The translations under genes were made by a program, and so were the position numbers. From NCBI GenBank assembly GCA_947595045.1, contig CANQEN010000001.1, forward strand, positions 1 through 57,149: a DNA stretch of 57,149 nt. Direction: 5' to 3'. Below the pieces are notes generated by a model. That model made no database searches and was not told where the DNA came from. It saw nothing but the letters and a program-made list of their open reading frames with translations. Positions 1 to 57,149 of this stretch are shown here, one piece after another (within the stretch, counting starts at the first letter, position 1; each line of letters opens with the position of its first letter). Origin of the DNA: an uncultured Bacilli bacterium. Its GTDB lineage: Bacteria; Bacillota_I; Bacilli_A; RF39; UBA660.

Positions 1-1
1 C

Positions 2-372
2 TATGTCTGGCAACTAGACTTTCTTGGAACAATTAAGACAGATAACAATAATATTTTATCATTTATGCTACCTAATTCGCAATTTGTAATATTAGATTTA
101 TTTAAAAATTCTAATCAAGATAAAGTTGTAGGTTTCTTTGATGAGTTAGAAGAAAGAAGGCTTGTAAAACCTATATCTATAGAAGATAAAGTTGAAAGCC
201 AAATTTTAATAGAAGAAATAAAAAAATACAAACAACTCATTACCTAATATACAAAAGGAAAATAAAAAACTATTATTTTGAAGATATGTCATTAGAGCAA
301 ATCGCTGCTGAAGAAAATTGTAGTAAAGTTGCAGTTAAGTATAGTATTGATATTGCTTTGCAAAAAATTTAA
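2..372 (+). pseudogene. Sigma-70 region-4-like HTH regulator remnant, broken by frameshifts (partial at window edge)
   Basis: Frame 2 is open from the window start to TAA 245-247 (..ILIEEIKKYKQLIT*). Frame 3, 237-281, reads SLPNIQKENKKLLF*. Frame 1, 274-372, reads YFEDMSLEQIAAEENCSKVAVKYSIDIALQKI*. Joined, these give the LP..KE...L.YFEDMS..IA....S..VK pattern of sigma-70 region 4. Confidence 0.5.
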
Positions 373-406
373 AAATTAGACTTAACTTTTTGTTTCTAAA
401 GTGCCA

Positions 407-450
407 AACAAGTGAGGGAGGGTTAAATCCTTTCTCACTTGTTCTTTTTG
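407..450 (+). terminator. Rho-independent terminator
   Basis: AACAAGTGAGGGAGG (407-421) pairs with CCTTTCTCACTTGTT (429-443): 10 Watson-Crick pairs plus G-U pairs, a 7-nt loop, then CTTTTTG. Confidence 0.7.
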
Positions 451-458
451 TTTATTAA

Positions 459-1127
459 GAACAATGTTCAGTTTTAATGGGATTAAGAAAACAGGAAATC
501 AATGCTTTAAAATACTCTAACATTGATTATATAAATAGAAAATTATATTTAACATTACAACTAGGTAGAAAAACAAATGATACAATAGATGATTATCCTA
601 GAAAAATTCTTACTAAACAAGAGGTTAAATTAAAATCTCATAATAGTGAAATAGTTTTAGATATTCCAGATATGGTATTTGAGGCTATTATAAATGAAAG
701 CCAAAAATACAAAAGGAATAAAAAACGAAGAATAAATGACAAAACTAATCCTTTTTATGATCATAACTATATATGTTGATCAATTTATGGGAAGCCAAGA
801 AGCAAAGATTTTCATAGAAGATATTATTTAAAATTATTAAAGGATAATAATTTGCCAAATATTAGCTTTCATGATCTTAGACATACTTATTCCACACTTC
901 TTTTAATCAACAATTATGATTTAAAAGCAATATCAGAATTATTAGGACATGCTTCTACTATTATTACATCAAATGTTTATTTTGATAAAAATAGATTGAT
1001 AATAGATTGTACGAAGGAGATGAACGGATATGTTAATCGTGTTAAACCAAATGAAAATAAGAAAGATAGAACTAATCCAATTTTAAATGATTTGGACACG
1101 AATTTTATGGTAAAAAGGTTTTTATAA
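459..1127 (+). pseudogene. Tyrosine recombinase (phage/ICE integrase) remnant, 5'-truncated and with an in-frame TGA at 777-779
   Basis: ORFs 477-779 and 852-1127 are in the same frame. The reading frame only opens at 459, directly after the terminator, and starts in the catalytic domain (GLRKQEINALKYSNIDY). The downstream part has HDLRHTYSTLLL and LGHASTIITSNVY (R-H-R-Y catalytic-domain motifs). The N-terminal DNA-binding half is missing. Confidence 0.75.
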
Positions 1128-1363
1128 AAATTTTGTTAAACTTATAAAAATAATAACAGGGAAGCATATTGTTGTTTCCTTGTTTTGTTTGTAAAATAGT
1201 GCTAGAATATATTAATGAAATGTGTTTTATATCATTTAATGTTATTTAATGATATTTAGTAAATTTGTGGCCAACATTCGTGTCCTAGTAAAAAAGTCAG
1301 ATTTTGAAAGCAAAAATTTTGATTTGGACACGAATTTTTAATAAATGGACACGAATTTTGTGG
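1089..1363. repeat. Four copies of GGACACGAAT(T/G)TT (three direct, one inverted), including a perfect 18-bp direct repeat
   Basis: GATTTGGACACGAATTTT occurs at 1089-1106 and 1321-1338. GGACACGAATTTT occurs again at 1347-1359. The inverted copy AACATTCGTGTCC is at 1273-1285. Confidence 0.85.
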
Positions 1364-1392
1364 TTGGTAGTAGTCGTAGTAAGGAGGCAATT

Positions 1393-3342
1393 ATGTTTAA
1401 ATTAGTATCAAAATATAAACCAAGTGGAGATCAACCCCAAGCTATAGAAGCATTAGTTAAAGGTATTAAGGAGGGCAAAAAACATCAAGTATTACTAGGG
1501 GCAACGGGAACTGGAAAAACTTTTACAATAGCTAATGTCATTAAAGAAGTTAATAAACCTACTCTAGTTTTGGCTCATAATAAGACACTTGCAGGGCAAC
1601 TTTATGCAGAATTTAAAGAGTTGTTTCCAAATAATCATGTTGAATATTTTGTCTCTTATTACGACTATTATCAACCAGAAGCTTATGTAGCTAAAACAGA
1701 TACATATATTGAAAAAGATGCAGCTATAAATGATGAAATAGATGAATTAAGACATTCAGCTACCTCTTCTTTATTAAATTATCAAGATGTTATTGTAGTA
1801 GCATCTGTTTCATGTATTTATGGAATTGGTGATAAAGAAAGTTATAGTGAAAAAATGATAACTATACATCAAGGTGAAGAAATAGAGAGAGATCAAATAT
1901 TAGAAAAATTAGTAGCAATGATGTATGAACGAAATAATATGGATTTAAAAAGAGGTACTTTTAGAGCTAAAGGTGACGTTTTAGAAATAGTACCTATAAA
2001 TCAACATAGTAAAGGAATAAGAATAGAATTTTTTGGGGATGAAGTAGATCGTATTAGTGAATTTGATGTATTAACAGGAAAAGTCATTCAAGATAAAAAA
2101 GTAGTTAGTATCTTTCCAGCTAGTCATTTTGTTACTAGTGAAGATAAATTGAAGACAGCTATAACTAATATAAAAATAGAATTAGAAGAACAATTAGAAC
2201 ATTTTAAAAAAGAAAATAAATTATTAGAATATCAAAGACTAATGGAGAGAACTAATTATGATATTGAAATGTTATCTGAAACAGGATCATGTAGAGGGGT
2301 AGAAAATTATTCACGACATTTAGCTTTAAAAGGACCAGGAGAAGCACCATATACTTTAATCGATTTTTTTGGGGAAGATTTTTTATTAGTAATAGATGAA
2401 TCACATGTTACTATTCCCCAAATTGGTGGTATGTATAATGGTGATAGAGCCAGAAAAGAAGTATTAGTTGACTATGGCTTTAGATTACCTAGTGCATTAG
2501 ATAATAGACCATTAAGATTTTCTGAATTTGAACAAAAAGTAAAACAAGCTATATATGTATCAGCAACCCCAGGTGATTATGAATTGAATAAAACCAATAA
2601 TGAAATAGTAGAACAAATAATTAGACCGACAGGCTTGTTGGATCCTATAATTGAAGTTAGACCAACTACTAATCAAATAGATAATTTAGTTGAAGAAATA
2701 AATCAAATGATAAGTAAAAATAGTCGGGTATTAATTACAACCTTAACTATTAGAATGGCTGAAGAATTAACTAATTATTTAAAAAAGATAGATATTAAGG
2801 TAGCTTATCTTCATTCAGAAATAAAAACATTAGAACGTATGAAAATAATAAGAGATTTACGTATGGGTAAATATGATGTCTTAGTTGGCATAAACTTATT
2901 AAGAGAAGGATTAGATATTCCAGAAGTAGAATTAATAGCTATAATGGATGCTGATAAACAGGGTTTTTTACGTAGTGAAAAAAGTTTAATTCAAACCATT
3001 GGAAGAGCTGCTCGTAATGAAAATGGTCGTGTTATTATGTATGCTGATATAATGAGTGATGCAATGGAGAAAGCTATTAATGAAACAAAGCGACGTCGAA
3101 CAATTCAAGAAAAATATAATAAAGAACATGGTATAATACCAAAAACAATTATAAAAGAAATAAGAGAAGTTATTTCTAATAATAAAGAACTAGAAAATAA
3201 AGAAACTAAATTAACTAAAAAGGATAAGCAACATTTAATTATTAAAATTGAGAAAGAAATGAAAGAAGCAGCAAAAGAGCTTGATTTTGAAAGAGCGATG
3301 GAACTTAGAGATGCTTTATTTGAATTAAAAAGTGAAGAGTGA
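1393..3342 (+). CDS. uvrB: Excinuclease ABC subunit B
   Basis: Walker A GATGTGKT; helicase motifs; C-terminal UVR motif [25 protein letters not shown] lies 5 nt before ATG 1393. The longer ORF start at 1345 has no RBS. Confidence 0.95.
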
Positions 3343-3366
3343 TATAATTATCAAGGAGCTGAGAAT

Positions 3367-3780
3367 ATGAATACTAAAACCACTAAACCATCAATTTCTA
3401 AAAAAATTGATTTAGCTATTCATCTTTTAGGATATACTTTAGTTTTAATAACTATATCAGTTATATTTAAAAAAACAGTATATATAGATAATGCTTTATT
3501 CGGATTATGGGGTTTAATAGCTGTAATAATTATATTTATTTTAAATAGAACTGTTAAACCATTATTAGTATGGTTAACATTACCATTAACAGCGCTAACT
3601 TTAGGTCTATTTTATCCTATTATAAATGTATTAGTATTAAAAATAACTGATTGGATATTAATGAATCATTTTGAAATAGATGGCTTTTTTATGGTATTTA
3701 TAGTATCTATTATAATTTCTATTATGAATGCTATTATGGATAATGTCATTATTGATACTTTTTTAAAGAGGAGATATTAA
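3367..3780 (+). CDS. YvlD-like (phage holin family 4-type) small membrane protein
   Basis: 137 aa with 4 hydrophobic helices. NRTVKPLLVWLTLPLTALTLGLFYPIINVLVL resembles the YvlD/PF04020 core. RBS GGAGCTGAG. Confidence 0.55.
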   Translation: MNTKTTKPSISKKIDLAIHLLGYTLVLITISVIFKKTVYIDNALFGLWGLIAVIIIFILNRTVKPLLVWLTLPLTALTLGLFYPIINVLVLKITDWILMNHFEIDGFFMVFIVSIIISIMNAIMDNVIIDTFLKRRY

Positions 3781-4562
3781 TGAATCCTATTTTTATAACT
3801 ATTGGATCTATTCATATATATTGGTATGCTATTATTATTTTATTAGCTTTTGTTATTGGTTATAGCTTAGCTTCAATAGAAGTCAAAAAACAAAATATAC
3901 CAAAAGACTTTTTATCTAATTTTTTCTTTTATTTGATACCTATTGTTATTATTGGGGCTAGAATATATTATGTTATCTTTGAATGGGAACAATATCAAAA
4001 TAATTGGTTAGATATATTTAAAATATGGAATGGTGGTTTAGCAATCCATGGTGGTTTAATAGCTGGTCTTATTTTTACCGTATATTACACCCATAAATAT
4101 AAAATAAATACTTTAAAGTTTTTAGACATTATAGTTGTTAGTTTAGCCATAGGTCAAGCAATAGGACGTTGGGGTAACTTTGTTAATGGTGAAGCCTATG
4201 GACCTATTACCACTTTACATACTCTACAACAATTATATATTCCTAATTTTATAATTCAAGGGATGAAAATTGGTTTAAATTATTATCACCCAACTTTCCT
4301 TTATGAATCTTTATTATCTATATTAACTTTTATTATTTTAATTGTAGTTAGAAAAATAAAAAAAATTAAAATAGGTCAATTAACGTCAATTTATTTGATT
4401 ATGTATGGAATAAATAGATTTATTATTGAAGCACTTAGACAAGATAGTTTGATGTTAGCGCATTTTAAAGTAGCTCAAATAGTATCAATTTTCATGATTA
4501 TAGGGGGAATAAGTTTGATGATATATTCAGTACGTAAATTGGAATATTATCATGAGAGGTGA
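3780..4562 (+). CDS. lgt: Prolipoprotein diacylglyceryl transferase
   Basis: YWYAIIILLAF, GARIYYV, GGLAIHGG and GQAIGRWGNFVNGEAYG (Lgt signature). TAATG overlap with the upstream gene. Confidence 0.9.
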   Translation: MNPIFITIGSIHIYWYAIIILLAFVIGYSLASIEVKKQNIPKDFLSNFFFYLIPIVIIGARIYYVIFEWEQYQNNWLDIFKIWNGGLAIHGGLIAGLIFTVYYTHKYKINTLKFLDIIVVSLAIGQAIGRWGNFVNGEAYGPITTLHTLQQLYIPNFIIQGMKIGLNYYHPTFLYESLLSILTFIILIVVRKIKKIKIGQLTSIYLIMYGINRFIIEALRQDSLMLAHFKVAQIVSIFMIIGGISLMIYSVRKLEYYHER

Positions 4563-5515
4563 ATATGAAACATAAAGTAGTTGTTTTAGGTGGTGGGACT
4601 GGAATGTCTTATCTACTTCGATGTTTAAAACAATATCCAATTGATATAACAGCTATTGTATCTGTTTGTGATGATGGTAATAGTACTGGTATATTGCGAG
4701 AAGAATTTAATATACCAGCTGTTGGTGATATTAGAAAAGTATTAGTTGCTTTAGCTGAAACAGAACCATTGGTAATGGATTTATTTAATTATCGTTTTAG
4801 TACGACTAGTGATTTAGACGGACATGCTGTGGGAAATCTATTATTGACAGCTATGACAGAAATTAATGGTAATTTATCAGATGGTATTGAAGCTTTAAGT
4901 AAAGTATTAAATTTAAAGGGTAAAGTAGTACCACTAACTGAGGATAATGTTATTTTAATGGCTAAAATGAAAGATGGAACTATTGTTGAGGGAGAGCATA
5001 ATATAACTATGTCTAAAAAACAAATTGATAAAGTTTATTATAAAGAAAATCCAACTCCAACCATAGCTGCTTTAAAGGCAATAGAAGAAGCTGACTTAAT
5101 TATATTAAGTATGGGTAGCTTATTCACTAGTATTATTCCTAATTTAATCTGTGATAAAGTAATTGAACAAATAGAAAAGAGCCAAGCAAAAATAATGTAT
5201 GTGTGCAATATGATGACTCAGCCTGGAGAAACAGATTCATTTACAGTAACAGATCATGTAATTATGTTAAATAAATATTTAGGAGATCGTAAAGTTGATG
5301 TAGTTATAGCCAATAATGGAGAAATTGATAGTGAATTAGCTAAAAAATATGAAACATGTGAGCAAAAAAATCCTGTTATTTTTGATGAATCTAATTTTAA
5401 AAAACTAGATAATCAAATTATAGGTGATGATTTAGTATCTATTTCAAATAATATGCTACGACATAATATTGTTAAATTAGGATTTCATATTTTCTCATAT
5501 TTATTACAATTGTAG
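4559..5515 (+). CDS. yvcK: Gluconeogenesis factor YvcK (CofD-like, UPF0052)
   Basis: VVVLGGGTGMSYLLRCLK and ITAIVSVCDDGNSTGILR motifs. GTG start at 4559, or ATG at 4565. Sits upstream of whiA as in other Firmicutes. Confidence 0.9.
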   Translation: MNMKHKVVVLGGGTGMSYLLRCLKQYPIDITAIVSVCDDGNSTGILREEFNIPAVGDIRKVLVALAETEPLVMDLFNYRFSTTSDLDGHAVGNLLLTAMTEINGNLSDGIEALSKVLNLKGKVVPLTEDNVILMAKMKDGTIVEGEHNITMSKKQIDKVYYKENPTPTIAALKAIEEADLIILSMGSLFTSIIPNLICDKVIEQIEKSQAKIMYVCNMMTQPGETDSFTVTDHVIMLNKYLGDRKVDVVIANNGEIDSELAKKYETCEQKNPVIFDESNFKKLDNQIIGDDLVSISNNMLRHNIVKLGFHIFSYLLQL

Positions 5516-5523
5516 GTGATTAT

Positions 5524-6441
5524 ATGTCCTTTACTAGTATTGTTAAAAATGAAGTTAGTAAGTTAGTTAGTGATAAAGTAGAAAATATATCAGAATTATC
5601 AGCTATTTTAAGAAATAGTTCAAATATTAATGATAATATTAAAATAACGACAGAGAATGCTAGTGTCGCTAGACATATTTTTTCTTTATTGAAAGAAACA
5701 TATGGTATTATTGCTAAAATAACAGTTAGACGAGGTTATAATTATAATAAAAAATACATTTATATTTTAGAGATTAATCATAAAATTAAATTTATTATAG
5801 AATCCTTAAATTTAGATAGAGATATTCCTAATGAGTATTTAATAAGTGATGATAAGACAACTAGAGCTTATTTAAAAGGCTTATTTCTAGCTTGTGGAAG
5901 TATTAATGATCCCAAGAAATCTCGCTACCATTTAGAATTTTTTGTAAATAGTGAGACTTATGCTAAATATATTAGTAATTTATTAAATCAGTTTTCATTA
6001 AAAAGTAAATATTTAAAGCGTGATAATAAATATATGATTTATATTAAAGAGGCTGAAAAAATAGGTGACTTTTTAAGAATTATCAATGCTATAAATGCCC
6101 TATTCTATTATGAAGATATTAGAATATATAGGGATCATAAAAATATGACTAATAGATTAAATAACTGTGAACAAGCTAATGTTGATAAAGCCATTAGTAG
6201 CGCTATGGATCAATTAAAAGATATTGAATTAATAGAATCAATTAGTGGTTTAGAATTATTGTCAGAAAAAGAACAAATAGTAGCTATCTATCGTCAAAAA
6301 TATAAAGAATCTACACTACAAGAATTAAGTGAAATAATTAGTTTAGAGACAGGTATTAATATTACTAAATCAGGTATTTATCATCGTTTAAAAAAAATTA
6401 AAGATTTAGCTAATAAAATAAGGAACAAAAAAAGTGACTAA
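5524..6441 (+). CDS. whiA: DNA-binding sporulation/cell-division regulator WhiA
   Basis: SFTSIVKNEV N-terminus, LAGLIDADG-like middle region (YLKGLFLACGSINDP) and a C-terminal HTH. Conserved position after yvcK. Confidence 0.9.
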   Translation: MSFTSIVKNEVSKLVSDKVENISELSAILRNSSNINDNIKITTENASVARHIFSLLKETYGIIAKITVRRGYNYNKKYIYILEINHKIKFIIESLNLDRDIPNEYLISDDKTTRAYLKGLFLACGSINDPKKSRYHLEFFVNSETYAKYISNLLNQFSLKSKYLKRDNKYMIYIKEAEKIGDFLRIINAINALFYYEDIRIYRDHKNMTNRLNNCEQANVDKAISSAMDQLKDIELIESISGLELLSEKEQIVAIYRQKYKESTLQELSEIISLETGINITKSGIYHRLKKIKDLANKIRNKKSD

Positions 6442-6452
6442 TCACTTTTTTT
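6427..6452. terminator. Perfect palindrome shared by the 3' ends of two convergent genes (candidate bidirectional terminator)
   Basis: AAAAAAAGTGA (6427-6437), loop CTAA, TCACTTTTTTT (6442-6452). It has 11-bp arms with an A-run on one side and a T-run on the other. Confidence 0.5.
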
Positions 6453-7937
6453 CTTTACTAAACTTTTATTATCATTATTATGTAATGATAACAAACTATA
6501 AATGTTTTCTATATTATTAGTCAATATCCATTTATTATCAATTTGATCTATTTCTAATTTTAAATTAATAAACTCTCTAGTTTTAAAATTAAAAAATTGC
6601 GTTTTACCAGATTCATCATTTATCTCTAACAAATTAAAATTATTTTTGTGTACCCTACTCTTTTTATTATTCATTAAAATATTACTATTATCATCAATTA
6701 TAGTATAAGCATCATAGTTTCGTGCCCAATTTCCAGAATGATAACATAATATACCATGATCATAATATATATGGTTATGTCCCATATGAGTTAATTCAAA
6801 TAAAACTTTTAAATTTTCATCAATTATATGATATTTAATTACATTACCTTTATCTTCTATCATAGCAATACAAACACCATCACAGAAAGAATTTATTTCA
6901 GTATAAGGAACATTAATTTTATTATTACTTTGAGCATTATAAATATAGTTTTGATTATTTTGGGTAATAAAGAAGTATTTATAATTACTGTCATTTAAGG
7001 CTTCTACGTTTTTACAATTTTTTATCAAAATTTCAAGTGTTTTTTGATTCATTATACCATAGGAGTTATCATTATAACAAATTTTAACAAAATCTTTTTG
7101 TATTAAATAAGAACTAAGACTAAAATTACCAGATAGAATTTTATCATTTTCTAAATTAATAAAAATAGTCTTATAATTTTGCTGTGCTATTGTAAAACTC
7201 ATAATAAAATGGTTATCAAAACCACCAATTAAAGATGGCCTACCTTTAATTCCTATTTCATAGTTTTTTAAAATTTCTAACTTATTATTTAAAATAAATA
7301 GTGTACCATCTTTTAAAACACCAATTCTATCTTTATTAAATTGTATAATATAATTAGCTTTATCTATGTAAACTTCTTTATTAAAACCAATAATAGAAGA
7401 AGCTGTCGATTGATTTAATATAAATTTATTATTATCTATAATATCAATATTACCTTGAATTGGAGAAATGATAGTATAACCATCTCTATCTATAGCCTTG
7501 CTTTGATTATTATTAGTTGATTTAAGTAGTAACAAATTATTTTCATAACTTTTACAATACATATTATCTGGTATAGAAATATAATTTAAATTATCTAAAT
7601 TATAAATTTTCTTACCATATTTACCATAATCAATCTCTAATAGTCCTTCTTTAATATAATTAATATTTCTTGCTTTTTTTATTAACCTTTTTTGATCATG
7701 AATTCTAACTAAAGAATACTCTAAAAAATAATTTTCACTAATTAAGTAGTCAATATTTTGATATCTTATTACTTTAACCTCTGAATAATTATCACATTCT
7801 AAAGTTAAAGTATCATTAGTTATAAAGTTTATATCTATACTTCTAGTTTTGCCAATTACATGAATATAACCAAAATCTAATTTATCAATTGATGTAACAT
7901 CCATATATTTATAAATATTATCTAATTTATTTTCCAT
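6438..7937 (-). CDS. Hypothetical 499-aa protein with degenerate WG-like beta repeats
   Basis: Long clean ORF with RBS GAAGGAGG before ATG 7937. No TM or signal peptide by eye. Recurrent segments of the (Y/I)G(I/V)(M/L)(N/K)...(I/L)(L/I) type (SYGIMNQKTLEILIKN, IGVLKDGTLFILNNKLEIL, AIDRDGYTIISPIQ). Confidence 0.6.
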   Translation of the reverse strand: MENKLDNIYKYMDVTSIDKLDFGYIHVIGKTRSIDINFITNDTLTLECDNYSEVKVIRYQNIDYLISENYFLEYSLVRIHDQKRLIKKARNINYIKEGLLEIDYGKYGKKIYNLDNLNYISIPDNMYCKSYENNLLLLKSTNNNQSKAIDRDGYTIISPIQGNIDIIDNNKFILNQSTASSIIGFNKEVYIDKANYIIQFNKDRIGVLKDGTLFILNNKLEILKNYEIGIKGRPSLIGGFDNHFIMSFTIAQQNYKTIFINLENDKILSGNFSLSSYLIQKDFVKICYNDNSYGIMNQKTLEILIKNCKNVEALNDSNYKYFFITQNNQNYIYNAQSNNKINVPYTEINSFCDGVCIAMIEDKGNVIKYHIIDENLKVLFELTHMGHNHIYYDHGILCYHSGNWARNYDAYTIIDDNSNILMNNKKSRVHKNNFNLLEINDESGKTQFFNFKTREFINLKLEIDQIDNKWILTNNIENIYSLLSLHNNDNKSLVKKKSD

Positions 7938-8061
7938 AAAACCTCCTTCATTGTTCTATATTTCAACAAATATAAAATTTAATTGCAATTAAAATTTTTT
8001 TCTTTTTAAGACAATTAATTAAATTTATAGTATAATATAATTAGTTGCATAAGAAGGTGAA

Positions 8062-9030
8062 ATGATGAATAACTTATTTAATAAAATGACATCATTATTA
8101 AAAAAATATGATTCAGTTATTTTAATGGGACATCAAAATCCTGATTTAGATGCAATTGGATCTATGCTAGGTATGTATGAAATATTATTAAAGTTAAAAA
8201 TAACTCCATACTTATTTTTAAAGAAAGATAATAATAGTTATGATGATACTATCAAAGAAATAATAAAATTAACAAATAAATATAATTATACATACATAAA
8301 TAAATATAAAAATATAATAACTGACAAAACTTTATTAATTATATTAGATGTTCATCAAGATAATAGAATAGAATATCCTAAAATATTAAACAGCAAAATA
8401 GACGTTATAGTATTAGATCATCATATAAAGAATAGTAATTATATTAGAAATACGGTTTTATTTTATATTGATTCTAGCTTATCTAGTATGGTTGAATTAG
8501 TAGGACATTATTCTAAATATTTAAATATTCCATTTACCTCTATAACTGCAACAGTTATGTTAGGGGGGTTAGAAATAGATACTAATATGTATAATTTAAA
8601 AACAACAGAACAAACCTATAAAATAGCTGCCTATTTTACTAAATTAGGAGCTGATAATATATTAAAACAAAATTTATTAAAAGAAAATAAAGCCGATTAT
8701 TTGAGAAAAGCTGATTTTATAAAGAAAAGTTATACTATTGATAATATAGCTATATGTGTTATTAATAATAAATTTAAAAATAGTGAATTAGCTGAAATAG
8801 CAGATGAATTATTAAAATTTGAAGATATAGAGGCTTCCTTTGTAATTGGAAAACTAGATAATAATTATATAGGAATAAGTGCTAGATCTATAGGAAATAT
8901 AGATGTCTGTACTATTATGAAATTATTTAATGGTGGAGGACATTCTAATACAGCTGCAGCTCAGATAGAAAATACCACGATTAAAGAGATAGAACAACAA
9001 TTAAAAGAAAGGTTGGAAAATATACAATGA
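8062..9030 (+). CDS. DHH/DHHA1 family phosphoesterase (GdpP/NrnA-like, catalytic domains only)
   Basis: HQNPDLDAIGS (DxD), VLDHHI (DHH), GGGHSNTAAAQ (DHHA1 GGGH). Sits directly upstream of rplI, where yybT/gdpP sits in Bacilli. Confidence 0.85.
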   Translation: MMNNLFNKMTSLLKKYDSVILMGHQNPDLDAIGSMLGMYEILLKLKITPYLFLKKDNNSYDDTIKEIIKLTNKYNYTYINKYKNIITDKTLLIILDVHQDNRIEYPKILNSKIDVIVLDHHIKNSNYIRNTVLFYIDSSLSSMVELVGHYSKYLNIPFTSITATVMLGGLEIDTNMYNLKTTEQTYKIAAYFTKLGADNILKQNLLKENKADYLRKADFIKKSYTIDNIAICVINNKFKNSELAEIADELLKFEDIEASFVIGKLDNNYIGISARSIGNIDVCTIMKLFNGGGHSNTAAAQIENTTIKEIEQQLKERLENIQ

Positions 9031-9464
9031 GAATAATTTTATTACATGATATAAAAAAGCAAGGTAAAAAAGGTGACGTTTTAGAAGTAAAAGATGGTTA
9101 TGGCCAGTTTTTAATTACACAAGGAAAAGCTATTATGGCTACTAACCAAAATATTGGAAAATTAAATCAAGAAAAGAAAGAACAACAGAAATTAGAACAA
9201 GAAGAAATAAAAGAATGTCAAAAAATTAAACAAAAATTGGAACAGGAAATTATTGTTTTTAAAGTAAAAACAGGCTTACAAGATAAAGTATTTGGAAGTA
9301 TTAGTGTTAAACAAATAAATGAACAATTAAATAAAATGGGATATAAAATTGATAAAAAACAAATTATAATTGATAGTCCATTAGATTGTTTAGGGATACA
9401 CAATATTAATATAAAATTACATAAGCAAGTAATAGCAACTATAAAAGTAAATTTAACAAAATGA
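9027..9464 (+). CDS. rplI: 50S ribosomal protein L9
   Basis: MRIILLHDIKKQGKKGDVLEVKDGYGQFLI N-terminal domain; 145 aa. Confidence 0.93.
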   Translation: MRIILLHDIKKQGKKGDVLEVKDGYGQFLITQGKAIMATNQNIGKLNQEKKEQQKLEQEEIKECQKIKQKLEQEIIVFKVKTGLQDKVFGSISVKQINEQLNKMGYKIDKKQIIIDSPLDCLGIHNINIKLHKQVIATIKVNLTK

Positions 9465-9473
9465 GGTGATTAA

Positions 9474-10817
9474 ATGCCAGAGAAAACTATTCCCCACAAT
9501 ATAGATGCTGAAATGTCAGTTATAGGTTCTATGTTTTTAACTAAGAAAGCATTACAAAAGGGATTAGAATTATTAAATAGAGATGATTTTTATTTAGATG
9601 CTCATAGTAAAATATTTGAATGTATTCAAACTATTGATAATCAAAAAAAACCAGTAGATATAACTACGGTATCAGAAGAATTAAATAATCGTGGTTGGTT
9701 AAAACAAGTTGGGGATATGGAATATATTGCTGATTTAATTAATAATGTACCAACTACAGCTAATATGGATGAGTATATTAAAATAGTTGAAGAAAAATCA
9801 TTACTTAGAAAATTAATAGATCAGGCAACAGAAATTGTTAAGAATAGTTATAATGCTGGTAGTGATATTAGTGATTTTTTATATGAAGCTCAAAAAAAAA
9901 TAGCTAGTGTTTCTGATGGTCTTAGAACAACAGAATTTAAACCTATTCAAATGGTATTAACTAAGACGCAATCTGATTTAGAGGCATTAGCGACTAATAA
10001 AGGTGAGATTACAGGCATTCCTAGTGGATTTTATGATTTAGATAAAATAACGACTGGTTTTCATCCTCATGAATTAATTATAATAGCAGCTAGACCTGGT
10101 ATGGGAAAGACAGCAATAGCTCTTAATATAGTAACAAATATAGCTATTAATGCTAAAAAAACCGTTGCTTTATTTAATATGGAAATGGGAGCTGAACAAT
10201 TAGTTACTAGAATGTTATCATCAGTAGGTCAAATAGATGGTAATAAATTAAAAACAGGATCATTAGAACATAGTGATTGGAAAAGAGTTAATGAAGCTAT
10301 TAGTCGTCTATCAGATACTAAAATATTTATTGATGATAATGCTGGTCAGTCAGTGGCTGAAATTAGAGCTAAATGTAGAAGGTTAAAAAGTTCTTCTAGT
10401 GGATTAGATATTGTTATTATCGATTATTTAACATTAATACAAAGTGCTAATAAAGGTGGTAGTATAGGACAAAATAGGCAACAAGAAGTAGCTGATATAT
10501 CTAGAGCATTAAAAACAATGGCTATGGAATTAGATGTTCCTGTAATTGCTTTGTCACAATTATCACGTGGCATTGAACAGCGAACAGATAAAAAACCTAT
10601 GCTAAGTGATTTGCGTGAATCAGGTGCTATAGAACAGGATGCTGATATTGTAGCTTTTCTACATTGTTCAGACGAGGAAAAAGAAAAAGAAGATAGTCTT
10701 ATGGAACTAGTTATTAGAAAACATCGTAATGGACCACTTAAAGATATTCCATTGATATTTCAACGTGCTACTAGTACTTTTGTTAACGTGGCAAGTAATG
10801 AAGTAGCAGAAGTTTAG
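9474..10817 (+). CDS. dnaB: Replicative DNA helicase
   Basis: PHNIDAEMSVIGSMF N-terminus, Walker A ARPGMGKTA, LSQLSRGIEQR, RESGAIEQDADIV. Confidence 0.95.
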   Translation: MPEKTIPHNIDAEMSVIGSMFLTKKALQKGLELLNRDDFYLDAHSKIFECIQTIDNQKKPVDITTVSEELNNRGWLKQVGDMEYIADLINNVPTTANMDEYIKIVEEKSLLRKLIDQATEIVKNSYNAGSDISDFLYEAQKKIASVSDGLRTTEFKPIQMVLTKTQSDLEALATNKGEITGIPSGFYDLDKITTGFHPHELIIIAARPGMGKTAIALNIVTNIAINAKKTVALFNMEMGAEQLVTRMLSSVGQIDGNKLKTGSLEHSDWKRVNEAISRLSDTKIFIDDNAGQSVAEIRAKCRRLKSSSSGLDIVIIDYLTLIQSANKGGSIGQNRQQEVADISRALKTMAMELDVPVIALSQLSRGIEQRTDKKPMLSDLRESGAIEQDADIVAFLHCSDEEKEKEDSLMELVIRKHRNGPLKDIPLIFQRATSTFVNVASNEVAEV

Positions 10818-10825
10818 GTGATAAT

Positions 10826-12823
10826 ATGAAAAAAATATTGACTTATATAGGAATAATATTAGTAGCTAGTGCTATATTCTTTTTACAGTTTAAATATTCT
10901 AGAAGTATCCAACCATATTCTTTATATCAAGTCTATTTAGATGATAAAGTATTGGGTGTAATAGAATCACAAAAAAAATTAGAAAATTATATAGAAAATC
11001 AAGGTAAATTAATTAAAGAACAAATAAAGAAATATCAAGATCAATTAGAGACTTTAACTAATTTTGAAACTATTGTAGATCGTGTTATCTCTAATGATAG
11101 AGATTATTATGATACCTTACAAAGATTAAAATCATTAAAAAATTTTTATCAACAATTGAGTAATATAGTACAAAAAGACGGAACTTTTTTAAGTGAAGAT
11201 AGAAAACAAATAGAAGATATAATAAATGATGAAATAAGTATTAATATGGATGATATTGATATTAATAAAAATAAAATAAAAAATTATCCATTATTAGTAA
11301 ATAGATTAAATGAAGAAATAGGATTACTTAATAAACAAATATTAGATTATATAAATAGTACTAAAGAAGAGTTAGATTTAACTGATACAGAAGAATATTA
11401 TTTAGAACAATATACAAATGAAAAAGGTTATGAAGTAGCTTATAATAATCAATATGATATGCAAAAATATATTAATGAAAATGAAGTATATACTTATTCT
11501 TCTGATATATATGCTCCTTTAGGTATAAAAATTGAAAAAATAAATACTTATACAAAAAAAATAGATGATACTAAAGAAATATATAATCAAATTATAGATG
11601 CTAAACCATGTACAATAGAGGGATATCAATTTAAATTAAGAAAAGAAAATAGTCATAATTTAAATGTCAGTGCTACTATAGGTATTTTATCCCCTACTAA
11701 TTATGAAGATGTTCGTACTTATAATGCAAATGATGTAATTATTTATGTAACGGATCCTCAGATATTTAATGATGCTATTGAAAAAATGGCTGAAGTATTT
11801 GTAGGTAGTGATGAATATGAGGCATATAAAAATAATACCCAAGAAGAAATAAATGAAACAGGTACTATTATTGATAATATTTATGTAGAAGAAGATATAA
11901 CATATAAAAAAGTTAATATATCTATAAAGGAAAAAATATATAATGATGCTGATGAATTATCTAGTTATTTATTATATGGTGATGATATGCAAATAACAAC
12001 AGCTCAAGCATCATCAACAGATACAGTTACTTCATTAGCATATAATAATGGTATTACCGTAGAAGAATTTTTCTTATTTAATAAAGATTTTACTAGTATA
12101 AATAATATATTCTTTGATGGGCAGGAAGTAACTATAGCTAAATTAAATCCTCAACTTAATTTAGTAGTGGAGGAATATGATATATCAGATAAAACAACAG
12201 CGTATGATACCGTTGAAAAATATGATGAATCTCTTACAGTGGGTAGCTCAGTAGTAACACAAGAAGGGGCTGATGGTGTAGAACGTGTAAGTCAAAATGT
12301 TAAGAAAATTAATGGTACAATTGTATATGTAGACCCTGTTAGTAAAGAAACGATTAAAAGTCCTACTAGTGAAATTATAACAGTAGGTACTAAAGTAGTT
12401 CCAAATGTAGGTAGTACTAGTAGCTGGGGTTGGCCTACAGCTAGTGGTTATACTTTATCGTCATACTTTGGTTATCGTTCTCAAGTATTTGGAGAGGGAG
12501 ATTTTCATAGTGGTATTGATATAGCTGGAACAGGATATAACTCACCAGTATATGCAACTAATAATGGTGTTATAGTAACTATGACTAAAACATATAGTTA
12601 CGGTAATTATATCATGATAAATCATAATAATGGATATTATACTCTTTATGCACATATGAATGGTTTTGTAAATGGATTATCAGTAGGATCAGTCGTTTCT
12701 AGAGGACAGCAAATAGGATATGTAGGAGCATCGGGTTGGGCAACAGGACCTCACTTACATTATGAAATAAGAGTATGTGAGAAGTATGCTTGTATAACTA
12801 ACCCGTTACAATATTACCGATGA
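10826..12823 (+). CDS. Membrane-anchored M23 family peptidoglycan metallopeptidase with LysM-like and G5-like modules
   Basis: N-terminal TM helix. LysM-like DTVTSLAYNNGITVEEFFLFNKD..GQEVTIA. G5-like VVTQEGADGVERVSQNVKKINGTIV..ITVGTK. M23 motifs HSGIDIAG and GPHLHYEI. Confidence 0.85.
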   Translation: MKKILTYIGIILVASAIFFLQFKYSRSIQPYSLYQVYLDDKVLGVIESQKKLENYIENQGKLIKEQIKKYQDQLETLTNFETIVDRVISNDRDYYDTLQRLKSLKNFYQQLSNIVQKDGTFLSEDRKQIEDIINDEISINMDDIDINKNKIKNYPLLVNRLNEEIGLLNKQILDYINSTKEELDLTDTEEYYLEQYTNEKGYEVAYNNQYDMQKYINENEVYTYSSDIYAPLGIKIEKINTYTKKIDDTKEIYNQIIDAKPCTIEGYQFKLRKENSHNLNVSATIGILSPTNYEDVRTYNANDVIIYVTDPQIFNDAIEKMAEVFVGSDEYEAYKNNTQEEINETGTIIDNIYVEEDITYKKVNISIKEKIYNDADELSSYLLYGDDMQITTAQASSTDTVTSLAYNNGITVEEFFLFNKDFTSINNIFFDGQEVTIAKLNPQLNLVVEEYDISDKTTAYDTVEKYDESLTVGSSVVTQEGADGVERVSQNVKKINGTIVYVDPVSKETIKSPTSEIITVGTKVVPNVGSTSSWGWPTASGYTLSSYFGYRSQVFGEGDFHSGIDIAGTGYNSPVYATNNGVIVTMTKTYSYGNYIMINHNNGYYTLYAHMNGFVNGLSVGSVVSRGQQIGYVGASGWATGPHLHYEIRVCEKYACITNPLQYYR

Positions 12824-13587
12824 GAGTAATTGTATTATCAAGTGGTAGTAAAGGTAATAGTGTCTATATAGAAACCAATAATCATCGCATATTAGTTGAT
12901 ATAGGCACCTCTTCTTTATATGTTGAACGTTCTCTTAAAAATTATAATATTGATCCTAAAACAATAGATAGTATATTTATAACCCATGCTCATACAGATC
13001 ATATTGCAGGAATAAATGTATTTAGTAAAAAATATCATCCTGACATATATTTAACTGAAAAAATAGAAAAAGAAGCTAAATTAAATATTGTAAATCAAGT
13101 ATATATTAATAAACCCATTATCTTAGATACTTTAACTATTACCCCAATAAAAACATCACATGATGCAGCAGATTCCCATGGTTATTTATTTGAAGAGAAT
13201 GGAACATCAGTTGTATATATAACTGATACAGGATATATTAATTCTAAATATCATCTCCTACTCCAAAATCATTCTATGTATATATTTGAAAGTAATCATG
13301 ATGTAGAAAAATTAATGAATAATACCAAATATCCTCATTATTTAAAAATGCGAATTATTAGTGATAAAGGACACTTATCTAATAAAGATTCTGCTTATTA
13401 TTTATCTAACTTTATTGGTGATAAAACAAAGTATATTGTTTTAGCCCATTTAAGTGAAGAAAATAATGATCCAGAATTAGCCTTAGAATCTTTAACTAGT
13501 ACTTTAAAGAGTAAAAATATTAATTTTGTTAGTGATAATATATACATAGCCAAACAAAATGAAACATTAGGGGTATTTGAATTATGA
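12820..13587 (+). CDS. MBL-fold metallo-hydrolase (YycJ/WalJ-like)
   Basis: ITHAHTDHIAG (HxHxDH) and SNHD. 4-nt overlaps with both neighbours. Position before rlmH as in Bacilli. Confidence 0.85.
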   Translation: MRVIVLSSGSKGNSVYIETNNHRILVDIGTSSLYVERSLKNYNIDPKTIDSIFITHAHTDHIAGINVFSKKYHPDIYLTEKIEKEAKLNIVNQVYINKPIILDTLTITPIKTSHDAADSHGYLFEENGTSVVYITDTGYINSKYHLLLQNHSMYIFESNHDVEKLMNNTKYPHYLKMRIISDKGHLSNKDSAYYLSNFIGDKTKYIVLAHLSEENNDPELALESLTSTLKSKNINFVSDNIYIAKQNETLGVFEL

Positions 13588-14039
13588 TTAAAATTATTTG
13601 TGTGGGAAAAATAAAAGAGAAATATTGGCAATTAGCCATAGATGAGTATTTAAAAAGGTTATCTAAATATACTAAGATATCTATAATTGAATGTTCAGAT
13701 TATGACTATAATGATATAAATAAAACCTTAGAAAAAGAAAAAGATATTATTGTAAAGCATATTAGTGATAAAGATTATATTATTACTATGGAAATTGATG
13801 GAATTATGATGGACTCAGTTACTTTTTTTAATTATTTAGAAAAGCAACAAATCAATTATACTAATATAACTTTTATTATTGGTGGTTCATATGGTTTACA
13901 TCAATATATAAAACAAATAAGTAATAAATCTATATCTTTTTCTAAAATGACTTTTCCTCACCAATTATTTAGAATTATATTATTAGAACAAATATATCGT
14001 AGTTATAGAATAAAAAACAATGAAACTTATCATAAATAA
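13584..14039 (+). CDS. rlmH: 23S rRNA (pseudouridine1915-N3)-methyltransferase
   Basis: MIKIICVGKIKEKYWQLAIDEYLKRL N-terminus; IIGGSYGL and FPHQLFRIILLEQIYRSYRI (SPOUT knot). Confidence 0.9.
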   Translation: MIKIICVGKIKEKYWQLAIDEYLKRLSKYTKISIIECSDYDYNDINKTLEKEKDIIVKHISDKDYIITMEIDGIMMDSVTFFNYLEKQQINYTNITFIIGGSYGLHQYIKQISNKSISFSKMTFPHQLFRIILLEQIYRSYRIKNNETYHK

Positions 14040-14196
14040 AAAAATTACTCTTTTATATTAACAATATGAAATGAATGAAGTAAGTCTATGAACAGAAAAA
14101 ATAAGTTAATTAGGTAACTAAATAATAATAAAATGAGAAAAAAGTGTAGTTAATGATGAAGTTGTCAATAAAAAGTAGACACGAAAAAAGTAATTA

Positions 14197-14310
14197 TTAA
14201 AAACCTAGTTGAGTTTGATATTCAACTGGTTTTTTATATTGAAGTGCTTATTATGGTCTAAAATTATTATTATCCCATACAATATCATCAGTAAACTATT
14301 GAACTGTGTT
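14197..14310 (-). mobile_element. Short remnant of an rve-type (IS3-like) transposase C-terminus, riddled with stops
   Basis: The minus-strand frame reads ..NTVQ*FTDDIVWDNNNFRP**ALQYKKPVEYQTQLGF*. This fits the conserved transposase C-terminal pattern YN..RPHSALgYktPvEy. Confidence 0.45.
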
Positions 14311-14421
14311 CTAATTATTTATGTCAAAATCAATATACATTTTTTTATCTAGCCATTTTTTGATAAAAATATTTGTATAAAAAAAGATAAAAATAATCAT
14401 TATTAAGTAGGAGGCAATAAC

Positions 14422-14940
14422 ATGATTAAAAAAATAATGGTTATTTTACTTATATTAGCAATATATATTATGATTGGACAAAAGACAGAGCAGTATGATT
14501 TAATACCAAAAGATGCTATTAGAGTAAGAGTAATTGCTAATAGTAATAGTAATGAAGATCAAGAAGAAAAATATACTATTACCGAAAAGTTAGAAACATA
14601 TTTGTATGATGCATTAAAAGACGTAGATAATGTTAAATTAGCTAAACAAACAATCAGTGATGAATTACCTAATATTGAAAAAATTGTTAGTAGTAATTTA
14701 ACCCAAAATGATAAATTTAATGTTAATTTTGGAATGAATTATTTTCCTAAAAAAGAATATAAAAGTATAAATTATGATGAAGGATATTATGAATCATTAG
14801 TAATAACATTAGGCGAAGGATTAGGAGATAATTGGTGGTGTGTTTTATTTCCTCCACTTTGTCTATTAGAAGGTACAGAAAGTACTGATGTAGAATATAG
14901 ATCATTGGTAAAAGAAATAGTAGATAAATTTTTTGAATAA
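14422..14940 (+). CDS. spoIIR: Stage II sporulation protein R
   Basis: N-terminal signal anchor, IRVRVIANSNSNEDQEEK and GEGLGDNWWCVLFPPLC (SpoIIR signature). RBS AGGAGG. Confidence 0.85.
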   Translation: MIKKIMVILLILAIYIMIGQKTEQYDLIPKDAIRVRVIANSNSNEDQEEKYTITEKLETYLYDALKDVDNVKLAKQTISDELPNIEKIVSSNLTQNDKFNVNFGMNYFPKKEYKSINYDEGYYESLVITLGEGLGDNWWCVLFPPLCLLEGTESTDVEYRSLVKEIVDKFFE

Positions 14941-14977
14941 AATAGACATAGATTAGTAAAATGATATAGGAGGATAT

Positions 14978-15502
14978 ATGAATTTACTAATCATAATAGT
15001 TGTAGCAGTATCATTAAGTATGGACGCTTTTTCATTAGCGCTCCTATATGGAACATTAAATTTTAAAAAGAAAACAATAATATCATTATCGATAATAGTT
15101 GGTCTATTTCACTTCTTTATGCCATTAATTGGAGTTTTAATTAGATTATTTATTGAAAATTTTGTATCCAGTTACTTAGATTTAATTACATTAATTATTT
15201 TTTGTTATATTGGATTAGATATGATTTTTACTAATGATAGTGAAGTAAAAAGTATAAGTGAATTATCATATAAAGAACAATTATTATTTGGATTAGCTGT
15301 TAGTATAGATAGTTTATCTATTGGTATTAGTTTAGTTAATAATTATCTATTGTCAGCTTTTATCTTTTCTATATTTAGTTGTCTTTTCACATATATGGGA
15401 TTATTATTAGGTAAAAAGATTAATCATATATTTGGTAAAATATCTACTATAATAGGAGGAATAATTTTAATTATATTGGGAATTATTTTCTTTATATATT
15501 GA
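14978..15502 (+). CDS. mntP: Manganese efflux pump MntP family
   Basis: 174 aa, 6 TM helices, duplicated motifs SLSMDAFSLA and SIDSLSIGIS. RBS AGGAGG. Confidence 0.85.
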   Translation: MNLLIIIVVAVSLSMDAFSLALLYGTLNFKKKTIISLSIIVGLFHFFMPLIGVLIRLFIENFVSSYLDLITLIIFCYIGLDMIFTNDSEVKSISELSYKEQLLFGLAVSIDSLSIGISLVNNYLLSAFIFSIFSCLFTYMGLLLGKKINHIFGKISTIIGGIILIILGIIFFIY

Positions 15503-15625
15503 TTTTAGATTGTAAAAGATGTTAATATATAAATATATGTAAAATATTATAAAGTGATTAAGGAAATAAAAACATAATAATTGCTTTATTTATTTTTTTA
15601 TATTAAGATTATGATGGTGATAACT

Positions 15626-16477
15626 ATGTTAGTTAACATGGATAAAATGTTAAAGAAAGCTCAAAGGGAACATTATGCAGTAGCACAATTTAATATTAAT
15701 AATTTGGAATGGACTAGATTTATATTAGAAGAATGTAATAGCAATAGTTCTCCTGTTATATTAGGGGTTAGTGAGGGAGCTATTAAATATATGGGTGGTT
15801 ATAAAATAGTGGTTGATATGGTTAATGATTTAATTGCCTATTTAAATATAACTATTCCTGTTAGTATACATTTAGATCATGCTAGTAGTTTTGAATCATG
15901 TAAAAAAGCAATTGATGCTGGTTTTACTTCTGTTATGATAGATGCTTCTAGCGAAACATTAGATAATAATATAAATATTACTAAACAAGTAGTTGATTAT
16001 GCTAAAGATCATAATGTTACAGTTGAGGGAGAAATAGGACATATAGGTAGTAATGAAGATAGTAATAACAATGGTATTTTGTATGCTAATGTTGAAGATT
16101 GCATTAAATATGTGCAAGCTACTAATATTGATTTTTTAGCGCCAGCTTTAGGTAGTGTTCATGGTCCATATCATGGTAAGCCTATTTTAAACTTTGATAG
16201 AATGATTGAAATAGCTCATCAAACTAAACTACCTTTAGTATTACATGGTGGTAGTGGCATATATGATGAACAAATAAGACAAGCCATTGATTGTGGTATA
16301 GTAAAGTTAAACATTAATACTGAGCTACAAATGGCTTGGACTAAGGCTGTTAGAATTAAATTACAAGATGATAAAGAAGTATATGATCCAAGAAAAATTA
16401 TTAAAGCTGGAGAAGAAGCATTGAAAAAAGTAGTAAGAGATAAAATTCAATTATTAGGCTCTTTCCACAAACAATAA
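15626..16477 (+). CDS. fba: Class II fructose-1,6-bisphosphate aldolase
   Basis: MLVNMDKMLKKAQREHYAVAQFNINNLEW, IHLDHA, VEGEIGHIG, LVLHGGSG. I prefer ATG 15626 (GGTGA 5 nt upstream) over the ORF-track start at 15581. Confidence 0.9.
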   Translation: MLVNMDKMLKKAQREHYAVAQFNINNLEWTRFILEECNSNSSPVILGVSEGAIKYMGGYKIVVDMVNDLIAYLNITIPVSIHLDHASSFESCKKAIDAGFTSVMIDASSETLDNNINITKQVVDYAKDHNVTVEGEIGHIGSNEDSNNNGILYANVEDCIKYVQATNIDFLAPALGSVHGPYHGKPILNFDRMIEIAHQTKLPLVLHGGSGIYDEQIRQAIDCGIVKLNINTELQMAWTKAVRIKLQDDKEVYDPRKIIKAGEEALKKVVRDKIQLLGSFHKQ

Positions 16478-16525
16478 ACACCAACAGATAAGAAAAACAT
16501 ATAGTATTATTGGAGGGAAGTAAGG

Positions 16526-17779
16526 ATGAATAAAATAAAAATAAATGGTGGAAATAAATTAGCAGGAACAATAAAAATAAGTGGTGCGAAAAATAGTGCA
16601 GTTGCTTTAGTACCAGCAGCCCTATTATCTGATGAAACAGTAACAATTGATAATATACCTAATATCTCAGATATAGATGCTTTAAATGAAATATTAACTT
16701 ATTTAGGTGCAAAAGTAACAAGGCAACAAGAAACTATCAAAATTGAAGCCAGAAAAGTTCAAAATAAAGTAATACCTGAATATTTGTCAAAAAAATTAAG
16801 AGCATCATATTATTTTATGGGGGCTTTATTAGGAAAATATAAACAAGTAGAAATATATTTTCCTGGAGGTTGTTCTATAGGGGCTCGTCCTATTAATTTA
16901 CATTTAAAGGGTTTTGAAGCTTTAGGAGCTAAAATAGAAGAAAATGGTAATTTATATAAAATTAAGGCTGATGAACTTATAGGTAATCATATTTATTTAG
17001 ATATTGCAAGTGTTGGGGCTACTATTAATATTATGTTAGCAGCTGTTAAAGCTAAAGGTATTACGGTTATAGAAAATGCTGCTAAAGAGCCAGAAATAAC
17101 TAATGTAGCAACATTCTTAAATAATATGGGTGCTAAAATAACTGGAGCTGGTACTAGTGAAATTAGAATAACTGGTGTAGACTATCTAGGTAGTGGTTTT
17201 GCTGAAGTTATACCTGATAGAATAGAAGCTGGTACTTATATCATAGCTGGTGCTTTAATAGGTGATAATTTAAAAATAGATAATATTATACCAGAACATG
17301 TAGAATCCTTACTATTTAAACTAAAAGAAATGAATGTTAAAATGGATATAAATAGTGATAATGTTATTATTTATAAATCAGATCATTTAAAGGGAGTAAA
17401 TATTAAAACGCAAGTATATCCTGGATTTCCAACTGACTTACAACAACCAATAACTACTTTGTTAACACAAGCTAATGGTAAGTCAATTATAGAAGAGACT
17501 ATCTATGAAAATAGATTTCAAAATATACCATATCTTATTCAGATGGGTGCTAATATTAATATAAAAGATAATAATGCTTTTATTGATGGACCAATGATAT
17601 TAAAAGGTAGTAATGTATCAGCAACTGATTTAAGAGCTGGAGCTTGTCTTATATTAGCTGGATTAGTAGCTAATGGAACGACCGAGATAGAAAATGTAGA
17701 GCATATACTTAGAGGGTATGAAAATATCATAGAAAAATTAACTAATGTTGGTGCTAATATTGAGTTAATAGAAATATAA
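16526..17779 (+). CDS. murA: UDP-N-acetylglucosamine 1-carboxyvinyltransferase
   Basis: KINGGNKLAGTIKISGAKNSAVAL, GGCSIGARPINLHL, YPGFPTDLQQP, ATDLRAGACLILAGL. Confidence 0.95.
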   Translation: MNKIKINGGNKLAGTIKISGAKNSAVALVPAALLSDETVTIDNIPNISDIDALNEILTYLGAKVTRQQETIKIEARKVQNKVIPEYLSKKLRASYYFMGALLGKYKQVEIYFPGGCSIGARPINLHLKGFEALGAKIEENGNLYKIKADELIGNHIYLDIASVGATINIMLAAVKAKGITVIENAAKEPEITNVATFLNNMGAKITGAGTSEIRITGVDYLGSGFAEVIPDRIEAGTYIIAGALIGDNLKIDNIIPEHVESLLFKLKEMNVKMDINSDNVIIYKSDHLKGVNIKTQVYPGFPTDLQQPITTLLTQANGKSIIEETIYENRFQNIPYLIQMGANINIKDNNAFIDGPMILKGSNVSATDLRAGACLILAGLVANGTTEIENVEHILRGYENIIEKLTNVGANIELIEI

Positions 17780-17780
17780 T

Positions 17781-17804
17781 AAAGTAGCTTAGGCTACTTT
17801 TTTT
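17781..17804 (+). terminator. Rho-independent terminator after murA
   Basis: AAAGTAGC (17781-17788), loop TTAG, GCTACTTT (17793-17800), running into a T-tract. Confidence 0.7.
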
Positions 17805-17815
17805 ATGGAGGCATA

Positions 17816-18256
17816 ATGAAGAAAATAATTACACTTATTTTAATTGTAATAGCAATAATTATTATATATTATCAGAATATGACTAAAAGTAATATTAAAT
17901 TATTATTTAGTGATAATAATAAATATGAATATACATATGTATATAATGACACTAGAATACCAGATATTATTAGAGATATAGAGAATAACATAACTATTAA
18001 AGATAAAACAATTCAGAATTTACTAGTAACATCTAATATTATTGAAATAGATATTAATAATTTAGTACATACTAATAATATATCATCTATTTTATCTAAT
18101 CTTAATTATTTAGAAATATTAGTAAAAACAATACGTAAATATAGTAAAGAACATATTAAATTATATCTATTAAAAGAGAAAACGGATTTAGATAAATACG
18201 CTAATGAAAAAATAATACAAATTTTAAATAAGTATGATATAATAATGGTGAGGTGA
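17816..18256 (+). CDS. Hypothetical membrane-anchored protein
   Basis: 146 aa with an N-terminal TM helix (IITLILIVIAIIIIYY). RBS GGAGG. No recognisable motif. Confidence 0.55.
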   Translation: MKKIITLILIVIAIIIIYYQNMTKSNIKLLFSDNNKYEYTYVYNDTRIPDIIRDIENNITIKDKTIQNLLVTSNIIEIDINNLVHTNNISSILSNLNYLEILVKTIRKYSKEHIKLYLLKEKTDLDKYANEKIIQILNKYDIIMVR

Positions 18257-18260
18257 GATT

Positions 18261-18899
18261 ATGAATCAAATATTTACTAAAGTATTTTTATGGATGTTTA
18301 TTGGTCTAGCTATCACGTTTGGTGTAGGATATTATGTATCAACTAATGATGTAATGCTTGGTAATGTATTTAGTAATTATTTTTGGATAATTGTTATAGC
18401 TGAAATAGCAGTAGCTCTTTTCTTAGGGGTTAGAATTAGAAAGATGTCCCCTACTACAGCCACTATAAGTTATTGCTTATATTCTCTTTTATCAGGATTA
18501 ACTTTTTCATCAGTATTTGTAACCTATAAATTAGAATCTATTATATGGGTATTTGCAATAACAGCTATAGTAATGCTAGTAATGAGTATAATAGGATATG
18601 TAACTAAAATGGATTTGACCAAATTAGGATCATTTCTATTAATGGCTTTAATTGCTACTATATTAGTATCAATTGCTAATATTTTTATAGGTAGTGAGAC
18701 ATTTGACTTAGGAATAAATATTGTTGTTATATTAGTCTTTGTAGGATATACTGCGTATGATGTTCAAGTTATAAAAAGAAATTTATATGGCATTGAGAAT
18801 GAACAAAATTTAGCTATTTATGGAGCTTTGGAATTATATTTAGATTTTATCAATATTTTTATAAGACTTCTTGAAATATTTGGAGATACTCGTGATTAA
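18261..18899 (+). CDS. BAX inhibitor-1/YccA family membrane protein
   Basis: 212 aa with 7 predicted TM helices. C-terminal YGALELYLDFINIFIRLLEIFG matches the family signature. Confidence 0.85.
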   Translation: MNQIFTKVFLWMFIGLAITFGVGYYVSTNDVMLGNVFSNYFWIIVIAEIAVALFLGVRIRKMSPTTATISYCLYSLLSGLTFSSVFVTYKLESIIWVFAITAIVMLVMSIIGYVTKMDLTKLGSFLLMALIATILVSIANIFIGSETFDLGINIVVILVFVGYTAYDVQVIKRNLYGIENEQNLAIYGALELYLDFINIFIRLLEIFGDTRD

Positions 18900-18922
18900 T
18901 GCATTATCAAATGCATTTTTTT
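18899..18922 (+). terminator. Candidate rho-independent terminator
   Basis: ATGCAT (18899-18904), loop TATCAA, ATGCAT (18911-18916), followed by a T7 run. Confidence 0.5.
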
Positions 18923-18923
18923 C

Positions 18924-18952
18924 TTGCAATTATTACAAATATTTGCTACAAT
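18924..18952 (+). promoter_or_regulatory. SigA-type promoter for rpmE
   Basis: -35 TTGCAA (18924-18929), 17-nt spacer, extended -10 TGcTACAAT (18944-18952). Confidence 0.6.
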
Positions 18953-19007
18953 ATGAACGTATTAAATTACTATGACTCATATAGGTCATGGCGGAAGGAG
19001 ATATGTT

Positions 19008-19220
19008 ATGAAAAAAGGAATTCATCCAGAATATGTTGAAACTAAAGTAACATGTGCTTGTGGTAATACATTTACTGTAATGTCTAATAAAGACGAATTA
19101 CATTTAGAAGTATGTAATAAATGCCATCCATTTTTCCAAGATGGAAAAGTAAATGCATTAACTTCAAGAGCTGGTCGAGTTGAAAAATTTAATCGTAAAT
19201 ATGGTTTTGATCAAAAATAA
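19008..19220 (+). CDS. rpmE: 50S ribosomal protein L31 (zinc-ribbon type)
   Basis: MKKGIHPEY.., [26 protein letters not shown] lies before ATG 19008. The ORF-track start at 18972 is an upstream extension. Confidence 0.93.
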
Positions 19221-19288
19221 GATGGTAAACATCTTTTTTTGATATGTATATAAAAATAATTAGTATTCATAATAATATTGGTGATATT

Positions 19289-20005
19289 ATGGATTTTTCA
19301 GAACTAAATACAGTATTTTTTAGAGGTATAGTATCTTTATTTGTTCTTTTTATTGTAACTAAAATATTAGGTAAAAAGCAAGTATCAGAGTTAAGTATAT
19401 TTGATTATGTTATTGGTATATCTATTGGTAATTTTGCAGCTGAAATGACTATTAATACTGATTCACCAGAAATAAATGGTATATTTGCTGTTATTCTATT
19501 TGGGGTAGTAGCATATGTAGTATCTTATTTAACATTAAAAAGTATAACTTTAAGAAGATTCTTTATGGGTACACCTACTATTATTATTCAAGATGGTAAA
19601 CTTTTAAAACAAAATATGAAGAAAGTTAAATTAGATGTTAATGATTTATTAGAAGAGTGTAGAATTAATGGTTATTTTGATATATCCCAAATAAAGTGTG
19701 GTATATTAGAAGTAAATGGTGAAATGAGCTTTTTACCGTTTGCTAAGTATAGACCATTGCAAACAAGTGATATGAATATTAAAGTACCAGTTGATAATGT
19801 ACAAGCTAACGTTATTATTGATGGTAAAATTATGAAAGAGAATTTATATAATATGGAAAAAGATGAAAAATGGTTATTACAACAACTAAAAATACAAGGA
19901 TATAAAGAAATAAAAGATATTCTTCTATGCACTATTGATAATAATCAAAAAGTAACTGTTTATGAGGCTAATAATGAAGTTAAATCTAATGATATATTTG
20001 AATAA
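19289..20005 (+). CDS. DUF421 (YetF-like) membrane protein
   Basis: LGKKQVSELSIFDYVIGISIGNFAA motif, 3 TM helices and a soluble C-terminal domain. ATG 19289 with GGTGA 4 nt upstream. Confidence 0.8.
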   Translation: MDFSELNTVFFRGIVSLFVLFIVTKILGKKQVSELSIFDYVIGISIGNFAAEMTINTDSPEINGIFAVILFGVVAYVVSYLTLKSITLRRFFMGTPTIIIQDGKLLKQNMKKVKLDVNDLLEECRINGYFDISQIKCGILEVNGEMSFLPFAKYRPLQTSDMNIKVPVDNVQANVIIDGKIMKENLYNMEKDEKWLLQQLKIQGYKEIKDILLCTIDNNQKVTVYEANNEVKSNDIFE

Positions 20006-20065
20006 AAAGATTATCTTTAATTGGAATGCACCCTTTGGAGTAGACATTAATTGTAGATAACCTTT

Positions 20066-20695
20066 TTATATTCTCTTTTTTAATTCTTTTTTTATTTGTT
20101 TTTTTATACTACTTTTTCCTTTTCTTATAACTTTTTTTCTAATTTTTTTGCTAAAAAGACAAGCTATAATAATTATAATAATAACAATACCAATTATATA
20201 GTAATATGAACTATTATCTTCTTCCCCACTCCACATTCCTACTTTATTCTTTTTAGCTAACTCTTGTGTTTTTTCTAATTCACTAGTATACTTATAATCA
20301 CCATATAAATAAGCTACTTCAGCATACCCCTGTTCAATTAATTCTTTTTGTAATAATTGATTATCAACAAATACCCAAACTAAATCCCTATCATATTTAT
20401 CTTGCCTATTACTATTATCATCATATTCTAACCTGATATTATTAGCTCCAGTAAGCCTTTTACAAGTATAATTACTAGCCTCTTTACCATAAGCCTCTAC
20501 CCTTGTTTTAGTACTAACAGTTTCAGGAGTATCAATAGCTAAAAATCTAGCTTTAATAACCTCACCTTGATAATTAAATTTAGCTGTATCTCCATCAACA
20601 CAATTATTTAGAGTAACATCAATACTATACGCTTTTACTATATTAATATTAAAGAATAATATAAATAACAAAATAAATTTTTTCATAATCATCAC
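20066..20695 (-). CDS. Thermonuclease (SNase) family nuclease with signal peptide and C-terminal membrane anchor
   Basis: DGDTAKF..IKARFLAIDTPE, YGKEAS, DKYDRDLVWVF, GYAEV. C-terminal helix IIGIVIIIIIIACLF plus a Lys-rich tail. The true start may be ATG 20686 (MKKFILLF..). Confidence 0.85.
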   Translation of the reverse strand: MMIMKKFILLFILFFNINIVKAYSIDVTLNNCVDGDTAKFNYQGEVIKARFLAIDTPETVSTKTRVEAYGKEASNYTCKRLTGANNIRLEYDDNSNRQDKYDRDLVWVFVDNQLLQKELIEQGYAEVAYLYGDYKYTSELEKTQELAKKNKVGMWSGEEDNSSYYYIIGIVIIIIIIACLFSKKIRKKVIRKGKSSIKKQIKKELKKRI

Positions 20696-20746
20696 TATAA
20701 ATATTATAAAATAAAAAAAGAATTATTGGTATCCTAAATTAATAAC

Positions 20747-20775
20747 TTTACATATTATTTATTTAGTGATATAAT
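20747..20775 (+). promoter_or_regulatory. SigA-type promoter for typA
   Basis: -35 TTTACA (20747-20752), 17-nt spacer, extended -10 TGaTATAAT (20767-20775). RBS AAAGGAG downstream. Confidence 0.6.
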
Positions 20776-20805
20776 CCATAGGTGTCAAAAGGAGTTGAGG
20801 TATAA

Positions 20806-22614
20806 ATGAATAAAAGAAATATAGCAATAATAGCCCATGTAGACCATGGCAAAACAACCTTAGTAGATAAATTATTGCAATCATCAGGAACATTTAGAGA
20901 TAATGAAACAGTCCAAGATAGAGCAATGGATTCTAATGATATCGAAAGAGAAAGAGGCATAACTATATTAGCTAAAACAACAGCCATTAATTATAAAAAT
21001 TATCATATCAATATATTAGATACGCCAGGGCATGCTGATTTTGGTGGTGAAGTAGAGCGAATAATGAATATGGTAGATGGTGTACTATTAGTAGTTGATG
21101 CTTATGAAGGAACAATGCCTCAAACCAGATTTGTATTAAAAAAAGCTATGGAAGCAGGAGTAAAACCAATTGTTATTGTTAATAAAATAGATAAAGAATC
21201 AGCTAGACCTAAAGAGGTTATAGATGAGGTTATGGATTTGTTTATTGAATTAGGTGCTGATATCGAAGACTTAGATTTTCCAGTAGCATACTGTTCAGCT
21301 ATAAATGGAACATCATCATTTGATCCTGATATAAATACTCAAGAAGAAGGTATGAGTAAAATATTAGATATGATAATAGATTACATACCAGAACCTAGAG
21401 TTGATATTAATGGTTCATTACAATTCCAACCAGCTTTATTAGATTATAATGACTTTGTAGGAAGAATTGGTATTGGGTTAGTACATCGTGGTAAAATAAA
21501 AGTAAATCAAATGGTTAGTTGTGTTAGAACAGATGGATCTATTAAACAATTTAGGGTAGCTAAAATATATGGCTTTTTAGGATTGAAAAGAATAGAAATA
21601 GATAGTGCTGAAGCAGGAGACATTGTAGCAATAGCAGGCTTACCAGATATATCAGTGGGAGAAACAGTATGTGATATAGGATTAGAAGAAGCATTACCTC
21701 TACTCCACATAGATGAACCAACTTTACAAATGACATTTGGTGTAAATACTAGTCCATTTTGTGGTAGAGAGGGAAAAATAGTAACAGCTAGAAAAATAGA
21801 AGAAAGATTAATTAAAGAAACAGAAAGAGATGTATCACTAAAAGTAGAACCTAATGACTCAGAATCATTTATTGTATCAGGACGTGGAGAACTACACCTA
21901 TCTATTTTAATTGAAAATATGCGTAGAGAAGGATTTGAATTACAAGTATCAAAACCACAAATAATACAAAAAGAAATAAATGGAATATTAATGGAACCAT
22001 TTGAAGATTTGCAAATAGATGTACCCGAAGAATATGTTGGTAATGTAATAGAAGCTTTAGGCAATCGAGAGGGCATTATGGATAATATGACTAATCAGGA
22101 AAATCAAGTTACATTAAAATATACAGTTCCTACTCGTGGACTAATTGGTTTTATGACAGAATTTATGACTATGACTAAAGGGTATGGTATTGCTAATCAC
22201 ACCTTTAAAGAATATCGAGCTTTAGCTGGTTCTACAGTTGGTTCTAGAAAACAAGGTGTATTAGTATCAATGGAAAGTGGCAAAGCTACAGCCTATGCTT
22301 TGGGTGGACTAGAAGATAGAGGAGTTATGTTTATTGAACCTGGTACTGAAGTATATGAAGGTATGATTGTTGGTGAAAATAATCATGATAATGATTTAGC
22401 TGTCAATGTTGTAAAAGGAAAACAATTAACTAATACTAGAAGTGCTGGAAAAGATCATACTGTTGTTTTAAAAAGACCTAGACAAATGAGTTTAGAGGTA
22501 TGTTTAGATTTTATAAATGAAGATGAATTAGTAGAAATCACACCACTTAACTATCGTATGCGTAAAAAAATATTAAATACAAATGAAAGAAAAAAATTTG
22601 ATAGTAAAAAGTAA
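20806..22614 (+). CDS. typA: Translational GTPase TypA/BipA
   Basis: [35 protein letters not shown]; 602 aa. Confidence 0.95.
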
Positions 22615-23064
22615 ATACATTATTATTTAATAAATAAAAAAGGCTGTAATGAAATGATACAATTTCACTCAGTTCTTTTTTCTTTATTTTCAAACTAAAA
22701 AATATTGTAATTAAAAGACTTCATGATGATTTTATGATATAAAATAATTGACGAAATAATATACATTTTATTTTATAGTATATTTTAACAAAAAAAGTTT
22801 GAGTAAAGACTTAAAAACAAGTATTTTCTATTATATTTAATATAATATTGTTAAATAGCATAGAAACGGGAGTATATTTATTACAGCTATTTTCTCCTCT
22901 AAGTATAGAATAAAATTACATATCTACACCTTTTGAAATTGAATTTTACTTTAGTTTTTAGATATAACAGTTTCTTATAACAATATTTTATAGGGGAATA
23001 GATTTATTAATAAAATTATGATAAAATTAAATTAGTATGTATTGAAGTGAGAAAAGGTGAAAGA

Positions 23065-23850
23065 ATGGGAAAGATTATAGCATTTGTAAATCAAAAAGGT
23101 GGTGTTGGAAAAACAACATCTAGTATTAATTTAGCAGCCTCATTAGGTTTACTTGGCAAGAAAACTTTATTAATTGATTTAGATCCACAAGGTAATAGTA
23201 CTACTGGTGTAGGTATTAATAAAAGTGATATAAAGAAAAGTGTTTATGAGTTATTAATTGGAGAAGCAGATATTAAAGAAGTTGTAATAAAAACAAAGTT
23301 TAAAAATTTGTATACAATACCAGCTTCTATTAATTTAGCTGGTGTTGATATGGAGTTAATGAACTTGACTAGAGAGATTGATGGTTTTGTAGCACAATTA
23401 CAGTTAAAAAAATATCTAAGTCAGATTAGTGATATATTTGACTATATTATTCTAGATTGCCCTCCGTCATTAGGTTTAATTACAACTAATGCCCTAGCAT
23501 CTTCTAATTCGGTTATTATTCCAGTTCAATGTGAATTTTTTGCTCTTGAAGGAATTATGCAATTGTTAAATTCGATTATGATTGCTCAGAAAAAATTGAA
23601 TCCAACTTTAGAAATAGAAGGTGTTTTATTAACTATGTTAGATAATAGAACTAATTTGGGGTTAGAGGTAGTAGAAGAGATAAAAAGCTATTTTAAAGAG
23701 AAAGTGTATGATACGATTATTCCACGATTAGTTAGATTATCAGAAGCTCCTAGTCATGGAAAACCAATTCATGCATATGATCCAAAGAGTAGAGGTACTG
23801 AGGCTTATCTCAATTTGGCTAAAGAGGTGATAGAAAGAAATGGAAACTAA
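23065..23850 (+). CDS. parA: Chromosome partitioning ATPase ParA/Soj
   Basis: MGKIIAFVNQKGGVGKTT deviant Walker A, IDLDPQGN, ILDCPPSLG. AAGGTGA lies 4 nt before ATG 23065. Confidence 0.93.
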   Translation: MGKIIAFVNQKGGVGKTTSSINLAASLGLLGKKTLLIDLDPQGNSTTGVGINKSDIKKSVYELLIGEADIKEVVIKTKFKNLYTIPASINLAGVDMELMNLTREIDGFVAQLQLKKYLSQISDIFDYIILDCPPSLGLITTNALASSNSVIIPVQCEFFALEGIMQLLNSIMIAQKKLNPTLEIEGVLLTMLDNRTNLGLEVVEEIKSYFKEKVYDTIIPRLVRLSEAPSHGKPIHAYDPKSRGTEAYLNLAKEVIERNGN

Positions 23851-24715
23851 AAAGAGAGCTTTAGGTAAAGGTTTAGAACAATTATTTAATAGTGAAAATC
23901 TAGATTTAGAGACTTTTGAAAAAACTGTTTATGAAACGGCATCTAAAGAAGAAATTATTGATATACCAATAAATGAATTAAGGGCTAACCCATATCAGCC
24001 TCGTAAAGTATTTAATGATAATGCATTACAAGAATTAGCACAATCAATAAAAGAATATGGTATATTTCAACCTATTATTGTGAAAAAAAGTATTAAAGGG
24101 TATGAAATAATAGCTGGGGAACGAAGGGTTAGAGCTAGTAAAATAGCTGGATTAGAGAAAATACCTGCTATTGTACGTAATTTAGCTGATGAAAAAATGA
24201 TGGAGATTGCTTTATTAGAAAATTTACAAAGAGAAAATTTAAATGCAATTGAGGAAGCTACAGCTTATAAGGCTATGATTGATAAGTTAGGTCTTACCCA
24301 AGAACAATTAAGTGAAAAAGTAGGTAAAAGTAGAAGTCATATTACTAATATTTTAGGATTATTAAGATTACCTGATGATGTTCAACAGTTAGTAGTTAAT
24401 AATGAACTTAGTATGGGTCATGCTAGAGTATTAAGTAAGTTAGAAAATAAAGATGAAATAGAGAAAAAAGCTCGTGATATTATTGAAAATCAATTATCAG
24501 TTAGAAAATTAGAGTACCAAACAGAGGATGCTGAAAAGAAAATTAAGAGGGAACATAACGTTAAACATAATGCTCGCGAATTTCAATATGTTGAAGATTT
24601 ATTAAGAGATAAATTTGATACTAGAGTTAAGATTAAAGATAATAAAATAGAGATTAGTTTTACTAATACTGCTGATCTTAATAGAATATTAGAAATTATT
24701 GATGTAAAGGAATAA
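23840..24715 (+). CDS. parB: Chromosome partitioning protein ParB/Spo0J
   Basis: ALGKGLEQLF, NPYQPRK, IIAGERRVRASK, HTH LTQEQLSEKVGKSRSHITN. Confidence 0.93.
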   Translation: METKKRALGKGLEQLFNSENLDLETFEKTVYETASKEEIIDIPINELRANPYQPRKVFNDNALQELAQSIKEYGIFQPIIVKKSIKGYEIIAGERRVRASKIAGLEKIPAIVRNLADEKMMEIALLENLQRENLNAIEEATAYKAMIDKLGLTQEQLSEKVGKSRSHITNILGLLRLPDDVQQLVVNNELSMGHARVLSKLENKDEIEKKARDIIENQLSVRKLEYQTEDAEKKIKREHNVKHNAREFQYVEDLLRDKFDTRVKIKDNKIEISFTNTADLNRILEIIDVKE

Positions 24716-24718
24716 AAT

Positions 24719-25510
24719 ATGTTAAAAAGATTATTAGTTAAGGAAATAGTAGCACCTATTATTATCATTATTGTAAGCACTATTAGTTATATTATTGTAA
24801 GTCGTATTTTAAAAAAAATATTTAAAGTTAGGATGCATAAAGTTAACGTAGCTAAACAAAAAACATTAGGTTCTCTTATAAATAATGTAGTTAAATATTT
24901 TATTGCTGCTATAGCGATTTTAATGATATTAGAAGTATACGGTATTGATACTAAGTCATTAGTAGCTTCTTTAGGGGTATTTAGTTTAGTAGCAGGACTA
25001 GCACTACAAGATTTATTAAAAGATTTAATAGCTGGATTTAGTATTATTTTAGAAGATCAATTTTCTATTGGTGATATTGTTAAGATAGGTGAGTTTGAAG
25101 GTACGGTTATTTATTTAGGGTTAAAGGCTACTAAAATAAAAACCTATAGTGGTGAAATTAAAATTATTTCTAATCGCAATATTACCGAAGTTATTAATTA
25201 TAGTTTAGAGCTACATAATACTTTTTTAGATATTGATGTATCTTATGATGCTGATATTGAAAAAACTAAAAAATTATTAGAAGATATATGTGATAGACTT
25301 AGTGATGAATTAAAATTAAAAGAAAAAGCTACTTGTTTAGGGGTAGATAAATTAGGAAATAATTCAGTTGTTTATCGAATATCAATTCCAACTGATTATC
25401 GTGATTCATTTAATATAAGTCGTAAGTTTAAAGCTGAAATAAAATGGGTTTTTGATCAACATGGTATTGAAATTCCATATCAACAGGTGGTGATTCATAA
25501 TGAACAATAG
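24719..25510 (+). CDS. Small-conductance mechanosensitive channel (MscS family)
   Basis: 3 TM helices. LALQDLLKDLIAGFSIILEDQFSIGDIVKIGEFEGTV is the MscS pore/beta-domain signature. Confidence 0.85.
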   Translation: MLKRLLVKEIVAPIIIIIVSTISYIIVSRILKKIFKVRMHKVNVAKQKTLGSLINNVVKYFIAAIAILMILEVYGIDTKSLVASLGVFSLVAGLALQDLLKDLIAGFSIILEDQFSIGDIVKIGEFEGTVIYLGLKATKIKTYSGEIKIISNRNITEVINYSLELHNTFLDIDVSYDADIEKTKKLLEDICDRLSDELKLKEKATCLGVDKLGNNSVVYRISIPTDYRDSFNISRKFKAEIKWVFDQHGIEIPYQQVVIHNEQ

Positions 25511-25685
25511 TTATCAAGTTGGTAGTATAGTTGTAATGAAAAAAGAACACCCATGTAGGACAAATGAATGGACTGTAGTTAGAACAGGTGCTGATATAAA
25601 AATTAAATGTAATAATTGTGGACGTTTTGTAATGTTACCAAGAATAGAATTTAATAAAAAGGTTAAAAAAGTTATTAAAGTATAG
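25500..25685 (+). CDS. DUF951 family protein (YyzM-like)
   Basis: 61 aa; KKEHPCRTNEWTVVRTGADIKIKCNNCGRFVMLPRIEFNKKVKKV. Confidence 0.85.
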   Translation: MNNSYQVGSIVVMKKEHPCRTNEWTVVRTGADIKIKCNNCGRFVMLPRIEFNKKVKKVIKV

Positions 25686-25693
25686 GAGCGTTT

Positions 25694-27199
25694 ATGTTAA
25701 AGAGAAATAAAAATAAAAATAAAAAGCATATTGGACCTATAACAATGATGATAGCTATTACTATTGTTGTTATGTTTTTAAGTTTTATTTTAAATAAGTT
25801 AGGTTTTAAAGGATATATAACAGAAATGGATATGTCATCTACTGATTTAGTTACAGTTAATAATGCTTTTAGTAAAGAAGGTATTCAACAAATAATTGGT
25901 AATAGTGTAGCTAATTTTAGAGCTTTAGAACCGTTAGTGGTATTAATTATGTCTCTTATATCCATTTCCGTATTAGAAGCTAGTGGTTTGCTTTATCATC
26001 TATTTACCCCATTAAAAAGAATTAAACCTAGTATTTTAACTTTTATAATTATGTTTATAAGTATTATATCTACTATAATTGGTGATTATAGTTATGCTAT
26101 TTTATTGCCTGTTATAGGGATACTTTATAATTATATAGGAAGAGATCCTAAATTAGGTATTATGACTGTATTTATAGGTATTACAATGGGTTATGGAACA
26201 GGATTAATGTTTAATTATCAAGATATTCAGTTAGGTTCTATGACTGAAATAGCAGCTTTAGATGTTCTTAAAGATTATAGTTTTTCTCAAATGTCAATTA
26301 TTTTATTGATGATTATATCTACAGTTATTTTATCATTAGTGGGTTCTTATGCTATTAATCATTATTTTAATAAAAAATATAAAAGTGAAGAAATCGAAGA
26401 ATTTAATAAATCTGGTAGAGCATTAAAGGTAACAGCTTTAGTATTTATTATCTTTTTAGCTATCTTTATTTATAGTATTATACCTAATTTACCATTATCT
26501 GGATTATTATTAGATAGTAATAATGGCAGCTATATGGATCAATTATTTAGCGAGCATGCAGCTTTTAGAGAAGGATTTTTATTATTATTTATTATTGTAT
26601 TTATGATATGTGGATATATATATGGTAAAATATCTCGTAATATAAAAAATAATAAAGAATATAATAAAGCTATTTCTAAGGCTTTTGAAAATACTGGTTT
26701 CTTATTTGCTAGTCTATTCTTTGCATCATTAATGATTAGTATTATAGATTGGACTAATATAACGACGGTAATATCAGTTAATTTAATAGATTTTTTAGGT
26801 AAAATGCAATTAAGTGGCTTTTTCTTGATTGTACTTACTCTTTTAGTATGTATTATTATATCTATTATTTCACCTAAAACAATTTATAATTGGCAATTAA
26901 TGGCACCTGTATTAGTTCCATTATTAATTAGAGCTAATATTACTCCATCATTTACTCAATTTATCTTTAAAGTAGCTGATTCTATAGGTAAAAGTTTTAG
27001 TCCTATATATATATATTTAATTATTGCTATTGGTTTTTTATATAAATATGATGATGATAGAGATAATATAACTATATTTGGAACGATAAAAAAAATGATG
27101 CCAATCACTATTATGTTAACTATAGCATGGATAGTTATTATATTAGGGTGGAATTTACTTGGAATGAGGACTGGTCTAGGAACTTATACAACTATATAA
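25694..27199 (+). CDS. AbgT family (p-aminobenzoyl-glutamate-type) transporter
   Basis: 501 aa, polytopic. N-terminal region SKEGIQQIIGNSVANFRALEPLVVLIMSLISISVLEASGLL fits the AbgT signature (..NF..F.PLG.VL...GVG.AE.SGL). Confidence 0.7.
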   Translation: MLKRNKNKNKKHIGPITMMIAITIVVMFLSFILNKLGFKGYITEMDMSSTDLVTVNNAFSKEGIQQIIGNSVANFRALEPLVVLIMSLISISVLEASGLLYHLFTPLKRIKPSILTFIIMFISIISTIIGDYSYAILLPVIGILYNYIGRDPKLGIMTVFIGITMGYGTGLMFNYQDIQLGSMTEIAALDVLKDYSFSQMSIILLMIISTVILSLVGSYAINHYFNKKYKSEEIEEFNKSGRALKVTALVFIIFLAIFIYSIIPNLPLSGLLLDSNNGSYMDQLFSEHAAFREGFLLLFIIVFMICGYIYGKISRNIKNNKEYNKAISKAFENTGFLFASLFFASLMISIIDWTNITTVISVNLIDFLGKMQLSGFFLIVLTLLVCIIISIISPKTIYNWQLMAPVLVPLLIRANITPSFTQFIFKVADSIGKSFSPIYIYLIIAIGFLYKYDDDRDNITIFGTIKKMMPITIMLTIAWIVIILGWNLLGMRTGLGTYTTI

Positions 27200-27240
27200 A
27201 AAGACAAATAAGTAATAATTATGAATTATTTGTCTTTTTT
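27199..27240. terminator. Bidirectional rho-independent terminator between convergent genes
   Basis: AAAAGACAAATAA (27199-27211) pairs with TTATTTGTCTTTT (27226-27238). 13-bp stem, 14-nt loop, with A- and T-tracts on either side. Confidence 0.75.
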
Positions 27241-27243
27241 ATT

Positions 27244-28449
27244 TTAACATAATATTTTAGTTTTTGGCTTTTCTGGATATTTTTCTGGATATAATAAGTT
27301 ATTATAAATATAAGTTTCTATTTTTTCTAAATCTTCTCTAGAATCAAACCACCTAACTTTTCTATTATTAGTTATTTCACTAATAATCTCTATACCATAT
27401 TTCTTTGTTCTACAAAGAGTTATACCATAAGAATCTTCTAAAAAATAGGGATAGTCTTTAATTAAATTATCTAAATTGCTATCTTCTAAATTAATTAATT
27501 TATCATCTTCTGTTTTCACCAATTTATTATTTAGAATTTTTTTTCTTTTCGTCTCTAAATCGAATAGTATAATATTTTTTTGTTCCTCAAATATTATATA
27601 ATCATCAAGTATAAAGAAGTTTTCATTCCAAAGACCCTCACAACTTAAAATTTTATTAAAATCTTTATCGTATACATCAATTTTATTATCAACTATTGCA
27701 AATAAAGGCAAATGTAAATTTATAAACAAAATTTCTTGATAAATACATTCAATTTTTATGTCTCCATTTTGATCAATAATACCATATTTATTATTTGTTT
27801 TTATATAATAATGATTATTTGATATACCTATACCTATGCCTATATCGTCACATATTATTTTTTTATCAAAATTGAATATAAATCCTTTATTTTTCTGATA
27901 AAGGGCTGAATAATTATTTTGATCAGTTAATAATATATGAAAGCCGGGTAATAATTCTATTTTTTTATATTTGTCTGTTAAATTTATAATGATATTATAT
28001 TCGTTATCGATAACCCCATATAAATTATTTTTATATATTATAGCCATAAGATTAGTAAAACCAGACATAGCATCCCAATATTCGTTTGATATTTTTCCAT
28101 GCCTATATGGGGGATATTTTTTTATCATTGGTTTTTTAGGTTTTTCATAATTACAATTAGAACTAATTATCTTATTGACTTCAATTTCATTTAAATTATA
28201 TTCAGGGTGGTAAAGATATAAAGGGTCAAACTCAACACGTCTACATTCACCATTACAAAGATTAATTGCTTTAAAAAAGCTAGTTGTATATCTAGCAAGA
28301 TATATTTCATTATTGTAATTATATAATTTAAATTGTTTGTATTCTTCTTCGTTTAAAGAATATTCAGTTAATGAATATGTTCTATTTTTGATGTATTGTT
28401 TTAAAACTTCTTTTGTTGTTCGTTTAGTTATAATTTCTTTAATTTTCAT
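27244..28449 (-). CDS. WG-repeat-containing protein, function unknown
   Basis: 401 aa. Repeats of the WG/KWG type: NNLYGVIDNEYNIIINL and NNKYGIIDQNGDIKIECIYQEI. Lies 2 nt downstream of the preceding gene, so it is in an operon with it. Confidence 0.65.
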   Translation of the reverse strand: MKIKEIITKRTTKEVLKQYIKNRTYSLTEYSLNEEEYKQFKLYNYNNEIYLARYTTSFFKAINLCNGECRRVEFDPLYLYHPEYNLNEIEVNKIISSNCNYEKPKKPMIKKYPPYRHGKISNEYWDAMSGFTNLMAIIYKNNLYGVIDNEYNIIINLTDKYKKIELLPGFHILLTDQNNYSALYQKNKGFIFNFDKKIICDDIGIGIGISNNHYYIKTNNKYGIIDQNGDIKIECIYQEILFINLHLPLFAIVDNKIDVYDKDFNKILSCEGLWNENFFILDDYIIFEEQKNIILFDLETKRKKILNNKLVKTEDDKLINLEDSNLDNLIKDYPYFLEDSYGITLCRTKKYGIEIISEITNNRKVRWFDSREDLEKIETYIYNNLLYPEKYPEKPKTKILC

Positions 28450-28451
28450 TT

Positions 28452-29855
28452 TTATTTATCCTTTTCTTTTATTTTTAATTTTTGATATTCTTTTGTATTT
28501 TTAATATTTAAAAGTTTACATATTTCTTTACGTAATACATCTTTGCATAATTTTTGATTTATTTCTTCCATCATGTCTGGTTGTATTTCTTTTAATTTTA
28601 AATAGAGTTCTTTATTAATGTTTGATGTATTTATATTGTTTAATAATTTTTGAACTATTTCATCATTATATTCTAAACAAATTGTTTTATAATTTTCAAA
28701 AATTTTCTCTAAAAATTTCATATTTATATCTGGAATATGACAAGTATTAAAGCGTGAATATTCGTGTTTAACTGTATAATACGATTCAGATGATGGGCAT
28801 CCAGTCATAAGCTGTTCGAATGGGCTATAGTAATTAGTCTTTAAAACTGGTACTGTTTTATTAATTTCAAAATCTAATTTAAAAAAAGGAGGATAGTTAT
28901 TAATAATTAATTCTTTTAGCTCTATAAGTTCATATAAATTATTAGTTCTATTACTGCTTAATAATTTGTTTATAAAGGTAAAATCATTCATAAAATAATT
29001 TTCCCATTTATAAACAAAATAAATCCAATCGTATGGAGTGGTATCCAATATCCACATTGATTCCAATAATTGTTTAATATCAATATTAGGTATATTTAAT
29101 TTTTCCTTTATTTTATTATTCCTAATTCTAAAATAGTCAAAAAATTCTAATAATATGCTAAAACGAGCACTATTTGGTATATGTATATAAAAAGATACTG
29201 GTTTAATATATTCTAAAATAATATTTTTTAAATTTTTTGGGCAATTATTAAGTAAACTAATATATTTATTAAATAAAGATAAGTCATTTGTATATAAGCA
29301 TAATGTATAAATGTCATCTAATGTTATATATGGATTATTGTTTAAGATATTATCAATATCTAAATCTATTATTAAGTTATCTTTTAATAAGCAATAGAAT
29401 AAATTATTAGGAGCTAAACTTTTTTCTAAATATGTTTTATATAATGCATCAATTAATTTTTCAATATTTAACTGTTTAATAGCTTCAATATTTATTTTTC
29501 TAGTAAAGCCTATACCCATATGATCAAGGTAAACAGCTTCTTTATCATTATTAGTTGGCGAATAAAATCCATATTTTTTAAATAAATTATAAAAATTAAA
29601 AATGCAAAATATAGTTAATTGGAAACTGCAATTATTAAATAGGTTAGAAATATTATGGTAATTAGAATAAAAGAGGTCACCTTTTTGTTTAAGATTTTTA
29701 AGTTCATCATTTTTAAGTTCATCGTCTAGATATTTAAGTTCATTATTTGTCTGATGCCTAATTATAGATACTATATTATCATTAATTATAAGTCCATCAT
29801 CTTCTAGTCTTAGTTTTTCAAAATTATTATTTATTGTGTTATTGTTTTTATTCAT
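28452..29855 (-). CDS. Hypothetical 467-aa protein (no recognisable motif)
   Basis: Clean long ORF. GGAGGT lies 6 nt before ATG 29855, inside the longer ORF-track start at 29876. Asn/Lys/Ile-rich with no TM helix by eye. Confidence 0.6.
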   Translation of the reverse strand: MNKNNNTINNNFEKLRLEDDGLIINDNIVSIIRHQTNNELKYLDDELKNDELKNLKQKGDLFYSNYHNISNLFNNCSFQLTIFCIFNFYNLFKKYGFYSPTNNDKEAVYLDHMGIGFTRKINIEAIKQLNIEKLIDALYKTYLEKSLAPNNLFYCLLKDNLIIDLDIDNILNNNPYITLDDIYTLCLYTNDLSLFNKYISLLNNCPKNLKNIILEYIKPVSFYIHIPNSARFSILLEFFDYFRIRNNKIKEKLNIPNIDIKQLLESMWILDTTPYDWIYFVYKWENYFMNDFTFINKLLSSNRTNNLYELIELKELIINNYPPFFKLDFEINKTVPVLKTNYYSPFEQLMTGCPSSESYYTVKHEYSRFNTCHIPDINMKFLEKIFENYKTICLEYNDEIVQKLLNNINTSNINKELYLKLKEIQPDMMEEINQKLCKDVLRKEICKLLNIKNTKEYQKLKIKEKDK

Positions 29856-29925
29856 AAGAATACCTCCTAATTTCATTATAATGTTAAGGTTGTAATAAGT
29901 AAAATATCATTTTTTTATTATATTA

Positions 29926-29955
29926 ATAACTTTTAGTTATAAATTGTGTTATAAT
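29926..29955. promoter_or_regulatory. LysR-type palindrome (T-N11-A) overlapping the lysR promoter in the divergent intergenic region
   Basis: ATAAC-TTTTA-GTTAT is a perfect dyad at 29926-29940. The extended -10 TGtTATAAT is at 29947-29955, and RBS AGGTGGAG is at 29961-29968. Confidence 0.45.
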
Positions 29956-29972
29956 GATTTAGGTGGAGATTT

Positions 29973-30839
29973 ATGTATCAAAATATTAATTTAAATTTAT
30001 TAAAATATTTTTATGAAGTTGCTAATACTAAAAATATTACTAAAGCAAGTAACAATTTATTAGTATCACAACCAGCTATTACTAAGTCTATTAAAGAGTT
30101 AGAAAAGGAGTTTAATACTAAGTTACTTGAAAGAAATAAAAAGGGAGTTATTCCAACTAAAGAGGGAGAAATATTATATAACTATATTAAGGAAATGTTT
30201 AAAGATCTTGGTTCAACTATCAACGCTATTGAGAAACATAAGGCAAATAGAAATTATCTATATATTGGGGCAACAACAACTAATTTTTTAGAGTTAATAA
30301 AAGATGCTCTAAAAGAGTTTAAAAGAAATTATCCAAACATTCATATTGATATTGTTTTAGAAGAAATGAATGTATTAGAAAGTAGAGCTAAACTAGGCAA
30401 ATTAGATATATTAATAAAAAATGATTATGAATTTATGGAAGGATTTAAAAAAATAAAATCCTTTGATATAACAGATAAATTTGTAGCCTCTAGGTCTAGT
30501 TTTAGTGAGTTACAAAATAAAAAGTTAGTATTAGATGAAATACTAGATTATCCTTTAGTATTATTAGGACCAAACACACATGGCAGAAGAAACTTTGATT
30601 CTTATTTAAAGCAGCATAAAATTAATTTTAAACCAACCTATGAATTCAATAGGCATAGTTTATGTAAAGAACTAATTAGAAATGGTTTTGGGATAGGAAT
30701 AGGAAACCCTATTCATTATACAAGTAAAGATTTTATGATACTTGATACTGATTTTGAATTACCCACTAGGACCTTTGATATTGGTTATATTAATTATTCA
30801 AAAAATGAGTTAATAAATGATTTTATTAAATTATTATAA
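29973..30839 (+). CDS. LysR family transcriptional regulator
   Basis: N-terminal wHTH LKYFYEVANTKNITKASNNLLVSQPAITKSIKELEKEFNTKLLER; 288 aa with a periplasmic-binding-protein-like C-terminal domain. Confidence 0.9.
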   Translation: MYQNINLNLLKYFYEVANTKNITKASNNLLVSQPAITKSIKELEKEFNTKLLERNKKGVIPTKEGEILYNYIKEMFKDLGSTINAIEKHKANRNYLYIGATTTNFLELIKDALKEFKRNYPNIHIDIVLEEMNVLESRAKLGKLDILIKNDYEFMEGFKKIKSFDITDKFVASRSSFSELQNKKLVLDEILDYPLVLLGPNTHGRRNFDSYLKQHKINFKPTYEFNRHSLCKELIRNGFGIGIGNPIHYTSKDFMILDTDFELPTRTFDIGYINYSKNELINDFIKLL

Positions 30840-30892
30840 AACTTGCATTTTAAATTAGAGTATAGTAAACTTGATTTGATTGAGGTGATTAT

Positions 30893-31993
30893 ATGAGTTT
30901 AACAGCTGGCATAGTAGGTCTTCCTAATGTTGGAAAATCAACCTTATTTAATGCTATTACAAATAAAAAAATATTAGCAGCTAATTATCCTTTTGCTACT
31001 ATCGATCCTAATGTTGGTGTAGTAACGGTACCTGATGAGCGATTAGTGTTTCTAAATGATTTATATAAACCAGCTAGTTTAGTTCCTACTACTTTTGAAT
31101 TTACTGATATAGCTGGATTAGTAAAAGGAGCAGCTAATGGAGAAGGATTAGGTAATCAGTTTTTATCCCATATTAGAGAAGTAGACGCTATTTGTGAAGT
31201 AGTTAGATGCTTTGATGATAAAAATATTATTCATGTTGAAAATGAAGTAGATCCTATTCGCGATATTGAAATAATTGATGTAGAACTTATATTAGCTGAT
31301 TTAGAAATTGTTGAAAATAGAATTAATAAAATAGGTAAAAAAGCAGCTATGTCTAAAGATAAAGAAATACAAAAAGAAGCTTTAGTTTTAACCAAACTAA
31401 AAAAAGCTTTAGAACAGAATATTGATATTAGAAAGTTAGAGTTAAATGATGATGAAAAAATATTAATAAAACATTATAATTTATTAACAGCTAAGCCTAT
31501 TATTTATATGGCTAATGTTAGTGAAAATGATATGATAACTGAGACTAATGCATATGTCGAACAAGTTAGGAAATATGCTAAAGAAGAAGGATCGCAAGTT
31601 ATTGTTGTATGTGCTAAAATAGAATCAGAACTAAGTGAATTAGAAGATGATGAAAAACAACAATTCTTAGAAGAGTTAGGTATTAAAAATAGTGGTTTAG
31701 ATAAATTAATAAAGGCTACTTATTCCCTACTCGGCTTAGAAACTTATTTTACAGCTGGTAGTGATGAGGTTAGAGCATGGACTTTTAAAAGAGGAATGAA
31801 AGCTCCTGCTTGTGCAGGTATTATTCATACTGACTTTGAAAAAGGCTTTATTAAGGCTGAAGTTATGGGTTATGAAGATTTAAAACACTATGGTGATGAA
31901 AAAAAAGTTAAAGAAGCAGGAAAAATGCGTCTTGAAGGGAAAGATTATTTAATGAAAGATGGAGATATCTGTTATTTCCGTTTTAATAAATAG
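30893..31993 (+). CDS. ychF: Ribosome-binding ATPase YchF
   Basis: GIVGLPNVGKSTLFNAIT, DIAGLVKGA, C-terminal TGS/YchF domain AWTFKRGMKAPACAGIIHTDFEKGFIKAEV. Confidence 0.95.
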   Translation: MSLTAGIVGLPNVGKSTLFNAITNKKILAANYPFATIDPNVGVVTVPDERLVFLNDLYKPASLVPTTFEFTDIAGLVKGAANGEGLGNQFLSHIREVDAICEVVRCFDDKNIIHVENEVDPIRDIEIIDVELILADLEIVENRINKIGKKAAMSKDKEIQKEALVLTKLKKALEQNIDIRKLELNDDEKILIKHYNLLTAKPIIYMANVSENDMITETNAYVEQVRKYAKEEGSQVIVVCAKIESELSELEDDEKQQFLEELGIKNSGLDKLIKATYSLLGLETYFTAGSDEVRAWTFKRGMKAPACAGIIHTDFEKGFIKAEVMGYEDLKHYGDEKKVKEAGKMRLEGKDYLMKDGDICYFRFNK

Positions 31994-32035
31994 AATAAAA
32001 ACAATTTAAATAGACATTCTAATACTGGTGATTAT

Positions 32036-32542
32036 ATGTTCTATCTAAATTGTTTTTTTATATACTCTATACTAGGGTGGTGCTTAGAAACAATAGTTAG
32101 TTTTATATTTAAAACTAATTTTCAAAGTGGTATTTTAAAGGGCCCATGGACACCCATATATGGGATTGGAACTCTCGTTATTCTATTTATTTCACATTAT
32201 CTTTTTTATAATTTACATATGCCAAGATGGATAGAAACTATTATTGTCTTTTTTGTAGTGGCAGTAGTTTTATCTTTTTTTGAATGTTTAGGTGGTGTTA
32301 TCATTGAAAAATTATTTGGTGTTATATTTTGGGATTATAGTAATCAGCGATTTCATATAGGACATTATATTTCTTTAGAAATGGCAGCTATATGGGGAAT
32401 ACTATCTATAGTTTTTATATATATAATTCACCCCATAATAGAAAAAATTATTTTAAAAATCCCCTACTTTATTACTATTATATTATTAGGATTATTTATA
32501 TTAGATTTAGGAATAACTGTTTTTACTAAAGTAAAGAAGTAG
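32036..32542 (+). CDS. Small polytopic membrane protein (PF06541 'putative ABC-transporter type IV'-like)
   Basis: 168 aa with 4-5 TM helices. FFIYSILGWCLETIV and GPWTPIYGIG resemble the PF06541 N-terminal signature. Confidence 0.6.
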   Translation: MFYLNCFFIYSILGWCLETIVSFIFKTNFQSGILKGPWTPIYGIGTLVILFISHYLFYNLHMPRWIETIIVFFVVAVVLSFFECLGGVIIEKLFGVIFWDYSNQRFHIGHYISLEMAAIWGILSIVFIYIIHPIIEKIILKIPYFITIILLGLFILDLGITVFTKVKK

Positions 32543-32587
32543 TATTTGTAAAAAATATATATAAGATAATTAATGCGAACTTTATAA

Positions 32588-32995
32588 TTAGCTACACCAA
32601 TTTAAATTATGATTTAATGAATCAATAAAATCATTAATCGTTTTAGCTTCTTCAATAGCAATATTATATTCATTATTATCTAAAGTTATATGGTAATTAA
32701 AAAGATGAATATTATCTGATTGATAATCTTTTATTGAATCTCTTATTTTATTTATATTATATTCATATTTTCTAGAGAAAATAATAGTATTTTTATTATA
32801 GGTAGAAATACCTTTAATAAATTTATAAGTATTATCACTGTAAGCTATAAGAATATTAGATGGACAATTCATAGATATATTAGATATTTCTAATATTTTT
32901 TCTTTCTTTTTTATAATAAAACTATTAAATAATAAATAAATTAATATGAAAGTGGCAATAATTATGATTGATATAAATACTTTCTTTTTATTCAT
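32588..32995 (-). CDS. Hypothetical membrane-anchored 135-aa protein
   Basis: AAGGAG lies 7 nt before ATG 32995. One N-terminal TM helix (VFISIIIIATFILIYLLF). The rest has no known motif. Confidence 0.55.
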   Translation of the reverse strand: MNKKKVFISIIIIATFILIYLLFNSFIIKKKEKILEISNISMNCPSNILIAYSDNTYKFIKGISTYNKNTIIFSRKYEYNINKIRDSIKDYQSDNIHLFNYHITLDNNEYNIAIEEAKTINDFIDSLNHNLNWCS

Positions 32996-33139
32996 TAAAA
33001 CACTCCTTAGATTAATTCTATAGTAGCACAAATAAATAAGGAAAGCAATATTAAAAAAATAAGGATCATACTGTAAGTTTATTATAGTTTATTAATTTTT
33101 AATTAAAAATTTGATATAATATTGTTGGAGGTAATTAAT

Positions 33140-33757
33140 GTGAATTTTAGAAAAAATCTTATACATAATTTAATAAGTATGTCTGAACAAAAGAATGGCC
33201 TTTATGGTAAAATGGAAGGGTTTATTGGACCAAGTAAAGAAAATCAGCTGCTTTGGTATAAATTTTTAACGTATACACCAAAATGGCAAAAAGAATATAT
33301 AGAACAATTAATAAAAAAACAAGTTTCTGAAATATCAAGAGAAGAGCTAGATTATATAAAAGAATTTGAATGGCAACAACATATAGTAAATCATATGAGA
33401 TATTATATAACAAGCAATTGTAGAGTGATAGACTTTAAAGAAGTGACAAAATATTTAAATGAGCATAGTTTAAATAATATAATAAAATTGAAGTTAACAG
33501 AAGAAGAATTAAATATTGCTAATGGATTAGTCAATGAATATTTAAAAACAAACAATTGGATAAATTGGGTAAGAGTAAATAAAGAAAGAATTAATGAGTT
33601 ATCCATAATTGAATCTTATGTTTGGTATAAATTAAATACATATAAAAATGAAATTGGGCTAAAAGAATTAGAAGATAAAATTAATAATGATACTATGAAC
33701 AATGAAGTTATGCTTATCAAAAGTTTAAGAAATGCAGATGAAATAAGAGCAATATAG
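33140..33757 (+). CDS. Hypothetical 205-aa soluble protein
   Basis: GGAGGT at 33127-33132 favours the GTG 33140 start over TTG 33122. Trp-rich helical sequence with no recognisable motif. Confidence 0.5.
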   Translation: MNFRKNLIHNLISMSEQKNGLYGKMEGFIGPSKENQLLWYKFLTYTPKWQKEYIEQLIKKQVSEISREELDYIKEFEWQQHIVNHMRYYITSNCRVIDFKEVTKYLNEHSLNNIIKLKLTEEELNIANGLVNEYLKTNNWINWVRVNKERINELSIIESYVWYKLNTYKNEIGLKELEDKINNDTMNNEVMLIKSLRNADEIRAI

Positions 33758-33847
33758 GTATAAAAAATTAATAAATTATTTAAGAAGTAAATTAAGAGTA
33801 TAATAAATAAACAAAAATAATTAAGGAAGCAATTTAGATGAATACAA

Positions 33848-34210
33848 TTAAAGTTTATATGCCTTAGATATAGAATATTCAATATTTTTAGAATATTTTT
33901 TTTCATTTAAAGCAGAAGAAATATCTAATTTTTGAAAAATATTTTTTAGATAATCATATCCAATATTAAAATTATCATCATTGAAATCTTTGACCATCTT
34001 TTTATCGAATGTAATAGTTACTTTAGATGAAAGTTCATTTTTAAGAATTTCAATATAAATGGGGTCATCGAATTGTTTCTTTAGATCATATAAATAACCT
34101 AATTTTTGATAAACCTTTTATTTGACTTTATTATTAATTCTATAACAATCAACTATAGATAAATAGGTTTTTCCATTTTTAAATTTAGCTTGCTTTAAGA
34201 AAAAAGACAT
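33848..34210 (-). mobile_element. IS1634/IS4-like transposase N-terminal stub with an in-frame TAA (pseudogene)
   Basis: The minus strand reads MSFFLKQAKFKNGKTYLSIVDCYRINNKVK*KVYQKLGYLYDLKKQFDDPIYIEIL..GYDYLKNIFQKLDISSAL..*. This is the K.NGK.YLSIV..YR....K.....LGYL..L pattern of IS1634-family N-termini. The stop is at 34118-34120. Only ~120 codons remain. Confidence 0.6.
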
Positions 34211-34339
34211 ATTACATAAAAATACACAACATAAAAATAGAAAAGAATTGACAAAAGAAAAGCCTTATATAATAAGGTCTAATTATAAATTATATTTTTA
34301 TTTAACTACAAACCCAGGATAGTAAAATTAAAAAATATA

Positions 34340-34348
34340 TGCTATAAT
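34340..34348 (+). promoter_or_regulatory. Extended -10 promoter element upstream of the giant ORF
   Basis: TGcTATAAT lies 28 nt upstream of ATG 34377. There is no good -35 (TAGTAA). Confidence 0.4.
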
Positions 34349-34376
34349 GATATAAAATAAAGAGCGTGATTAATTT

Positions 34377-37300
34377 ATGTTTGGTAATATTTTAGATAAT
34401 TTTAAAATTAATAAATTTTTTAAGTTAATTGATGCTAATGATTATGGTAAAAATAAAAAGGCTAGCAAATTATTTGATAAACCTAAACTTAGGGTTAAAA
34501 TAATTAATGATCTAAGAATAGTAGATAGTATAACTACTAACTTTTTTGTAGAAACTTATAGTGCTGGTGATATTAAAAGATTAGGAACAATTTTTGATGA
34601 AATTACTAATGATGATATGTTAGTGTTAATGCTTGACAAATTATTGGAATATACCAAAAATCATCAATTAAATTTAATTGATAATTTTTCAAGTATAAAA
34701 AACATTTATGTCTCTCACTGCTATAAAAATACAGAATTAGATAATGCTATTAAAAATAAATTTGCTGATTTATTATATCAAACAGGAAAAAAATCCCTTT
34801 TTCCAACTGATTATATAGAACCTTTTATTAAAAATTTAACAAGTGAAGAAAAATTAAGTATATTTGATAGTGAATCAATGATAAAGTTTGTTACCACATA
34901 TCAAGGAAAAATAGATTATCATACTTGTGAAAATTTTATAAATAATATCATTGATGAACATGACAATGAGGGAGTAAAAAAACAAATTATATTAAATTCA
35001 GTGGATATCTTTATAAATGGAAAGGCGATAAATAGCTATTTAGAATATGTTAATACATATTTAGATAAAGATGGCATTGTGAAAATATTAACAGATAAGA
35101 GAATAATAAACAATATAGATATGAATAAAGATTATTATTTAGCTAAGAATTTAATTACTTTACTTAATAAAGTTGATGATACAAATATTATGTCTCAAGA
35201 TAATGATAAAACTCAAAGTATAGTTACTAAAAATCAGTTAATTGATGTATATTTTAAAAATTATAAATACCCTCATATTATCATAAACTATATAAAAGAA
35301 ATAAATGAGAAAGAAAAAGAACAGATTAGTGATAACACCTTTACAGCATTACTAAATTCTGTAGATTATGCAAAAAAGAATGAAGATATTATAAAAAATT
35401 ATTATGGTAGTAATGCACGATTTGTTTTTAATGCATTAGACCAATATGATGATAAAAATGCAAAACTATTAGAAATTAAAGCTAATATCAGTATTGAAGA
35501 AGTAATGGAATATGCTGTTCAAAATAATATCGATATACGTACGGTTTTAACGTATGCTAAGCAGCATAATATGGATTTATTTCAAGACCATATTGCACAA
35601 AAGTATAGTTCTGATGATAGTTATTTTAGAGAATTACCATATACTAAGGCAGATTTAATTAAATATTATAGGGGAAATGATAGTTATATATTTTTTGATA
35701 AATTAAGATTATGCAATGATAAAGAGAAAGTATTATTAGAATCTAATAATTATATAGATTTTAGTTTATTTCCATATTATGGTAATATTAGTTTAGATTT
35801 ATTCAAAGATTCATTTGCCAAGAAGTTTTGTAATAATGATAGTTATTTTAAAATATTACCAAATGAAAAGTTTTATTTAATAGATTATTATGCAGGAAAA
35901 GATGCTTTAATAGTGTTAAAATACTTAAAAGGCCATAGAAATATTAATGATATTAAAGCTTTTTGCCAAAGCAGAGGAATAGAATTGTTTGAAGAACAAG
36001 TTGCTAAGAAATATAGTAATTATTATGATTATTTTAGAATGCTACCAAAAGATAAAGAATATTTAAAAAAATATTGCGATAATTATGATAATGTATTATT
36101 TTTAGATAAATTATTACAAGCTGATGACAAAGAAAACTTTTTATTGCAATCTAATTTTTTTAATATTAATGCTTTGTTTGAATTTTGTGCTGATAATCAT
36201 TTAGCATTAGATTTATTTCAAGAAAAGTTTGCAATCAAATTTAGACAAAACGAAGATTATTTTAAAAGATTACCAAAAGAAAATGCTTCATTAATACAGT
36301 TTTATGCTGGCTTTGATGAAAATTTATTTTTGCAAAATTTAGTACTAGTTTCTAATAAAGAAGATATATTATTAAATTCAAATATTCATTTAATATATAT
36401 GAATAAATTAAGTAATTTCTGCCAAAATAATGGTATTGATTTATTTCAAAAAAAATTTGCAATGAAATTCAGTCATCTAGATAGTTACTTTGAATTATTG
36501 CCAGATGATAAATTTTTCTTAATAGATTACTATACAGGAAAAGATGTACTAATTGTTCTTAGATATTTAAAAGGTCATAGGAGTATTGATGAAATAATAA
36601 CTTTTTGCCAAAGCAGGGGAATAGAATTATTCTGTGATTTCGTTGCTGAAAAATTTAGTGATTATGATGAATATTTTAGAATGTTACCAGAAGATAGCGC
36701 TGATCTAATAAGATATTATAAGGGTACTAAAGAAGACATATTTGTAGATAAATTAGATTTATGCCATAATAAAAAATCTGTATTGCTATATTCTAATATT
36801 AATGTTAATAAATTCATTTATTTTTGTAATCATTACCATATAGATCCATTTGATTGGAATTCTGCTAAGCGTTATAGGTTTGATGATAGTTATTTTAGAG
36901 AATTACCACCATCTAAAGCAGATTTAATTAAATATTATGCTGGTCGGAATATACAATTATTTTCTAATAAATTAATGTCATGTAATAATAAAATTAATTT
37001 ATTATTTAATTCTAAAATTGGAACTGATATGAAAGAAATAGAAGAAATATATAATTATGCAAAAGAATATATGACCCCTTTAGAATTAAAAATATTAGAA
37101 AATTATATTCAAATAAATGATTATAATTTAAAGAATATATTTAAAGATTATATACTCAATAATATGGAATCAGTTACATTTGATACAATAGATAATGTTG
37201 CTGAAATATTAAAGAGATTGTCAACTTCTAATGCTAGTGAAATGTTAAACTTTAGAAGTGAAATAGCTACGCAATTGTTAAAATCAGCAAATCCAATTAA

Positions 37301-39773
37301 AAGTTTAAATAAAATTGAAGATATATTTATTAAAAACAATATACCAACAGTTGGAAAAATATATTCTTGTTTTGAAATATTACATCCCAATTTTCAAGGA
37401 TTTAATTTTGAAAGTTCGATGGTATCACCTGTACTTAAAAAATCATCAACTATGAATAAAAAATTAATAGTTTTCTCAGATTTAATTAAATCTTCATTTG
37501 GATCAAATAATAGGTCTGTAAATGCTTATTTAAAAAATATTGAGATTGGTTCTAAATTATATGAAAGGATAAAATTAGGACAAATTAAGTGTGATTCACT
37601 TGATGAATCACAAAAGGAAGAATTAATCACTTTTAGTAAACATTTATCAACTCTTTATAATAATACTATAAAAGGTAAAAAGGAAAATGAAACTTTTACT
37701 AATACGGGAGATATTTTAACTGGTATTTTAGAATTATCTAAAAAATTGTCACCAAATGGTACTTTGAATTATAATATAGGTGATAGAGTTATAAGAATGT
37801 TTTGTGGCTTTACTGGGATTGATACATTAGAACAAGCCAATAATTATATTAATCAGAAAATAAGAACTGCTGATACTAGAAATAGAAAGGCATCTAGTTC
37901 AGATATGATATTAGAACAAGGGGATTTTATTAAAGGAATTGGGGATATTACTTATTTAAGAAATATTTTACAAAATGGTAGTGTTTCTAAAGAATATTTA
38001 GGTTCTAGTGCAGGGAGTGATTCAACACCATTAGATACAGATGTATCTATGATTATTAAAGCTGATGGAACAATTAAAGATAAATTTAATGAAACAGCTG
38101 CCAATAGTTATGGCCCTATTTGGTTTGTATTAAAAAATGATGATAGGTTTATAACAACAAGAACCCAGAGTGAACATTTTGATGTTAAAAATGATATGTC
38201 CAAAATGGAAGTTTTTTATACTGGTGTTTGGGGTTCAGATCATTATGGAATAAGAACAGGATTTGCATCCAGTGAAATAAATTATATAGTTATGGATAGT
38301 TATGATCCAAGAGTTGGACTTGAAATTGCGATGAATGGTTTTTATATTCCAGTTGCAAATAAAGAAGGAAAAATAGTATTTACTCCTGATGATTATGATA
38401 AATTGAGAGAAAAAATGAATGGACTTTCATATTATAATGCAAATAATTATACATTCTCTGAAAATTTAGTAACTAAAGAAACAGAATATTTAGCTTCTCA
38501 AATAGAACAAAGTAATTATGAAACTCAAGTTAAAAGAACAAAAATAAATGAAATTATAAAAAAATCCCTTGAAGAATTAGGATTACATTTAAAAACTAAT
38601 ATAAATGGTGATTTGACGGAAGGATTTGTAGAGTTAATTGATACTGGTTCGACAGGTAGAGGTACAAATAAACCGGGGGATGGGGATTTTGACTTTATGA
38701 TGAGATTAGATAAATCAATATTTTCAAATAATACTAAATTAAATCAATTAAAAAATACATTATTAAAAAATTTAGGTAAAGAAAATACTGAAGAAGTCAT
38801 TAATAGTGGTGATTTTAGACTTAAAGAAGTTAAAATAGATAGTAACACTAATGTCGATATTGATATCACTTTTACAGAAAAAACAGATAAAGTTTCTTAT
38901 TCAACTGATATGGCTTTACAAGATAGACTTACTAATATAAAAAATATAAATGCAGAAAAGTATAAATATGTCGTTGCTAATATTCTTCTTGCAAAAGAAG
39001 TATTAAAAGAAGCTGAAGTATATAAGCCAGATCGTGGTGATATAGCACAAGGTGGTTTAGGGGGAGTAGGGATCGAAAATTGGATTTTACAAAATGGAGG
39101 ATCATTTATAGAAGCAGCTAATAGCTTTCTTGAAGCAGCAGAAGGTAAAAGTTTTGATGAGTTTAAAGTAAGTTATCGAATATGGGATTTTGGGGATAAT
39201 CATTTGGCTGAAAGACGAGGAAAATATGTTCATGATAATTTTGTAGTCAATAATATGAATGAAGATGGTTATTGTAAAATGAAAAAGGTATTAACAGAAT
39301 TTATTAAAGATAATAAATATGCGAATGAAGAACAAACCATTAAATATAAAGAATATGATAATAATAATATCGATGAGAAAACATTATTAAAATTGTCTAA
39401 ATTAGAAGTTATTACAGAACAAAGTATTGATGATTTACAAACGATAGTTAAAAATAAAGAGAGTAATAAAATAGTTAGTACAATAGCAACTAATTATGGT
39501 TTGAATAGTAATACAACTAGACTTATTGTTGAAGATGATTTTGCAATAGTATATGATACTATTGGTAATAAAGTCAGAATTGGGGATTTATTATGTTCTA
39601 AAATGAATAGTGAAGTAAAAGATAATATTTGTAAAGCTTTAGGACAATTAGGTAGTAATGTTGATTTATCATTATTAGATAAGCAAAAATTACAGATATA
39701 TAATAAAGTTATGAATTTAAATAATCAAGTTGGTATGAATATTAACATAGGAGAACAACACAAAACAATATAA
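34377..39773 (+). CDS. Giant 1,798-aa multidomain protein: N-terminal helical region, 7 tandem repeats, unknown central domain, C-terminal Pol-beta-type nucleotidyltransferase
   Basis: Uninterrupted 5,397-nt ORF. Repeats span aa 400-900. The NTase signature GSTGRGTNKPGDGDFDF is at aa 1424-1440, with a candidate third carboxylate in VDIDITF (aa 1493-1499). The downstream helix ILLAKEVLKEAEVYKPDRGDIAQGGLGGVGIENWILQNGGSF resembles the class-I CCA/PAP/OAS substrate-binding domain. No signal peptide or TM helix by eye. Confidence 0.8.
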   Translation: MFGNILDNFKINKFFKLIDANDYGKNKKASKLFDKPKLRVKIINDLRIVDSITTNFFVETYSAGDIKRLGTIFDEITNDDMLVLMLDKLLEYTKNHQLNLIDNFSSIKNIYVSHCYKNTELDNAIKNKFADLLYQTGKKSLFPTDYIEPFIKNLTSEEKLSIFDSESMIKFVTTYQGKIDYHTCENFINNIIDEHDNEGVKKQIILNSVDIFINGKAINSYLEYVNTYLDKDGIVKILTDKRIINNIDMNKDYYLAKNLITLLNKVDDTNIMSQDNDKTQSIVTKNQLIDVYFKNYKYPHIIINYIKEINEKEKEQISDNTFTALLNSVDYAKKNEDIIKNYYGSNARFVFNALDQYDDKNAKLLEIKANISIEEVMEYAVQNNIDIRTVLTYAKQHNMDLFQDHIAQKYSSDDSYFRELPYTKADLIKYYRGNDSYIFFDKLRLCNDKEKVLLESNNYIDFSLFPYYGNISLDLFKDSFAKKFCNNDSYFKILPNEKFYLIDYYAGKDALIVLKYLKGHRNINDIKAFCQSRGIELFEEQVAKKYSNYYDYFRMLPKDKEYLKKYCDNYDNVLFLDKLLQADDKENFLLQSNFFNINALFEFCADNHLALDLFQEKFAIKFRQNEDYFKRLPKENASLIQFYAGFDENLFLQNLVLVSNKEDILLNSNIHLIYMNKLSNFCQNNGIDLFQKKFAMKFSHLDSYFELLPDDKFFLIDYYTGKDVLIVLRYLKGHRSIDEIITFCQSRGIELFCDFVAEKFSDYDEYFRMLPEDSADLIRYYKGTKEDIFVDKLDLCHNKKSVLLYSNINVNKFIYFCNHYHIDPFDWNSAKRYRFDDSYFRELPPSKADLIKYYAGRNIQLFSNKLMSCNNKINLLFNSKIGTDMKEIEEIYNYAKEYMTPLELKILENYIQINDYNLKNIFKDYILNNMESVTFDTIDNVAEILKRLSTSNASEMLNFRSEIATQLLKSANPIKSLNKIEDIFIKNNIPTVGKIYSCFEILHPNFQGFNFESSMVSPVLKKSSTMNKKLIVFSDLIKSSFGSNNRSVNAYLKNIEIGSKLYERIKLGQIKCDSLDESQKEELITFSKHLSTLYNNTIKGKKENETFTNTGDILTGILELSKKLSPNGTLNYNIGDRVIRMFCGFTGIDTLEQANNYINQKIRTADTRNRKASSSDMILEQGDFIKGIGDITYLRNILQNGSVSKEYLGSSAGSDSTPLDTDVSMIIKADGTIKDKFNETAANSYGPIWFVLKNDDRFITTRTQSEHFDVKNDMSKMEVFYTGVWGSDHYGIRTGFASSEINYIVMDSYDPRVGLEIAMNGFYIPVANKEGKIVFTPDDYDKLREKMNGLSYYNANNYTFSENLVTKETEYLASQIEQSNYETQVKRTKINEIIKKSLEELGLHLKTNINGDLTEGFVELIDTGSTGRGTNKPGDGDFDFMMRLDKSIFSNNTKLNQLKNTLLKNLGKENTEEVINSGDFRLKEVKIDSNTNVDIDITFTEKTDKVSYSTDMALQDRLTNIKNINAEKYKYVVANILLAKEVLKEAEVYKPDRGDIAQGGLGGVGIENWILQNGGSFIEAANSFLEAAEGKSFDEFKVSYRIWDFGDNHLAERRGKYVHDNFVVNNMNEDGYCKMKKVLTEFIKDNKYANEEQTIKYKEYDNNNIDEKTLLKLSKLEVITEQSIDDLQTIVKNKESNKIVSTIATNYGLNSNTTRLIVEDDFAIVYDTIGNKVRIGDLLCSKMNSEVKDNICKALGQLGSNVDLSLLDKQKLQIYNKVMNLNNQVGMNINIGEQHKTI
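35574..37076 (+). repeat. Seven in-frame tandem repeats (62-76 aa) forming a ~640-nt higher-order repeat inside the giant ORF
   Basis: Unit starts are at aa 400, 474, 536, 612, 688, 750 and 823. Each unit is (D/E)(L/P)F...(A)(K)(K/R)(F/Y)...D.YF(R/K).LP..K..LI.YY.G and ends in FC....(I)(D/E)LF. Units starting at aa 474 and 688 (and at 536 and 750) are 214 aa apart and are closest to each other. Confidence 0.85.
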
Positions 39774-39790
39774 AAATTAATTTTCCTATC

Positions 39791-39819
39791 TTTACAAAAT
39801 AGTTATTGTTTGTTATAAT
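39791..39819 (+). promoter_or_regulatory. SigA-type promoter for rpsF-ssb-rpsR
   Basis: -35 TTTACA (39791-39796), 17-nt spacer, extended -10 TGtTATAAT (39811-39819). Confidence 0.65.
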
Positions 39820-39885
39820 CAATAGCGAGTAAATTAATTACTCCTTGCCATGTATTGGCCAAAAGACCATAAGGAGGTGGAAATA

Positions 39886-40188
39886 ATGAGACATTATGAA
39901 ATTATGTTTATTGTCAAACCTACATTAAGCGAAGAAGCAATTAAGGCTACTGCTGATAATTTTAAAAATGTACTAGAAAAATTAGAAGCAACAGTAACTA
40001 ATGTAGATGAATGGGGACAAAGATCATTAGCTTATGATATTAAAAAAGGTTCGGAAACTTTTAAAAGTGGTTATTACTATGTATATGAAGTTGATGCTAA
40101 TTCTCATGAGGCTATAAAAGAATTTGATCGTTTAGCACGTATTAGCCCTGATATTATTAGACATTTAATCATAAAGAAAGAAGATTAA
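39886..40188 (+). CDS. rpsF: 30S ribosomal protein S6
   Basis: MRHYEIMFIVKP.. with AAGGAGGTGG upstream of ATG 39886. The ORF-track start at 39850 is an extension. Confidence 0.93.
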   Translation: MRHYEIMFIVKPTLSEEAIKATADNFKNVLEKLEATVTNVDEWGQRSLAYDIKKGSETFKSGYYYVYEVDANSHEAIKEFDRLARISPDIIRHLIIKKED

Positions 40189-40202
40189 TAAAGAGGTGTA
40201 AT

Positions 40203-40685
40203 ATGAATAAAGTAATGTTAGTCGGTCGAATTACGGCAAAACCAGAACTTAGATATACAAGCTCGAATACAGCTTATTTACGTTTTACAGTAGCTATTAA
40301 TCGAAATTTCACTAATAGTGAGGGAAAACGTGATGCTGATTTTATTAATGTAGTAGCTTGGAGGAGACAAGCTGAGACTATTGCCAAGTATTTTGATAAA
40401 GGTAATCTAATAGCTATAGAAGGTAGATTACAAACAGGAAGTTACGACGATAAAGATGGAAATAGAAGGTATACAATGGATGTGGCTTTAGATAATTTTG
40501 AGTTTGTTGAAGGAAGAAACAAATCACAAAATGATACATTACCAATAGATAATGGATATCAAAATTCAATGCCTAGTCCAAGTCCATATGATTATCAGAA
40601 TGATAATGAAAGTATTAGTGTCGATTCTGATCCATTTGCAGAGTATGGTGATAGTGTTTCTATCGATGATAGCTTCCTAGATTAA
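40203..40685 (+). CDS. ssb: Single-stranded DNA-binding protein
   Basis: [21 protein letters not shown] fold, acidic C-terminal tail ..SIDDSFLD. Position between rpsF and rpsR. Confidence 0.93.
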
Positions 40686-40699
40686 AGGAGGATTTAAAT

Positions 40700-40918
40700 A
40701 TGGCAGAAATAAATCGAAAAAGAAAAAAAATATGTCAAATGTGTGCAGGAAAAGATGTTGATTATAAAAATGTTGATGTAATAAAAAAATATGTTAGTGC
40801 AGATAAAGGAAAAATATTACCTAGAAGAATTACTGGAAACTGTGCTAAGCATCAAAGAATGATTACAGCTCAAATTAAAAGAGCACGTTTTATGGCTCTT
40901 ATTCCATTTACAAAGTAA
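40700..40918 (+). CDS. rpsR: 30S ribosomal protein S18
   Basis: [52 protein letters not shown]. Confidence 0.93.
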
Positions 40919-40939
40919 AGGCTATATAAGCCTTTTTTA
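40917..40939. terminator. Bidirectional terminator between rpsR and gpsA
   Basis: AAAGGCT (40917-40923), loop ATATA, AGCCTTT (40929-40935), then a T-tract. Confidence 0.65.
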
Positions 40940-41881
40940 TTGCCTTAATAAGTCAATCATAATAGTTGGTTCTTTTTCCTTAAAAATAATTTGATATAAA
41001 AAATTTATAAAACCTAAATCAATGTTAGCATTAATTAATTTGTTGTACAATAGTTCTAAAGAGGTAACACCCTCAACAGTATGTGCGTTTTGATATTCTT
41101 TAATATTTAGTTGATTATTTTGTCCCAGTTTTAATCCAAAAGTATAATTACGACTTTTAGTACTAGTACATGATAAAAATATGTCCCCTATGCCAGCTAG
41201 GGATATAATAGTATCAGTTTTACCATTAAAATACAATATTATTTTTTGAATATCTTGAATAGCTTTAGTAAAGAAAGTTGCTTTAGTAGATTCTGATAAT
41301 CCTAATCCATTAACTAATCCCATTCCAACTGCCAATATATTTTTACATGCGCCACATATTTCCATACCAATCATATCTTGATTATGAGATAAAAAAACAA
41401 AATTATTTTGTAACATTAATTTTATATCATTAACTAGACTTATCTCATTAGAACAAATATCTAAGTGAATGATTTGATCATCTAATATATCAATAGCAAA
41501 TGAAGGACCTGATATAAAACCGATTGCATTATCGGGTAATTCATTATTTAAAAAAGTTGATATAAAATCACCGGTATATGGTTCTAAACCTTTAGAAGCA
41601 ACTACTATTTTTTGCTTGTTACTTATTACTTTCTTTAACTCTAATATAGTAGCATGTATATAAGGAGTGGATACTGCAATTAAAATGATATCAGTTTCTT
41701 TAATACATTCTTTTATATCATTAAATATAATAAATTGTTGTTTATACTTTTTAAAATATTGATTGAACTCTTTTACTTCTTGTTCAACTTTAGTCCAAAT
41801 ATTAATATGGTGTCCGTTTACTAAAATAGGATATGATAGTGCCCTACCAAAAGCACCAATACCTAAAAGTGTTACTTTCAT
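40937..41881 (-). CDS. gpsA: NAD(P)H-dependent glycerol-3-phosphate dehydrogenase
   Basis: MKVTLLGIGAFGRALS (GxGxxG), ISGPSFAIDI, CKNILAVGMGLVNGLGL. ATG 41881 is preceded by GGGTGA. Confidence 0.85.
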   Translation of the reverse strand: MKVTLLGIGAFGRALSYPILVNGHHINIWTKVEQEVKEFNQYFKKYKQQFIIFNDIKECIKETDIILIAVSTPYIHATILELKKVISNKQKIVVASKGLEPYTGDFISTFLNNELPDNAIGFISGPSFAIDILDDQIIHLDICSNEISLVNDIKLMLQNNFVFLSHNQDMIGMEICGACKNILAVGMGLVNGLGLSESTKATFFTKAIQDIQKIILYFNGKTDTIISLAGIGDIFLSCTSTKSRNYTFGLKLGQNNQLNIKEYQNAHTVEGVTSLELLYNKLINANIDLGFINFLYQIIFKEKEPTIMIDLLRQ

Positions 41882-41999
41882 TATCGTCACCCTACTCGAT
41901 TATATCATATTTTTATTAATTGATAAAATATAGAATTTAAGCTCATCTAAATAATAATTATTGGTATTATCTTTTTTTATTTAAACTTTCTGAAAAAGA

Positions 42000-42299
42000 T
42001 TAAGGATTTTTCATATTATTAATTTCATTTTGCATTTTACTTAAAATATTACTTAAATCATTCATAGTTAGATTATTATCATTAATAATATGGGTATTTT
42101 GATTAGTAGATGTACCTGTTCTATTATTAATTAATTGTTGCTGAGCAGCATTAGTACATAGTACTTGAGCTAATAACATAAACCAATTACCTAAGGAATT
42201 TTGCTCAGCCGGAGTTAAGTCATCAATTAATAAAAAACCTACTACAGTAGCACTTAAAGTAAATATGGGTGCAGGAGTGCTTGGCACTAAATTTTTCAT
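42000..42299 (-). CDS. Hypothetical small protein (99 aa), hydrophobic N-terminus and Asn/Gln-rich C-terminus
   Basis: AGGTGA lies 4 nt before ATG 42299. Sequence: MKNLVPSTPAPIFTLSATVVGFLLIDDLTPAEQNSLGNWFMLLAQVLCTNAAQQQLINN... No motif I can name. Confidence 0.5.
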   Translation of the reverse strand: MKNLVPSTPAPIFTLSATVVGFLLIDDLTPAEQNSLGNWFMLLAQVLCTNAAQQQLINNRTGTSTNQNTHIINDNNLTMNDLSNILSKMQNEINNMKNP

Positions 42300-42795
42300 T
42301 GAATCACCTATAATCTCTATCAAATTTTATTCGAATATTAAAAATAAAATTAATATCTAATAAATATTCAAACAATAATCATTAAAAAATCCGTTTTGTC
42401 CTTTATCACTATGAATTTTTAAAATTTATTTAAATAATTTTATAATTAAGTAGCGATAAGATAGATGCATGAGATTATTATTGAAATCTCAATAAAATAA
42501 ATAGGTAAAAAAGAGACAGTAATGATGATATAGGGGATAATAGGTACATTTGCTATGGCAAAAGGTCATATTAAAAACAAACAATATGAAAAAATAAGAA
42601 AGTTAAAGATATCTTAATATAGCAAGTTCTTTGAAAATTGAACAAAAAAGCCAAGATAGTAAAAACTAAAATGTTAACAGAGGAGAAAGTAGAAAAAATA
42701 GGAGTGTTTTAATATTTATAATAATGTACTACTTTAATTTTAGCAAATAGTAACAAAAAATTGAACAAAGGAAAAAAATACTTTCAAAAAAATGC

Positions 42796-42824
42796 TTGCT
42801 TTTTTATGCTGTTTTTAGTATAAT
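42796..42824 (+). promoter_or_regulatory. SigA-type promoter of the S10 operon
   Basis: -35 TTGCTT (42796-42801), 17-nt spacer, -10 TATAAT (42819-42824). About 130 nt of comparatively GC-rich leader lie before rpsJ. Confidence 0.65.
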
Positions 42825-42958
42825 CAATTTATGTGTGGCGTGCTATGATGTGTGAGGTTGCCGATACACCAGGTTAAGTTGTTAACAAAAATAAAATAAT
42901 AGTCGGGTTTTTACACGGAGCAAGTCTATACGAGATATAGGCGAAGGGAGGACGAAAA

Positions 42959-43267
42959 ATGTCAACAGTAAAAGTTCGTATCAAATTAAAAGCGTTTGAA
43001 CATAAGAATCTAGATGCTGCTTGTGCTAAAATTGTTGATACAGTCAAAAGAAATGGTGGAAAGGTAAGTGGACCAGTCCCACTACCAACTGAAATTGAAA
43101 AAATTACTATTTTAAGAGCTGTTCACAAAGATAAGGATTCACGTGAACAATTTGAAAAAAGAACACACAAAAGACTAATTGATATCATTAATCCAACTAA
43201 GGAAACAATTGATGCTTTGACTCGGTTAGATATTCCAAGTGGTGTTGATATCAAAATAATAAAATAG
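42959..43267 (+). CDS. rpsJ: 30S ribosomal protein S10
   Basis: [30 protein letters not shown]-like core. RBS AGGGAGGA. Confidence 0.95.
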
Positions 43268-43278
43268 GAGGATAGAGA

Positions 43279-44028
43279 ATGAAAGGAATCTTAGGTCGAA
43301 AAGTTGGAATGACTCAAGTGTTTACAGAATCTGGTAAGTTGATTCCAGTCACAGTGGTATCAGTTGAACCTAATATTGTAACACAAATCAAGACTAAAGA
43401 AAATGATGGGTATGAGGCTATTCAATTAGGCTTCGATACTAAAAGAGAAAAGTTAGCGACAAAAGCTTCAGCAGGACATACTGCTAAAGCAAACACTACA
43501 CCTAAGCGCTTCTTTAGAGAAATTAAAGGTGTAGATATTAATGAATATACATTAGGTCAAGAAATTAAAGCTGATATTTTTACAGCTGGAGAAGTTATTG
43601 ATGTAACAGGAACAACTAAAGGTAAGGGCTTTCAAGGTGTTATTAAAAGACATGGACAGAGTAGAGGACCTATGGGACATGGATCTCATTATCATAGAAG
43701 ACCAGGCTCAATGGGGACTATGAGACCTATGCGTGTTTTTAAAGGTAAAAAATTACCTGGACATATGGGAACATTGACAGTAACTATTCAAAATTTGGAG
43801 ATTGTTGCAGTAGATGTAGAAAATAATGTTATCCTAGTAAAGGGAAATATTCCAGGACCAAAGAAAGGTTTAGTAATTATTAAAAATGCAGTTAAAGCTA
43901 ATGGTAAAGTTAATGAAACAGAAGCTTTAGTTAATTATGTTACTGAATCTGAAGTTTCTGATATATCAACAGTAGAATCAGTAGAAAAAGAAGAAACTAC
44001 CGATGAAACTACTAAGGAAGAACAATAG
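43279..44028 (+). CDS. rplC: 50S ribosomal protein L3 (with acidic C-terminal extension)
   Basis: [15 protein letters not shown].., [12 protein letters not shown]. 249 aa, about 40 aa longer than the usual ~210. Confidence 0.95.
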
Positions 44029-44042
44029 TAGGGAGGATACAT

Positions 44043-44669
44043 ATGAGCAAAATTGATGTATTAAATATAAAAGGTGAAAAAGTAAAAAGTATTACTTTAG
44101 CAGATACTATATGGGATATAACACCAAATGATACTGTTCTATATAATGCTATTGTTTTAGCTAATAGTAATATGCGTCAAGGTACACATAGTGTTAAATC
44201 TCGTTCTGAAGTTTCAGGTGGTGGAAGAAAACCATGGAGACAAAAAAGAACAGGACGCGCTCGTCAAGGTTCAACTAGAGCACCTCATTGGTATCATGGT
44301 GGTGTTGCATTTGGACCACAAACAGAACGAAATTATACAAAAAAGATGAATAGAAAAGAAAGACGTCTAGCATTAAAATCAGCACTATCTTACAAAGTAC
44401 AAGACAAAGAGTTAATTGTTTTAGATAAATTAAGCTTAGAGTCTAATAAAACTAAAGAAATGAAAAATATTTTAGCTGGTTTAGGTGTTGAACGTAATAT
44501 TTTAATTGTAGTTAATGAATTAGATGATAATATTGTATTAGCTAGCCGTAATTTAAATAATGTTTTATTATTGGCAGCAAATGAAATTAATACTTTAGAT
44601 ATTATATCAGCTAATGTCATGATTATTACAGAAGATGCCATTAAAACAATAGAGGAGGTGCTTGTTTAA
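44043..44669 (+). CDS. rplD: 50S ribosomal protein L4
   Basis: [26 protein letters not shown]. Confidence 0.95.
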
Positions 44670-44950
44670 TGACCGATTATAGAGATATTATTAAGGCACC
44701 AATTATAACTGAAAAAACAACTGATTTAATGCAAAATAAAAATACATTTGTGTTTAGTGTTGATGTAAAAGCTAATAAAACACAGATTAAACAAGCTATT
44801 GAGAAAATATTTAATGTTAAAGTTGAAAATGTTAATACCATTAATGTTCCAAGAAGGAAAAAAAGGGTAGGACGTTATGTTGGTAAAACTAATAAAGTAA
44901 AAAAAGCCATTGTGAAGTTGGCAGAAGGTAGTTCAATTGAACTAATCTAA
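44669..44950 (+). CDS. rplW: 50S ribosomal protein L23
   Basis: [11 protein letters not shown].., [24 protein letters not shown]. Confidence 0.95.
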
Positions 44951-44970
44951 TCTAAAGGAGGATTATACTT

Positions 44971-45807
44971 ATGGCAATCAAAAGTTATAAATCGACAACT
45001 AATGGTAGACGTGGTATGACTACTTTAGATAATAGTGAATTAACTAAAGTAAAACCAGAAAAATCATTAGTGGTTACATTAAAGAAAAATGGGGGTCGTA
45101 ACAATCAGGGAAAGATAACAGTTAGACACCAAGGTGGAGGAGCTAAACGTAAATATCGTATTATTGATTTTAAAAGAAATAAAGATGATATTATGGGTAC
45201 AGTTGCTTCAATAGAATACGATCCTAATAGAAGTTCTAATATAGCTCTTATTAATTATGTTGATGGAGAAAAAAGATATATTATTGCTCCAAAAGGTTTA
45301 AAAGTAGGAGATAAAATTGAAAGTGGAGAAAAAGCAGATATAAAATTAGGAAATGCTCTACCACTTGCTAATATTCCAGAAGGAACACTTGTTCATAATG
45401 TTGAATTAAAAGCTGGTAAAGGTGGTCAATTATCACGTTCAGCTGGATCTAGTGTTCAAATTCTAGGTCGTGAGGGAAGATATACACTATTACGTTTAAC
45501 TAGCGGTGAGGTGCGTAAAGTATTAAGCACATGCCGAGCTACTATTGGTGAAGTTGGTAATGAAGATTATGAGCTAGTTAACTTAGGAAAAGCTGGTCGT
45601 AAAAGACATATGGGTATTAGGCCAACTGTTCGTGGATCAGTTATGAATCCTAATGATCACCCACATGGTGGTGGAGAAGGTCGTGCACCAATTGGAAGAA
45701 GAAAAGGGCCAGTTACTCCTTGGGGTAAACCTGCTCTTGGATATAAGACTCGTAAGGGTAAAAAACAATCTGATGACTTGATCGTTCGTCGTCGCAAAAC
45801 TAAATAG
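44971..45807 (+). CDS. rplB: 50S ribosomal protein L2
   Basis: [28 protein letters not shown]. Confidence 0.97.
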
Positions 45808-45823
45808 GGAAAGGATGGTATAA

Positions 45824-46096
45824 ATGGCAAGAAGTTTAAAGAAAGGGCCTTATGTTGAAGAAAGCTTAATGAAAAAGGTCAAAAGAAATAATGAATCAGA
45901 AAAAAAAGAAGTAATTCAAACTTATTCACGCCGTTCAACAATATTCCCTGAATTTATTGGAAATACGTTTAATGTGCATAATGGTAAAACTTTTATTCCA
46001 GTATATGTAACAGAAGACATGGTAGGACATAAATTGGGAGAATTTGCTCCAACGCGTTCATTCGGTGGACACGGCGATAATAAGGATAAAAAATAA
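45824..46096 (+). CDS. rpsS: 30S ribosomal protein S19
   Basis: [11 protein letters not shown].., [27 protein letters not shown]. Confidence 0.97.
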
Positions 46097-46121
46097 TTAA
46101 ATTTGCGAAAGGAGGATTAAA

Positions 46122-46457
46122 ATGGAAGCAAAAGCAATTGCAAAGGGAGTCAGAATTCCACCTCGTAAAGCTCGTTTAGTAATAGATTTAATACGTGGAA
46201 AAAAAGTTGTTGAAGCTGATAATATTTTAAATAATTTAAATAATAAAGCAGCTAGAATTATCCATAAGGTATTAACATCGGCAGTAGCTAATGCTGTAAA
46301 CAACAATGGATTAAAAGAGGATAGTTTATATGTAACACAGGCATATATAAATGAAGGTCAAACTTTAAAAAGAATTAAATTTGGTTCACGTGGTCATGTA
46401 GATCCAATTAAGAAAAGAACTAGTCACATTACTGTTATAGTAGGTGAAAAAAACTAA
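46122..46457 (+). CDS. rplV: 50S ribosomal protein L22
   Basis: AKGVRIPPRKARLVIDLIRGKKV. Confidence 0.95.
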   Translation: MEAKAIAKGVRIPPRKARLVIDLIRGKKVVEADNILNNLNNKAARIIHKVLTSAVANAVNNNGLKEDSLYVTQAYINEGQTLKRIKFGSRGHVDPIKKRTSHITVIVGEKN

Positions 46458-46475
46458 AGCAAAGGAGGAACAGTT

Positions 46476-47153
46476 GTGGGTCAAAAAGTTAGTCCAATAG
46501 GACTTAGAATGGGTATCAATAAAACTTGGGAATCTAATTGGTATGCTGATAATAAAAATTTTGCTGATTATCTAAAAAAAGACAATGAAATTCGTAAGTT
46601 TTTATCTAAAAAATTAAAAGACGCATCAGTTTCAAGTGTTCTTATTGAAAGAACTGAAAAGAAAACCGAGGTTATAATTAATACAGCTAAACCAGGCGTT
46701 GTTATAGGTCATGGTGGCGATGAAATTGAAAAATTAAAGAAAGAACTTACTAAATTAGTAGATGAAAATGTTCAAATATCTATTAAAGAAGTTAAGAATC
46801 CAGATTTAGATGCTGCTTTAGTGGCAGAAAATATTGCTCGCCAAATTGAAGGTAGAGTATCATTTAGAATTGCTCAAAAACGTGCTGTTAGAAATACAAT
46901 GAAAGCTGGAGCAAAAGGAATTAAGACATCTGTTTCTGGTCGATTAGGTGGGGCTGATATGGCTCGTACAGAAGGTTATATCGAAGGAGTTATTCCATTA
47001 CATACTTTAAGAGCAGATATTGATTATGCTCATAAAGAAGCAGATACTGCTTATGGAAAAATCGGTGTTAAAGTATGGATTTGTAAAGGAGAGATACTTC
47101 CTTCAAAAAATAAGGGAGGTAATAAAAATGGCAGTCATTCCAAAAAGAACTAA
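46476..47153 (+). CDS. rpsC: 30S ribosomal protein S3
   Basis: GTG start; [15 protein letters not shown] domain. The Lys/Asn-rich C-terminal tail overlaps the rplP start. Confidence 0.95.
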
Positions 47154-47556
47154 ATTTAGAAATCCCCATCGCCTTCCTTATGATGGCAAGGCTAGAGGAA
47201 ATACTAAAGTTAATTTTGGTGAATATGGTTTAATGGCAATGGAAGGTGCATGGATTACTGACCGTCAAATTGAAGCAGCCAGAGTTGCTATGACTCGATA
47301 CATGAAACGTGGTGGAAAAGTTTGGATTAATATTTTTCCACACTTATCATTAACTAAAAAGCCATTAGAAACTCGTCAGGGTAAAGGTAAAGGTTCTCAT
47401 GATTCATGGGTTGCTGTAGTAAAAAAAGGCAAAGTTATGTTTGAAATTGGTGGTGTTGATGAAAATACTGCACGAGAGGCACTACGTCTTGCAATGCATA
47501 AGTTACCAATTAAATGTAAATTTGTAGCAAAAGAAAGTGGTGAAAGTAATGACTAA
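47128..47556 (+). CDS. rplP: 50S ribosomal protein L16
   Basis: [15 protein letters not shown].. with AAGGGAGGT at 47112-47120. The ORF-track start at 47020 is an in-frame upstream extension inside rpsC. Confidence 0.93.
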
Positions 47557-47746
47557 TCAAGAAATTAGAAAAATGACTAATGAAGAAATACTTTCCAAAA
47601 TTAAAGAATGTAAAGAAGAACTATTTAACTTAAGGTTTTCTAAAGCACAAGGTTCTTTAGAAAAACCATCAAGAATTAGAGAATTAAGAAAGTTAGTGGC
47701 ACGTATGAAAACAATTTTACGTGAGAGAGAACTAGCTGAGAAATAG
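47549..47746 (+). CDS. rpmC: 50S ribosomal protein L29
   Basis: [35 protein letters not shown] lies 5 nt before ATG 47549. Confidence 0.92.
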
Positions 47747-47756
47747 AGGAGATTTT

Positions 47757-48017
47757 ATGAAAGAAAAGAGAACTCGTGAACTAGTAGGAACTGTTATCAG
47801 CGATTGTAATGATAAAACGATAACAGTTAAAGTTGAAACTTATAAAAATGATAAATTATATAAAAAGAGAGTTAAAAGTTCTAAAAAATATACTGTACAT
47901 GATGAGAAAAATGAGGCCAAAAAAGGCGATAGAGTGAGAATTGCTGAGACTAGACCATTATCAAAAACAAAACATTTCCGATTAGTGGAAATAGTAGAAA
48001 AAGCAGTTATATTGTAA
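47757..48017 (+). CDS. rpsQ: 30S ribosomal protein S17
   Basis: [50 protein letters not shown]. Confidence 0.95.
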
Positions 48018-48043
48018 TTGTGACTGATAAAGGAGGATAAAGT

Positions 48044-48412
48044 ATGGTTCAACAAGAAAGCCGTTTAAAGGTAGCAGATAACTCTGGTGCAAAAGAATTA
48101 TTAGTAATCCGAGTACTTGGGGGATCTAAAGTAAAAACGGGAAATATTGGAGATATAGTTGTTGCAACTGTCAAAAATGCAACTCCTAACGGAACAGTAA
48201 AAAAAGGTAAAGTAGTTAAAGCTGTTGTTGTTAGAAGTAAATCTGGTCTAAGAAGAGAAGATGGTTCTTATATTAAGTTTGATGATAACGCTGCTGTTAT
48301 AATTAAAGATGATAAGACTCCTGTTGGAACTCGTATATTTGGACCAGTAGCACGTGAATTGCGTGATAAAGGATTTTTGAGAATTATATCACTTGCTAAA
48401 GAAGTGCTATAG
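48044..48412 (+). CDS. rplN: 50S ribosomal protein L14
   Basis: [18 protein letters not shown]..; 122 aa. Confidence 0.97.
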
Positions 48413-48430
48413 AAGTTTGGAGGAATGAAA

Positions 48431-48739
48431 ATGAACTTTAAAACTGGAGATAAAGTAGTTGTCATTGCTGGAAAAGATAAAGGAAAAGAAGGAAAAATTC
48501 TAAAGACTTTAAGAAAAGAAAATAGAGTTATTGTTGAAGGAATCAATATTGTAAAAAAACATATGAAATCAAATGGACAAAGTGCTGGAAGTATTGTTGA
48601 AATAGAGGCACCTATTCATGCTTCAAATGTTATGATTGTTGATCCTAAAACAGGCAAAAGAACCAGAATAGGACATTCTACAGATAAAAAAGGCAAAAAG
48701 ATTAGAATAGCAAAAAAATCTAATGAAAGCCTTAATTAA
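48431..48739 (+). CDS. rplX: 50S ribosomal protein L24
   Basis: [20 protein letters not shown] (KOW). GGAGGA lies 6 nt before ATG 48431. ATG 48425 abuts the RBS. Confidence 0.92.
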
Positions 48740-48756
48740 TTGGAAGGAGGGTATAT

Positions 48757-49296
48757 ATGAACCGCCTAAAAGAAAAATATAATAAAGAGGTCGTACCTAG
48801 TTTGAAAGAAAAATATAATTATAAAAATATTATGGAAGTGCCAAAACTTAATAAAATAGTTGTTAATATTGGTTGTGGTGATGCTACTTCTAATTCCAAA
48901 TTATTAGAGGCAGCTATGAAAGATTTAGAAATAATTACTGGTCAAAAAGCAGTAGCAACAAAAGCAAAAAAATCAATTGCTGGTTTTAAACTAAGAGAGG
49001 GGCAGGCAATTGGTTGTAAAGTAACTTTAAGAGGAGAAAAAATGTATAACTTTTTAGATAAATTAATTAGTATTACATTACCTAGAGTAAGAGATTTTAG
49101 AGGAATATCTAATAAAGCTTTTGATGGTAGAGGTAATTATACTTTAGGTTTAACTGAGCAATTAATATTTTCAGAGATAGAATATGATAATGTTGTAAAA
49201 GTACGTGGAATGGATGTTGTTTTTGTTACAACAGCAAAAACAAATGAGGAAGCATATGATCTCTTAAAAGGTTTCGGTATGCCATTTAAAAAATAG
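48757..49296 (+). CDS. rplE: 50S ribosomal protein L5
   Basis: [16 protein letters not shown].., [18 protein letters not shown]. Confidence 0.97.
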
Positions 49297-49314
49297 GAAG
49301 CTTAGGAGGAAAAT

Positions 49315-49500
49315 ATGGCAAAAACAAGTATGAAAGTAAAAGCTAATCGTGAACCTAAATTCAAAGTAAGAAAATATACTCGTTGTACTCGTTGTGGAAG
49401 ACCACATGCAGTATTAAAAAAATACGGTATATGTCGAATTTGCTTTAGAGAATTAGCTTATAAAGGACAAATACCTGGGATGAAAAAATCTAGTTGGTAA
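49315..49500 (+). CDS. rpsN: 30S ribosomal protein S14 type Z (zinc-binding, 61 aa)
   Basis: [38 protein letters not shown], with CxxC...CxxC. Confidence 0.95.
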
Positions 49501-49514
49501 AAGGAGGGAAGTAT

Positions 49515-49910
49515 ATGGTAACAGATCCAATCGCAGATATGCTTACAAGAATTCGTAATGCTAATAGTATGCGATATAAAGAAGTTGAAGTACCTGCTTC
49601 AAAAATAAAGATCGAAATAGCTAGAATATTAAAAGAAGAAGGGTTTATTGAAGATTATAAAATTAAACAAAATAATATTCAAGATATTCTTGTTTTAACA
49701 TTAAAATATAGTGAACAAAAGGAACGAGTAATTACTGGACTAAAGAGAATTTCTAAACCAGGATTACGAGTATATGTAAAAGCAGATGAGGTACCACGAG
49801 TATTAAATGGTTTGGGAATAGCAATCATATCAACCTCAAAAGGTGTAATGGCTGATAAAGATGCTAGACGTCAATCACTTGGTGGAGAAGTTTTAGCTTA
49901 TATTTGGTAG
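49515..49910 (+). CDS. rpsH: 30S ribosomal protein S8
   Basis: [16 protein letters not shown]... AAGGAGGGAAG lies before ATG 49515. Confidence 0.95.
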
Positions 49911-49923
49911 AAAGGATGATTTT

Positions 49924-50454
49924 ATGAGTCGTGTTGGAAATAGAATATTAAAAATACCAGCCGGAGTAACAGTATCAGTAGATGGTAATATTGTTGCCGT
50001 AAAAGGTCCTAAGGGAGAACTTTCTACTAAGGTTAATGAAAATATTACAGTCGAAGTAAATGATACAGAAATCAAAGTAACAAGAAAAAATGATAATTAT
50101 AAAAAATTTCATGGAACAGCAAATGCCAATATTAAAAATATGCTTATTGGTGTTACTGAAGGGTATGAAAAAAAACTAGAAGTAGTAGGAGTTGGATATC
50201 GTTTTCAAACTAAGGGAAAAGATATTGTTATTAATGCTGGATATTCAAATCCTGTAGAAGTTAAAGTACCAGCAGGGATAACAGTAGAAGTACCTAGTAA
50301 TACGGAATTAATAATTAAGGGAATTGATAAGCAACAAGTTGGTCAATTTGCTGCAGAAGTTAGAGAAATTAGAAAGCCTGAACCTTATAAAGGTAAAGGA
50401 ATTCGTTATAGTGACGAAGTTGTTCGTCGTAAAGAAGGAAAGAAAGCTTCTTAA
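49924..50454 (+). CDS. rplF: 50S ribosomal protein L6
   Basis: MSRVGNRILKIPAGV.., EPYKGKGIRY. Confidence 0.95.
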   Translation: MSRVGNRILKIPAGVTVSVDGNIVAVKGPKGELSTKVNENITVEVNDTEIKVTRKNDNYKKFHGTANANIKNMLIGVTEGYEKKLEVVGVGYRFQTKGKDIVINAGYSNPVEVKVPAGITVEVPSNTELIIKGIDKQQVGQFAAEVREIRKPEPYKGKGIRYSDEVVRRKEGKKAS

Positions 50455-50479
50455 TAAAAATAGTAAAGGAGAGTAACTT

Positions 50480-50842
50480 ATGATAAAAAAAGTAGCTCGT
50501 AATGAAACAAGAAAAGCTAGACATAGTCGAATTAGGACTAAAGTTAGTGGAACAAATGCAGTGCCACGATTAAATGTGTTTAGATCAAATAATAATATTT
50601 TTGCGCAAATCATTGATGATGAAAAAGCTATTACTTTAGTTAGTGCTTCTTCTATTGATAAAGAATTAAAACTTACTAATGGTAGTAATATAGAGGCAGC
50701 TACTAAAGTAGGAGAATTGTTAGCTAAAAGAGCTAAGGTAGCTAAAATAAATAAAGTTGTTTTTGATAGAGGTGGATATCTTTATCATGGACGTGTTAAA
50801 GCATTAGCAGAAGCAGCACGTGAAAACGGATTAGAATTCTAA
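50480..50842 (+). CDS. rplR: 50S ribosomal protein L18
   Basis: [55 protein letters not shown]. Confidence 0.95.
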
Positions 50843-50853
50843 TAGGAGGGTAA

Positions 50854-51477
50854 ATGATGGAAGAAAAGATCGAAAATGTTGAGGCGACTAATACTTCTGT
50901 AGAACCAGTTAAAATTGAAGAAGGTCAAAACAAACGTAATAATCGACCAAATCGCCGAACAAAAGAAAAACGTCAAAGACAAAATCGACAGAGACAACCT
51001 AAACTTTATGAAGAAGAAGTAATTTCCATAGGAAGAGTTACTAAAGTAACTAAAGGTGGACGTCATTTTCGTTTCTCAGCCGTTGTTGTTGTTGGAGATA
51101 GAAAAGGTAAAGTAGGATTAGGTACTGGTAAAGCAAATGAAGTTCCAGATGCAATAAAAAAAGCTGTTCAAGCTGCAACTAAGAATGTTATTCAAGTATC
51201 TATTGTTGAAGATAGGACTATTCCACATGAGGCAATCGGTATCCAAGGAGCTAGTAAAGTTATGTTGAAACCTGCTACAAAAGGTACAGGAGTTAAAGCT
51301 GGTGGACCAGTTCGTTCAGTATTAGAATTAGCTGGAATTAAGGATATATTATCAAAATCTCTTGGTTCAAATACTAAAATTAATATGGCATATGCAACCC
51401 TTAACGCTTTAAAATCTCAAAAAACAATTGAAGAGGTAGCTCGTCTTCGTGGAAAGAAAGTAGAGGAAATTAGGTAG
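50854..51477 (+). CDS. rpsE: 30S ribosomal protein S5 (with ~40-aa basic N-terminal extension)
   Basis: The core [24 protein letters not shown] begins near aa 59. The N-terminus is [25 protein letters not shown]. Confidence 0.93.
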
Positions 51478-51478
51478 T

Positions 51479-51922
51479 ATGAAATTACATGAAATAAAGA
51501 GACCTGAAGGTGCTGTTACTGAGTCTACTCGTAGAGGTAGAGGACCAGGCTCTGGTTTAGGAAAAACAAGTGGTAAGGGACATAAAGGACAAAATGCCCG
51601 TAGTGGTGGTGGTGTTCGTCCAGGATTTGAAGGTGGACAATTACCATTATTCAGACGTTTACCAAAAAGGGGATTTTCAAATGCTAGATTTAAAATTGAA
51701 TATGCAACTATTAATGTAGGTGATTTAAATAAATTTGAAGATGGAGCAGTTATTACTCCAGAGTTATTAAAAGAGATGGGTATTTTAAAAAAACAATTAG
51801 CTGGTGTGAAAATTTTAGGCAATGGAACATTAGAAAAAAAATTGACTATTAAAGCTAATCGTTTTTCTAAAAGTGCTGTAGAAAAAATAGAAAAAATAGG
51901 TGGAAAAGCAGAGGTGATTTAA
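51479..51922 (+). CDS. rplO: 50S ribosomal protein L15
   Basis: [40 protein letters not shown]. Confidence 0.95.
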
Positions 51923-51923
51923 T

Positions 51924-53186
51924 ATGTTTGCAGTATTTAAGCAAATATTTAATCCAACCAATAGAGATTTACAGAAAAAGATACTCTTCACTTTTGCTGC
52001 TTTACTAATTTTTAAGATAGGAACAACTATATCTGTTCCTGGTGTATCTTTAAATACTAATAAATTGGGTTTTTTAGAGATTGTAAATGCTATGAGTGGT
52101 GGTGCATTTGAGAAGGCATCAATATTTGCACTAGGAGTTATGCCATACATTACAGCAACTATTATAGTTCAGCTATTATCGATGGATATTATTCCTTATT
52201 TTTCAGAATTACGTAATCAAGGTGCGATAGGTAGAAATAAATTAAACCAGATAACTAGAATTGTAGGAATTGTTTTAGCATTTATACAAGGATATATGTA
52301 TTCATTTGCTTATATTCAGAATGGATCACCTATGGATTATATGGTGTATTCATTAGTATTGACTGCTGGAACATCACTACTTTTATGGATAGGAGATCAA
52401 GTAACCATTAAGGGGATTGGAAATGGTATTTCTATGATTATTATGGCAGGTATCATTACTACTTTACCAGGTATGTTTGCTAATTTATGGAATGAATTAA
52501 TTCATAATGGTACTGGTTTTCTAGGAATATTGACTTTTATTATGTTTGTAGTAGTATTTTTGGCTATTGTTGTTGGAGTAGTCTTTGAGGAATGTGCTGA
52601 AAGACGTTTACCAATTCAGTATGCTAATAAGTCAAATAGTACTATAGGACAACAAAATTATATACCATTTAAGTTAAACAGTTCTGGTGTTATTCCTGTA
52701 ATCTTTGCATCAGCTCTTATATCAATTCCACAAATAATTGCATCATTTGTTAAAAATGCCAATTTCTCATTGTTTGTAACTAAATATGTTAGCTATACAA
52801 CTTTAACGGGATTTATTGCTTATATAATTCTTATTATTGTATTTGCTTATTTTTATACATTTATGCAAATTAAACCAAAAGAAATGGCAGAGCAATTGAA
52901 TCAAAACGGAGGATATATTCCTGGTGTTCGTCCAGGAAAGGAGACTGAAGAATATGTTAGTAAAGTTTTAAAACGTATTACTTTAGTAGGAGCTAGTTTT
53001 TTGGCATTGTTATCAGCAATACCAATATTAATTAGTAATTTCTCTACGCTTAATACAAATATAACAATAAGTGGAACAGGATTATTGATTGTTGTCGGAG
53101 TTGCATTAGAAACTTATAAGCAATTAGAAAGTCAATTAATTAGTCGTACATATAGTAAAGGAAGAAAGAGAAGAAGACGATTATGA
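51924..53186 (+). CDS. secY: Preprotein translocase subunit SecY
   Basis: 420 aa, 10 TM helices; FALGVMPYITATIIVQLL, GTGLLIVVGVALETYKQLES. Confidence 0.95.
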   Translation: MFAVFKQIFNPTNRDLQKKILFTFAALLIFKIGTTISVPGVSLNTNKLGFLEIVNAMSGGAFEKASIFALGVMPYITATIIVQLLSMDIIPYFSELRNQGAIGRNKLNQITRIVGIVLAFIQGYMYSFAYIQNGSPMDYMVYSLVLTAGTSLLLWIGDQVTIKGIGNGISMIIMAGIITTLPGMFANLWNELIHNGTGFLGILTFIMFVVVFLAIVVGVVFEECAERRLPIQYANKSNSTIGQQNYIPFKLNSSGVIPVIFASALISIPQIIASFVKNANFSLFVTKYVSYTTLTGFIAYIILIIVFAYFYTFMQIKPKEMAEQLNQNGGYIPGVRPGKETEEYVSKVLKRITLVGASFLALLSAIPILISNFSTLNTNITISGTGLLIVVGVALETYKQLESQLISRTYSKGRKRRRRL

Positions 53187-53839
53187 AAAATATACTTTTG
53201 ATAGCGCCCCCAGCTGCAGGTAAAGGTACTCAAGCTAAATTAATATCAGAATATTATCATATTCCTCATATTTCTACGGGTGATTTATTACGTGATGCTA
53301 AGGACAATAATCACCCTTTAGCGGATATTATTAGGGAAAAACAAAATAAAGGAGAGTTTGTACCTGATTCTATTGTATTAGATTTATTAAAGGAAAGATT
53401 GAATCAAACAGATTGTAATCATGGATATATTTTAGATGGTTTCCCACGAAATATAGAGCAAGCTTATGCGTATGAGCATATTTTAAGTGAACTGGGAAAA
53501 GAATTAGGAGTTGTAATTTTATTAGATTTAGATAAGGATATAGCTAAGAAACGAATTACTGGTAGATATTCTTGCCCACAATGTGGTGCAATATACAATA
53601 CAGAAATAGCAGATCTTAATCCACAACAATCTAATATTTGTGATAAATGTCAAACAGAATTATTCCATCGTGATGATGATAATGAGAATACATATGATGT
53701 TAGATATAATGCCTATATTGAAAAAACAGCTCCTTTAATTGATTACTATCAAAAAAAGGGAATATTAAAGCGTATAGATAGTAATCAAGATTCTAAATTA
53801 GTTTTTAAATTGATTAAAGAGATAATTCAGGAAATATGA
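53183..53839 (+). CDS. adk: Adenylate kinase (zinc-lid type)
   Basis: P-loop APPAAGKGTQ, ILDGFPRN, lid CPQCGAIYN..CDKC. Confidence 0.95.
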   Translation: MKNILLIAPPAAGKGTQAKLISEYYHIPHISTGDLLRDAKDNNHPLADIIREKQNKGEFVPDSIVLDLLKERLNQTDCNHGYILDGFPRNIEQAYAYEHILSELGKELGVVILLDLDKDIAKKRITGRYSCPQCGAIYNTEIADLNPQQSNICDKCQTELFHRDDDNENTYDVRYNAYIEKTAPLIDYYQKKGILKRIDSNQDSKLVFKLIKEIIQEI

Positions 53840-54582
53840 TTAGTATTAAAAGTTCACGTGAAATAGAGTTAATGCGTATAGCTGGTGAAATAGTGGGAAA
53901 AACTCATAATTATTTAAAGTCTTATATTAAAGCAGGTATAACAACTAAAAAATTAGATGAGTTAGCCTATAATTTCATAATTAGTCAGGGTGCAACACCA
54001 TCTTTTAAAAATTATAATGGTTTTCCAGCTAGTATATGTACATCTATCAATGAAGAAGTAGTTCATGGAATACCTGATAATCGTAAATTAAAAGATGGAG
54101 ATATTATTTCTATTGATATTGGTGCTTGTTATAAAGGTTATCATGGCGATAGTGCTTGGAGTTATCCAGTTGGAAGAATATCTAGTGATAAAGAATATTT
54201 GTTAAAACATACTGAGAGAGCTTTATTTGTGGGATTAGATCAAATAAAAGAAGGTACGAAAATTGGCGATATTGGCTATGCTATAAGTAATTATGCAGAG
54301 AATCATAATTTGGGTGTAGTTAAAGAATTAGTAGGACATGGTGTGGGGAATCATTTACATGAGGAGCCAGATGTACCAAATTATGGTTTCAAGCATGTTG
54401 GGCCCACATTAAAAGCTGGTATGGTTATTGCTGTTGAGCCAATGTTAAATTTTGGAACAGCTAATGTCTATTTATTAGATGATGATTGGACTGTTATAAC
54501 GGCCGATGGGGAACCATCTGCTCATTTTGAACATACAGTTGTTGTAACTAAGGATGGATATGAGATATTAACAAAGAGGTGA
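53836..54582 (+). CDS. map: Type I methionyl aminopeptidase
   Basis: [44 protein letters not shown]. Confidence 0.95.
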
Positions 54583-54586
54583 TGAT

Positions 54587-54802
54587 ATGGCCAAAGATGA
54601 TGTTATAGAAATGGAAGGTAAAGTATTAGAAGTTTTACCAGGATATGTCTTTAAAGTAGAATTAGCTAACAAACATATAATTACTGCCCATGTTTCAGGT
54701 AAAATGCGAATGAACATGATTCGAATTTTAGCTGGTGATACCGTAACGGTTGAAATATCAACCTACGATTTAACACAAGGGCGTATTGTTTATAGAAAGT
54801 AG
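54587..54802 (+). CDS. infA: Translation initiation factor IF-1
   Basis: [55 protein letters not shown]. Confidence 0.97.
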
Positions 54803-54812
54803 GAGGAATTTT

Positions 54813-54926
54813 ATGAAAGTTAAACCATCGGTAAAACCAATGTGTGAGAAATGTAGAATTATAAAACGAAAAGGTCGTGTTATGGTTATTTGTAGTAATC
54901 CAAAGCACAAACAAAGACAAGGTTAA
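54813..54926 (+). CDS. rpmJ: 50S ribosomal protein L36
   Basis: Not in the ORF track (37 aa): [46 protein letters not shown] at 54801-54806. Confidence 0.93.
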
Positions 54927-54940
54927 ATAGGAGGTGTTTT

Positions 54941-55306
54941 ATGGCACGAATAAAAGGTGTTGATATTCCAAATAATAAGCGTGTTGAGATTTCACTAACT
55001 TATATATACGGAATTGGGAGAAGTTTATCTAATAAAATATTAGCTGATGCTAAAATTGATCCAAATAAGCGAGTTAGTCAATTATCTAATGATGAATTGA
55101 ATCTTATTCGTGATGAGGTTAATAAATATATGACTGAAGGAGATTTACGTAGAGAAGTTAACATGAATATTAAGACAAAAATGGAAATTAATTCTTACCA
55201 AGGATCTCGTCATAGAAAAGGATTGCCTGTAAGAGGACAAAGAACTAATCGAAATGCTCGTACTCGTAAGGGTAGGGGAAAAGTAGTGGCTAATAAGAAA
55301 AAATAG
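54941..55306 (+). CDS. rpsM: 30S ribosomal protein S13
   Basis: [26 protein letters not shown]. Confidence 0.97.
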
Positions 55307-55329
55307 TAAGGCGAAAAGGAGGTTAGAAT

Positions 55330-55713
55330 ATGGCATATAAAGCAAGGAAAAGGAAAGTTAAAAAGTCAGTACCAGAAGGGAAAGCTTTTATCCATTCGAC
55401 ATTTAATAATACTATTGTTACTCTATCTGATAAAGATGGAAATGCTATAAGTTGGGCATCAGCTGGAACGTTAGGTTTTAAAGGTTCTAAAAAATCAACT
55501 CCATATGCGGCTGGATTAAGTGCTGAGGCAGCAGGTAAAGCTGCATATGATATGGGAATGCGAAAGGTTGAAGTTCATGTTAAAGGGTTAGGTTCAGGAA
55601 GAGAAACAGCTATTCGTTCACTTCAAGTAGCAGGTTTAGAAATTACAGCAATTATTGATGATACACCAATACCACATAACGGATGTCGTCCACCAAAGCG
55701 ACCACGTGGATAA
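55330..55713 (+). CDS. rpsK: 30S ribosomal protein S11
   Basis: [30 protein letters not shown].., [16 protein letters not shown]. Confidence 0.97.
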
Positions 55714-55735
55714 TTTATAGAAAGGGAGTGGAGAA

Positions 55736-56686
55736 ATGTTAAATTTTGAAAAACCTATTTATAAGATTACAGAATATGTTGAAAATAAAAACTATGGAAA
55801 GTTTGAATTAGAGCCTTTGGAGAGAGGCTTTGGCACGACTTTAGGAAATGCTCTTAGAAGAATAATGTTATCAAGTATGCCAGGTAGTTCTATTGTAGCT
55901 GTTCGAATAGACGGCGTTATGCATGAATTTCAGGCTGTTGATGGTATTGTAGAAGATGTTACTACTATTGTTTTAAATTTAAAAAATGTAGTAATAAAAA
56001 ATAATACTACCGAAGTAAAGAAATTATATTTATCAACTGATAAAGAAGGTATAGTAACAGCAGGCGATATTGAGACTGACTCAGATGTAGAGATTATTAA
56101 TAAGGATCAAGAAATTCTAACTATTGCTAAAGGTGGAAAATTGAATATGGAGCTTATTATAGCTAATGGAAGAGGATATGTTCAATCATCTGACAATAAA
56201 AAATTTATTGAAAATGAAACGAAAGGATTTATTCCAATTGATGCTATTTATTCTCCTATTGAAAGAGTTAGTTATGAAACAGAAAGTGCTCGTGTCGGGC
56301 AAGATGCCAATTATGATAAGCTAATTATGGAAGTATATACCAATGGTTCAATGAGACCAGAAGAGGCAATGGCATTATCAGCCAAAATAATGATTGAACA
56401 TTTAAAAATAATTACTGATTTAAATGAAATTGCAGATGTTACAGGAATTATGAATACTAAACAGGAAGATAGCAAATTAAAGAAGTTGGAGACTTCTATT
56501 GATGACTTAGATTTTTCCGTTAGAGCATATAATTGCTTAAAAAGAGCTGGCATCAATACTCTAGGTGATTTGACTTCAAAATCAGAATTAGAAATGATGA
56601 AAATACGCAATTTAGGTAAAAAGTCTTTGAAAGAAGTAATGGAGAAAATAAAAGAAATGGGACTTAAATTTCGCGAAAGTGATTAA
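55736..56686 (+). CDS. rpoA: DNA-directed RNA polymerase subunit alpha
   Basis: [21 protein letters not shown]-terminal domain [22 protein letters not shown]. Confidence 0.97.
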
Positions 56687-56703
56687 TAGTTAGGAGGAAT
56701 ATT

Positions 56704-57060
56704 ATGGCTTATAGAAAGTTAGGACGAACTAACAAGCATCGGAAAAGTATGTTATCGAATTTGACTAAAGAAGTTTTAAATAATGGGAAAATTATAACAA
56801 CAGAAACTAGAGCGAAAGAAGTTCGTAAATTTGTTGATAAAATGATTTCTTATGCAAAAGATGGTTCTTTAGTGGCTAGAAGAAATGCGTTAGCATTCTT
56901 ACGAAATGATAAGGAAACAGTAAAGAAATTATTTGATGAGATAGCACCAAAATACGCTAAAAGGGCTGGTGGCTATACTAGAATATTAAAGTTAAAAGAG
57001 CGTAGAGGCGATGATGCTTTAATGGTTGTTTTAGAATTAGTAGAAGAAGATGCCGAATAG
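56704..57060 (+). CDS. rplQ: 50S ribosomal protein L17
   Basis: [17 protein letters not shown].., [13 protein letters not shown]. Confidence 0.97.
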
Positions 57061-57070
57061 GCATTTTTTT
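57050..57070 (+). terminator. Candidate terminator after rplQ
   Basis: ATGCC (57050-57054), loop GAATA, GGCAT (57060-57064), then T7. The stem is short, so confidence is moderate. Confidence 0.45.
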
Positions 57071-57149
57071 AAATAAAGAAAAAAAGTATATACAAAAAAA
57101 GAAGTAAATGATATAATGAAACAGAAAAAATAAAAGAAGGAAGGGAAGA

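What the first reader, a model, noticed from the sequence alone, without database searches (positions are those of the whole stretch)
34377..39773. Giant 1,798-aa repeat-plus-nucleotidyltransferase protein in an accessory insertion between ychF and rpsF
A single uninterrupted 5.4-kb ORF has the following architecture:

- aa 1-399: an Asn/Lys/Ile-rich, apparently helical region.
- aa 400-900: seven tandem repeats.
- aa ~905-1394: a region with no motif I can name.
- aa ~1395-1600: a Pol-beta-fold nucleotidyltransferase.
- aa ~1601-1798: a ~200-aa tail.

I see no signal peptide or TM helix, so the protein is probably cytoplasmic. The gene has its own extended -10 element. An IS1634-like transposase stub lies directly upstream. 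The gene occupies a position where ychF and rpsF are immediate neighbours in Bacillus-type genomes. It looks more AT-rich than the flanking core genes.

A large repeat scaffold fused to an OAS/cGAS/CCA-like NTase is the general logic of sensor-plus-nucleotide-signal or nucleotidylating conflict proteins. I know of no described family with this layout. My hypothesis is a single-polypeptide defence or effector protein in which the repeat array binds a ligand and the NTase is the output.
Basis: partly seen in the sequence, partly recalled or inferred. Interest (0 to 1): 0.85.

Follow-up and report, generated by a model that had tools for sequence, protein, structure and literature searches.

The report
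ART-like plus nucleotidyltransferase giant protein
The 1,798-aa gene is real and belongs to a large, unannotated family from gut bacteria whose conserved C-terminal part joins an ADP-ribosyltransferase-like domain to a nucleotidyltransferase; this probably acts on nucleic acids, but nobody has tested what it does.

Summary
The ORF (34377..39773, 1,798 aa), its seven repeats and the Pol-beta nucleotidyltransferase (NTase) are confirmed. The gene is absent from the ychF-rpsF interval of the three closest relatives found.

The conserved unit is a 745-aa C-terminal module (aa 905-1648):
- a helical domain;
- a divergent ADP-ribosyltransferase (ART)-fold domain, closest to DarT and Tpt1/KptA. This lies in the "region with no motif";
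- a two-lobed NTase, closest to archaeal CCA-adding enzyme, CD-NTases and TUTases.

Candidate catalytic residues of both enzyme domains are 95-100% conserved.

The module defines a family of at least 1,229 clusters (50% identity) in 419 species genomes: gut Bacilli, Clostridia and Saccharibacteria. Pfam, NCBIfam and PADLOC do not annotate it. No relative turned up in viral contigs, and no partner gene is conserved. The part N-terminal to the module differs between subfamilies. The window's type is rare, and its repeat array is expanded (7 copies versus 2-3).

My best reading (about 0.4) is a stand-alone cytoplasmic conflict enzyme that modifies nucleic acids by two nucleotide-transfer activities, with the variable N-terminus as sensor or targeting part. 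RNA-end repair is the main rival.

The IS1634 stub and the AT-richness claims are not supported.

The parts
34340..34348 (+). TGcTATAAT extended -10-like element, 28 nt upstream of the ATG. The -35 is weak (TAGTAA at 34320-34325).
   Evidence: Read directly. Such sites are at chance density in this DNA, so this is a match to a consensus, not evidence of function.
34377..39773 (+). Whole ORF, 1,798 aa plus stop codon.
   Evidence: Identical to database protein P0001.
34377..35555 (+). N-terminal domain, aa 1-393, rich in N/K/I. It is subfamily-specific ('type B').
   Evidence: Composition. Homologous over its full length only to a few relatives (P0088 E 3.7e-18, P0111 E 2.2e-10). No Pfam or NCBIfam hit.
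35556..37088 (+). Seven tandem repeats (aa 394-904). Units are 62-88 aa with the core LF..KF...D.YF+.LP.....LI.YY.G.
   Evidence: The same repeat occurs 2-3 times in 10 relatives.
37089..37895 (+). All-alpha domain that opens the conserved module (aa 905-1173). Invariant residues include P990, K994, D1035 and S1043-N-N1045.
   Evidence: AF2 model with pLDDT mostly 83-95. Conservation (positions +27). No structural or sequence match beyond chance.
37896..38474 (+). ADP-ribosyltransferase-fold domain (aa 1174-1366). Candidate active-site residues are K1186-G1187 (strand 1), D1220/D1222 (strand 2), Y1245-G1246, E1278 and F1280 (strand 5), R1293 and Y1323.
   Evidence: AF2 of the domain alone: pLDDT 83.2, pTM 0.79. 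Foldseek against PDB: DarT1 8baq E 0.01, yeast Tpt1 7yw4 E 0.039 (prob 0.97, TM by target 0.61). Cholix toxin, DarT, KptA, tankyrase/PARP1, CteC, pertussis S1 and ExoA are also among the top 50. Conservation 92-100%.
38475..39320 (+). Two-lobed Pol-beta nucleotidyltransferase (aa 1367-1648). Palm lobe: G1424-S1425, D1437, D1439, D1496. Helical lobe: K1540, Y1549-K1550 and GGLGGVGxENWILQNGGS (aa 1559-1576).
   Evidence: AF2. Foldseek: archaeal CCA-adding enzyme 1ueu, CdnC 6p8v, Trf4 3nyb, CdnE, TUT7, GLD-2, prob 0.9-1.0. NTP_transf_2 hits weakly in 14 of 27 members, and above Pfam's cut-off in relative P0188. Conservation.
39321..39773 (+). C-terminal tail, aa 1649-1798, plus stop codon. No recognisable domain.
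   Evidence: Shared only with L069, P0114 and P0127. Most family members end about 15 aa after the module. No significant Pfam or NCBIfam hit.
33830..34213 (-). Degenerate reading frame with an internal stop codon (MSFFLKQAKFKNGKTYLSIV...). Its identity is unverified.
   Evidence: Translation. No hit in NCBIfam, Pfam or plasmid tblastn.
30893..31993 (+). ychF, the left border of the variable interval.
   Evidence: Pfam MMR_HSR1 and YchF-GTPase_C in homologues.
39850..40188 (+). rpsF, the right border of the variable interval. The likely true start is 39886. ssb and rpsR follow.
   Evidence: The gene call in L085 gives a 100-aa S6 protein. A TTTACA-17-TGnTATAAT match lies at 39791-39819.

Best explanation
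What it is (confidence about 0.85): a variant member of a large, so far unannotated protein family. The family is defined by a 745-aa C-terminal module made of a helical domain, a divergent ART-fold domain (nearest structures DarT and Tpt1/KptA) and a two-lobed Pol-beta NTase (nearest structures class-I CCA-adding enzyme, CD-NTases and Trf4/TUT-type terminal transferases). Both enzyme domains keep near-invariant candidate catalytic residues, so both are probably active.

How it most likely works (inferred; the confidence value of 0.4 refers to this part): it is a stand-alone cytoplasmic conflict protein, either defence or an addiction/effector type. Its two nucleotide-transfer domains would modify nucleic acid. 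The ART domain would use NAD+ to ADP-ribosylate a DNA base or an RNA/DNA phosphate end, as its structural neighbours do. The NTase would add nucleotides to a 3' end or make a short oligonucleotide. The interchangeable N-terminal region would recognise a trigger or target and keep the enzymes in check, since no immunity or partner gene exists. Here that region is a 393-aa domain plus an expanded array of seven repeats.

In this genome the gene lies in a variable interval between two core operons (ychF and rpsF-ssb-rpsR).
For: Architecture and catalysis:
- AF2 model of the module: pLDDT 88.6, pTM 0.88.
- NTase structural matches. ART-fold matches for the isolated mid domain, plus ART-type hits in the viral library: a DUF3626 protein (the Pfam family of the Salmonella effector SopF), an iridovirus PARP-like protein and a Bodo saltans virus ART.
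- Conservation across 198 members at 40-78% identity: K1186 99%, E1278 99%, F1280 100%, Y1323 100%; G1424/S1425/R1428 100%; D1437 and D1439 99%; D1496 95%.

Family size and spread:
- 1,229, 1,050 and 825 clusters at E <= 1e-3, 1e-10 and 1e-30.
- 419 species genomes, mostly uncultured gut and rumen Bacilli, plus Clostridia and three Saccharibacteria.
- Two copies occur in single MAGs (L028/L054 and L027/L062).

Accessory and mobile behaviour:
- The gene is absent from the ychF-rpsF interval of the three nearest relatives, although wider synteny is conserved.
- Positions are scattered.
- A split version is cargo of a Tn4451-like mobilisable transposon. The identical protein is on record for 170 contigs and indexed in 323 blocks of the collection.
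- Some copies sit next to serine recombinases.

Variable N-terminus on a constant module:
- 96 'type A', 11 window-type and 84 other N-termini among 252 proteins. hhalign between type A and the window's type gives 0.3% probability.
- Giant variants carry extra domains, for example a transglutaminase-like protease in P0149.

No partner, cytoplasmic location:
- No conserved neighbour gene in 75 loci.
- No signal peptide anywhere. Nine relatives are C-terminally membrane-anchored, which places the enzymes on the cytoplasmic side.
Against: - There is no experimental datum on any member.
- The ART assignment rests on weak Foldseek scores (best E 0.01; TM 0.35-0.6) and has no sequence-profile support.
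- The canonical H-Y-E or R-S-E triad is not present as such: a Lys sits where His or Arg is expected.
- Neighbours are mostly housekeeping genes, and only a handful match defence models. Defence-island enrichment, the usual argument, is therefore absent.
- No relative was found in 2.9 million viral contigs, so there is no direct phage link.
- The module is strongly conserved even between phyla (44-46% identity over 740 aa), and its GC matches each host. That fits a long-resident useful enzyme as well as it fits a weapon.
- A toxic two-enzyme protein without an antitoxin requires tight autoinhibition, which is assumed here, not shown.
Confidence: 0.4

Rival explanations
1. RNA (tRNA) end-healing enzyme. 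The Tpt1/KptA-like ART domain would remove or cap a terminal phosphate through ADP-ribosyl transfer. The CCA-adding-like NTase would then rebuild missing 3' nucleotides. The purpose would be to repair RNAs cut by ribotoxins or to maintain tRNAs in reduced genomes.
For: The second-best structural match of the mid domain is yeast Tpt1, and TkoKptA also matches. The top match of the NTase is the archaeal CCA-adding enzyme. Published comparative genomics links KptA and template-independent NTases to RNA repair in conflicts (PMC9503650). Many copies lie among translation and transcription genes. The module is highly conserved and its GC is host-adapted.
Against: No RNA ligase, 2H phosphoesterase or kinase/phosphatase is fused or adjacent. 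The Tpt1 N-terminal RNA-binding lobe was not recognised. A repair enzyme does not obviously need a swappable 400-3,300-aa N-terminus, paralogues or transposon carriage. The family is present in only 419 of 185,579 species genomes.
Confidence: 0.22
2. CBASS-like signalling in one polypeptide. The NTase would make a cyclic or linear oligonucleotide when the N-terminus senses infection. The ART-like domain, or a tail/TM anchor, would act as the effector in cis.
For: CdnC, CdnD and CdnE are among the best structural matches (TM by target 0.44-0.48). The GS-x-x-RGT...DxD motif resembles SMODS: 3 of 27 members hit SMODS weakly, and the PADLOC cyclase model hits at E 1e-3.
Against: No nucleotide-sensor domain (SAVED, STING, CARF, TIR) was found in the protein or its neighbours. 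The PADLOC hit covers only 54 aa around the catalytic motif. The matches to CCA-adding enzyme and TUTases are equally good, so the fold does not discriminate between them.
Confidence: 0.1
3. Exported toxin or effector aimed at competitors or at the host cell, with the variable N-terminus as a delivery or targeting part.
For: ART and NTase domains are common toxin modules. Giant variants carry a transglutaminase-like protease. The hosts (RF39-type Bacilli, Saccharibacteria) live in close association with other cells.
Against: No signal peptide, LXG/WXG, RHS or other trafficking domain was found in any member scanned. No adjacent immunity gene or secretion genes are present. In polymorphic toxins the N-terminus is the conserved part and the toxin tip varies, which is the opposite of what is seen here. 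Where a membrane segment exists, it is a C-terminal anchor.
Confidence: 0.1
4. Bifunctional small-molecule (antibiotic) modifying enzyme. It would combine an Arr-like ADP-ribosyltransferase with an ANT/Lnu-like nucleotidyltransferase and be carried as transposon cargo where Tn4451 carries catP.
For: The split version is the cargo of a Tn4451-like mobilisable transposon spread through many gut metagenomes. Both folds include known drug-modifying enzymes (established knowledge: Arr, ANT(4'), Lnu).
Against: Neither Arr nor KNTase/Lnu structures appear among the top 50 matches. Such enzymes are small and need no 270-aa helical domain or 400-900-aa N-terminus. Most copies are chromosomal, in uncultured commensals.
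Confidence: 0.05

Closest known systems
DarT (DarTG toxin) and Tpt1/KptA, the nucleic-acid-directed ADP-ribosyltransferases
   Same: They are the best structural matches of aa 1174-1366 (8baq E 0.01; 7yw4 E 0.039, TM by target 0.61; 7omv, 7omx, 9ldi). The strand-helix start is followed by a conserved Glu on a central strand (E1278).
   Different: Sequence similarity is undetectable. Lys1186 replaces the strand-1 His. There is no DarG macrodomain partner and no recognised Tpt1 RNA-binding lobe. The domain is embedded in a 1,300-1,800-aa protein next to an NTase.
Class-I (archaeal) CCA-adding enzyme and Trf4/TUT7/GLD-2 terminal nucleotidyltransferases
   Same: A two-lobed Pol-beta NTase: a palm with GS...DxD...D plus a helical lobe. 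These are the top Foldseek matches (1ueu, 3nyb, 8opt, 6lbk).
   Different: TM-scores are only 0.35-0.42 by target. No tail or body domains for tRNA binding are present. The window's protein does not reach Pfam's NTP_transf_2 cut-off (14.2 versus 21 bits). The GGLGGVGxENWILQNGGS signature is specific to this family.
CD-NTases of CBASS (CdnC, CdnD, CdnE)
   Same: Comparable structural similarity (TM by target 0.44-0.48). A weak hit to the PADLOC cyclase model.
   Different: There is no Cap effector, HORMA/Trip13 or Cap2/3 genes nearby. The protein is fused to large extra domains.
Polyvalent proteins of phages and conjugative elements (Iyer et al. 2017, PMC5512222)
   Same: Very large multi-enzyme polypeptides that can combine ART and Pol-beta NTase domains. 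One sub-lineage rides on a mobilisable transposon.
   Different: Their ART has an H-Y-D site and their NTase is a minimal MNT-type domain fused to ArdC-N. In this family the NTase is two-lobed, and no metallopeptidase hub domain was detected. No viral relative was found, and most copies are chromosomal, between housekeeping genes.
MNT-HEPN (HepT/MntA-type) modules
   Same: The NTase is followed by a helical domain. This domain hits HEPN_RiboL-PSP above Pfam's cut-off in one relative, P0049 (29.8 versus 28.4 bits). It also hits weakly in 3 of the 27 members of alignment A1.
   Different: The Rx4-6H motif is not conserved: R1613 32%, R1614 25%, H1619 81%. The helical domain superposes as the second lobe of CCA/CD-NTase-type enzymes.

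Membership tests
Pol-beta nucleotidyltransferase superfamily | hG[GS]-x9-13-Dh[DE]h motif on strands 1-2 of the palm | tested here: met
   T-G1424-S1425-TGRGTNKPGDG-D1437-F-D1439-F. G, S and R1428 are 100% conserved; D1437 and D1439 are 99% conserved in 198 members.
Pol-beta nucleotidyltransferase superfamily | Third catalytic carboxylate on a later strand | tested here: met
   D1496 in V-D-I-D-I-T-F: D 95%, E 4%. It lies on strand 587-597 of the model.
Pol-beta nucleotidyltransferase superfamily | Palm fold plus helical second lobe, as in CCA class I, PAP, OAS and CD-NTase | tested here: met
   AF2 pLDDT 88.6. All of the top 29 Foldseek PDB hits are such enzymes, with prob up to 1.0 and E from 0.02.
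Pol-beta nucleotidyltransferase superfamily | Pfam NTP_transf_2 score above the gathering cut-off | tested here: not met
   The window's protein scores 14.2 bits against a cut-off of 21. Family member P0188 reaches 25.7 bits. 14 of 27 members hit weakly.
CBASS CD-NTase | Operon with a cyclic-nucleotide-sensing effector (Cap) gene | tested here: not met
   No conserved neighbour in 75 loci. 149 flanking proteins give 125 Pfam families, none present in more than 4. The window's own neighbours are unrelated.
CBASS CD-NTase | Match to CD-NTase / SMODS sequence models | tested here: inconclusive
   PADLOC cyclase model E 1e-3, 16.5 bits, over aa 1413-1466 only. SMODS hits in 3 of 27 members, best E 0.025.
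ADP-ribosyltransferase superfamily (DarT / Tpt1-KptA clade) | ART fold (split beta-sheet with an NAD+ cleft) | tested here: inconclusive
   Foldseek on the isolated domain: most of the top 50 are ARTs, but the best E is 0.01 and TM is 0.33-0.61. ART-type hits also occur in BFVD. There is no sequence-profile support.
ADP-ribosyltransferase superfamily (DarT / Tpt1-KptA clade) | H-Y-E or R-S-E catalytic triad | tested here: inconclusive
   By secondary-structure position, strand 1 carries K1186-G (99%) instead of H or R. Strand 2 carries D1220-T-D1222. Y1245-G follows. Strand 5 carries E1278-x-F1280 (99% and 100%). No residue-level superposition was available.
DarTG toxin-antitoxin | Adjacent DarG macrodomain antitoxin | tested here: not met
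   No macrodomain in the protein or in the flanking genes.
Tpt1/KptA RNA 2'-phosphotransferase | N-terminal RNA-binding lobe with the Arg-His-Arg-Arg tetrad | not testable with these tools
   The tools give no structural alignment output. The Pfam PTS_2-RNA model did not hit.
HEPN RNase (fused MNT-HEPN) | Conserved Rx4-6H motif | tested here: not met
   R1613 32%, R1614 25%, H1619 81%. HEPN_RiboL-PSP hits in only 3 of 27 members.
Polyvalent proteins of phages and conjugative elements | Encoded by phages or conjugation loci, typically with a zincin metallopeptidase hub, an H-Y-D ART and a minimal NTase | tested here: not met
   No relative in IMG/VR. No MPTase or ArdC domain. The NTase is two-lobed.
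IS1634 transposase (upstream remnant at 33830-34213) | Match to a transposase model or to annotated transposase genes | tested here: not met
   No hit in NCBIfam (E <= 1), Pfam (E <= 5) or tblastn against 72,556 plasmids.

The most novel reading that the evidence does not exclude
This family is a previously unrecognised class of single-gene, two-enzyme nucleic-acid modifiers. An ART-like domain and a terminal-transferase/CD-NTase-like domain would act on the same substrate or control one another. Examples would be ADP-ribosylation of a DNA or RNA end coupled to nucleotide addition, or an NTase-made nucleotide that switches on the ART. A modular, fast-changing N-terminus would gate the enzymes. 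That would be a new immune or conflict mechanism spread by transposons through gut Firmicutes and Saccharibacteria.
Probability: 0.3. Interest if true: 0.8.

Novelty: new variant of a known kind. Interest (0 to 1): 0.62.

Why it matters
- Scale. The family has more than a thousand sequence clusters and occurs in hundreds of gut and rumen species. One allele is copied identically across hundreds of metagenome assemblies on a mobilisable transposon. Yet it has no annotation, no Pfam domain and no entry in the PADLOC library of defence-system models.
- Biochemistry. It joins two nucleotide-transfer chemistries: NAD+-dependent ADP-ribosylation of the DarT/Tpt1 type and NTP-dependent nucleotidyl transfer of the CCA/CD-NTase type. 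I found no description of these two working in one polypeptide. If both are active on nucleic acid, this would add a new enzymatic logic to bacterial conflict or RNA-repair biology.
- Host biology. It would also give a handle on the barely studied biology of uncultured RF39-type Bacilli and Saccharibacteria.
- If ordinary. Even as a repair enzyme, it would define two new subfamilies of well-known enzyme superfamilies.

Tried and rejected
- Whole-protein homology search. It was swamped by low-complexity word matches and returned only 3 relatives. Searching the module alone fixed this.
- Sequence searches of PDB with the protein and with the family profile. They gave only a chance-level clathrin hit.
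- NCBIfam and PHROGs: nothing.
- IS1634 stub: no support.
- HEPN reading of the helical lobe. Rejected because the Rx4-6H motif is not conserved.
- Homology between the window's N-terminus and the mainstream N-terminus. Rejected: hhalign probability 0.3%.
- Conserved partner gene. The only recurrent neighbour cluster turned out to be generic ABC exporters.
- Phage origin. No relative in IMG/VR. That scan only seeds on two conserved peptide patterns, so distant relatives could be missed.
- Compositional anomaly. Rejected.
- Downstream 151-aa ORF of the transposon version as the equivalent of the window's tail. No similarity.
- Rfam and tRNA scans. Nothing near the gene.
- Aravind et al. 2015 ART review. 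It is not held in the library.
Full report
**1. The observation**

The ORF at 34377..39773 (+) is uninterrupted and encodes 1,798 aa. The identical protein is in the public collection. It was found again in two other sequencing runs with the same neighbours.

The window has 26.7% GC. The gene has 23.8%, which is within one standard deviation of the other 64 ORFs (27.8 +/- 4.6%). It is therefore not compositionally unusual.

No 19-residue stretch exceeds a Kyte-Doolittle mean of 0.94, and the N-terminus is hydrophilic. I therefore see no TM helix or signal peptide.

TGcTATAAT lies at 34340-34348. Promoter-like matches in this DNA occur at chance frequency.

The seven repeats are real:
- YF[RKE]xLP anchors lie at aa 416, 490, 552, 628, 704, 766 and 839.
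- Units are 62-88 aa and pairwise identity is 29-60%.
- r2/r5 (60%) and r3/r6 (48%) point to a duplicated three-unit block.
- There is no DNA-level tandem repeat.

**2. What is conserved**

A search with the whole protein returned only three relatives, because candidate selection was swamped by low-complexity words. In all three, only query aa ~916-1645 aligned.

Searching with that segment alone gave 299 hits. An exhaustive profile search of 1.84 billion cluster representatives gave 1,229, 1,050 and 825 proteins at E <= 1e-3, 1e-10 and 1e-30. Nearly all cover the whole 745-aa segment as one unit.

A scan of one genome per GTDB species found relatives in 419 species. Most are uncultured gut or rumen Bacilli MAGs (several are labelled Tenericutes). 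Some are Clostridia and three are Candidatus Saccharibacteria.

Pfam, NCBIfam, PADLOC, PHROGs and PDB sequences do not recognise the protein.

**3. Structure of the module**

AlphaFold2 with a 27-sequence alignment gave a confident model: pLDDT 88.6, pTM 0.88. It has three parts.

*(i) aa 905-1173, all-alpha.* Nothing matches this part beyond chance.

*(ii) aa 1174-1366, an alpha/beta domain.*
- I modelled it alone (pLDDT 83.2) and searched it against the PDB.
- The top hits are E. coli DarT1 (E 0.01, prob 0.89) and yeast Tpt1 (E 0.039, prob 0.97, TM by target 0.61).
- Next come cholix toxin, Thermus and Thermosipho DarT, archaeal KptA, tankyrase/PARP1, CteC, pertussis toxin S1, exotoxin A and CC0527.
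- The whole-module search of the viral library also picked up three ART-type proteins: a DUF3626 protein, an iridovirus PARP-like protein and a Bodo saltans virus ART. DUF3626 is the Pfam family of the Salmonella effector SopF. That SopF is an ADP-ribosyltransferase is from my own knowledge.
- The scores are weak, but the hits are remarkably uniform. I read this domain as a divergent ART fold. I mark that as probable, not proven, because no sequence profile supports it.

*(iii) aa 1367-1648, a two-lobed Pol-beta NTase.*
- The top 29 PDB hits are all such enzymes. They include archaeal CCA-adding enzyme, CdnC/CdnD/CdnE, Trf4, TUT7, GLD-2 and trypanosome TUT4.
- NTP_transf_2 hits 14 of 27 members weakly. 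It passes Pfam's cut-off in relative P0188.
- A HEPN_RiboL-PSP hit on the helical lobe of a few members is not meaningful. The Rx4-6H motif is not conserved, and the lobe superposes as the second lobe of CCA/CD-NTase enzymes.

**4. Catalytic residues**

I aligned 198 family members (40-78% identical to the window over the module) and counted conservation.

NTase:
- G1424, S1425 and R1428 are 100% conserved.
- D1437 and D1439 are 99% conserved.
- D1496 is 95% D plus 4% E.
- K1540 and E1567 are 100% conserved.

ART-like domain:
- K1186 99% and G1187 98% (strand 1, where ARTs carry His or Arg).
- D1215, T1217, D1220 and D1222 each 99%.
- Y1245 92% and G1246 98%.
- E1278 99% and F1280 100% (a central strand, where ARTs carry the catalytic Glu).
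- R1293 97% and Y1323 100%.

The mapping of these residues onto the ART active site is inferred from secondary-structure order. It was not taken from a superposition.

**5. The N-terminus is a swappable part**

- Family proteins are typically 1,300-1,650 aa and end about 15 aa after the module.
- Among 252 module-bearing proteins, 96 share one ~780-aa N-terminal region ('type A'). Another 84 have other long N-termini.
- Only 11 have the window's type. The repeats define this group. Two of these relatives, P0088 and P0111, also match the window's 393-aa N-terminal domain over its full length.
- Those relatives carry 2-3 repeats and are about 1,260 aa. The window's protein has 7.
- The window's protein also has a 150-aa tail. 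Only L069, P0114 and P0127 share it.
- Type A and the window's type are unrelated by hhalign (probability 0.3%).
- Giants of up to 6,114 aa exist. One carries a transglutaminase-like protease domain.
- In Clostridia the gene is split exactly at the helical/ART boundary (...DYNLR | MFCGF...) into 1,015-aa and 550-aa ORFs. This suggests that ART+NTase is the catalytic unit and the rest is a separable subunit.

**6. Genomic context**

The three closest YchF relatives (79-82% identity) share the wider gene order:

BipA - ParA - ParB - MscS - DUF951 - AbgT - ychF - [variable] - rpsF - ssb - rpsR - gpsA - rpsJ

Their ychF-rpsF interval is 0.7-2.1 kb and holds one to three unrelated small genes. The big gene is absent. 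In the window the interval is 7.9 kb. The 'accessory insertion' claim therefore holds.

However, L067 (YchF 65% identical, upstream synteny conserved) has a same-subfamily gene directly after ychF. Either the gene is old at this site or the site is a hot spot.

Elsewhere the family sits in varied places:
- between lepA/hemN and greA/topA;
- between rpoC and rpsL, next to a Panacea-domain gene;
- before polA;
- next to serine recombinases;
- as cargo of a Tn4451-like mobilisable transposon. The element carries a TnpX-type serine recombinase, Mob_Pre and TnpV. Its identical 550-aa protein is on record for 170 contigs and is indexed in 323 blocks of the collection.

Across 75 loci, 149 flanking proteins fall into 125 Pfam families, and none recurs more than 4 times. 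Only a few match defence models. There is thus no partner gene and no clear defence island.

The gene's GC follows the host's, including 39-42% in Saccharibacteria. No relative was found in 2.9 million viral contigs.

Nine of 187 long members end in a strongly hydrophobic C-terminal anchor. None has an N-terminal signal. This places the enzymes on the cytoplasmic side.

**7. Interpretation**

Shown:
- the architecture, the family, its spread and its accessory, partly mobile behaviour;
- the NTase fold and its catalytic motif.

Probable: the ART fold.

Inferred: the function. I favour, at about 0.4, a stand-alone conflict enzyme that modifies nucleic acids with both domains and is gated by the variable N-terminus. 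The reasons are:
- a constant enzymatic core with swapped and expanding N-termini;
- patchy cross-phylum distribution;
- paralogues within single genomes;
- carriage on a transposon;
- extra protease domains in the giant variants;
- the nucleic-acid specificity of the nearest structural relatives.

The main rival, at about 0.22, is RNA-end repair: a Tpt1-like step plus CCA-like rebuilding, a link discussed in PMC9503650. The housekeeping-type neighbours and the strong conservation fit it. It lacks any ligase or phosphoesterase partner.

Less likely are a CBASS-like reading, an exported-toxin reading and an antibiotic-modifying reading. The evidence for and against each is given under the rival explanations.

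**8. Comparison and novelty**

The NTase meets the defining features of the Pol-beta superfamily. It cannot be assigned to CCA-adding, TUTase or CD-NTase subfamilies.

The ART-like domain cannot be filed under DarT or Tpt1. It has no partner macrodomain, no canonical triad and no sequence match.

The protein differs from the polyvalent proteins of Iyer et al. 2017 (PMC5512222). Those have an H-Y-D ART, a minimal NTase fused to ArdC-N, and a phage or conjugation context.

In the limited literature I could search, I found no description of this family or of this domain combination. I rate it a new variant of a known kind: a multi-domain nucleotide-transfer enzyme of the conflict or repair type. 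Interest is moderately high.

Noticed in passing
L080-L084 (e.g. L080:4940-10119): In Clostridia the family gene is split at the helical/ART boundary into 1,015-aa and 550-aa ORFs, 13 nt apart, followed by a 151-aa ORF. It is the cargo of a Tn4451-like mobilisable transposon (large serine recombinase, Mob_Pre, TnpV). The identical 550-aa protein is on record for 170 contigs and is indexed in 323 blocks of the collection.
   Followed up: partly
family members P0105, P0016, P0029, P0027, P0099, P0107, P0140, P0148, P0203: Nine of 187 long family members carry a strongly hydrophobic segment (KD19 2.5-3.2) about 20 aa from the C-terminus. This looks like a tail anchor. None has an N-terminal signal. 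The window's protein has a soluble 150-aa tail instead.
   Followed up: partly
window 27244-30839: Two minus-strand ORFs (401 and 474 aa) and a LysR-type regulator lie between the AbgT-like transporter gene and ychF. In the three nearest relatives AbgT is followed directly by ychF, so this is a second variable insertion in the same neighbourhood.
   Followed up: partly
window 32036-34376: The rest of the ychF-rpsF insertion holds three ORFs and the degenerate remnant. One is a CmpB-like membrane protein (PF06541, E 3e-36). The other two have no family match: 147 aa on the minus strand (17.8% GC) and 211 aa on the plus strand. The degenerate frame with an internal stop is at 33830-34213 (-).
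   Followed up: partly
L095:8001-15119: In another gut Bacilli genome a family member sits between rpoC and rpsL. It is accompanied by an HD-domain protein, a LysR regulator and a SocA_Panacea (antitoxin-type) domain protein. This is another accessory islet wedged between core operons.
   Followed up: no
window 42837-42944 and 18970-19000: Rfam finds an S10-Clostridia ribosomal-protein leader upstream of rpsJ and an L31-Firmicutes leader. Both score just above their gathering thresholds.
   Followed up: no
window 39850-39886: The mechanical rpsF ORF (112 aa) starts 12 codons upstream of the start used in the public gene call (100 aa, ATG at 39886). A near-consensus TTTACA-17-TGnTATAAT match at 39791-39819 lies just after the stop of the big gene, so the rpsF operon probably keeps its own promoter.
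   Followed up: partly
P0149 (4,932 aa), P0151 (6,114 aa), P0242 (5,100 aa), L072 (4,887-aa ORF): Giant family members carry the module internally, with long extensions on both sides. P0149 has a transglutaminase-like cysteine protease core at aa 220-321 (E 6e-10).
   Followed up: partly
L028/L054 (MAG MGBC165900) and L027/L062 (MAG Lapin-020__bin10): Two divergent copies of the family (for example 68% and 53% identical to the window's module) occur in the same MAG, so paralogues coexist within a genome.
   Followed up: no

Follow-up and report, generated by a model that had tools for sequence, protein, structure and literature searches.

The clade of nucleotidyltransferases (NTases) that contains CCA-adding enzymes, poly(A) and poly(U) polymerases, OAS, cGAS and the CBASS cyclases has a central part in the maturation of RNA and, from bacteria to humans, in innate immunity. 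Class I CCA-adding enzymes have four domains, head, neck, body and tail, of which the body and tail let the protein hold its tRNA. The stretch of DNA analysed here, 57,149 nucleotides from an uncultured Bacilli bacterium (hereafter the window), contains an ORF of 1798 codons, and the original prediction had placed an NTase domain of the OAS/cGAS/class I CCA type at the end of this giant protein. The segment on which it was based, 38559-39176, translates in frame 1 of the forward strand exactly as quoted, within one ORF. The segment lies inside the NTase domain, although the domain is wider, extending from 38529 to 39326, and it belongs to the C-terminal part of the protein but is followed by a tail of 148 residues, so it is near the end rather than at it. 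The giant-protein setting had been called unusual, and this agrees with our searches of Pfam, NCBIfam and PHROG, which revealed no family covering the 1798-aa protein, and with a literature search in which no published description of the giant-protein family was found.

Table 1. Features of the giant ORF in the window; the first nucleotide of residue n lies at 34377 + 3(n - 1).
Feature	Residues (aa)	Position (nt)	Strand	Basis or remark
Giant ORF P0001	1798 aa	34377..39773	+	ORF list and translation
N-terminal region	1-903	34377..37085	+	unique to the 1798-aa protein
Seven tandem repeats, 62-76 aa each	~386-903	35532..37085	+	regex and unit alignment, translation checked
All-helical first part of the module	904-1172	37086..37892	+	homology boundary and AF2 model
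Alpha/beta domain	1183-1355	37923..38441	+	weak ADP-ribosyltransferase-like fold matches
NTase domain, two lobes	1385-1650 (266 residues)	38529-39326	+	AF2 and Foldseek
NTase catalytic palm/head lobe	1385-1505	38529..38891	+	AF2, Foldseek, conservation
Helical second lobe of the NTase	1506-1650	38892..39326	+	model helices, invariant columns
G-S	1424-1425	38646-38651	+	NTase palm lobe
D-F-D	1437-1439	38685-38693	+	NTase palm lobe
Third carboxylate, in VDIDITF	1496	38862-38864	+	strand 107-117 of the AF2 model
C-terminal tail	1651-1798	39327..39770	+	outside the conserved module

The protein falls into a conserved module of ~745 residues (aa 904-1650), consisting of a helical domain, an alpha/beta domain and the NTase, and flanking parts of much narrower distribution. 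Homology begins at about residue 904 in most of the 75 relatives aligned. For the N-terminal region no homologues and no Pfam match were found, and it is unrelated to the N-termini of all relatives examined (hhalign against the profile of these N-termini, probability 0.1); each of its seven repeats bears [YF]F[RKE]xLP...LIxYY. The C-terminal tail is common to the window protein and locus L068 only, at 47% identity, and the relatives' ORF usually ends ~15 residues past the NTase. Two further contigs carry the identical 1798-aa protein. A maximum 19-residue Kyte-Doolittle mean of 0.94, with no hydrophobic segment found along the protein, predicts that it is soluble.

The module defines a family of giant proteins that lacks annotation and occurs in hundreds of uncultured gut bacteria, with 954 clusters at 50% identity (E <= 1e-3), 689 of them at E <= 1e-30. 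At least 467 species genomes carry matching stretches, mostly those of uncultured gut Bacilli, and the proteins of the clusters typically measure 1000-1700 aa with the NTase in the C-terminal part; nearly all members are cytoplasmic and have 1300-1700 residues or more. Compared with the enzymatic module, their N-terminus diverges more rapidly, and in the window protein it has been replaced. In the window, the giant gene is flanked by unknown ORFs, rpsF and ssb, and across 79 loci no recurrent gene family was found beside it; phage, plasmid and IMG/VR collections did not contain the family either. We considered a polymorphic toxin or a polyvalent phage protein and rejected both, based on the reversed polarity (conserved C-terminus, variable N-terminus), the lack of a hydrophobic segment and of a conserved neighbour, and the absence from those collections. 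In many cases the gene is found split or interrupted by an IS, and because of this an essential housekeeping role does not fit.

The NTase palm carries the Pol-beta motif hG[GS]-x9-13-Dh[DE]h as TGSTGRGTNKPGDGDFDFMM. A search of all six-frame ORFs of the window for the stricter pattern GS.G[KR]GT.{6}D.D gave a single match, and none of 2000 shuffled versions of the giant protein contained it. Conservation was scored over 365 homologues, with per-column counts of 331-344, and the invariance described here covers hundreds of homologues at roughly 40-80% identity to the window domain. The predicted signature G-S-x-G-R-G-T-x6-D-x-D is present, and its catalytic residues are essentially invariant: G1424 and S1425 are found in 331/331, D1437 in 333/333 and D1439 in 331/332, so that the D-x-D residues, a lack of conservation of which was to have counted against the prediction, are conserved. 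The third carboxylate had been sought in VDIDITF, and D1496 of this strand is Asp in 340 of 344 homologues and Glu in three. The second lobe, which is a neck or a substrate-binding lobe of the PAP/OAS type, bears K1540 and Y1549 (342/342 each), K1544, K1550, GGLGGVGIENWILQNGGSF and a conserved D1604-x-G-x-N-H stretch, and contains the helix motif K1540...GGLGGVGIENWILQNGGSF1577. With two lobes, the second of them conserved, the 266-residue domain is not a minimal MNT, in agreement with the original prediction. The small MNTs of MNT-HEPN pairs (~100-150 aa) have a single lobe, and unlike them the giant ORF has no HEPN gene beside it.

The AF2 model of the NTase (pLDDT 90.3, pTM 0.83) matched exactly the OAS, cGAS and class I CCA families that had been named. 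The best Foldseek match in the PDB was the A. fulgidus class I CCA-adding enzyme (1r89, E 1.6e-5, TMq 0.54; 3ouy, TMq 0.57), followed by CdnC (6u7b, E 8.4e-5), with OAS1 at E 5e-4 and NF90/NF45, CdnD/E, cGAS and TUTases among the others; all 16 matches at E <= 1e-3 are NTase-fold proteins, and the TM-scores are moderate (0.45-0.57). The top 50 consisted of class I CCA enzymes, CD-NTases, OAS, cGAS/cGLR, NF90/NF45 (DZF), TUTases and the TRAMP poly(A) polymerase core, and most of these groups belong to Clade 1 of a structural classification (PMC11646218), in which a palm and a helical second lobe enclose the active site between them, an arrangement that the window NTase shares. Sequence-only PDB searches with the NTase gave no matches, and no Pfam or NCBIfam model reached its cut-off on the domain, NTP_transf_2 scoring 16.2 bits against a cut-off of 21. 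Among 53 members, weak palm matches were obtained to NTP_transf_2 in 17 (best 1.6e-5) and to SMODS in 10 (best 7.9e-5), while PADLOC models of CBASS cyclases matched the palm in 39; that of PDLC00776 covers only profile positions ~38-93 of 287, at E 1e-5 to 1e-2. Pol-beta profile matches, which the original prediction required, are weak but consistent, and the Foldseek matches agree with them. The prediction is supported, and neither of the two results named as counting against it was obtained. Of the Pfam families it had expected, tRNA_NucTransf2 and OAS1_C were absent and a CD-NTase-type family (SMODS) was seen weakly.

Judging from the model and the residues, aa 1385-1650 very probably form an active Pol-beta NTase of the archaeal CCA/PAP-TUTase/OAS-cGAS-CD-NTase clade. 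The fold could also serve as a catalytically dead scaffold for binding or dimerisation only, in the manner of the NF45/NF90 DZF or MiD51, in line with the DZF proteins among the fold matches and a faint DZF_N match in two members. Dead NTase homologues characteristically lose their catalytic residues, whereas here the three carboxylates, the G-S loop and the K/Y pair are invariant over hundreds of homologues, and such a scaffold is hardly to be expected. The domain falls in the clade that contains the CCA, OAS and CD-NTase enzymes but inside no single one of them. It was rejected as a true member of the CCA enzymes, of OAS or of the CBASS cyclases: the tRNA_NucTransf2 and OAS1_C profiles, the four-domain CCA architecture and a CBASS operon were not matched.

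The closest structural likeness is to the A. fulgidus CCA-adding enzyme, over ~280 columns (TMq 0.54-0.57). Its neck, K152-x3-K156...Y161...GFSGY...E176...GSF, aligns with K1540...Y1549...GLGGV...E1567...GGSF of the window protein (33% identity over residues 149-187, P 0.033), and the resemblance to the archaeal CCA helix noted in the original prediction holds over residues 148-192, which are in register with the window motif; taken alone, however, the sequence similarity does not reach significance. The spacing from G-S to the first carboxylate is, we presume, the same in both. The two differ in that Y173 of the archaeal enzyme corresponds to V1564, in two small indels within the neck motif, and in that the window NTase is embedded in a 1798-aa protein and lacks the body and tail domains for tRNA. 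Could the domain nevertheless be a genuine archaeal class I tRNA CCA-adding enzyme, acquired for tRNA maturation? The best fold match and the neck motif speak for it; however, only the head and neck are matched (~280 of the 437 residues of 1r89, with a TM-score normalised to the target of 0.36), no member among the 53 has a tRNA_NucTransf2 match, the NTase is embedded in giant proteins whose N-termini vary, two copies (L033, L063) are present in at least one MAG, and the gene is frequently broken. We regard this role as very improbable.

The comparison with OAS1 (human 4ig8, porcine 4rwp) rests on G-S-[ST]-G-[KR]-G-T-x6-D-x-D, shared with no gap, and the OAS-like spacing proposed from the sequence is borne out by human OAS1 55-92, which aligns gaplessly with DTGSTGRGTNKPGDGDFDF. 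OAS1 differs in its lower TM-scores (0.44-0.45, RMSD above 10 A), no OAS1_C match was obtained in the Pfam scans of the 53 members, and nothing in the window NTase points to a dsRNA-binding surface. The CBASS CD-NTases (CdnC 6u7b, CdnD 6p82, CdnE 6e0n) share the two-lobed fold, but no effector, Cap2/3 or HORMA/TRIP13 gene was found near the giant gene in the 79 loci, and the window NTase shares its polypeptide with ~1400 residues of other sequence.

These likenesses raise the question of whether the NTase is an OAS/CD-NTase-like signal synthase in a defence system made of a single polypeptide, in which the variable N-terminus would sense an invader and switch on the NTase, and a linear 2'-5' or cyclic oligonucleotide would then activate an effector, possibly the ART-like domain next to it or some unlinked protein. 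CdnC and the CBASS cyclase profiles score nearly as well as the CCA enzyme, and therefore oligonucleotide synthesis is possible; CdnD/E, OAS1 and cGAS follow CdnC among the fold matches, the G-S...D-x-D spacing equals that of OAS1, and a fast-diverging N-terminus, replaced in the window protein, is as expected of an arms-race sensor. On the other hand, the profile matches are weak and cover the generic palm only, no effector or other conserved gene adjoins in the 79 loci, Pfam and PADLOC report no SAVED, STING, CARF or like sensor on the protein or its relatives, and PADLOC calls no system for the giant protein. Overall, a signal synthase seems unlikely.

Pol-beta NTases with the same G-S...D-x-D core also AMPylate proteins, as in MNT-HEPN, GlnE and DrrA, which would allow the domain to be a protein nucleotidylyltransferase acting, like the MNT antitoxins, on Tyr, Ser or Thr of another protein or of the giant protein itself. 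NTP_transf_2 as the most frequent Pfam match and weak AbiEii and HEPN_RiboL-PSP matches among members are in accordance with this; the last of these sit on the helical lobe, where the [RK]x4H motif is not conserved. However, there are no protein AMPylases among the top 50 structural neighbours, and the domain is large, with a highly conserved second lobe of the CCA/OAS type, which makes an AMPylase improbable.

The reading that we prefer is an NTase that transfers nucleotides directly to a 3'(2')-OH, carried either by an RNA end or by an acceptor resembling a nucleotide. By analogy, two-metal transfer of NMP is the most likely activity: the G-S loop and R1428 would position the NTP triphosphate, D1437, D1439 and D1496 would coordinate two Mg2+ ions, the helical lobe would complete the nucleotide pocket with K1540, Y1549 and K1550, and the NMP would pass to a ribose hydroxyl. 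Since there is no conserved neighbouring gene, direct action on a macromolecule calls for fewer unseen partners than signalling would. On this ground our tentative choice of acceptor, at somewhat less than even confidence, is an RNA end or a molecule like a nucleotide, on which the NTase would act directly; the absence of the body and tail domains weakens the case for RNA binding. Taken as a whole, as a compromise between the claims on activity and on acceptor, we lean slightly towards this explanation. The NTase would then be the enzymatic end of a self-contained, soluble, stand-alone giant protein, in which a large, fast-evolving or exchangeable N-terminal region precedes the module and may supply target recognition or regulation.

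The remainder of the module bears on what such a protein might do. In the AF2 model of aa 916-1384 (pLDDT 89.3), helices occupy model residues 3-257, and Foldseek found no fold match for the all-helical part. The alpha/beta domain has invariant D1183, D1215, P1218, E1278, F1280, G1291-I-R-T-G1295, Y1323 and P1325, and its fold is possibly like that of ADP-ribosyltransferases (ARTs). Its likeness to DarT/PARP-type ARTs lies in recurrent weak fold matches, all above E 0.01: DarT1 in the PDB (8baq, E 0.15, probability 0.63), then Thermus DarT, tankyrase and cholix toxin, and in BFVD (best E 0.036) the iridovirus PARP-like 100L (probability 0.77), VIP2 and DUF3626. Against the PARP1 ART core, hhalign gave P 0.41, and no Pfam ART match was found. 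E1278 is on a strand; in contrast to the H-Y-E or R-S-E triads of ARTs, no His or Arg is conserved on the first strand of the domain, and a conserved K1186 may occupy the first ART motif position, where ARTs have His or Arg. It is conceivable, although doubtful, that the module is a self-contained conflict or RNA-modifying machine in which the NTase and the ART-like domain share a substrate. For instance, the ART-like domain might produce an ADP-ribose or RNA-end adduct that the NTase then extends or caps, or the NTase might make a signal that turns the ART-like domain on. What is targeted, or what acts as the trigger, would be determined by the exchangeable giant N-terminal region.

This family represents a large branch of the clade, with ~950 clusters at 50% identity and at least 467 species, which Pfam, NCBIfam and PHROGs miss, as in effect does PADLOC, and which is unusual in being wired into giant proteins of uncultured gut Bacilli with no partner genes. 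With the module delimited to aa 904-1650 and its invariant residues identified, a construct and mutants can be put to the test at once. Characterisation might uncover a nucleotide signal or an RNA-end modification of a new kind, and could explain why these bacteria, some with contigs under 1 Mb, keep genes of 4-15 kb. If the two domains do share a substrate in one machine, the module would constitute a sensor-effector system encoded by one gene and specific to gut Bacilli with small genomes, without a described counterpart.

The translation quoted in the original prediction for the nucleotidyltransferase (NTase) stretch proved exact, and the stretch lies inside a single ORF of 1798 aa that encodes the giant protein. 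The flagged motif is real: the pattern GS.G[KR]GT.{6}D.D occurs only once when all six-frame ORFs of the window are searched, and in 0 of 2000 shuffles of the giant protein. The true sequences of OAS1 and of the A. fulgidus class I CCA-adding enzyme (AfCCA) were retrieved from PDB with motif fragments as bait. The spacing proposed for OAS held without a gap, human OAS1 55-92 with G-S-S-G-K-G-T-x6-D-A-D being matched by G-S-T-G-R-G-T-x6-D-F-D. The helix motif proposed for class I CCA enzymes was also recovered, as hhalign with A1, an alignment of 53 NTase-domain homologues, placed AfCCA 148-192 exactly onto the predicted neck helix of the domain (39 columns, 33% identity, P 0.033). The equivalent residues are K1540 and K152, K1544 and K156, Y1549 and Y161, and E1567 and E176, in addition to G-L-G-G with G-F-S-G and G-S-F with G-S-F. 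The statistics of this alignment are modest, yet its register agrees with the independent fold match.

Coordinates of features in the window and conservation of NTase residues
Feature	Position (nt)	Strand	Conserved in 365-homologue set	Remarks
L31-Firmicutes leader	18970-19000			Rfam
ORF, 147 aa	32588-33031	-		upstream of giant gene; no Pfam or NCBIfam match
Low-GC segment	33001-36500			upstream spacer and 5' third of giant gene
ORF, 211 aa	33122-33757	+		upstream of giant gene; no Pfam or NCBIfam match
Decayed reading frame, ~120 codons	33848-34210	-		just upstream of giant gene; one internal stop; MSFFLKQAKFKNGKTYLSIVDCYRINNKVK*KVYQKLGYLYDL...
Giant ORF	34377-39773	+		1798 aa
Seven tandem repeats	35532-37085			N-terminal half of giant protein
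Flagged NTase stretch	38559-39176	+		in giant ORF
G1424-S1425	38646-38651	+	G1424 331/331; S1425 331/331	translation checked
R1428			332/332	
D1437-F-D1439	38685-38693	+	D1437 333/333; D1439 331/332	translation checked
D1496	38862-38864	+	340/344 (3 are Glu)	translation checked
K1540...F1577		+	K1540, Y1549 and E1567 each 342/342	giant ORF; reads KEVLKEAEVYKPDRGDIAQGGLGGVGIENWILQNGGSF; translation checked
HEPN_RiboL-PSP match	39045-39308			aa 1557-1644
C-terminal tail	39327-39770			148 residues
S10-Clostridia leader	42837-42944			Rfam

The NTase domain (aa 1385-1650) is dark by sequence alone, because profile scans stayed at noise and searches of PDB sequences returned no NTase. The whole giant protein gave nothing above noise against Pfam, NCBIfam and PHROGs, and PADLOC yielded one marginal match, to a CBASS oligonucleotide-cyclase model (aa 1413-1466, E 0.001); the PDB searches used phmmer and hmmsearch with the protein, profiles A1 and A2, and motif segments of 41-60 residues. 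When the 53 members of A1 were scanned individually, NTP_transf_2 matched 17 (best 1.6e-5), SMODS 10, DNA_pol_B_palm 3 and CBASS cyclase models 39, a weak but consistent sign of the Pol-beta superfamily across members.

The AlphaFold2 model computed from A1 is confident (pLDDT 90.3, pTM 0.83) and has two lobes, the first alpha/beta and the second helical. In Foldseek against PDB the best match was AfCCA (1r89, E 1.6e-5, TMq 0.54; 3ouy, TMq 0.57), with E. coli CdnC (6u7b) at 8.4e-5, the NF90/NF45 DZF and OAS1 (5e-4) next, and CdnD/E, cGAS and cGLR, trypanosomal and human TUTases and Trf4 also found; the best 50 were all NTase-fold proteins of these types. Membership of the Pol-beta superfamily, which the original prediction would have given up had no profile match appeared, is supported by these fold matches. 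The CdnC fold match and the CBASS HMM matches also speak for the main rival reading of function, a signalling role like that of CD-NTases and OAS. On the helical lobe, Pfam HEPN_RiboL-PSP matched the query at E 0.006 and 3 of the 53 members (best 3.2e-7). We rejected a HEPN RNase, since these matches are weak and the [RK]x4H motif (RGKYVH here) is poorly conserved; the match probably reflects generic helical-bundle likeness.

A homologue search with the full-length protein gave only 3 relatives, all common over aa ~916-1650, because it scored just the 8000 database proteins richest in shared short exact words, and domain-only queries were therefore needed. The query aa 1385-1660 gave 191 proteins, 53 of which (42-79% identity) form A1; in this alignment G-S and R1428 are invariant and D1437, D1439 and D1496 are each present in 52. 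The count was widened to 365 homologues, of which 141 represent 50%-identity clusters; in this set the DxD pair, whose non-conservation had been named as a refuting outcome, is nearly invariant (see table). The domain is an NTase of the Pol-beta clade whose active site is intact and under strong constraint and whose second lobe is highly conserved. A catalytically dead scaffold, one of the less likely readings, is excluded by the conservation of the residues.

Relatives share more than the NTase. The query aa 916-1384 gave 134 proteins, nearly all of which also carry the NTase, and BLASTP against 75 relatives showed that homology to the window protein begins sharply at aa ~904 and ends at ~1650. 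In these giant proteins, which stand alone, a conserved module lies upstream of the NTase and is fused to it. Across 79 loci of GTDB species genomes, the NTase-bearing ORF is typically 1300-1700 aa, reaching more than 4600 aa, and usually stops ~15 residues past the NTase end. An exhaustive profile search found 954 clusters (50% identity) at E<=1e-3 and 689 at E<=1e-30; the proteins are 1000-6114 aa long, and their NTase sits at the C-terminal end or close to it. Shorter stand-alone versions of 250-800 aa were rejected as genuine genes, being contig-end fragments, a split gene or an IS-flanked truncation. The split gene (locus L083, 4669-9142) is broken into ORFs of 782 and 713 aa that overlap, and the truncated one (L082, 6211-9382) lies beside an IS3-type integrase gene, which suggests that some lineages, at least, can do without the giant gene. 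The MAG MGBC165900 holds two paralogous copies on separate contigs (L033, L063). This paralogy, the frequent gene disruption and the missing tRNA-binding domains make a housekeeping CCA enzyme unlikely. Nearly every host is an uncultured MAG from gut or rumen, with the label Bacilli, Tenericutes, Clostridia or Saccharibacteria. The superfamily and structural clade are known; of the family, of its architecture and of its phyletic niche we found no description in the profile libraries or the literature searched.

The middle of the module was modelled with AF2 on aa 916-1384 (pLDDT 89.3) as a helical domain of ~255 residues followed by an alpha/beta domain of ~175 residues, with D1183, D1215, P1218, E1278, F1280, G1291-I-R-T-G1295, Y1323 and P1325 invariant. 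Foldseek on this model gave no significant match; among the weak ones the ADP-ribosyltransferase (ART) fold recurred, in PDB with DarT1 (8baq, E 0.15, probability 0.63), Thermus DarT, tankyrase and cholix toxin, and in BFVD with the iridovirus PARP-like 100L, VIP2 and DUF3626. An ART identity by sequence was rejected, as Pfam and PHROGs gave nothing and hhalign with the verified ART core of PARP1 gave P 0.41. Because the fold matches are weak and the sequence tests unsupportive, we label the alpha/beta domain possibly ART-like and no more.

The window protein is an atypical member, because its N-terminus is unlike that of the relatives and its C-terminal tail was found otherwise only in L068 (47% identity); nearly all other relatives lack the tail. 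Its N-terminal half carries seven tandem repeats of 62-76 residues ([YF]F[RKE]xLP...LIxYY...LLxSN), and for aa 1-903 no similarity to the relatives examined was detected, save a weak 30% repeat match in L068. Among the relatives, 59 of 67 N-termini (~750 aa) fall in one cluster and diverge faster than the module (median 53% identity vs 70-80%), and the fast-evolving N-terminus is a further point for a signalling role. This common region (L003-L081), with repeated '...F(R/K)...(E/D)LF(I/L)...AP(E)EL...FY' motifs and no Pfam match, is a second uncharacterised domain family, missing from the window's protein; when its profile was compared by hhalign with the N-terminus of that protein, no match resulted (probability 0.1). 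The N-terminus has been replaced in the window protein, and the tail is private to it and L068. GC falls to ~21% in the low-GC segment vs 26-33% in the flanks, which fits an N-terminal segment that is recently acquired or fast-evolving. The giant protein is probably cytoplasmic, judging from its sequence, in which no hydrophobic segment was found.

The window is a Firmicutes-type chromosome segment of ~25% GC, and both ribosomal-protein leaders are consistent with this. At one end the giant gene is bordered by ychF/cmpB together with two unknown ORFs, at the other by rpsF-ssb; the 147-aa and 211-aa ORFs accompany it only on two contigs with the identical protein (L001, L002). The N-terminus of the decayed frame is, we presume, like that of IS1634-type transposases, in which case the frame would be what is left of a decayed mobile element; it matched nothing in NCBIfam. 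A phage, plasmid or polyvalent-protein origin was rejected, the module having no match in INPHARED phages, PLSDB plasmids or IMG/VR contigs. A promoter and terminator scan was uninformative in DNA of 25% GC (69 sites vs 62 expected). In other genomes no gene family, the window's neighbours included, is repeatedly found next to the giant gene as a conserved operon partner.

RNA-repair systems contain both the ART-fold KptA and template-independent NTases (PMC9503650), and this thematic link of ART and NTase to RNA repair is only a lead. By analogy with its structural neighbours, the NTase would transfer NMP from NTP to a ribose hydroxyl by a two-metal mechanism. We favour the reading that it directly nucleotidylates an RNA end or a nucleotide-like molecule as putative acceptor, because the CCA enzyme matches best in both structure and motif, genes for a partner or an effector are absent, and a direct modifier would require no unseen components.
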